DNA of 25,110 nt from a virus (Duplodnaviria; Caudoviricetes). The notes under the pieces are model-generated. The model made no database searches. It was not told the origin of the DNA and worked only from the letters and a program-made list of their open reading frames with translations. The translations under genes and the position numbers were made by a program. The stretch covers positions 1 to 25,110 of the IMG/VR virus record IMGVR_UViG_3300029919_000026, one strand, 5' to 3'. Shown here piece after piece: positions 1-25,110 of this stretch (positions are counted from its first letter, which is position 1; every line of letters starts with the position of its first letter).

Positions 1-14
1 ACGGATTTATGCAT
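1..14 (-). CDS. 5' start of a gene running off the left edge (late/lysis-region position)
   Basis: Minus strand reads GAGG-TTCACC-ATG CAT AAA TCC; only 4 codons are visible. Confidence 0.3.
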
Positions 15-71
15 GGTGAACCTCAAATACAAAAGCCCAGCACCTGGGAAGATGTGGGGCTTGGAAATTTG

Positions 72-145
72 TGCTGCGGGTTGGCCTCGAACCAACGACA
101 TCCAGCTTACAAGGCTGGCGTTCTCCCCGTCTGAACTACCGCAGC
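72..145 (-). tRNA. tRNA-Thr (anticodon UGU), CCA not encoded
   Basis: Reverse complement folds as a cloverleaf: acceptor GCTGCGG/CCGCAGC, D stem GTTC/GAAC, anticodon arm CCAGC-CTTGTAA-GCTGG, T arm GTTGG-TTCGAGG-CCAAC, discriminator A followed by CAA. Confidence 0.9.
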
Positions 146-348
146 GGTAAATCATCACCCGGCGATCACATCGGGCCGCATGCGCGGACGGCAACACCTG
201 ATCCAAACGCAAAAAACCCGGCCAGATCCAGCCGAGAGGGCCGTTTTTTGCCGGGTTTAATATACAAGCGCAATTATGCAATGTATCTAATTATGAATTA
301 TACGCACGAAGATCGTGCCGATCAAGCTTAAATGGATAGCCGATGGAT

Positions 349-936
349 TTAAGCGGCTTTTTTGTGTGTTTTCCCCACACTGCTTTTCACCACGCCCGAC
401 TCGCACAAAACATCCGCCATATTGGCTTGGGCTTGCGACTCCAGGGTCTTGAGTGCGTTGGCCACTTTGTAAAATGCCTTCTTTACCTTGTCCTCGCCCT
501 CAGAGAACTGTGTCGCAATGCTGGCGAATGTCCGCTTGGCTGTCGAGGGCAGAAAGTGGCGCATCACCAGCTCGCGCGCCATGCGCTCATGGATAGTCTC
601 TGCCGCAGGCATTGCGATGTTCGTCGCCAGCAGCACGCACGATCCCCTAAATCCATCTGACAATTCCGCCCGCCCGCAGCACTCGCAGCGCCCAGCATCC
701 TCGTCATATGGGCTGCCAAACCTCGCCACCAGCGCGGCCTCTTTGACCTTGCCAAGCTCGAAGGCCATGTAAGCGATAAAACCCGCCTGCGCGGCGCCAT
801 CGATGCCAATCAGTCCCAAGCCATTCCCCAATGGCGTCGGATCGACTTTTTGCACCTTTGCGTACTGCTGGCTGCTGAATCGGAATGCGAACATCAAAGC
901 GTCCGCCAAGTTTTCCCAGATGTAATCTTTTTCCAT
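349..936 (-). CDS. Phage protein in the Q (late antiterminator/regulator) position
   Basis: 195 aa ORF after rusA and before the tRNA/late region; GLxGxDGAAQAG and CECC motifs; function inferred from synteny only. Confidence 0.5.
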   Translation of the reverse strand: MEKDYIWENLADALMFAFRFSSQQYAKVQKVDPTPLGNGLGLIGIDGAAQAGFIAYMAFELGKVKEAALVARFGSPYDEDAGRCECCGRAELSDGFRGSCVLLATNIAMPAAETIHERMARELVMRHFLPSTAKRTFASIATQFSEGEDKVKKAFYKVANALKTLESQAQANMADVLCESGVVKSSVGKTHKKAA

Positions 937-959
937 CGCCCTTGCCCGCCCCTTTTGAA

Positions 960-1337
960 TTACGCCCCAATAATCGAAACTGTCACTTGCAACCCGCCCC
1001 CAGGTCGCACTGATGATCTAACTACTGATAGCCGATCAATCTGGCTGTCGTCGCCCCACACCCCCGCGTGGGTCAAACTATCGAGCGTTGCCTTGATGAT
1101 GTTGTCCACGTCCCGTTTGCGCTTGTCTGGAGGGCTCATGATGATTTCAACATTTAGGCGCCCAGCGATTGGCTTTCGACCGAGAAACATGGCCCTGACC
1201 GCTTCCCGATATGCCCGGCCTTTCTCACTAATCATGTGACGGCCAGCCAGTGGTCCGCTTGTCGGGTGGCGCCAATAGCTGTTCACGGAAGGCGGGTATG
1301 GCATTGCCAGCACGTAGTCGCTCATGTGCCCGGTCAT
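960..1337 (-). CDS. rusA: RusA family Holliday junction resolvase
   Basis: PYPPSVNSYWR, PPDKRKRDVDNIIKATLDSLTHAGVWGDDSQI motifs; start uncertain (1337 or 1325). Confidence 0.9.
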   Translation of the reverse strand: MTGHMSDYVLAMPYPPSVNSYWRHPTSGPLAGRHMISEKGRAYREAVRAMFLGRKPIAGRLNVEIIMSPPDKRKRDVDNIIKATLDSLTHAGVWGDDSQIDRLSVVRSSVRPGGGLQVTVSIIGA

Positions 1338-1559
1338 CGAGACTTCCTTTCGCAATGTGTGCACTTCAGCCCTTGTACCAAAATCACCCCTTTCGTTCCG
1401 CCATCCCCATGACGGTCTTAACTTACGGCTTCCAACTCGGATCTACTTCAAGCATCGCCTGCGTGTACCAATAGAGCTGAGCAAGCTGTCGTCGCTGTTC
1501 TCTGGCAACGAAACATTGCCACCGGCAAAAGAGTGCAACGTGTGCATTCATCTCAACTC

Positions 1560-1748
1560 CTATGCCGCTTTGCGGCTCATTACTGCAGCGGCCTTTGCCT
1601 CTGCACTCGTTCTGAAATTCCCCACAAGCTTCTCTAGCCGCCACAACTCGAACCGCTCTGGCACGGCTAGTGGGTAGCGGTAGATTCGCCACTCGCCGGA
1701 CTTGATGCAGAGGTCTGTGACTTTTATCCAGTTCATTGCGCAAACCAC
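1560..1748 (-). CDS. Small phage hypothetical protein
   Basis: 62 aa ORF in operon orientation, overlapping its neighbour. Confidence 0.5.
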   Translation of the reverse strand: MVCAMNWIKVTDLCIKSGEWRIYRYPLAVPERFELWRLEKLVGNFRTSAEAKAAAVMSRKAA

Positions 1749-1837
1749 ACCATCAAAATCAACGGTGAAAATGTGATGGCCAGCACCACGGCCAGGGCCA
1801 CAGTGGTGACGGTTTTATGTAGTCCGGTGCGTTTCAT
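1733..1837 (-). CDS. Small membrane peptide
   Basis: MKRTGLHKTVTTVALAVVLAITFSPLILMVWFAQ; ATGA overlap with upstream gene stop at 1834. Confidence 0.4.
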   Translation of the reverse strand: MKRTGLHKTVTTVALAVVLAITFSPLILMVWFAQ

Positions 1838-2223
1838 GCTGCCCCCTTGATTTCCAATAGTCCCAGATCGCGCATGCGGCGCAAGGTTCGAATATTGGCC
1901 CGACGCATGTACCAATCGTTCTCACCCGGTTCGAATTGATGCGGCACACGGCCATCAATCACGTCATGACAGGCTGAACATCCGAATCCGCTACTTAGGT
2001 CATCGGCCTTGCGCGCCCAGCCATGAGACTCGTCAGGCAAGTGGCAAAGAACGGTTGTTGACCAGTTGCCGTTACAGACACCGGGTATTTGAAAGGTGCA
2101 AGGCTCCCCGGCGGCGCTATCGCGGATCTGCTTGGATTGGATACGATTGGTTTGGCGCTTGCCGGTGCCAGGCGTATCACCTGGACGTGGAACGCATTTC
2201 GATGGGCGGGTGGTTGAACTCAT
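1834..2223 (-). CDS. DUF1364/YbcO-like putative nuclease (nin region)
   Basis: IRDSAAGEPCTFQIPGVCN..TTVLCHL..GCSACHDVIDGR pattern. Confidence 0.8.
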   Translation of the reverse strand: MSSTTRPSKCVPRPGDTPGTGKRQTNRIQSKQIRDSAAGEPCTFQIPGVCNGNWSTTVLCHLPDESHGWARKADDLSSGFGCSACHDVIDGRVPHQFEPGENDWYMRRANIRTLRRMRDLGLLEIKGAA

Positions 2224-2555
2224 AGAATCCTCGTCACGATGTTTCCGCCCGAGCGGCTAGGGAGCGATGCATATCGATTTGCAGTGCGAATGGCCTCGCA
2301 CAGCTCGTACGTAGACTTGTATCCACGCGGTAGAATCTCGTTACGCGTCTCACCAGTTAGAATCAGGCATATGGCGTGCGGATCCGTTTCGATTTCCATG
2401 CCATCGATGTAGTCGGCTATCTCCCACAGAAAGTCTGCTAGCTTGTTCTTTGCCCGGAACGGCGCAGGAAACACAGGGAATTGCAGAACGTCAGCGCCAT
2501 TGGTCTTGCGGACCACGCCTGCAGATTCGAACAGGGATAGTTGCTCGGTACTCAC
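2220..2555 (-). CDS. Hypothetical phage protein
   Basis: 111 aa ORF with ATGA overlaps on both sides. Confidence 0.6.
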   Translation of the reverse strand: MSTEQLSLFESAGVVRKTNGADVLQFPVFPAPFRAKNKLADFLWEIADYIDGMEIETDPHAICLILTGETRNEILPRGYKSTYELCEAIRTANRYASLPSRSGGNIVTRIL

Positions 2556-3136
2556 GCAGCCTCCCAGGCATATACATCAGCCATGCGTTCAATCTCTCCG
2601 GCGCTACAATCCGGCCAGTACCGGTCGGCAACCCACTGAGCCAGTGCGTGCATGACGTTTTGAAACCTGACTTCGTCCATACTGTCGAAACTTAGGGATC
2701 TTGCCACGCGCTGTTCGAACACTTGGCCGCGCACAACATCGAATGCGATATTAACGACGCTTTCCATGTGCTGGCCTGCCTTCTGACCGATAAACGCGGC
2801 AACACACTCCGCAACAGGGTCAATCAAGATGGCCGTGTAATCGCACTCAACGCCCGATTCGATCTGCAGACGCTTAAGAACGGCGTGCGGGTCCATTCCA
2901 GAGAATGACGGAACATTCATCGCGACTACCTCGCCAAATTTGTGCGCAAGGCCCCAAAAGCCACCGTTGCGCGGCTGACTAATATCGCATTTGAGCCACT
3001 GACCAACTCTGATCTGGCGACGACGTAGTTCATCGCGATCCTGCTTTGTAGCTGGGACCATTGCCCCAACCATTTCACCTGTCTTCGGGTCAGATAGTTC
3101 GCGTACCGCCATGCGGATTGGTTGTTTTTTGCTCAT
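2552..3136 (-). CDS. DUF1367/NinB-like phage protein
   Basis: VPAT..D...RVGQWLKCDISQPRN and SLSFDSMDEVRF motifs; ATGA coupling at 3133-3136. Confidence 0.6.
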   Translation of the reverse strand: MSKKQPIRMAVRELSDPKTGEMVGAMVPATKQDRDELRRRQIRVGQWLKCDISQPRNGGFWGLAHKFGEVVAMNVPSFSGMDPHAVLKRLQIESGVECDYTAILIDPVAECVAAFIGQKAGQHMESVVNIAFDVVRGQVFEQRVARSLSFDSMDEVRFQNVMHALAQWVADRYWPDCSAGEIERMADVYAWEAA

Positions 3137-3942
3137 GCGGCCACCCCGCGCGCGTCCTGCCAGTCGAATACCTTGACCTCGCAACCGTCTTCTTTCAGGC
3201 GGCTGTATAGGCGATCACCAATAGCAATCTTGATTTCGTCTAGCGTGAGATTTGATAGAAGGATGGTTGGCTTGCGGTTTTCATACCGGCCATTTACCAC
3301 AGCGAAAAGTGACCGATGTTCTGTATCGGTTCCAGACTGAATCCCTACCTCATCCAAAATCAACAGATCAGGGAAGGTATATAAGGCGATTGCCTGTGAC
3401 TCGTTGATTTTCCCGCTAAAAGATTTCGATTCGCGGATAGTGCGAGCCATGGTATCCACGGTCGTGAAGATGGCCGTCCGGTTGTAGCGATGCATGATCC
3501 GCAGAGCGATGCCGCACGAAAGGTGCGTCTTGCCGGTGCCGTAGTTGCCGAGGAAGATCGCGCCGCGCCCGGAGTGCTCGCCTTTAAACTCGTCAGCATA
3601 GGCAACTGCAAATTCCAACACATCGCGCTGCCCATCACACTCGACGCGGTAATTTTTGAGGCTGCAGGACTGGAAGCGCAACGGAATGCCTGAACTGCCC
3701 AAGGCATGCAGCCATGCAGACTTATGACGCTCAGCCGCTTCTGCAGCATCCTTTGCTATCTGTTCGGCTTCTGACTGCTTGCGGGCCTCTGCAGCGCATG
3801 TAGGGCACTTGGTCCAGACTCGCCCAAGCGGATTGCGTGAAGTGAATTCGCCATGGCGCTCGCATGTATCTTGGCGTTCTTCTGGCTGAGCCGGAATGAT
3901 GGCGGCGGCAATAGCGCCAACCGATTGGAGATGGTCGTTCAT
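3133..3942 (-). CDS. DnaC/IstB-like AAA+ helicase loader
   Basis: Walker A GNYGTGKT, Walker B LLILDEVG, RYENRKPTILLSNL, N-terminal CxxH...CxxC; start taken at ATG 3942 overlapping the upstream stop. Confidence 0.9.
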   Translation of the reverse strand: MNDHLQSVGAIAAAIIPAQPEERQDTCERHGEFTSRNPLGRVWTKCPTCAAEARKQSEAEQIAKDAAEAAERHKSAWLHALGSSGIPLRFQSCSLKNYRVECDGQRDVLEFAVAYADEFKGEHSGRGAIFLGNYGTGKTHLSCGIALRIMHRYNRTAIFTTVDTMARTIRESKSFSGKINESQAIALYTFPDLLILDEVGIQSGTDTEHRSLFAVVNGRYENRKPTILLSNLTLDEIKIAIGDRLYSRLKEDGCEVKVFDWQDARGVAA

Positions 3943-4670
3943 TGCAGCCTCCCACTTTGGCCATAGTCGCGTTGCTGGGTGCTTTCGCTGCCAACTGACT
4001 TGGCCATTAGCCATGATGCATTGAACCCCTGCCAACTGCGTTCAGTGCAAATCTGGATTGCATCTGCCAGTGTTAGGTTTGCCTTACTGGCCTCTCTGGC
4101 GATTGCGTCCAAGGCGGTCTGCGTCAGTGGTGCGCGCTTTGCTTTGCGGATAGACAAAAAGTCTTTTGCAACTTGTTCAGCAACCCCGTCAGCAAGCAAG
4201 ACAGCCAGAAAATCAGTGCGTACCGGCTTTCCCGGTGCGTTATGTTTTTTAATTACAGGATCAGAGGGGTTAGTGACAGGTTCTTGTGCGGCAATTTTCG
4301 CCGGTGGGTTCTGCGGTTTTTCGCCGGTGGCGAATTCTGCCGGTGGCGAAATTTTCCGCTGGTTTTTTGCTTTGTATCCAGTGGCGAATCCTGCCGGTGG
4401 CTTAGAGAGGTTTAACGAAACAAAATCAGTGGTTTTTGTACCATCTTGGCGGGCGCGCCCTACTCTGCTAATAAACCCATTTTTCTCTAGGAAGGCCAGG
4501 TGCTCACGCACGGTACGTTCTGACTGTTCTGTGTATTCTGCTATGTGGGCTTGCGATGGAAAACAGTGGCCGTGTTCATCAGCAAATTGAGCAAGAGCGG
4601 ATAGAGTTGCCTTGCGCCCTGAGCTTCCGGTCTTTTGCTTCCATGCCCATGCGAGTGCCTCGAAACTCAT
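3939..4670 (-). CDS. Phage replication initiator (N-terminal HTH, lambda O-position)
   Basis: MSFEALAWAW..LAQFADEHGHCFPSQAHIAEYTEQSERTVREHLAFLEKNGFI HTH; C-terminal WQGFNASWL; lies upstream of the loader and contains iterons. Confidence 0.85.
   Translation of the reverse strand: MSFEALAWAWKQKTGSSGRKATLSALAQFADEHGHCFPSQAHIAEYTEQSERTVREHLAFLEKNGFISRVGRARQDGTKTTDFVSLNLSKPPAGFATGYKAKNQRKISPPAEFATGEKPQNPPAKIAAQEPVTNPSDPVIKKHNAPGKPVRTDFLAVLLADGVAEQVAKDFLSIRKAKRAPLTQTALDAIAREASKANLTLADAIQICTERSWQGFNASWLMAKSVGSESTQQRDYGQSGRLQ
4291..4400. repeat. Iteron cluster, probable phage replication origin
   Basis: Repeated (c/t)gccggtgg and gtggcgaa units (e.g. ttttcgccggtgg twice, ctgccggtggc twice) inside the initiator gene. 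Confidence 0.7.
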
Positions 4671-5353
4671 GCTGCGACCTTTCTTGCAATCCACATGCCT
4701 GCCACCCACTGAATACCCTTTGGGGTGAACTTGGCTTGATTGAATGCATGACCGCCATCTGATGCGCCGGCCTTTACTACAAATCGACCGGTATTCATGT
4801 GTTGGGCCATTGGGGTTAATGCCCCGCCAAGGCGATACATAATCCCGTTCTCAATGAGAAATTCACGAAACTCGGATTCGTTGGCGTTTAGGAGCTTGCA
4901 GACTTCACGGAACCCGCGATTGCCGGTACTTGATACATAGTGGTCAACAAACTCAACGGCAGGCCGTTGCTGTTCAATTACGGCGTGTTGTTGTTCGATC
5001 TGTTCGGCTTGATTGGCCGCCAACATCAACGCTTGAGCAAAAGTTTTAGGAATACTGAATTGCGCTTGCTGTTCTAGTTCTTGCCAGCGGTCAATAATCC
5101 GTGCGCGGACTTCGTCGCTGTATCCAGCAACAACCAAGTATGAATCACGTTCAGTTAGGTCATAAACATCAACGGGACGGCCGCCAGTGGCCTCTTGGCG
5201 AGTTTTACGACTTGATCGTAAAAGTCCTTTTTCAAACAACCTATTAATGGTTGCAACCACATCGTTGTGCCTCGCTTCGCACAATTCAGCGATTTCGCGA
5301 CTGCTCATTGTTAGGTTGTTATTGACTATCAGTGGTGTGTTTTGCATAATCAC
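4667..5353 (-). CDS. Rha-family regulator fused to an antirepressor (KilAC/ANT) C-terminal domain
   Basis: MSSREIAELCEARHNDV..IIDRWQELE (Rha); PAVEFVD..FREVCKLL..FTPKGIQWV (KilAC). Confidence 0.85.
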   Translation of the reverse strand: MIMQNTPLIVNNNLTMSSREIAELCEARHNDVVATINRLFEKGLLRSSRKTRQEATGGRPVDVYDLTERDSYLVVAGYSDEVRARIIDRWQELEQQAQFSIPKTFAQALMLAANQAEQIEQQHAVIEQQRPAVEFVDHYVSSTGNRGFREVCKLLNANESEFREFLIENGIMYRLGGALTPMAQHMNTGRFVVKAGASDGGHAFNQAKFTPKGIQWVAGMWIARKVAA

Positions 5354-5511
5354 CCTCAGTAGGTTTTAAGCCCCGCGAGACCCGGCAAGGTCTATGACCG
5401 GGGCTTTTTGCTGTCTGTCGTTCTTGGCCGCAGACTCTGCCGTTGTTGGGTGACGCCCCAATCAGGTTTATGCTGTTGTCTCTAACCACAAACAGCGCCG
5501 ATTGGAACGTC

Positions 5512-5739
5512 ATGAAAGTCAATGAACTATCTGTTCGCACCCTTGAGTACGACATCAACCTTAGTGGGACCGCCATTCGAGTTAACCGGGTTATTGAACT
5601 TTCCGGCGGTGAAAAAATTACGTTTTCCGTTGACGTAAAGCCTGGGAAAGAGCCGACCCTTAAAGAGGTTCACCTGCTGAGCCTGGATCGAGTACAGGAG
5701 ATTCTCTCGACACTCTTTCCAAGATCCCAACCTGACTAA
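5512..5739 (+). CDS. Hypothetical protein, counter-oriented (moron-like)
   Basis: 75 aa ORF on the strand opposite its operon. Confidence 0.4.
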   Translation: MKVNELSVRTLEYDINLSGTAIRVNRVIELSGGEKITFSVDVKPGKEPTLKEVHLLSLDRVQEILSTLFPRSQPD

Positions 5740-5904
5740 CTGCATACCGATCTTCCAAATCTTCGGGACGGGCAGCGCTTTCAACCTTTACAGCCGCAAT
5801 GAGAGCGGCCCGAATACCCGAAATCAGGGCGTCGCGGTCAATTGAAATTTTCACCGTGTAAGGCTTAAATCCGCCCTGCTCTTGCGGGGCTTTTTGTTGA
5901 CCAG

Positions 5905-6162
5905 TCACGCCGCCACCTCCCTGTCTATATCAACCGGTGCAACCTGCTCGGCACCGGGTAGAGTCACGCGCTTAGCCACCATTAAGCAGTGGGCATTCTG
6001 TGAAGCGACCCGCTCAAATTGGATGGTGCAAAGTGGGCGCCCTTCTGCGTCTGAAACGGGCAGGAAATACGCATCGGCTAGATGGCTCAGATCAATCACT
6101 AATCGATGCGAGCCATCTGGTGCCGGTACTAATCTAGTTTCAGAAACGCACGGCTTAGTCAT
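5905..6162 (-). CDS. Hypothetical phage protein
   Basis: 85 aa ORF ending EVAA with ATGA overlaps on both sides. Confidence 0.5.
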   Translation of the reverse strand: MTKPCVSETRLVPAPDGSHRLVIDLSHLADAYFLPVSDAEGRPLCTIQFERVASQNAHCLMVAKRVTLPGAEQVAPVDIDREVAA

Positions 6163-6338
6163 GCGGCCGCCCGCTGCTCTTGCTGCTTACGCAACTCTTC
6201 ACGCACCTTCTCTTTCAGGTAATTACGGAAGAACGCGGAGTGACTAATATCGTCACCGTTACCAGTGAGCGATTGGAGGGCGATGTATTCCTCGGCGTTG
6301 AGAAGCACCTGAACCCTTTGATCCCTTATATCTGCCAT
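6159..6338 (-). CDS. Small ribbon-helix-helix-like DNA-binding protein in cII position (absent from the ORF track)
   Basis: Manual translation: MADIRDQRVQVLLNAEEYIALQSLTGNGDDISHSAFFRNYLKEKVREELRKQQEQRAAA (59 aa); ATGA overlap with the next gene. Confidence 0.6.
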   Translation of the reverse strand: MADIRDQRVQVLLNAEEYIALQSLTGNGDDISHSAFFRNYLKEKVREELRKQQEQRAAA

Positions 6339-6487
6339 CTGAAACCCCTATTGCGTAAGACCTACACACCTGATGCACATGTATGTGGACTTAAGTTTTC
6401 TGCTCACATACTCTTCGGTTGTGAGCTACGCCCTTGCTCATGCCTCTCGGGAGCCGCTTAGCTTCCCCGCCCTGCGGCTCCCAACCT

Positions 6488-6691
6488 TCAAACCTTCTTC
6501 CTACTGTCATGGTCAGTCTGATCGAGCTTATAAAGCTCAGGAAAATCGCGGCATAAATTGTATGCACTTCCATCCGGGATCTCTTCAGACCACTTGGATA
6601 CGGCAGCGGAGGACACCCCAAGGACACGAGCTACGCGGCTTTTGGTCCCTCGGCCCCCGCCAAAATATTTCATGACGGTTTCTCTTTTCAT
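6488..6691 (-). CDS. cro: Cro-like repressor
   Basis: 67 aa, KSRVARVLGVSSAAVSKW HTH, divergent from the CI-like gene. Confidence 0.85.
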   Translation of the reverse strand: MKRETVMKYFGGGRGTKSRVARVLGVSSAAVSKWSEEIPDGSAYNLCRDFPELYKLDQTDHDSRKKV

Positions 6692-6697
6692 TTCATG

Positions 6698-6760
6698 ATG
6701 ATAACTACAGTTTGCATTAAATGCAATCCTAGGTTCACAAAATATCCGCTAACCTTGGTT
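6698..6760 (-). promoter_or_regulatory. pR-like promoter with OR-like operators
   Basis: Minus strand TTGCAT(6726-6721)-17 bp-TATCAT(6703-6698); AAC-N4-GTT-type sites at 6703-6712, 6726-6735 (imperfect) and 6751-6760. Confidence 0.7.
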
Positions 6761-6763
6761 GAC

Positions 6764-7147
6764 ATGAACACTCTCGGACAACGTATTCAGAAGGCGCTAG
6801 ATGACCTGACTGAATCAACAGGTAAAAGGCACACGCCGAATTGGCTGGCAGTGCAAATTAAACTATCAAGAACCGCGGTTTATAAATGGATGAACAATCC
6901 AACTGCTGGCATTGATGGTGATAATTTGGTACGTGCATCTGCGGCGCTAAAGGTGAGGTCAGATTGGCTTGCGCTAAACAAAGGGCCTATGCGGGAAGAT
7001 AAGTCCGATACATTTCCGTCCATAAACATTGAGGCATCGTCTCCCGAGGAACTTGCCACGAAGCTTTCAGCTTATGACGCGCAGCGAATGCTAGAAATCG
7101 TGCAAATGGCGATGAAGTTGAAAGATCAAGACAAGCTGGACGATTGA
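6764..7147 (+). CDS. CI-like XRE repressor lacking an S24 peptidase domain
   Basis: MNTLGQRI..WLAVQIKLSRTAVYKWMN..ALKVRSDWLALNKGPM; 127 aa; divergent from cro. Confidence 0.85.
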   Translation: MNTLGQRIQKALDDLTESTGKRHTPNWLAVQIKLSRTAVYKWMNNPTAGIDGDNLVRASAALKVRSDWLALNKGPMREDKSDTFPSINIEASSPEELATKLSAYDAQRMLEIVQMAMKLKDQDKLDD

Positions 7148-7203
7148 GGAAATTTGAGAAGCTCGCAATTGCGGGCTTATGTCGTTAATTTGGGAGAATA
7201 AAA

Positions 7204-7977
7204 TTGGGAAGCCTACCGGCTGGCGTGCCGCAGAAGAAAGTGCAGATTGTTGATACGACGATACCGGTCATCGAGTATCGGGGGCAGCGGGTTATTACCC
7301 TGGCTATTATGGACGTCATCCACCACCGACCTGACGGAACGGCCAAAAGGGCATTCCAAACATACAAAGACAGGCTAGAAGAAGGAAAACACTTCTATCT
7401 TGTTGATTATACTCAAAAGAACGAATTTCGTTCTTTTGAAATTGACGTACCTCCTCGCGGCCTGACTGTCCTTACTGAGCGCGGATATTCAATGCTGGTC
7501 AAATCCTTCACGGATGACTTTGCATGGGAAGTTCAAGAGCAACTGTCAGATAGCTATTTCGACAACCAGAAGCCGATGAGCACGGCAGAATTTCTGGTGC
7601 AGCAGGCCAACCTGATACTCGAGCATGAAAACCAAATCAAGGCGCTACGCGAACATCAGCACCGGACGGACCAGCACCTAGTAGAAACAAATCAAAAAAT
7701 TCGTGCCCTCAGCGAAAAGGCTGACGAAGCTTTCGAGGCGGCATCAGCTGCGCTTCAGCACAAATTCGGACGTTCTGACTATTTCACTGTGATGGCCTTC
7801 TCTTCGACTCTTGGCGTTAGCCTTGACCTGACAATGGCCAAAACATATGGCGCCAGGGCATCGCAGCTATCCCGCCAGCAAGACATGCAAATCATGAAGG
7901 TTCCTGATGAACGGTTCGGTAAAGTTAATTCGTATCACTCAAGCATCCTAAAGCAAGTGTTTGATGACCTAACGTGA
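7204..7977 (+). CDS. ORF6N-domain (antirepressor-type) DNA-binding protein
   Basis: IEYRGQRVITLAIMDVIHHRPDGTAKRAF..LEEGKHF..LTERGYSMLVKSFTDDFAWEVQ; start uncertain. Confidence 0.8.
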   Translation: MGSLPAGVPQKKVQIVDTTIPVIEYRGQRVITLAIMDVIHHRPDGTAKRAFQTYKDRLEEGKHFYLVDYTQKNEFRSFEIDVPPRGLTVLTERGYSMLVKSFTDDFAWEVQEQLSDSYFDNQKPMSTAEFLVQQANLILEHENQIKALREHQHRTDQHLVETNQKIRALSEKADEAFEAASAALQHKFGRSDYFTVMAFSSTLGVSLDLTMAKTYGARASQLSRQQDMQIMKVPDERFGKVNSYHSSILKQVFDDLT

Positions 7978-8057
7978 CTATCCGCGTCATCGCCATCCTT
8001 GTGTTTTAGATTGCGCCGCTAGGCGCCTACCACTAGCCAGCGCCAGCGGGCTTTGTA

Positions 8058-8104
8058 TTGTCAACCATGCCTTATTGCTCTATATTGCCTACATATGTAG
8101 GCAA
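8058..8104 (+). promoter_or_regulatory. TA-module promoter with palindromic operator
   Basis: TTGTCA(8058-8063)-17 bp-TATATT(8081-8086), overlapped by the perfect 20-bp palindrome TTGCCTACATATGTAGGCAA (8085-8104). Confidence 0.8.
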
Positions 8105-8118
8105 ACAAGGAGAACGCA

Positions 8119-8349
8119 ATGAGTGTCGCAGTGCGGATTGACGCAAATCTCTATGAGCAAGCCAGGGCTGAGGCGACGGCTGAACACCGCTCAATTGCTG
8201 GGCAGATTGAATTCTGGGCCACGATTGGCCGGGTCGCATTAGACAATCCAGATCTACCCGTATCGTTTATTGCTGAGTCTATGGCCTCAATGGCTGAGCC
8301 AAGGGATCAAGCACAGCCATTTGAGCCAAGAAGCCGTAAAGCCTCATGA
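8119..8349 (+). CDS. ParD-like antitoxin (RHH)
   Basis: VRIDANLYEQARAEATAEHRSIAGQIEFWATIGRVALDNPDLP; AGGAG RBS; ATGA overlap with the toxin. Confidence 0.85.
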   Translation: MSVAVRIDANLYEQARAEATAEHRSIAGQIEFWATIGRVALDNPDLPVSFIAESMASMAEPRDQAQPFEPRSRKAS

Positions 8350-8624
8350 AGTACGAAGCGAGACAGACCAAGCGGTTTGGGCGCCAATATAAAAAGCTGC
8401 AGGACAACATCGCGGCTGACGTAGACGGCGCTGTAGAGGCTGTTTGCACAGACCCGGATATTGGCGAACGAAAAAAAGGGGATCTAGCCTCCCTGTGGGT
8501 CTACAAATTTCGCAGTCAAGGCCAACTCTGGCTGTTGGGTTATACGCGCGACGACTCCATTCGATTGGTTTACCTGGAGGCCGTTGGGTCTCATGAGAAT
8601 TTCTACCGAGACATAAAGCGGTAG
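8346..8624 (+). CDS. RelE/ParE-family type II toxin
   Basis: FGRQYKKL..PDIGERKKGDLASLWVYKF..LLGY..GSHENFYRDIKR. Confidence 0.9.
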   Translation: MKYEARQTKRFGRQYKKLQDNIAADVDGAVEAVCTDPDIGERKKGDLASLWVYKFRSQGQLWLLGYTRDDSIRLVYLEAVGSHENFYRDIKR

Positions 8625-8642
8625 CCTGCACAGAATACCTTT

Positions 8643-8664
8643 AGCCCGCAATCGCGGGCTTTAT
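8643..8664 (+). terminator. Intrinsic terminator after the TA pair
   Basis: AGCCCGC-AATC-GCGGGCT followed by TTATT. Confidence 0.6.
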
Positions 8665-8762
8665 TGCATCGAATGTCGGTGACAATCAATCTGTATCCAG
8701 AACAATAATTCCTGATTTCATGCCAATAAATCCCGCTTTCAGAACGAGGCGTACCACATTAT

Positions 8763-9107
8763 GTGCGGATGAATTCGCTCGGTATCCGCATTAAAGAAGA
8801 ACGCATGCGTCGTGGTTGGACTCTAGAGGAGTTGGCCAGGCGTGCTAATGTCAGCAAAACCCTCATCTCTGAACTTGAGAACGATCCCAATCGTGGTACA
8901 ACAAAACTCTTGCAACTTGCGAGAGCGTTCAAGATGAATCCAGTGTACCTAGAGACGGGCAAAGGCCCGCGCGATAACCTGGTTGATCCGGCTGGCGCCT
9001 ACATTTCTGCCGAGTCAATTGAAGACCTTGCCGACAAGTTGGTAGCGCGTGGCGACGAAGAGGTTATAAAGCTCTGGCGCGCCATTCTCGCCGCCAAAAC
9101 AAAATAA
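8763..9107 (+). CDS. XRE HTH regulator, paralogue of the CI-like gene
   Basis: SLGIRIKEERMRRGWTLEELARRANVSKTLISELEN; C-terminal ISAESIEDLADKL resembles CI IEASSPEELATKL; start probably ATG 8769. Confidence 0.85.
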   Translation: MRMNSLGIRIKEERMRRGWTLEELARRANVSKTLISELENDPNRGTTKLLQLARAFKMNPVYLETGKGPRDNLVDPAGAYISAESIEDLADKLVARGDEEVIKLWRAILAAKTK

Positions 9108-9226
9108 TAGTCAACTGTCCTATCTTACAGTTGTAAGTCATTACGCATGGCTTGCGTATCAAGTAAACTTGATACCAAACACTAGAGTTTCTTGCTGTTC
9201 GCCTAGGTGGTATCTACCATCCCCTA

Positions 9227-9541
9227 ATGGATACTTTTCAGGCACGGCTGCGCCATTTAAAACAGCGCGATCGCATTATAGCGAAAGAAATTGCAAGAGC
9301 CTGTGGGGTATCCGTTCAGGCCGTTTTTGGATGGCTTAGTGGTACATCAATGCCAAAACCGCAAAATGTTGTAGCACTTGCAAAAATGTTCGGCGTGTCA
9401 AGCGATCACCTTATTAATGGTGATGCAGATAGCGTACGCGCCGAATCTCTAGATCTAATCCGCGCCGCCCTCCCTACCCTATCTAACGACAAACTTGAGT
9501 TGCTCGCTAAGGTTGCGGTCGAATTCTCTAAAAGCACTTGA
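9227..9541 (+). CDS. XRE HTH regulator
   Basis: FQARLRHLK..KEIARACGVSVQAVFGWLSGTSMPKPQNVVALAKMFGVSSDHLING. Confidence 0.85.
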   Translation: MDTFQARLRHLKQRDRIIAKEIARACGVSVQAVFGWLSGTSMPKPQNVVALAKMFGVSSDHLINGDADSVRAESLDLIRAALPTLSNDKLELLAKVAVEFSKST

Positions 9542-9641
9542 TACACTAAGTACAACTACTTATTCCGCCGCCTATTCTCAGGGGGTAGCCTTATCTCTCA
9601 CGCCGCACAATCAGACGGCCAATCTGTGAGAGACAATAACA

Positions 9642-9800
9642 ATGAACACGAGCACACAATCAACGCAGCCGCACCCTCCCGCTTTTTTGGCAGAACTACA
9701 CATCACATTAAGCCACGATAGAAAATTCAACATTGTGCAACAGGGCGACGTTGGCGCCATCCTCTCTCTCATTATTGCTCGCCTCGGCTTATCTAAATAG
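9642..9800 (+). CDS. Small hypothetical protein (52 aa)
   Basis: Manual ORF MNTSTQSTQPHPPAFLAELHITLSHDRKFNIVQQGDVGAILSLIIARLGLSK, followed by the hairpin ACGGGCC..GGCCCGT. Confidence 0.35.
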   Translation: MNTSTQSTQPHPPAFLAELHITLSHDRKFNIVQQGDVGAILSLIIARLGLSK

Positions 9801-9871
9801 AAACACTCAATAACGGGCCACTTCCTCGGCCCGTCAGTCCCCTGCCCTAATTTCCACTACTGTGATTTGAA

Positions 9872-9931
9872 CACCCAGGTTTCCATTCAATGCAAACTTA
9901 AGTTGACACCATGCGAACCAAGGTTTACATT
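9872..9931 (+). promoter_or_regulatory. pL-like sigma70 promoter with OL-like operators
   Basis: TTGACA(9903-9908)-17 bp-TACATT(9926-9931); AACTTAAGTT (9895-9904) and AACCAAGGTT (9916-9925) share the AAC-N4-GTT motif seen at OR. Confidence 0.85.
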
Positions 9932-9960
9932 TACCACATCAGCTCAGCAACGCCGAGCAC

Positions 9961-9973
9961 CGATCTTTGAAAA
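9961..9973 (+). promoter_or_regulatory. boxA-like antitermination element
   Basis: CGATCTTTGAAAA resembles boxA (GCTCTTTAACAA) and lies ~30 nt past the pL -10. Confidence 0.45.
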
Positions 9974-10954
9974 CCTACAGGGATAGCAAGCCGATATCGC
10001 CGCAAGGCGTCCTAGGCCCGGCCCCAGAATTAGCCCCGCGCCGGTAAAGCGGGAGCAAGTCGAGTGAAAGCAATCACTCGTGACCAGTAGACGAAGCGAC
10101 GCAGGCTAAGAATGAAACTGGAAAACGCCGACCGACAGCGGCGAGTTGACTGAAGACATAGCCCATTCGCAAGAGTGGGCACATTGGAGCGCTCAGTATC
10201 GGTTTGGTGGGTGGAGCGCACCCGTATGCCAAGCCCGTTCCAATGTGATGCAGCGCGGACGCCACTACGAGGGCCGCGAGTTTAACCGGGAGACGATCAT
10301 GTAACCGCGCCTTGCTGTGACATTTTCAACTGCGGCTTCGCTGGGGAGCGAGTCCGTTTTCCAAAGGCGCTTCGACGAGGTGGTTTTGGTGATTTTACCG
10401 GGGAGCGGCGCCCTGAGCACAACAGCTGATTTGTGGCGCGACCGGTCGCCGTAAGCGGCCACCCGGTAAGCACATTCCGACGAGTGCGTTTACCGGGTCT
10501 GGATGACTTCCGCATTCAAGACGGACCCATTAAATGTCCACGAATGCGCTGATTCGCTTCGGCAGTTCCGGAGTGCGGGCTTTGCGACTGAGCCAAATCA
10601 TAGAGTGTGAGGTGGCGACCGCACAGCGCCTGACGGCCGGGAAAGACCGGCGCCAACACGCATGGCGACTGAGCATCGGAAGTCTGTGCCAGGCAACCAC
10701 TGATGCGGCACCATCCGCCAGCCGTGTTGGTAAACGCACCAACTAAGACTGACAACACGGCATGAGTCGCGACGACATGCGGGCCACAACACAAAGGCCA
10801 AGCGTCCATGAACGGCAACAGGGCATGCGCAGGGCGCCAATGACAAGCTACTGGTCTGACTTTGCTGGGGGGAAAGAAACCAGCACCAACAAACGTGTTC
10901 TCCTTGTGTTTTCTTTGCCCGCCTCGTGCGGGCTTATTTTTTAGGAGCGTGACA

Positions 10955-11428
10955 ATGCAAATAGCAACCCTGGAATGTGGCGACGTGAAGTTGTCCGCCC
11001 CGCTACACCGGATTGAAAAACTAATCGCCAGCTTGTTCGCCGAGCCGGCGGTCACCGAGGTTCGGACGGTAATCGGCGTGCTGCTGCACGAGGGCGAGGA
11101 TTATGCGGGCCTGGTGTTTGATGCCGAGACTGGCGAGCCGTCGCACCACTTGATTCTCCTACCCGGCGAGTTTAAAGGCGGATGGCAGCAGGCACTGGAC
11201 TGGGCAGCATCGATCGGTGGGGAGCTGCCGACGCGTCAGGAGCAGTCATTCCTGTTCGCCCAGCTCAAGCGCCTGTTCTCCGGCGACTGGCACTGGTCTT
11301 GCGCGCAGTGCTCGAGCGGCGTCGCCTGGGCGCAGTACTTCCGCGGCGGCACCCAGCACGGCGTCTTCAAGGTCACCAGCAGTCGTGCTCGAGCCGTCCG
11401 CAGAGTCGCCTATTCATCTATTCAGTAA
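10955..11428 (+). CDS. DUF1566/CLec-fold DGR-target-like protein (distal target 3)
   Basis: AGGAG RBS; WQQALDWA..ELPTRQE..WHWS..AWAQYF..G..RARAVRR C-terminus colinear with the TR-encoded peptide. Confidence 0.8.
   Translation: MQIATLECGDVKLSAPLHRIEKLIASLFAEPAVTEVRTVIGVLLHEGEDYAGLVFDAETGEPSHHLILLPGEFKGGWQQALDWAASIGGELPTRQEQSFLFAQLKRLFSGDWHWSCAQCSSGVAWAQYFRGGTQHGVFKVTSSRARAVRRVAYSSIQ
11303..11404 (+). repeat. Orphan variable-repeat-like segment (VR3)
   Basis: 34 codons align without gaps to the TR (about 57/102 identical; 25 mismatches at TR A, 20 at non-A by hand count); identical 3' end GCCGTCCGCAGA. Confidence 0.65.
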
Positions 11429-11431
11429 TTT

Positions 11432-11450
11432 AACCCGGCATCGCCGGGTT
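11432..11450 (+). other. Post-VR hairpin (DGR target-recognition-type and/or terminator)
   Basis: AACCCGGC-ATC-GCCGGGTT; same stem as 17696-17715 and likewise preceded by ATTT. Confidence 0.7.
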
Positions 11451-11467
11451 TGCTTTTGGTGTCCACC

Positions 11468-11617
11468 ATGAAAGCCAAATACGACCGCAAGACCAAAACC
11501 GTAGTAATCGTCCGCCAGAACGGCGACTTCGAATATTCGCAGCGGTGCAGCAGCGTGACCGAGGCGAAAAAAATCGCCGCCAAGTATGGGGCTGCATTTG
11601 CGGAGGGATCTGCATGA
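11468..11617 (+). CDS. Small hypothetical protein (49 aa)
   Basis: MKAKYDRKTKTVVIVRQNGDFEYSQRCSSVTEAKKIAAKYGAAFAEGSA; ATGA overlap with the next ORF. Confidence 0.45.
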   Translation: MKAKYDRKTKTVVIVRQNGDFEYSQRCSSVTEAKKIAAKYGAAFAEGSA

Positions 11618-11787
11618 AAAACATCGAATACATCATCGGTCACATGACCGAAGAAATGAAAGCGGATCTGATCCGCCGCGGCTGCGTTCAGATCAAGTTC
11701 CTGTTCTGGTCCCGTCGCGGGACGCCAGTACACATGGGGGTGATGCAATGCTACGTCGCGGGGAAATCCTTGGAATTGGCGGCCTAG
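11614..11787 (+). CDS. Small hypothetical protein
   Basis: MKNIEYIIGH..ELAA with GGAGG RBS. Confidence 0.45.
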   Translation: MKNIEYIIGHMTEEMKADLIRRGCVQIKFLFWSRRGTPVHMGVMQCYVAGKSLELAA

Positions 11788-11940
11788 TGTTCGCGCTGGC
11801 CGTGATTTATACCGTTTCGGCTGTGTGCGGAAGGCTTTTTTAATGGACTCGGCACAGCGGAAGTTTTGGAACTTTGCGGCGGTCGGCGTGGTGGTTTTGG
11901 CCGTGCTGTTTACCGCATGCGTGATGCACTGGAGTTGATT

Positions 11941-12333
11941 ATGGGAAAAATGGCTGAGTACAGCGCCGAGCAGCACTCGTTAAACGATGGCCCGTCAGAT
12001 TGCGACGGGCCTTATTCGTTGCCGGGCGAGACTCCGACTAATGTGTCGAGCATGATGGCGGCGCAATTCAAGCGCCAGGTGAAAGCGATGTTGCCGCGGT
12101 GGTGCCGGGTTTCCGTAGAGGTGGCAGACAGCGGGGTACATACGCTCGTCGTTGATTTTGGCGACAGCAAGTACAACTCCACTATTGCCGACTACGGGGA
12201 CGCCGGGCTTGATCGAGTGAAGAAGGGTTGCGCGGTGGGCGTCGCCATGGGCGAAGACAGTCGGCGCCTAGCGGAAAACAAAGTTGCTCAGCGCGCGGTT
12301 GGATCCGGCGTCTACAGCAGCAGGTTCGATTAA
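11941..12333 (+). CDS. Hypothetical phage protein
   Basis: GGAG RBS, 130 aa ORF, TAATG coupling to the next ORF. Confidence 0.55.
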   Translation: MGKMAEYSAEQHSLNDGPSDCDGPYSLPGETPTNVSSMMAAQFKRQVKAMLPRWCRVSVEVADSGVHTLVVDFGDSKYNSTIADYGDAGLDRVKKGCAVGVAMGEDSRRLAENKVAQRAVGSGVYSSRFD

Positions 12334-12527
12334 TGCGCGCCTTTATTGATGTTTCACCAGTAGCGAGCCGGCGACGCGCTGACGAGGTGGCGCATTTCCG
12401 CGCGATTAAGCTTGGCGGGAACATGAACCGCACTATCACGGACGCGGATCGCAGTCTCACACTGCGCCGCAACGACCGATTTGAACGCGAGATGGCCCGG
12501 GCTCTGTCTGGCGCCGATTTCGCATAA
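12333..12527 (+). CDS. Hypothetical phage protein
   Basis: Coupled ORF upstream of the ERF gene. Confidence 0.4.
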   Translation: MRAFIDVSPVASRRRADEVAHFRAIKLGGNMNRTITDADRSLTLRRNDRFEREMARALSGADFA

Positions 12528-12540
12528 TGAGGGCATGATC

Positions 12541-13164
12541 ATGAAGGTCTACCAGGCCATTGCCGCGGTGGCGGCAGAAATGGCACAACAAGGCATCAGT
12601 AAAGACGGGCGGAATGCGGCGCAGGGATTTAGTTTCCGGGGCATAGACTCAGTGTACAACGCGCTGGCACCGATTCTCGCAAAGCACTTGCTATGCATCC
12701 TCCCTCGTTGCATCGAAAGAACAGTGGTCGAGCGCACGAACGCGAAAGGAACGGCGCTATTCTATGTGACCGTGCACGCCGAATTTGACCTGGTCAGCGC
12801 GGAGGACGGCAGTAAGCACACCGTCGCCATGTACGGCGAGGCGATGGACAGCGGCGACAAGGCCACCAGCAAGGCGATGAGTGCTGCCTACAAATATGCA
12901 GCATTCCAGACCTTCTGCATTCCGACTGAGGAAACGGCAGTGGATGCGGACAGCGAATCACACGAAGTACGAACGCGCAAATCGTCGGCGCAAGTCGCTC
13001 TTGAGGCAGATCTGGACGCGGTGGGTGCAGACAAAGCCAAATTCCTTACGTTGGCCACTAGCGTCGGCTGGAACCTCCCGACCCTCGACGGCATGGCAGA
13101 TGCCCCTGACTGGTATGCATGGGCATCCGAACAAATCAGCATCAAAAGGAAGAAGGTAGCTTAG
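12541..13164 (+). CDS. ERF-family single-strand annealing recombinase
   Basis: GISKDGRN..QGFSFRGIDSVYNAL..GEAMDSGDKATSKAMSAAYKYA..FCIPTE. Confidence 0.85.
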   Translation: MKVYQAIAAVAAEMAQQGISKDGRNAAQGFSFRGIDSVYNALAPILAKHLLCILPRCIERTVVERTNAKGTALFYVTVHAEFDLVSAEDGSKHTVAMYGEAMDSGDKATSKAMSAAYKYAAFQTFCIPTEETAVDADSESHEVRTRKSSAQVALEADLDAVGADKAKFLTLATSVGWNLPTLDGMADAPDWYAWASEQISIKRKKVA

Positions 13165-13662
13165 ATGGCATCCGTCAATAAAGTGATTCTGGTTGGCAAT
13201 CTCGGCAAAGACCCTGAAATGCGCTACATGCCTAGCGGAGAGGCCATTGCCACCCTGTCGATCGCTACCACCGATTCCTGGATGGACAAGGCCTCGGGCC
13301 AACGTCAGGAAAGCACCGAATGGCACCGCGTGGTGCTCTTCGGTAAAACCGCCGAAGTGGCCTCGCAGTACCTGAAAAAGGGTTCGCAAGTCTACATCGA
13401 GGGTTCGATCAAGACGCGCAAATGGCAGGATAAAGAAACCGGCCAAGACCGTTTCAGCACCGAAATCCGCGGCGACCGCATGCAAATGCTCGGCGGCAAG
13501 GGTGGGAGCGATAGCCAGGACGACCGTGCGCCAGCCAGTAGCGCACCGCCGTCTTCGCCCCGGCGCAAGGCGCCCGCGCCGCAGGTGATGAATGACATTG
13601 ACGATGACATTCCGTTCGCACGAATTGGGCTTGAAAACCGCACAATCATTCACTGCATTTAA
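13165..13662 (+). CDS. ssb: Single-stranded DNA-binding protein
   Basis: [46 protein letters not shown]. Confidence 0.95.
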
Positions 13663-13674
13663 CCGGGACTCATC

Positions 13675-14352
13675 ATGGCACAAATCGCACGTATCTTTGA
13701 CGTTGAAACCACCGGCCACATCGACAAGAAAACCGGTGCCCTACCAGATGTGATCGAGTCCGCGTGGTTGGAATTGGACGCGCCGCCGGTCTGTGGCGTT
13801 ATCGATCAGTTCGAGCAGCGCTATAAGCCAACCAAGCCGATCAACCTGGGCGCGCTGGCCACACATCACATCCACCCTGATGACCTAGTTGATTGCCCGG
13901 CGCACACGAATTTCGCGCTGCCGGCGACCGACTATCTGATCGGCCACAACGTCGATGGTTTCGACTGGATCGTCATTGGCAAACCGCCAGTCAAGTTGAT
14001 CGACACACTCGCTCTGGCGCGCATGGTATGGCCGGCACTCGACAGTCACACGCAAAGCGCCCTGCTGTATCACCTCAAGGGAAAGGCGGCGCGCGAACAG
14101 CTGCGCAATGCGCACAGCGCCCTGGCTGATATCTGGATCTGCCGCGAAATCCTGCTGGCGCTGATGAACGACCTCAAGGCGACGAGCTGGCAGGAGCTGC
14201 ACGAACTGTCCGAACGCGCGCTGATTCCGACTGTGATGCCATTCGGTAAGCATCAAGGGGTGCCGCTTGCGCAAGTGCCGTCCGATTACAGGCGCTGGCT
14301 GCTCAACCAACCCGACATTGACCCACGGCTCCGCGCCGCGCTCACCAAATAA
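13675..14352 (+). CDS. Exonuclease X-like DEDDh 3'-5' exonuclease
   Basis: FDVETTG, GHNVDGFD, AHSALAD motifs; C-terminal MPFGKHQG domain. Confidence 0.9.
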   Translation: MAQIARIFDVETTGHIDKKTGALPDVIESAWLELDAPPVCGVIDQFEQRYKPTKPINLGALATHHIHPDDLVDCPAHTNFALPATDYLIGHNVDGFDWIVIGKPPVKLIDTLALARMVWPALDSHTQSALLYHLKGKAAREQLRNAHSALADIWICREILLALMNDLKATSWQELHELSERALIPTVMPFGKHQGVPLAQVPSDYRRWLLNQPDIDPRLRAALTK

Positions 14353-14390
14353 CCAACCCTGCTCCGGCAGGGTTTTTCATGGAGATCACC

Positions 14391-15479
14391 ATGGAACAAC
14401 CCGAACAAACCGACCTCGCCATCGTCGAGCCGTCCGAGATCGCCAAGCGCGAATTGCTCACCATCGACCCGCTGACCTACGTCACCGCCGTCTACGCCCA
14501 GCACCACACCGATCTGGCCGCAGCTATCGCAGCCATCCCGGTTACGATCGACATGCAGACGACGGCGGGTTACAAGCGGGCCACGACCTGTCGAGCGACA
14601 TTCCGTGGCATTCGTACCAGTGGGGATGCCACTCGCAAACTGCGCAAGGCTCCAATCCTTGAAATCGGCAAGATGCTGGAATCGCATTACAAGGCGCTGG
14701 AAGCTGAAGTCACCCCGTACGAAACCCAGTTTGACACCCTAATCAAAGACGAAGATGCGCGCAAAGAGGCCATCAAAGCCGAAAAAGCGCGCGTTGAGGC
14801 TGAGCGAGTCGACGCCATCCGCTTCCGGATCGACGCCTTTGGTCTCGTGGCGCTGGACTGCGCTGGCAAGTCGTCCGAGCACATTCAAGGCGCGATCGAC
14901 ACCGTCACGGCAGTCGAGATCGACGCCAGCTTTCAGGAGTTTTCCACCGCGGCCATTTCTGCCAAGCAATCTGCGCTCGAAAAATTGGATCTGGCGCTGG
15001 ACGGCGCCAAGGAGACCGAAGCCGAGCAGGCACGGGCCAAAGCGGAGCGCGAGGAATTTGAGCGCCAGCGCAAGCAACAACAGGAGGATGCCGCCGCGCT
15101 CGCCGCTGAGCGCAAGAAGCTGGATGCTGAGCGTGCCGAGCAAGAGCGCGCAGCACAGGCCCAGGCTGACGCCCTTACCGCTCAGCGGGCAGAACTAAAG
15201 CACCAGCAGGATGCACTGGCGGCGCAGCAAGAAGCTGCGAGGATTGCGGCCTTGCCGAAGCCCGAACCGACCATCATCGAATTGGCGCCCGCGCCGAGCC
15301 CAAGCCAATCAAGCGCACCACCACGACTCACCTCGGTGGCGCAGGCGCCTCGCCAGCCGTTGCAGGACACCGCCGAGATAATCCTGGCCGAGTTTGTGAA
15401 CGCCTACGAGGATGGCAGCGAAATCCACATGCAAAACGTCTACAAGCGCGCCAAGGCACTCGCTGCCCAGGCCGCGTAA
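14391..15479 (+). CDS. Coiled-coil phage protein
   Basis: 362 aa Ala/Glu/Gln-rich ORF with GGAG RBS. Confidence 0.7.
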   Translation: MEQPEQTDLAIVEPSEIAKRELLTIDPLTYVTAVYAQHHTDLAAAIAAIPVTIDMQTTAGYKRATTCRATFRGIRTSGDATRKLRKAPILEIGKMLESHYKALEAEVTPYETQFDTLIKDEDARKEAIKAEKARVEAERVDAIRFRIDAFGLVALDCAGKSSEHIQGAIDTVTAVEIDASFQEFSTAAISAKQSALEKLDLALDGAKETEAEQARAKAEREEFERQRKQQQEDAAALAAERKKLDAERAEQERAAQAQADALTAQRAELKHQQDALAAQQEAARIAALPKPEPTIIELAPAPSPSQSSAPPRLTSVAQAPRQPLQDTAEIILAEFVNAYEDGSEIHMQNVYKRAKALAAQAA

Positions 15480-15493
15480 CCAAGGATCAGACC

Positions 15494-15703
15494 ATGAAAA
15501 CCAAAACCCAAACCATCGACCCACGCACTCTGCGCCGCCAACTCGGGCTGTCCCAATCCGACTTTTGGGATCAGCTCGGTGTCACGCAATCAGGTGGCTC
15601 GCGCTATGAAAGTGGCCGCGCCATGCCGAAGCCGGTGCGCAAGCTTCTCGGCGCCATCTACCTGGGCGAAACCGTTAATCCTTACCATCGCGAGGCCGCG
15701 TGA
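15494..15703 (+). CDS. Small HTH protein (RsaL-like)
   Basis: LRRQLGLSQSDFWDQLGVTQSGGSRYESGRAMPKPV. Confidence 0.8.
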   Translation: MKTKTQTIDPRTLRRQLGLSQSDFWDQLGVTQSGGSRYESGRAMPKPVRKLLGAIYLGETVNPYHREAA

Positions 15704-16602
15704 TGTGGTTTAAGCAACTATCGTTTTACAAGCTGCCCGACACGATCGGGCGCAACGAACTGGCCGAGCGGCTTGAAAAGCAGCCGTTCACACCATGCAT
15801 GGGCCTCGGCTGGTTCAGTGAAGGCTGGCAGACGCCGGCCAGTCACGTCGACGGCCCGGTGTTCGCCGCGCGCGATTGCCTATTGGTATCGCTCAAGCGC
15901 GAGGACAAAGTGTTGCCGCCCGCAGTGATCAACAAGAAGCGCGATGAGGTGGCCGCTGAGATCGAGCGGCGCGAAGGGTGCAAGCTCGGGCGCAAGGCAA
16001 GACAGGCCCTTAAAGAACAGATCGCCGACGCTTTGCTGCCCAAGGCATTCACCCGGGACAGTCGCAAAGTTGGCTACATCGACAACCGCCGCGGTTGGCT
16101 GATGGTCGACACGGCGACGTCAAGCAAGGCCGAAGCACTGGTCAGCAAGTTGCGCGAGGCGCTTCCGCCCTTCCCGGCGGCCCTGCCGCGCACAAAACTG
16201 GCGCCGCACACCGCGATGACCGACTGGCTGGCCGCGGGCGAAGCGCCGGAAGGCTTCGAACTTGATTCAGATGTTGAGCTGCGCGACCCCGGCGAAAACG
16301 GCATGGTGATCAACGCCAAGCGCGCCGACCTGACCGCCGACGAGATCCGCCAACATATCGCCACCGGCAAGCAGGTGACACGCCTAGGTCTGATCTGGAA
16401 AGAGCGCGTGCGCTTTGTGCTGACTGACACGCTGCAGCTCAAGCGCATCCAGTTTCTCGACGTCTTGCAGGACGAGGCAAGTCAAGCTGGTGACGACAGC
16501 GCCAGCCTGTTCGAGGCCACCTTCACCCTGATGAGCGAGGAGCTTGGAGAGCTGGTTGAAGCCCTGATCGAGGCCCTGGGTGGTCTGGAGGCAACTGGTT
16601 GA
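15700..16602 (+). CDS. rdgC: Recombination-associated protein RdgC
   Basis: MWFKQLSFY..EDKVLPPAVI..LLPKAF..GKQVTRLGLIW..LIEALGG; 300 aa. Confidence 0.92.
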   Translation: MMWFKQLSFYKLPDTIGRNELAERLEKQPFTPCMGLGWFSEGWQTPASHVDGPVFAARDCLLVSLKREDKVLPPAVINKKRDEVAAEIERREGCKLGRKARQALKEQIADALLPKAFTRDSRKVGYIDNRRGWLMVDTATSSKAEALVSKLREALPPFPAALPRTKLAPHTAMTDWLAAGEAPEGFELDSDVELRDPGENGMVINAKRADLTADEIRQHIATGKQVTRLGLIWKERVRFVLTDTLQLKRIQFLDVLQDEASQAGDDSASLFEATFTLMSEELGELVEALIEALGGLEATG

Positions 16603-16653
16603 GCTTGCAGCGCAGAAAGTGGGTATTTAGTGCCATACAGAAGTGGAGACGAC

Positions 16654-16881
16654 ATGAGCAACAACCCGCACGAACCGGATCTGATTGCACGCTTGTTGGC
16701 AGAGAACGCAACCCTGAACGAGCAGTTGCACCAGCGCACAGCGCAGATCGGAAAACTGGCGGCTGAGCTTGATCAAGAAAAAGCCCAGCGGCAAGAGCTT
16801 GATGAGCGCAATACACGCCTCGCCAATGATCGCGATGACTGGAAGGCCAGGGCAATCGCCTGGACCCCGTCCGCAGCCTAA
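16654..16881 (+). CDS. Small coiled-coil hypothetical protein
   Basis: GGAG RBS; heptad-like sequence. Confidence 0.55.
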   Translation: MSNNPHEPDLIARLLAENATLNEQLHQRTAQIGKLAAELDQEKAQRQELDERNTRLANDRDDWKARAIAWTPSAA

Positions 16882-16980
16882 CCAACACCGCCCCGCCCGC
16901 TCCATCAGCGGTTTCATGCCGCGCGCTGCGTCCGTCCGGACAATGTGCGCCGGGGTACAGATTCAAAAGCGCCCGCTGAT

Positions 16981-17032
16981 TGAACTGCACCCCAAAATTT
17001 GGACACCGATCCAACCTTTGGGGTGCAGTTCA
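16981..17032. mobile_element. 52-bp miniature inverted-repeat element resembling IS3-family ends
   Basis: TGAACTGCACCCCAAA..TTTGGGGTGCAGTTCA (16-bp perfect IR, 24 bp with 3 mismatches, TG...CA ends), nested in the GCCCGCT/AGCGGGC-T6 hairpin. Confidence 0.55.
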
Positions 17033-17068
17033 CTTGAGCGGGCTTTTTTACGCCCATAGGTATCAATC

Positions 17069-17680
17069 ATGATCAAGATTCAAGACGTAGCAGTTAGCGA
17101 GCTGCCGAAATCCATCGGTGAAGCATTCCAGGGCGGCTTTCTTGGCCGCCGCTACAAAGTGGATGGCGAAGAGTACGCCGTCATCGTTGCCGGTAAGGAT
17201 GGCCGACTGCGCGGCACGTGGGGCGAGTATGGACAGGACGTCGTCGGGGCACGCAGCTGCATTAACGGCGCTACGAACACCGATGCAATGGCCGAAGCCG
17301 GCAGCGACGCAGCCAAGGAAGCCCGCGCACTGCGCCTCGGCGGGTTCGACGACTGGCACGTCCCGTCACGCGATCAGCTCGAAATGATCTACCGCGACTT
17401 CAAGCCGACCGCCGACGAGAACTATTGCACCTACCGCGACGGCGACAACCCGACGACGGGCGAATACCCCTACACGCCGGACAGCCCCGCGCAGACCACT
17501 ATCGCCGCGTTCCAAGAGGGTGGCGAACATGCCATTGAGCCCGGCTGCTACATGTCCAGTACGCAGTACAGCCCTAACGACGCATACGGTCAGAGCGTCG
17601 GTGATGGCAGCACTTGCGGCATCATCAAGGACGGCGAGGTGCGCGCGCTGGCCGTCCGCACGATTCACATCGTCCATTAA
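17069..17680 (+). CDS. DGR target protein 1 (DUF1566/CLec-like)
   Basis: 3' end carries VR1; GGFDDWHVPSRDQLE, YMSSTQYS..VRALAVR motifs. Confidence 0.9.
   Translation: MIKIQDVAVSELPKSIGEAFQGGFLGRRYKVDGEEYAVIVAGKDGRLRGTWGEYGQDVVGARSCINGATNTDAMAEAGSDAAKEARALRLGGFDDWHVPSRDQLEMIYRDFKPTADENYCTYRDGDNPTTGEYPYTPDSPAQTTIAAFQEGGEHAIEPGCYMSSTQYSPNDAYGQSVGDGSTCGIIKDGEVRALAVRTIHIVH
17561..17660 (+). repeat. DGR variable repeat VR1
   Basis: 100 nt vs TR: 14 mismatches, 13 at TR adenines (10 A>G, 3 A>T) and one T>G. Confidence 0.95.
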
Positions 17681-17695
17681 GCCATTTTTCAATTT

Positions 17696-17715
17696 AACCC
17701 GGCGCCAGCCGGGTT
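17696..17715 (+). other. Post-VR1 hairpin
   Basis: AACCCGGC-GCCA-GCCGGGTT, about 35 nt after the VR. Confidence 0.75.
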
Positions 17716-17733
17716 TCGCTTTTTTAAGGGTAA

Positions 17734-18345
17734 ATGATGGGATCGAAAATTGAGCTGTCCATCAAGCAATTGCTTATCAAAGGCGACTTGGTCATCAACT
17801 TCCCGGCTCGTTCCGCGGAGATAATCGAGGCACACATCGGTCAAGCGGCCGAGTTTGCGATGCCACTGAGCCGCACTCCGTTTCCTGGAGAACTTTGGCC
17901 GGGCCAAGGTGGCAGAAATGCCGGGCTGATCGTTCCCGGCGACGGCTCCAGGCCGTATTACGTGATCGCGGCAGAGCATCCCGATGGCCAGATCGCAGAA
18001 ATTGTGTGGGGCGGTTACGGCAAAGACGAACCCGGAGCAAAAAGTCACTGGGACGGTATGGCCAACACGAAAGCGCTGGTTGAGTCGGAATACGATCATC
18101 CGGCAGCAGAATGGGCCTACGGCCTCAATATCGACGGGTATAGCGACTTCTACCTCCCGGCACGGCGGGAGCTGGCGCTGGTCGAAATCAACCTGGCCGC
18201 TCGACTCCCGAAGGGCTGGCACCACACCAGTACGCAGTACGGCCCTAGCTACGCATACGTACAGTACTTCGATGATGGCAGCACTTACAGCATCAACAAG
18301 GACTGCGAGGTGCGCGCGCTGGCCGTCCGCAGATTGTTTATTTAG
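17734..18345 (+). CDS. DGR target protein 2 (DUF1566/CLec-like), paralogue of target 1
   Basis: 3' end carries VR2; DGMANTKAL..GYSDFYLPARREL..STQYG..VRALAVRR. Confidence 0.9.
   Translation: MMGSKIELSIKQLLIKGDLVINFPARSAEIIEAHIGQAAEFAMPLSRTPFPGELWPGQGGRNAGLIVPGDGSRPYYVIAAEHPDGQIAEIVWGGYGKDEPGAKSHWDGMANTKALVESEYDHPAAEWAYGLNIDGYSDFYLPARRELALVEINLAARLPKGWHHTSTQYGPSYAYVQYFDDGSTYSINKDCEVRALAVRRLFI
18232..18335 (+). repeat. DGR variable repeat VR2
   Basis: 104 nt vs TR: 10 mismatches, all at TR adenines (5 A>G, 5 A>T). Confidence 0.97.
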
Positions 18346-18361
18346 TCATTCAACCATTTAA

Positions 18362-18379
18362 GCGCGGGCTTGCCCGCGC
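18362..18379 (+). other. Post-VR2 hairpin
   Basis: GCGCGGG-CTTG-CCCGCGC preceded by ATTTAA. Confidence 0.7.
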
Positions 18380-18390
18380 GGGTTTTTCTC

Positions 18391-18747
18391 ATGGCACTCC
18401 ATTCCAGCCTACCGATTTACAAGGACGTTTACGCGCTGACGATGCTCGTTGCTAATCTCGTCAGTAATATCCCTCGCAAGCACAAACGCCGGGGCGACAA
18501 GCTTGATGACGAATGCTCAGAGTTAATGACCCTGGTCTTTCGCGCCAATGTCGCGCGCAACAAAGTGCCCTATCTGAGCGATCTGGTTGAGCGCGTTGAA
18601 TCGCTGAACTTCATGTTCAGGCTTTGCTGTGATCTAAAAATTATCAGCGAGCGGCAGTACGCCCAGGGCGTCGCGCTTCTCGGCGGTATTGGGCGGCAGG
18701 CCAACGGCTGGAAAAGGAAGTATGAGTCCGCATCGCCAGCTGCATGA
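18391..18747 (+). CDS. avd: DGR accessory variability determinant (four-helix-bundle protein)
   Basis: 118 aa basic helical protein, LPIYKDVY..IPRKHK..RLCCDLKIIS..IGRQANGWKR, located between the targets and the TR. Confidence 0.85.
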   Translation: MALHSSLPIYKDVYALTMLVANLVSNIPRKHKRRGDKLDDECSELMTLVFRANVARNKVPYLSDLVERVESLNFMFRLCCDLKIISERQYAQGVALLGGIGRQANGWKRKYESASPAA

Positions 18748-18913
18748 CCGTCAAGGCCGTCATGCCAGTGCGATTTGAATCTGGTCGTGCCGCTGACCCA
18801 CAAGGTCACCGATATGCGCTCTAGGGGTACCGCCGGTAAAGCCGGGCTGGCCTGGCGCAGTTTCCCCGCCGTTCGCTTCGGCATCGACAGGGCGACGTAG
18901 CAAGCACGAATTG

Positions 18914-19017
18914 ACGCAGTACAGCCCTAACAACGCATACGAACAGAACTTCGATGATGGCAACACTAACAACATCAACAAGGACAACGAGGTGCGCGCG
19001 CTGGCCGTCCGCAGATT
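18914..19017 (+). repeat. DGR template repeat (TR)
   Basis: AAC-rich (8 AAC codons, 33 A in the first 99 nt), between avd and RT; matches VR1 and VR2 almost everywhere except at its adenines. Confidence 0.97.
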
Positions 19018-19022
19018 CATCA

Positions 19023-20108
19023 ATGCCAGCTTTTTCGGATCTGGTCGAGGATTATTTCGATTGCCGTCGCGCGAAGCGCAACAGCAAATCCGCACTGGCC
19101 TTCGAGATCGATCTCGAACAGAACCTGCTGGAGCTTTACGACGAACTGATCGAGGGCCGCTATCATCCGGGCCGCTCGATCTGTTTCGTCATTACCCGGC
19201 CAAAGCCCAGAGAGGTTTGGGCGGCAGAATTCCGGGATCGAATCGTGCACCACCTACTTTACAACCGTGTTTCCGATCGCTTTCACCGCGGATTCATTGC
19301 GGATTCCTGCGCCTGTATCCCCGGGCGCGGGACGCTATATGCAGCAGAAAGGCTTGAGCATCACGTCAGGTCAATAACGCAGAACTGGAGCCGTCCAGCC
19401 TGGTATATCAAGATGGATTTGTCGAATTTCTTTGTATCGATCGACAAGCACCAGGTGCGCGCGCAATTGGCGAAACGTATCCACGAACCGTGGTGGATGG
19501 CCCTGGCCGACCTGATTCTGTTTCACGACCCGCGTACTGATTTCGAGATGCGCGGCGATCCGGCGCTGATTGATCGCGTACCGGCACACAAGCGGCTGGT
19601 CAACGCTGATGAGCATCACGGTCTGCCAATCGGCAACCTCAGCAGCCAGTTCTTCGCCAACGTGCTACTGGACTCGCTCGACCAGCACATCAAGCACCGC
19701 GTCGGCGCTCGGTATTATTGCCGATATGTGGATGATTTCGTGCTGCTGCATGAGGACGCGAGCTGGCTCACGGCGGCGCGGGCGCAGATCGAAACGAAAC
19801 TGGCCGAGCTCGGGCTGCAGCTCAACCCGAGGAAAACTTTCATTCAGCCGGTGGCGCGCGGCATCGATATGGTCGGCCAGGTCATCAAGCCTTGGTCACG
19901 TACCACACGGCGCCGGACGTACCGCCAGGCGATACGACGAGTGGTCGACATCGATGAGGGCGATCTATTCGAAACAGCCAATAGTTATTTCGGATTGCTT
20001 GGCCAAGCCACCAGCAGCCATCACGACCGCTGCCGACTGGCGAACGCACTGCGACGGCGCGGTCAGTCGATAAGCATGGACATCAGAAAGACCTACCGAA
20101 AACCATAG
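19023..20108 (+). CDS. DGR reverse transcriptase
   Basis: 361 aa; KPREVWAAEFRDRIVHH, KMDLSNFFVSI, GLPIGNLSSQFFAN (DGR-type IGxxxSQ), RYVDDF; no visible frameshift; start taken at ATG 19023. Confidence 0.95.
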   Translation: MPAFSDLVEDYFDCRRAKRNSKSALAFEIDLEQNLLELYDELIEGRYHPGRSICFVITRPKPREVWAAEFRDRIVHHLLYNRVSDRFHRGFIADSCACIPGRGTLYAAERLEHHVRSITQNWSRPAWYIKMDLSNFFVSIDKHQVRAQLAKRIHEPWWMALADLILFHDPRTDFEMRGDPALIDRVPAHKRLVNADEHHGLPIGNLSSQFFANVLLDSLDQHIKHRVGARYYCRYVDDFVLLHEDASWLTAARAQIETKLAELGLQLNPRKTFIQPVARGIDMVGQVIKPWSRTTRRRTYRQAIRRVVDIDEGDLFETANSYFGLLGQATSSHHDRCRLANALRRRGQSISMDIRKTYRKP

Positions 20109-20145
20109 CCCGCTACATGCGGGCATTTTAATGCCTGGAGATCCG

Positions 20146-22068
20146 ATGATAAGAGATCAATTCTCGCTCTGCGTCGACAACGAAATCATTGTTGATTTGT
20201 TTGCTGGCGGCGGGGGCATGTCCGGGGCAATCGAGCGAGCACTCGGGCGTCACGTTGATATTGCCATCAACCACGACGCAGACGCCATCAGTATGCACAT
20301 GGCAAATCACCCGCAAACTGAGCACTACTGCGCAGACGTATTCGAAGTCGACCCGAGAGAAGCGACCAAAGGCCGCTCTGTCGGCCATCTGCACGGCAGT
20401 CCGGATTGCACACACCACAGCCAAGCCGCTGGCGGTCAGCCGCGCAGCAAGAAAATACGGGGGTTGGGGTGGGTTCTTCCTCGATGGGCAGGTCAAGTCT
20501 TGCCGCGCAGTATCAGCATGGAAAACGTCAAGCAAATGCAGCAATGGGGGCCACTGATCGCCAAGCGCGACAAGGCCACCGGCAGAGTCATCAAGCTGGA
20601 CAAGACAGTCGCCGCTCCCGGCGAGCGCGTACCAGTGCAAGAGCAATACCTGGTCCCTGATCCAAAGCATGTTGGCCGCACCTGGCGGCGGTTCATTCGC
20701 ACGTTCGAACAAATGGGGTATCAGGTCGAATGGCGCATTCTCTGCGCGGCGGACTATGGCGCGGCAACGACGCGAGAACGGTTATTCCTGTTCGCTCGAC
20801 GTGACGGCACGCCGATTGTCTGGCCGGAGCCGACGTACTTCAAAAACCCGAAGCGCGGACAGAAGGCGTGGATACCGGCGGCTGACCACATTGACTGGTC
20901 TATTCCGTGCCCGTCTATTTTCTCTCGCAAGAAATCGCTGGCAGACGCCACCATGCGCCGGATCGCCAAGGGGATGAAAAAGTTCGTTCTCGACTCCGCC
21001 GAGCCGTTCATCGTGCCAATTGCTAACTGGTCAGGAGAAACCGTTCAGTCAGCAGCAGAGCCGCTGCGCACAATCACGGCATGGCCGAAGGGTGGCAGTT
21101 TTGCGGTGGCCGCGCCAACGATGGTTCAAGCTGGCCATGGCGACGGTAAGCCTGGCGGCGTAAAGCGCTGGGGCAGCGGCGCTAAATCAGCAACGGACCC
21201 ACTCGGCACCGTAACCGCATCGGGAAGCGGCGGCCAAGCGCTGGCATCTGCAATCCTTGTTGGTGCTGGCGGACCGAGTTATAGCGGCAAGCCTGCCAGC
21301 GTTGGCGCGCCACTCGGCACGATCTTGAAAGAAAACCATCGGAATGTCGCCACGGCCTACCTGATGCAAGCCAATGGCGGGTTCAACACCACGCCAGGCC
21401 ACGACCTGCGCGAACCGTCCAGCACCATCACCAACACCGGCAGCCAGCAGCAGTTGATCGCGGCCACGCTGGCCCATCTACGCGGCAACTGCGATGCCCG
21501 TGATGTAGCAGATCCGCTCATGACGATCAGTGCCGGCGGCGAGCATCACGGCTTGATCGCTGCGCACCTGCAGCGCCAGTTCGGAAACTCGGTCGGCCAG
21601 CCGGTAGATGATCCAGTCGGCGCAATCATGGCAGGCGGTGGCGGCAAGACTGCATTGGTTGAATATCAGCTGAGCCGTGAACATGAAGCCGGTGCCCTCC
21701 GCTGTGCGGCATTCCTGATCAGCTACTACGGCACCGACAACGTCAGCGGTATGACTGACCCGATGCCTACAGCAACGACCCGGGACCGCCTGGCGCTGGT
21801 TACTGTCTGGCTCAAGGGCGAGCCGTGGGTAATTGTTGATATCGGCCTGCGCATGCTGGCCCCGCCAGAACTGTACGGGTGCCAAGGCTTTGCCCCTGAC
21901 TACATCATTGATCGCGGACACGATGGGCGGGTGTTCTCAAAATCAGCGCAGGTCAGGATGGTAGGAAATTCCGTCAGCCCACCTCCAGCTATCGCACTCA
22001 TGCGAGCTAATTGCATGGATCTGGCGACATGGACATGGAAAGAAATGCGAGAACTGGAGGCCGCATGA
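20146..22068 (+). CDS. Phage C5 DNA cytosine methyltransferase (large)
   Basis: DLFAGGGG (motif I), SPDC (IV), ENV (VI), RERLF (VIII), VGNSVSPP (X); GGAG RBS. Confidence 0.92.
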   Translation: MIRDQFSLCVDNEIIVDLFAGGGGMSGAIERALGRHVDIAINHDADAISMHMANHPQTEHYCADVFEVDPREATKGRSVGHLHGSPDCTHHSQAAGGQPRSKKIRGLGWVLPRWAGQVLPRSISMENVKQMQQWGPLIAKRDKATGRVIKLDKTVAAPGERVPVQEQYLVPDPKHVGRTWRRFIRTFEQMGYQVEWRILCAADYGAATTRERLFLFARRDGTPIVWPEPTYFKNPKRGQKAWIPAADHIDWSIPCPSIFSRKKSLADATMRRIAKGMKKFVLDSAEPFIVPIANWSGETVQSAAEPLRTITAWPKGGSFAVAAPTMVQAGHGDGKPGGVKRWGSGAKSATDPLGTVTASGSGGQALASAILVGAGGPSYSGKPASVGAPLGTILKENHRNVATAYLMQANGGFNTTPGHDLREPSSTITNTGSQQQLIAATLAHLRGNCDARDVADPLMTISAGGEHHGLIAAHLQRQFGNSVGQPVDDPVGAIMAGGGGKTALVEYQLSREHEAGALRCAAFLISYYGTDNVSGMTDPMPTATTRDRLALVTVWLKGEPWVIVDIGLRMLAPPELYGCQGFAPDYIIDRGHDGRVFSKSAQVRMVGNSVSPPPAIALMRANCMDLATWTWKEMRELEAA

Positions 22069-22212
22069 CAACCACCCTCACCCACCAAGCCCGGGTCTAT
22101 CTCGCTCAGGCCCGGGCAACTCGATGGCTGTGCCGAGCATGCGCTGGATCGGCGCGCGCATCGATGCGGTTGACAAACTTTGACGCCGCCCAGGCGGCTT
22201 TTCATGGGAGTG

Positions 22213-22617
22213 ATGATGAACCGAGATGAGCGCCGACGAGCGCAAAAAACACAGCACGCGTATGTTGCCGCCTTCCCTGCCGATCTTACGCCAGTTCCGC
22301 GCGATCAATGGCCCCAGTACAAAGGGATTAACGCCCCGTTCGAGGTGTGGCGCAGTCGAAATTATCTGGTGCAGGCGTTCAATGAGGCGGCCGGCACCGT
22401 CCGGCTGTCCGTATGCCGCACAAAACTTGATGGCAACCGCTGGCAAGACGGTATCGCGTGGGAAGAGCTGCAGGAAATCAAAGCCGACGTTGGCTATGCG
22501 GATTTCGACGCGGTTGAGGTTTTCCCGCGCCAAAGCGACGTGGTGAACGTGGCAAACATGCGGCATTTGTGGGTTATGCCAGACCCAGTGCCGTTCGCAT
22601 GGAGAAAATCGCAATGA
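22213..22617 (+). CDS. Conserved phage hypothetical protein
   Basis: WEELQEIK..AVEVFP..VVNVANMRHLW motif; ATGA overlap with the next gene. Confidence 0.7.
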   Translation: MMNRDERRRAQKTQHAYVAAFPADLTPVPRDQWPQYKGINAPFEVWRSRNYLVQAFNEAAGTVRLSVCRTKLDGNRWQDGIAWEELQEIKADVGYADFDAVEVFPRQSDVVNVANMRHLWVMPDPVPFAWRKSQ

Positions 22618-23123
22618 CAAACCTAGACGAGCTGGAGCGGCTGGCGAAGGCGGCAACGCCGGGGCCGTGGCGAAAAATTGAATGTGCTTATGCATGCTAT
22701 GAGATCGGGCATGATCACAGTGGCGCGGGAACTGTAGAGGTTACTGCCACAACCATTGTAAGGCGTAACGCCGCTTTCATCGCCGCATTCAACCCAGCCT
22801 CCGTGCTGGAACTGATCCGGCGTGCGCGCGAAGGCGAGAGCTACAAGCGCATGTTCGAAGCCGCTTGCTCTGATCTTGGTCTCATCAACGAACATCTTGG
22901 GCTAGATCCGAATGACGGCGGGTGCGACCCAATCATTGGCGCCATCGAGAATCTTGAGGGGCAGCGCGATGGCCTGCTGGCGGCGCTATCTGACATTAAA
23001 CATCGATCCGAGATGATGCGCATTTGGACCGGCCAGGAGTGGAAATACCACCCATTCCATGCGTCGGTAATTCACAAATTCGCGGAAGATGCCATCGCCA
23101 AACACAAGGATCAGTCAACATGA
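22614..23123 (+). CDS. Ead/Ea22-like protein
   Basis: MTNLDELERLAKAATPGPW..NAAFIAAFNPASVLELI. Confidence 0.8.
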   Translation: MTNLDELERLAKAATPGPWRKIECAYACYEIGHDHSGAGTVEVTATTIVRRNAAFIAAFNPASVLELIRRAREGESYKRMFEAACSDLGLINEHLGLDPNDGGCDPIIGAIENLEGQRDGLLAALSDIKHRSEMMRIWTGQEWKYHPFHASVIHKFAEDAIAKHKDQST

Positions 23124-23404
23124 TCCTGATCTGCACCGCATGCGGCAAGCCTCACGCCGATGTTTACAAAATGATCATGGTCACGCCCGGCATCAACCTG
23201 TGTGACGAGTGCATCAATCTGTGCGTCCATATCCTACATGACGACATTGACGGATCTGGGCTGGTCACTGTCACAACAGGCGAGCTTGCCAAGCTGCAGC
23301 AGGACGCGCTTGAACTGAGCTTGGCTCGGACATGGATTGGGGCCGTGCGCAACTCCATGGATAGAGCAGATGAAGTCATCACAAAAAACCGGGAGCCGTC
23401 ATGA
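23120..23404 (+). CDS. ClpX C4-type zinc-finger domain protein
   Basis: CTACGK..KMI..PGINLCDECINLCVHIL. Confidence 0.75.
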   Translation: MILICTACGKPHADVYKMIMVTPGINLCDECINLCVHILHDDIDGSGLVTVTTGELAKLQQDALELSLARTWIGAVRNSMDRADEVITKNREPS

Positions 23405-23495
23405 GCACTTATATCAAGCAGGTAGCGGAGGCGGCATGGGCGCATGAGTCAGACTGCGGGCGTATCGTTGAACAAATCGAAAAGGAGCGGGAGTT

Positions 23496-23885
23496 ATGAT
23501 CAAGCCGAGAAGTCACATCTTGCACGAAGGTTGGGACGGCATGGACTCTGGCGCGCCAACACCCCCAAAAACACGCAGTCAGGCGATAGAGGCGGCGGCG
23601 CGCGATTTAATGTGTGCGGTTGAATTTTCTCCGTCGTGCCAAAAAATGAGGATTGAACGATGTGCTTGCGTAGATTGCGCCTCTAGTCGCGCCCGCGCCG
23701 CACTGGCTATGCCGGAAGCAGTGGACGCGCCTGTCTGGAAAGATCATCAGACCGCTGAACTGGTCAATCAATTGCGCGACGTGGCAATCAAATACCACGC
23801 GGCTGGCCAGCTTCGCGCACAGATTCAGAACGTCATTCTTCCGGTGATTGAGCGCCTGAATGCTGCGCCGGAGCTCAAGCCATGA
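23496..23885 (+). CDS. Hypothetical phage protein
   Basis: GGAG RBS; C-terminal ELVNQLRDVAIKYHAAGQLRAQI. Confidence 0.6.
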   Translation: MIKPRSHILHEGWDGMDSGAPTPPKTRSQAIEAAARDLMCAVEFSPSCQKMRIERCACVDCASSRARAALAMPEAVDAPVWKDHQTAELVNQLRDVAIKYHAAGQLRAQIQNVILPVIERLNAAPELKP

Positions 23886-24076
23886 ACATCATCCAAATCG
23901 TTGAGCAGCATTTGACGTCGAACGGCTTTGATGGGCTGTGTGGCGATGAGTGCGGTTGCAAGATAGGAGATATTGCACCATGCGGCCATTTGTTGACTGA
24001 TTGCTTTCCTGGTTATGAGGTTCCCGTCCCGGAAGGTGATGATTATTCTTTTTTCATGAGCATCCACAAGCCATGA
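23882..24076 (+). CDS. Small Cys-rich hypothetical protein
   Basis: GFDGLCGDECGC..APCG..CFPGY; ATGA overlaps on both sides. Confidence 0.6.
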   Translation: MNIIQIVEQHLTSNGFDGLCGDECGCKIGDIAPCGHLLTDCFPGYEVPVPEGDDYSFFMSIHKP

Positions 24077-24585
24077 GCCGCAAGCAATGCAAGCGCAAGC
24101 ACTACGCCACAGGCAGTGCCGGGGTCAGCATCATCCATCAAACGATCTTCAAGGCGAGCACTGCCGATGTCGCCACCAACGAACAGACCGACATCCTGCT
24201 ACCGGCATATATGGCGCTAGACAATCTGCGCGCCGGGATGCTCGACTCGACGCGATTTATCGTGCTAAACGAGTCGAACTGTATGACGTGGCAACTCGGC
24301 CGGCAATTGGCAATTCACCGCGGCAGCGCCGAAACCGGCGATCTTGCGCTGATGGTCAAACAGCGCACCGAGGCGGCAGCCGAAGCGCTGGCGGTAATCG
24401 GGGAGCGCTGGCGCGAACGCGGGACTTTCACCGCGCTCGCCGCCGAGCTTGAAGCCATCCGTCAGTCGGTTGATCTGTGTCGGCAACTCTTAGCGGTAAT
24501 GCCCAAGGGGATGGCGCTCACGGCGATGATCGACGCAGAGGCGATGACCATGGCATCGATGGCGCAGGCGCGCAAGTGCGCATGA
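24073..24585 (+). CDS. Hypothetical phage protein
   Basis: 170 aa coupled ORF beginning MSRKQCKRKHY. Confidence 0.65.
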   Translation: MSRKQCKRKHYATGSAGVSIIHQTIFKASTADVATNEQTDILLPAYMALDNLRAGMLDSTRFIVLNESNCMTWQLGRQLAIHRGSAETGDLALMVKQRTEAAAEALAVIGERWRERGTFTALAAELEAIRQSVDLCRQLLAVMPKGMALTAMIDAEAMTMASMAQARKCA

Positions 24586-24655
24586 GTCGATTGGCGGCGC
24601 TGCCGCAAGATCAATAATAGGCCGCTGATGCGGCTCAAATTTTTTGGAGAATCCG

Positions 24656-24883
24656 ATGGCTGATCAAGTAGCCGCCATAGCCCCGCTGTTTTTGACAAAA
24701 GAAGAGATCGCAATACTAACGGGGCGTAAGCTTAAGGCCCTCCAGATTGAGGCGCTAAAGTCCATGGCAGTACCATTTCGGGTTAATGCCGCGGGGCACC
24801 CTATCGTGGCTCGCTCGGCCATCGACGGACAATCAAAACGCGAAATCACTACCGCCGCAAAGTGGCAACCCGCAGCCAGGTAA
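24656..24883 (+). CDS. DUF4224 putative excisionase
   Basis: FLTKEEIAILTGRK..QIEALKSMAVPFRVNAAGHPIV immediately upstream of the integrase. Confidence 0.8.
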   Translation: MADQVAAIAPLFLTKEEIAILTGRKLKALQIEALKSMAVPFRVNAAGHPIVARSAIDGQSKREITTAAKWQPAAR

Positions 24884-24889
24884 TTCATC

Positions 24890-25110
24890 ATGGGCAGAAA
24901 GCCAACCGTAAATTTCAACCTCCCAAAGGGTATGCGCGCTCGCCCGCAGCGGAGTGGGAAGGTTTTCTATTACTACGATGCAGGCGGGAAGCCTCGCAAG
25001 GAAATCCCCCTCGGTTCCGATTACCCGCTTGCGGTAAAGAAATGGTCTGAGCTTGAAGTGGCCAAGGTTCCTGTTGCGGCGCGCCCAACATTCAAGGATG
25101 CAGCAGACCG
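24890..25110 (+). CDS. int: Tyrosine integrase, N-terminal part (truncated by the window)
   Basis: Manual translation MGRKPTVNFNLPKGMRARPQRSGKVFYYYDAGGKPRKEIPLGSDYPLAVKKWSELE, an arm-binding-type N-terminus after xis; catalytic domain not visible. Confidence 0.75.
   Translation, partial: MGRKPTVNFNLPKGMRARPQRSGKVFYYYDAGGKPRKEIPLGSDYPLAVKKWSELEVAKVPVAARPTFKDAAD

Follow-up and report, generated by a model that had tools for sequence, protein, structure and literature searches.

A distal DGR target whose VR fits the template of an alternative cassette in a sister phage genotype

A short gene, T3, in the early region of a phage resembling temperate phages carries a VR whose first 75 nt differ at adenines only from the template repeat of a DGR cassette (cassette B) that occupies, in a sister genotype, the slot held downstream of T3 by another cassette (cassette A). 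T3 is a DGR target that was probably stranded when recombination in rdgC joined the left arm bearing it to the arm carrying cassette A. The evidence comes from the fit of the VR to the two templates, from the alleles of T3, from a fork between the two genotypes inside rdgC, and from the behavior of distal targets in related phages.

Gene order and the resident cassette

The window (the whole stretch of DNA analyzed, a virus record of 25,110 nt) resembles the early region of a temperate phage, with repressor-like HTH genes, ERF, SSB, exonuclease, rdgC, a DNA methylase and the start of an integrase that is complete in the related sequence L095. The closest named relatives of its proteins belong to Chromobacterium, Pseudogulbenkiania, Pseudomonas and Burkholderiales. 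A full DGR, cassette A, lies inside the window and consists of two adjacent targets (T1 and T2), avd, the template TR-A and a reverse transcriptase (RT) (Table 1). VR1 of T1 and VR2 of T2 both fit TR-A, with two and no non-A mismatches, respectively, over the last 78 nt, and alleles of both genes vary in the VR. In one T1 allele, P0124, the stop codon is read through into the hairpin, adding 19 residues.

Table 1. Positions of the features discussed (window coordinates, except for TR-B)
Feature	Position	Strand	Evidence or remark
T3, distal Lcl/DUF1566-like target gene, 157 aa	10955..11428	+	ORF; phrog_4245 E 6e-6; PF07603 in many homologues
VR3 nt 1-75	11303..11377	+	fits TR-B at adenines only
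VR3 nt 76-90	11378..11392	+	fits neither TR-A nor TR-B nor any template examined
IMH-like 3' end of VR3, common to both templates	11393..11404	+	12/12 identical to TR-A; one adenine change vs TR-B
GC-rich hairpin after T3, also terminator-like	11432..11450	+	8-bp stem, 3-nt loop
ERF annealing protein, SSB and exonuclease genes, between T3 and cassette	12541..14352	+	PF04404, PF00929, PF00436
rdgC	15700..16602	+	PF04381; genotypes A and B identical through 16178, differ from 16179
T1, adjacent target of cassette A	17069..17680	+	PF07603 E 1e-5; VR1 17561-17662; hairpin 17696-17715
T2, adjacent target of cassette A	17734..18345	+	PF07603 E 7e-4; VR2 18232-18333
avd of cassette A	18391..18747	+	PF22296, phrog_3206
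TR-A, local template repeat	18914..19015	+	AAC-rich repeat, avd on one side, RT on the other
DGR reverse transcriptase A	19023..20108	+	PF00078, phrog_1423; frame intact; YVDD motif; 80% identity to RT-B
TR-B, template repeat of cassette B	L086:2032-2133		

Two inverted repeats were noted in this region. A 52-nt element (window 16981-17032; L095:10239-10290) lies directly upstream of T1, and in L095 a 98% identical copy stands immediately 5' of a two-ORF transposase (HTH + rve), which we take to be IS3-like, beyond the integrase. The element upstream of T1 has the appearance of a solitary insertion-sequence end and might be a promoter source for cassette A. A 48-nt inverted repeat (75%; window 6694-6741 and 9866-9913) bounds a 3.1-kb immunity-region block holding HTH, ORF6N and small toxin-antitoxin-like genes, and its right arm overlaps a sigma-70-like promoter (9903-9931) pointing towards T3. 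The stretch L095:9990-10075, 3' of the integrase, reads by eye like the 3' half of a tRNA gene and is a possible attachment site; ARAGORN reported no full tRNA there.

The T3 gene

The ORF of 157 aa given for T3 in the preliminary description is present. It lies 5.6 kb upstream of the first adjacent target, with VR3 7.6 kb from TR-A. phrog_4245 is matched by T3 and also by T1, T2 and the target of cassette B (target B); T3 itself has no Pfam match at E 0.01, its allele P0002 matches PF07603 weakly (E 0.012), and a profile matches PDB entry 8q4e, HbP1 (E 4e-8). T3 is lectin-like and may have a C-type lectin fold around the VR. The term paralogue, used for this gene in that description, applies in a loose sense only, with identities of 27% to T1, 25% to T2 and 39% to target B. 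T3 has the IMH-like 3' end and the downstream hairpin of a DGR target, the loop departing from the BPP-1 consensus. This hairpin had been called the same as that following VR1: the 8-bp stem is indeed identical, but the loop has 3 nt instead of 4 nt (z -3.4). The tail of T3 past the VR (VAYSSIQ, 3-nt loop) resembles that of target B (VVYSAL, 3-nt loop). Since T3 encodes a short Lcl/DUF1566-like protein among early genes, its partner would be likelier to be a cytoplasmic host or phage molecule than a tail receptor.

VR3 and the local template

The alignment of VR3 (11303-11404) with TR-A from which the question arose holds: it is gap-free over 34 codons with the shared ending GCCGTCCGCAGA, and all eight AAC codons of TR-A are NNC in VR3 (GGC, GTC, TAC, ACC, CAC, GGC, TTC and ACC). 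C occupies the third position in just 34% of the 116 T3 codons upstream of the VR, which gives p about 1.6e-4 for eight out of eight. Mismatches at non-A bases of the template, estimated earlier at about 20, number exactly 20 in 102 nt, in addition to 25 at A; they amount to 11 of 43 non-A positions in nt 1-75 and to nine in nt 76-90. TR-A shares with VR3 its last 12 nt and elsewhere no exact block longer than 6 nt. With these 20 non-A mismatches, and with eight residues in both other T3 alleles that adenine changes in TR-A cannot reach, T3 does not qualify as a non-adjacent target of cassette A.

A fitting template in the sister genotype

A degenerate pattern built on VR3 recovered L086, where the corresponding slot between rdgC and the DNA methylase is occupied by cassette B, which has a single target; the order is rdgC, target, avd, TR, RT, DNA methylase. 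Cassettes A and B each comprise an intact RT with YVDD, Avd, an AAC-rich TR and a matching adjacent target with variants.

Over VR3 nt 1-75, TR-B shows no mismatch at its 45 non-A positions, while 20 of its 30 adenines are changed. Among 53 distinct family TRs the next-best fit to this stretch has 6 non-A mismatches and the median is 15; six further TRs that were correctly anchored have at least 7 (in the same check two TRs were mis-anchored and four loci gave no TR). The diagnostic part of the fit is nt 9-30, where few other TRs fit, the center of the repeat being near-universal in the family. A template differing from VR3 only at adenines had been predicted, and TR-B is such a template over nt 1-75: the predicted 5' part occurs in it exactly, but the predicted 3' part (CGTGCTCGAGCC) is absent from TR-B and was found in no TR. 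The earlier suggestion that a cassette had been replaced is thereby favored, as TR-B sits in an alternative cassette at the same slot of a sister genotype.

The 3' part of VR3 behaves differently. Nt 76-102 mismatch TR-B at 7 of 22 non-A positions, so that present-day TR-B did not write the window allele in one full event. Within nt 76-90 TR-B has 7 non-A mismatches and the best family TR 5, and none among about 60 templates fits this stretch. Exact scans of viral contigs for the VR3 3' end returned only T3 itself and one chance match in an unrelated ORF, and no TR; a scan of genome contigs gave a single match, of 29 aa and spurious. T3 can probably be assigned to cassette B as a non-adjacent target on adenine-only differences from TR-B in nt 1-75, the exception being nt 76-90 of the window allele.

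Alleles of T3

A homologue search found the window T3 protein on 41 contigs, along with P0002, which is 89% identical, and P0121, a member of P0002's cluster. The three proteins are identical at residues 1-118 and 147-157; their differences are confined to the VR, which excludes a static, drifted paralogue. At the protein level, all 34 VR codons of P0002 and P0121 can be derived from TR-B by adenine changes, as against 26 of 34 from TR-A, and the median number of unreachable residues was 10 in the 119 homologues tested. The 12 differences between P0002 and P0121 all fall in TR-B codons that contain an adenine, with none outside the VR. Neither of these two alleles fits TR-A, whereas alternative alleles of T1 and T2 do so with 0-3 exceptions each. 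Scans of viral and metagenome sequences for the DNA of P0002 and P0121 yielded the window allele alone. A chimeric origin of these alleles from T3 and target B is unlikely, as no 15-mer is shared and the VRs of P0002 and P0121 are different from those of the two known target-B alleles.

The alleles also differ in how the VR ends: P0002 and P0121 read G-Y/C-C-A-V-A-V-R-R, the window allele reads S-S-R-A-R-A-V-R-R, and TR-A encodes E-V-R-A-L-A-V-R-R. Since R-A-R-A-V-R-R is also the ending of the family consensus and of P0003, the syntenic orthologue, the comparison suggests that the end of the window allele is the older state and that P0002 and P0121 are later, fully converted forms. The invariance of T3 over its 41 contigs was rejected as a sign of freezing, T1 and T2 being equally invariant over about 40 contigs, and these contigs are probably not independent samples. 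In a syntenic phage (L006:10001-15916), T3 has an orthologue (66% identical) at the corresponding position and rdgC is followed by a T1-like gene; the record ends before the TR, and neither the L001 nor the L006 record extends to an RT.

Two genotypes that fork inside rdgC

Between 1384 and 16178, L001 and the window show no mismatch; over the next 1,123 nt L001 is identical to L086 instead, its first mismatch to the window falling at 16179. L086 begins 126 identical bases before this fork point. The A arm is present in L095, a product of the assembly that also gave L001, and is 100% identical there from 16054 on. The assembly forks inside rdgC, and both arms leave the same left arm. Beyond the fork, arms A and B are 67-88% alike to more than 22 kb, which indicates an exchange larger than the cassette alone. 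T3, as the window allele, and cassette B are joined in L001, though this may reflect the assembler's choice of path, given that L095 of the same assembly holds the A arm.

Proteins of cassette A are found on about 40 contigs, Avd-B on 22, and target B on 18, with 2 more carrying a VR variant. B-specific sequence is present beside A in all four runs examined, which are not independent, perhaps belonging to one campaign and perhaps including the source of the window. In runs X12 and X13 there is a 30-nt overlap between a B contig and the contig of the shared left arm, and depth, a rough guide, was 20 for the B arm and 163 for the shared left arm (X12), and 17 and 126 (X13); B is the minority arm in all four runs. 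In X16, contigs break at L001:9926 and 10013, corresponding to VR3 nt 7 and nt 94; these are the extreme positions at which an allele written by TR-B would differ from the window's, and no 15-mer shared with other VRs or TRs that could cause this break was found. No VR3 variant was seen in X11, X12, X13 and X18, where one contig spans VR3 and contigs drop rare variants. The RNA runs X19 and X20 gave short pieces only and no evidence of expression.

A third related phage, phage C (L091-L093), is present in the same runs. At L093:10391-12028 it has a T1-like and a T2-like gene followed by avd aa 1-56 fused to RT aa 307-361, the TR and most of the RT being deleted. Its VR2 has 2 non-A mismatches to TR-A in 67 positions, in a gene whose body is 72% identical; among family pairs at 70-80% RT nucleotide identity, 10 of 410 have templates within 2 mismatches. 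VR1 of phage C fits no template examined (at least 16 mismatches), and its avd head is nearer Avd-B (74%) than Avd-A (61%). Phage C shows that DGR parts have been reshuffled repeatedly among these phages. The fit of its VR2 is a hint of writing in trans by TR-A, but is compatible with plain recombination too.

Distal targets among relatives

A base rate was obtained from 62 loci with avd and TR, taken from the best 80 of 96 viral matches and excluding L035, which was mis-anchored, L062, where no TR was found, and every locus whose fetched span lacked avd. Of 20 distinct distal VRs, each over 2 kb away from its TR, 19 match that TR with no more than 3 non-A mismatches and T3 is the exception; nearer VRs did so in 117 of 117 cases. 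These figures were obtained with a profile built from matching VRs, which very old orphans can escape. Phage C, outside this set of loci with a TR, adds one more orphan. A distal target at the place of T3 is normal, given these 19 of 20 and the fitting distal target of phage Magia described below; the misfit is the point that needs explanation. Two observations were made on the relatives themselves. In L072:6477-11333, all three VRs depart from the TR at the same two non-A bases (nt 85-86), as if the TR had changed after the last rewriting. VRs with small indels relative to their own TR occur at L034:9839, L064:9818, L067:10602, L051:3853 and L057:1831, and three of these shift the frame of the target's end.

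Origin of the window allele

The data presented above have led us to propose a model in which, in B genomes, RT-B and Avd-B would make cDNA from TR-B RNA, introducing errors at adenines, and this cDNA would replace the VR in both target B and T3. The left arm bearing T3 would have come to lie ahead of cassette A through recombination in rdgC, and in A genomes TR-A would write T1 and T2, and T3 rarely or never, leaving T3 frozen in genotype A. TR-A would be expected to write T3 poorly, because the blocks shared outside the 3' 12 nt are at most 6 nt long and BPP-1 needs upstream identity of at least 8 bp, 19 or more working better (accessible text of PMC3240598). The window allele would be frozen and would go back either to TR-B in an earlier form or to an older VR of which TR-B overwrote only the 5' part; each would account for the 15 nt that match neither template.

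A more far-reaching account, possible though doubtful, is that co-occurring prophages pool their DGR templates. T3 would have passed from an older template to TR-B by overwriting up to the IMH, so that the window allele would be half-converted, and the phage C target would have been written in trans by TR-A.

It is unlikely that the trans action is ongoing, with related prophages sharing cells, intact cassettes rewriting compatible targets, and TR-B still rewriting the T3 of genotype A. The presence of A and B together in all four runs examined is consistent with this, as is phage C, which has lost the TR and most of the RT and still has a VR2 with 2 non-A mismatches to TR-A in 67 positions, and avd, TR and RT supplied in trans work in BPP-1, as described in the portions available of PMC3240598 and PMC5758913. 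However, A and B share a left arm with the immunity region and would be expected to exclude each other, B is everywhere the minority arm, no case of a TR-B-type T3 allele linked to the A arm was found, and the phage C fit may stem from a past exchange of VR or TR by recombination.

Stranding by recombination in rdgC also has to be weighed against a third, unsampled template related to TR-B, with the same 5' 75 nt and another 3' end, that would still be in the host or community and would have written the whole window allele; we consider this improbable. One template would cover all 102 nt, and VR3 shares with TR-B the motif GTGCT (nt 83-87), which occurs in 6 of 52 family TRs. Against it, the exact 3'-end scans gave T3 and one chance match, none of the roughly 60 templates fits, and both remaining T3 alleles are of the TR-B type throughout. 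Phage C was rejected as the donor of such a template, as it has no TR.

Finally, a remote TR-A target with much non-canonical mutagenesis, or a drifted static paralogue, can be dismissed as very improbable: non-A changes do occur in DGRs, up to 11 in one surveyed target (accessible text of PMC5758913), and the last 12 nt of VR3 and the hairpin stem are common with the cassette A targets, but 20 non-A mismatches to TR-A stand against a perfect TR-B fit over 75 nt, neither alternative T3 allele fits TR-A as those of T1 and T2 do, and drift is excluded by alleles that differ inside the VR only.

Implications

Here a single phage gene is followed by either of two DGR cassettes, and each of its alleles keeps a record of the template that wrote it. 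This indicates that cassettes move between phages as modules and that a distal target can be left without its template. The donor template, the recipient gene and alleles of both states are in hand as a natural case, in which the TR-VR match that a new template needs for takeover, and the overwriting of a mismatched IMH-proximal stretch, can be tested. Surveys that demand an adenine-only fit to the local TR overlook targets like T3.

Comparison with known systems

Non-adjacent DUF1566 targets and phage mosaicism are already known; the case here is a misfit distal target whose donor template has been identified in a co-occurring sister genotype. The exchange of a DGR cassette under a shared target was found described nowhere in the literature searched, which was without most subscription papers and survey supplementary tables, and is absent from the accessible text of PMC5758913, PMC8144416, PMC6642488, PMC12875486, PMC8705816 and 10.1101/2024.11.15.621889. 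According to the available text of Wu et al. 2018 (PMC5758913), non-adjacent targets lie within 50 kb in the same prophage and accompany 45 of 372 DGRs, and short DUF1566-only targets (category d) are common. As that text describes, those targets were assigned only on adenine differences from the local TR, a rule under which a target like T3 would have been missed.

The T3 system and the BPP-1 DGR, as described in the accessible text of PMC3240598, share the avd-TR-RT organization, adenine-specific changes, an IMH-like 3' end and a GC-rich hairpin after the target. They differ in that the loop of the T3 hairpin has 3 nt, in contrast to the 4-nt GRNA consensus of BPP-1, and in that BPP-1 diversifies a tail-fibre protein, whereas the small targets here sit among early recombination genes. 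The Burkholderia phage Magia (MT701587), whose RT is 63% identical to the RT here, has the same layout, with a short lectin-fold target near the immunity region followed by recombination genes, two short targets, avd, TR and RT; its genes 47 and 57 have been named as possible targets (accessible text of PMC7883833). All three Magia VRs fit their own TR, with no non-A mismatches over the last 78 nt, whereas T3 fits the TR of the other cassette.

Follow-up and report, generated by a model that had tools for sequence, protein, structure and literature searches.

An intact, recently active diversity-generating retroelement in a phage early arm, with predicted C-type-lectin-fold targets

The window analyzed here is the whole stretch of 25,110 nucleotides that forms positions 1 to 25,110 of the IMG/VR virus record IMGVR_UViG_3300029919_000026 (Duplodnaviria; Caudoviricetes). 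A diversity-generating retroelement (DGR) cassette lies in its repressor-to-integrase arm, with cro at 6488-6691 (minus strand) and the repressor gene at 6695-7147 (plus strand); the features of this region are the following.

6694..6741, no strand: operator-like arm where cro and cI meet, pairing in inverted orientation with 9866-9913 (48 nt, complementarity 75%)
9866..9931, plus: likely oL/pL heading the plus-strand early operon; operator-like arm and sigma70-like promoter at 9903-9931 (10/12 match)
10955..11428, plus: T3, third CLec/DUF1566 paralogue, 157 aa (phrog_4245; A3 profile E 1.5e-21)
11411..11450, plus: 8-nt-period repeat with a GC hairpin, following T3
15700..16602, plus: rdgC (Pfam RdgC, E 2e-105)
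16981..17032, no strand: palindrome of 52 bp at the left boundary of the mobile cassette, with a match to the end of an IS3-like element
17069..17680, plus: target T1, 203 aa, predicted CLec/Lcl_C fold (Pfam Lcl_C E 1.1e-5, below cutoff)
17561..17660, plus: VR1, several alleles
17675..17715, plus: 8-nt-period repeat following VR1, with a terminator-like 8-bp GC hairpin
17734..18345, plus: target T2, 202-203 aa, DUF1566 family
18232..18335, plus: VR2, several alleles
18339..18379, plus: 8-nt-period repeat and 7-bp GC hairpin after VR2
18391..18747, plus: avd, 118 aa (Pfam bAvd E 2.5e-11, above cutoff; PHROG 3206; NCBIfam DivGenRetAVD E 2e-16, below cutoff)
18731..18916, plus: RT-15 structured RNA, forming the spacer that precedes the TR on its 5' side (full-length match to Rfam RF03018, 161.8 bits)
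18914..19017, plus: template repeat (TR), 35 A, with 8 AAC codons preceding the IMH
19023..20108, plus: DGR reverse transcriptase (RT), 361 aa, intact (RVT_1; phrog_1423 E 9e-108)
20131..22068, plus: C5 DNA methyltransferase
24890..25110, plus: 5' end of a tyrosine integrase gene, closing the arm (full ORF in the identical locus L001, phrog_1 E 1e-50)

The DGR in the window is real: the TR/VR pairs are A-biased, a DGR-class RT adjoins the TR, Avd is encoded, and the VR is C-terminal in a target of predicted CLec fold. VR1 differs from TR positions 18914-19013 at 14 sites, 13 of them TR adenines (binomial p ~3e-6), and all ten mismatches between VR2 and TR positions 18914-19017 fall at adenines (p ~1e-5); these counts, the avd gene and an RT without interruption, carrying the motifs IGNLSSQ and YVDD, had been described in an original prediction made from the letters of the DNA, and all of them hold. 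The same prediction counted 33 adenines in the TR, where we find 35 (32 before the GC-rich IMH), and its figure of 4^33 variants per target is valid as a ceiling only, 25 adenine positions being seen mutated among nine alleles. Translation of the RT probably starts at 19023, giving 361 aa, because the ATG at 18954 lies within the TR and alignments to homologues start at residues 1-7 of this form. Nearly all RTs 60-80% identical to it are accompanied by TR/VR pairs. Shuffled versions of the RT-15 region fold as well as the region itself (z -0.57), whose identification rests on the Rfam match.

In L164, a separate assembly with a cassette nearly identical to this one, the TR is the same and there are 40 differences in the 204 VR nucleotides versus 9 in the other 1,781; since the differences concentrate in the two VRs, the cassette was recently active. 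Nine distinct VRs together carry 126 mismatches, of which 121 fall at A, and a single run holds two VR1 alleles at depths of 17.6 and 8.5, so that the A-specific variation which had been anticipated for a working element is found among close relatives. The window's own alleles are identical on 40-41 contigs, indicating low standing diversification in this lineage; loci L001, L172 and L176 (100%, 99.97% and 100% to the window) were excluded as independent. A VR2 variant in RNA run X19 was rejected as an extra allele, matching by eye that of L164. In locus L168, VR1 is joined straight to RT-side sequence, reflecting misassembly or VR-TR recombination.

The third paralogue, T3, had been overlooked in the original prediction. 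It shows 21/69 non-A mismatches to the resident TR, which rules it out as a current target, versus 8 in 86 nt to the TR of locus L005, and its sole relative among the viral contigs searched is an identical copy; T3 is apparently a lapsed or orphan target that a different template would have written.

An 8-nt-period repeat is found downstream of 194 of 201 VRs versus 5 of 101 TRs, and a GC hairpin 3' of only 21 of 205 related VRs. BPP-1-type DGRs have a 7-10 bp GC hairpin with a GRNA loop after the VR; here stems of 8 and 7 bp are present after VR1 and VR2, and their loops are not GRNA. The repeat, with or without hairpin, probably marks recipients; the correlation is observed and the function is what we infer from it. 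Eleven "non-target paralogues" in the loci offer no useful non-target control, eight being TR-overlapping artefacts and two lying in L035, whose TR was missed.

T1 and T2 are paralogues (31% across 169 aa, E 2e-19). Read from its first ATG, each is a 203-aa protein with low hydrophobicity, no hydrophobic segment and no anchoring domain, in agreement with the original prediction; their net charges are -12 and -7, respectively. That prediction also raised the question of a CLec fold, and for T1 a structure model (pLDDT 91.5) and fold search do predict one, lacking a stalk. The best structural match is the Lcl CTD (PDB 8Q4E; Z 12.2, rmsd 2.6, 122 aligned, VIA-align), and this Legionella domain (Pfam Lcl_C/DUF1566) is the best match by sequence too (HMM, E 5e-9). 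Foldseek against the PDB returned nothing at E<=0.001; the predicted C-type-lectin (Lcl/DUF1566) fold rests on the VIA-align and HMM matches. Nine aligned sequences gave no usable T2 model (pLDDT 38.5), and T2 is assigned to the fold by homology. Neither target has a match to PADLOC or other defence families. Targets of relatives are likewise small, with 220 of 227 at 260 aa or less and a median of 153.

The targets lie between rdgC and the C5 methyltransferase gene, as first reported. The pL assignment rests on the shared operator and on gene order, because the promoter scan of the region finds no more than chance would give (6 vs 6.6). The L164 match begins at 17033, just past the 52-bp palindrome. 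Among 140 flanking ORFs from 36 related loci, 73 of them with a PHROG match, tail, head or connector functions were the best match in none; the late genes, on the other strand and about 19 kb or more away, contain no TR match in the overlapping record, from which the tail-fibre region is absent. BPP-1-type tropism switching has a late-operon tail receptor-binding protein as its target; T1 and T2 are early-arm proteins of 203 aa with no stalk.

Homologues are present in myo-, D3-like and jumbo phages. Cultured P. aeruginosa phages with the family include the DGR-positive Haboob and phPA-G and the DGR-less D3, FBPa42, PA5oct and Paride. PA5oct gp104 (43% over 98 aa to T1) lies within the gp34-105 early block and is missing from the 93-protein virion MS table (PMC7318152). 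This absence covers one distant homologue only; because gp104 is early and absent from the virion proteome, homology supports non-virion, intracellular binding by T1 and T2. The original claim of an active early-arm DGR with small non-structural targets is supported by the variation among strains, by gene context, here and in relatives, by the lack of a hydrophobic segment and by this homologue. Lytic jumbo Pseudomonas phages with no RT carry template-derived alleles of the homologous target (in PA5oct, 15/16 mismatches at adenine). With only two jumbo-diagnostic sites in the gene body, recombination and in-trans retrohoming onto the jumbo phages do not separate; the absence of the 8-nt repeat favours recombination. 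No function of the targets, of the 8-nt repeat or of the jumbo-phage alleles appears in the literature listings outside subscription papers.

With moderate confidence, we read the locus as an intact, recently active early-arm DGR whose predicted stand-alone CLec binders are likely cytoplasmic and early, and likely bind host proteins that limit phage growth, in defence or take-over. Upon induction or infection, transcription from the putative pL would yield T1, T2, Avd, the RT-15/TR RNA and RT alongside SSB, Erf and RdgC; RT-Avd would copy the TR with errors at A, the cDNA replacing VR1 or VR2 from the IMH, and progeny with a new surface would then be selected in the next host. Copying with errors at A and cDNA replacement from the IMH are established for BPP-1, and their outcome is seen here. 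Counted against this reading are the lack of a PADLOC or other defence-family match for the targets, the best solved fold match, which is a surface adhesin domain, the occurrence of the same fold on tail fibres, and the low standing diversification of the window lineage. Elsewhere the fold tips phage tail fibres and collagen-repeat proteins (BFVD ranks 5 and 16), with weak matches to phiKZ-like "virion structural" proteins.

The binders could also be intracellular and aimed at other phages, recognizing prophage or superinfecting-phage proteins (repressors, exclusion factors) or protecting the lysogen. We consider this rather unlikely, although a fast-changing ligand suits a DGR, pL is often followed first by a remote target (gp57 in Magia; T3 here), and RNA-run contigs span T1, T2, avd and TR, a weak point as DNA is possible and such contigs cannot demonstrate transcription or strand. 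The genes are apparently under CI-controlled pL rather than forming a lysogen-expressed moron, and strictly lytic jumbo phages keep the gene among their early genes, which speaks against lysogen protection and leaves phage-phage conflict unaffected.

It is improbable that the targets are accessory virion or released proteins, such as low-copy decoration, auxiliary receptor-binding domains or lysis-released decoys that bind surface glycans or proteins. All structurally close CLecs are extracellular (Lcl, Mtd, TvpA, fimbrial tip), and the available text of Roux et al. (PMC8144416) allows such targets to be unrecognised structural proteins; however, the position is early-arm in all annotated flanks, near-identical genes (88-94% nt) are common to unrelated virion types, and neither an anchoring domain here nor gp104 in PA5oct virions is found.

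A largely neutral or selfish cassette, or a relic whose targets have no important job, is very unlikely. Points for it are the clonality of the window lineage, the movement of the cassette between phage backgrounds and the non-A change of VR1, which swaps out a family-conserved Phe (F177 of the alignment); yet the cassette has an intact RT, Avd, RT-15 RNA and TR, the last of them unchanged even in L161 and L162, where the cassette is only 84% identical overall, at least one A-biased VR is retained in 126 of 132 entries, and RT-less phages keep the target gene. The least credible reading makes the targets sponges that soak up small molecules, whether metabolites or nucleotide immune signals, since small, early, stand-alone phage proteins fit the general sponge profile but the variable surface comprises 21 codons, as in protein-binding Mtd, and such hypervariation is hard to justify against a fixed small ligand.

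Early intracellular binders of host proteins remain our preferred reading. As a tentative extension, which we hold to be doubtful, RT-15-lineage proteobacterial prophage DGRs might share an antibody-like library of intracellular binders against host immunity, with targets marked by the 8-nt-period repeat and not by the textbook cruciform, from which RT-less lytic jumbo phages of the PA5oct/Paride group would time and again take up newly mutagenised tips, through recombination or in-trans retrohoming from the host's prophage.

Non-tail targets of phage DGRs were catalogued in 2018 and 2021, with no function given in the available parts of those surveys (PMC5758913, PMC8144416). The family now connects with cultured, genetically tractable P. 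aeruginosa phages and with a published case of early expression and absence from virions, which opens a direct search for the ligand in a laboratory strain. Should the targets prove to be intracellular counter-defence binders, the role of DGRs would extend beyond receptor switching to the arms race between phages and immunity. Moreover, the 8-nt repeat is a candidate target-recognition signal for DGRs with no hairpins.

The DGR of BPP-1 (mtd-avd-TR-brt) diversifies the tail receptor-binding protein Mtd. The window's DGR resembles it in A-specific TR-to-VR mutagenesis, Avd, the CLec fold (T1 vs Mtd: Z 5.5, rmsd 3.4, 112 aligned) and a GC hairpin after the VR; in contrast, its RT is 32% identical to Brt, its targets are two small early proteins rather than a tail protein, and the loops are not GRNA. 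Lcl of Legionella is a collagen-like adhesin, whereas T1 and T2 contain additional inserts and no collagen stalk. A closer parallel is Burkholderia phage Magia (MT701587), which has an RT 63% identical, a cassette between recombination genes and integrase, a remote lectin-fold target as the first pL gene (gp57) and three A-biased VRs; its targets are shorter (120-154 aa) and the remote one is active there. The authors of Magia reported a DGR in this position and proposed adaptation or host-range change for it (PMC7883833).

According to the available text of Roux et al. 2021 (PMC8144416), clade 3 comprises proteobacterial prophage DGRs with uncharacterised targets, and one of its target clusters, PC_00009, is classed as non-structural/unknown; the window DGR probably belongs to this clade, a placement inferred from their description, and PC_00009 differs in also containing a Legionella surface lipoprotein DGR. 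The novelty of the layout was overstated in the original prediction: TG-TG-avd-TR-RT with CLec2/DUF1566 targets is already present in Table S1 of Wu et al. 2018 (PMC5758913), where, in the portion available, it corresponds to architecture B1, VR class CLec2 and target category d1, exemplified by Pseudogulbenkiania sp. NH8B, Pseudomonas sp. M47T1 and GM67 and Burkholderia cenocepacia H111. The window shares with that group the gene order, two short DUF1566-only targets with C-terminal VRs and, as is sometimes seen there, a non-adjacent third target, and an NH8B protein is 51% identical to T2; as far as that portion goes, however, the catalogue gives its targets no early operon or function and leaves the 8-nt repeat unmentioned, and the third paralogue has apparently lapsed here. 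What is new are the apparently lapsed T3, the 8-nt repeat after VRs, and the template-derived alleles in RT-less jumbo phages.

The template repeat (TR) of the diversity-generating retroelement (DGR) differs from VR1 (17561-17660) at 14 positions, 13 of them TR adenines, and from VR2 (18232-18335) at 10, all adenines, in line with the original prediction, which was also right in placing avd (18391-18747) and an uninterrupted RT downstream; its figure of 33 TR adenines has to be corrected to 35, 32 of which precede the IMH. The TR holds 21 variable codons, 8 of them AAC, and when it was slid along both strands of the window only VR1 and VR2 matched strongly, while a third match, at 11303, was weak and agreed at 70% of non-A positions. 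Position 19023 is the most likely start of the RT (product of 361 aa), since the upstream ATG falls within the TR and homologue matches begin at 19023; the spacer between avd and TR matches the Rfam RT-15 RNA over its full length. VR1 has a single non-A change, at 17597, which replaces Phe by Val at a codon conserved in the family and may impair this allele.

Adenine-specific variation across strains, whose absence would have indicated a relic, was found in both target genes among close relatives, and the machinery is intact. Compared with L164, a related locus having the same TR, 40 of 204 VR positions differ versus 9 of 1,781 elsewhere. Nine distinct VRs from five close loci have 121 of 126 TR mismatches at adenines, spread over 25 different positions. 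Protein clusters provided four further VR1 and three further VR2 alleles with nearly invariant bodies, and in sequencing run X18 VR1 occurs as two alleles, 18 differences apart, at depths of 17.6 and 8.5. Two VR1 alleles have a common 5' half and a different 3' half, the pattern expected from successive partial retrohoming. On the other hand, the exact T1, T2 and T3 proteins of the window are each present in 40-41 contigs, which counts against a high rewriting rate.

Because the gene upstream of 17033 in L164 is not that of the window, the cassette moves between phages. A 52-bp palindrome (16981-17032; 10239-10290 in locus L001) is located exactly where the similarity to L164 starts; an IS3-like element just past the integrase has an end that is 98% identical to it. 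In two other loci (L161/L162) the cassette is overall 84% identical to ours, yet the TR is identical across 104 nt; in L168, T1/VR1 abuts the sequence 3' of the TR, as though T2, avd and TR had been removed, representing either a VR1-TR recombination deletion or a misassembly.

The family survey started from 160 RT-related loci, of which 131 with RT identity of at least 57% were analyzed together with the window (29 at 44-49% were excluded, duplicates were kept), accepting VRs of at least 70 nt in which 70% or more of the mismatches fell at A. Two VRs were found in 95 entries, three in 20, four in 1, one in 10 and none in 6; 236 of 264 VRs were framed, and in 18 loci a remote VR preceded the RT by 2.9-9.2 kb, the position also occupied by T3. 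Untruncated targets (n = 227) had a median of 153 aa, 220 being 260 aa or shorter; with start sites chosen automatically, a hydrophobic window above 1.6 was seen in 12 of 207 unique target proteins and a lipobox-like match in one. A PHROGs scan of 140 of 235 flanking ORFs, from 36 of 59 dereplicated loci, gave matches for 73 (39 named, 34 unknown), the named ones including RecE, RecT, Erf, RdgC, exonucleases, ParB, methyltransferases, integrases and Gam; none of the 140 had tail, head or connector as best match. One VR of L075 has mostly non-A mismatches (only 4 of 12 at A).

A TT-centred motif of 8-nt period lies within 40 nt 3' of 194 of 201 distinct VRs, the figures for TRs and control gene ends being 5 of 101 and 26 of 1,147. 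Shuffling the VR flanks gave a mean of 29 and a maximum of 40, and autocorrelation of the flanks peaked at lags 8 and 16. The pattern was defined after inspection of VR flanks, the contrast with TRs and controls being independent of that. The repeat correlates with recipient sites, and we infer that it is a recipient signal marking VRs. A GC hairpin 3' of the VR was found in only 21 of 205; T1, T2 and T3 have both repeat and hairpin. In L035 two target-like genes carry the repeat, and a search around the RT revealed no TR.

The window corresponds to a lambdoid control region, with the following features:

Minus strand: replication, nin and cro genes
72-145, minus strand: tRNA gene (by Rfam) in the late-control region
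6694-6741 and 9866-9913: operator-like inverted pair, in the repressor region between the minus-strand genes and the plus-strand run
7204-9541: low-GC accessory slot from repressor to pL, with an ORF6N antirepressor and two HTH genes
8119-8624: ParD/ParE-like toxin-antitoxin pair inside this slot
9903-9931: promoter-like site at the second operator-like arm
9940-10950: ~1-kb leader 3' of pL with several hairpins, without a convincing ORF
10955-11428 (to 11450 with repeat and hairpin): T3, CLec paralogue of the T1/T2 family, head of the pL operon
Plus strand: erf, ssb, exonuclease, rdgC, DGR, methyltransferase and integrase, in this order

The leader, which had no match in an Rfam search, is possibly an antitermination RNA. 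A different template probably wrote T3, which is now an orphan: compared with the resident TR it has 21 of 69 non-A mismatches, but with the TR of locus L005 just 8 mismatches over 86 nt. The nearest named relatives are Paludibacterium (RT 75%), Pseudogulbenkiania and Chromobacterium, pointing to a betaproteobacterium of this group as the probable host; the best-matching runs are labeled peat metagenome.

Whether the targets have a CLec fold had been asked, and the T1 model (pLDDT 91.5, from a 93-sequence alignment) matched the Lcl C-terminal domain (Z 12.2, rmsd 2.6, 122 aligned), with a fimbrial protein of Bacteroides next (Z 10.9) and TvpA (Z 6.0) and Mtd (Z 5.5) as weaker matches, spanning residues 8-202; T1 is thus predicted to be a stand-alone CLec domain. 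T1 and T2 are acidic, with 19-residue hydropathy maxima of 0.71 and 0.96. In the overlapping record G001, terminase, portal, capsid, sheath, tape measure and baseplate genes are all on the opposite strand and none matches the TR (best 54% of non-A positions); since G001 stops short of the tail fibres, there is still room for a fibre target. A target-profile search of the relative G003 (98% complete) returned two targets and the TR only.

Among records of Pseudomonas phages, 29 contain T1 homologues. The first DGR target of the temperate phage Haboob has a counterpart of 88-90.5% identity in nine lytic jumbo Wroclawviruses, where it lies in a GC-rich patch of the early region; the gene has 55-57% GC in the eight measured, in a genome for which 33% is reported (PMC7318152). 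No RT was detected in the seven of these nine that were searched or in the temperate phages phi_D3 and FBPa42, with Haboob as positive control. Against the TR common to Haboob and phPA-G, mismatches fell at adenines in 15 of 16 cases for the PA5oct tip (p ~5e-7), 17 of 17 for FBPa42, 15 of 19 for phi_D3 and 14/19 to 20/33 for the other jumbos, the background being 31/96. The nine jumbos represent four allele types; all 11 RT-less phages lack the 8-nt repeat, and both DGR-positive ones have it. The simplest reading of these sequences is that DGR-made alleles were repeatedly imported into RT-less phages by recombination. In the GenBank records of Paride and Deifobo, two of the jumbos, the target homologue is unannotated, its place being taken by ORFs predicted on the other strand.

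A single distant homologue, PA5oct gp104 (E 8e-38 with the target profile; 43% identity to T1 over 98 aa), provides the best evidence that the target family is early and non-virion. It belongs to the gp34-gp105 block, for which high early transcription has been described, and is missing from the locus-ordered virion MS table (Table S5, PMC7318152), in which 0038, 0048 and 0051 are followed by 0123, although MS may miss low-copy proteins; EST35_0104 was not found in either of the two PA5oct supplements searched. Comparative evidence favours a non-virion early role for the targets and leads to cultured phages in which that role is testable, which gives the element its value.

RT/Avd retrohoming from the IMH is established in other systems (PMC5758913), and its reported link to replication direction (PMC12875486) agrees with co-expression alongside replication and recombination genes. 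The DGR lies in the early arm; it would be under pL control, and T1 and T2 would be cytoplasmic with host proteins as ligands. We hold it somewhat more likely than not that the targets act inside the cell by binding host proteins of defence or of phage take-over. A part in phage-phage conflict is a possible but clearly less probable role for the same proteins, and accessory virion or extracellular binding is doubtful. Neutrality of cassette and targets seems improbable, and small-molecule sponges more so.

In the openly accessible literature we found nothing on what the targets bind, on the 8-nt repeat or on the alleles in jumbo phages. The hairpin loops of T1, T2 and T3 deviate from GRNA, the consensus described by Guo et al. 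(PMC3240598). The DGR is real and active, with an ordinary architecture of catalogued layout, and so belongs to a known kind: Wu et al. 2018 (PMC5758913) list TG-TG-AVD-TR-RT elements (B1, CLec2, d1/d1) in Burkholderia, Pseudomonas and Pseudogulbenkiania, several of which have a third target that is not adjacent; Roux et al. 2021 (PMC8144416) report clade-3 DGRs from proteobacterial prophages, with PC_00009 targets classed as non-structural or unknown; and short targets were reported for the DGR of Burkholderia phage Magia (PMC7883833).
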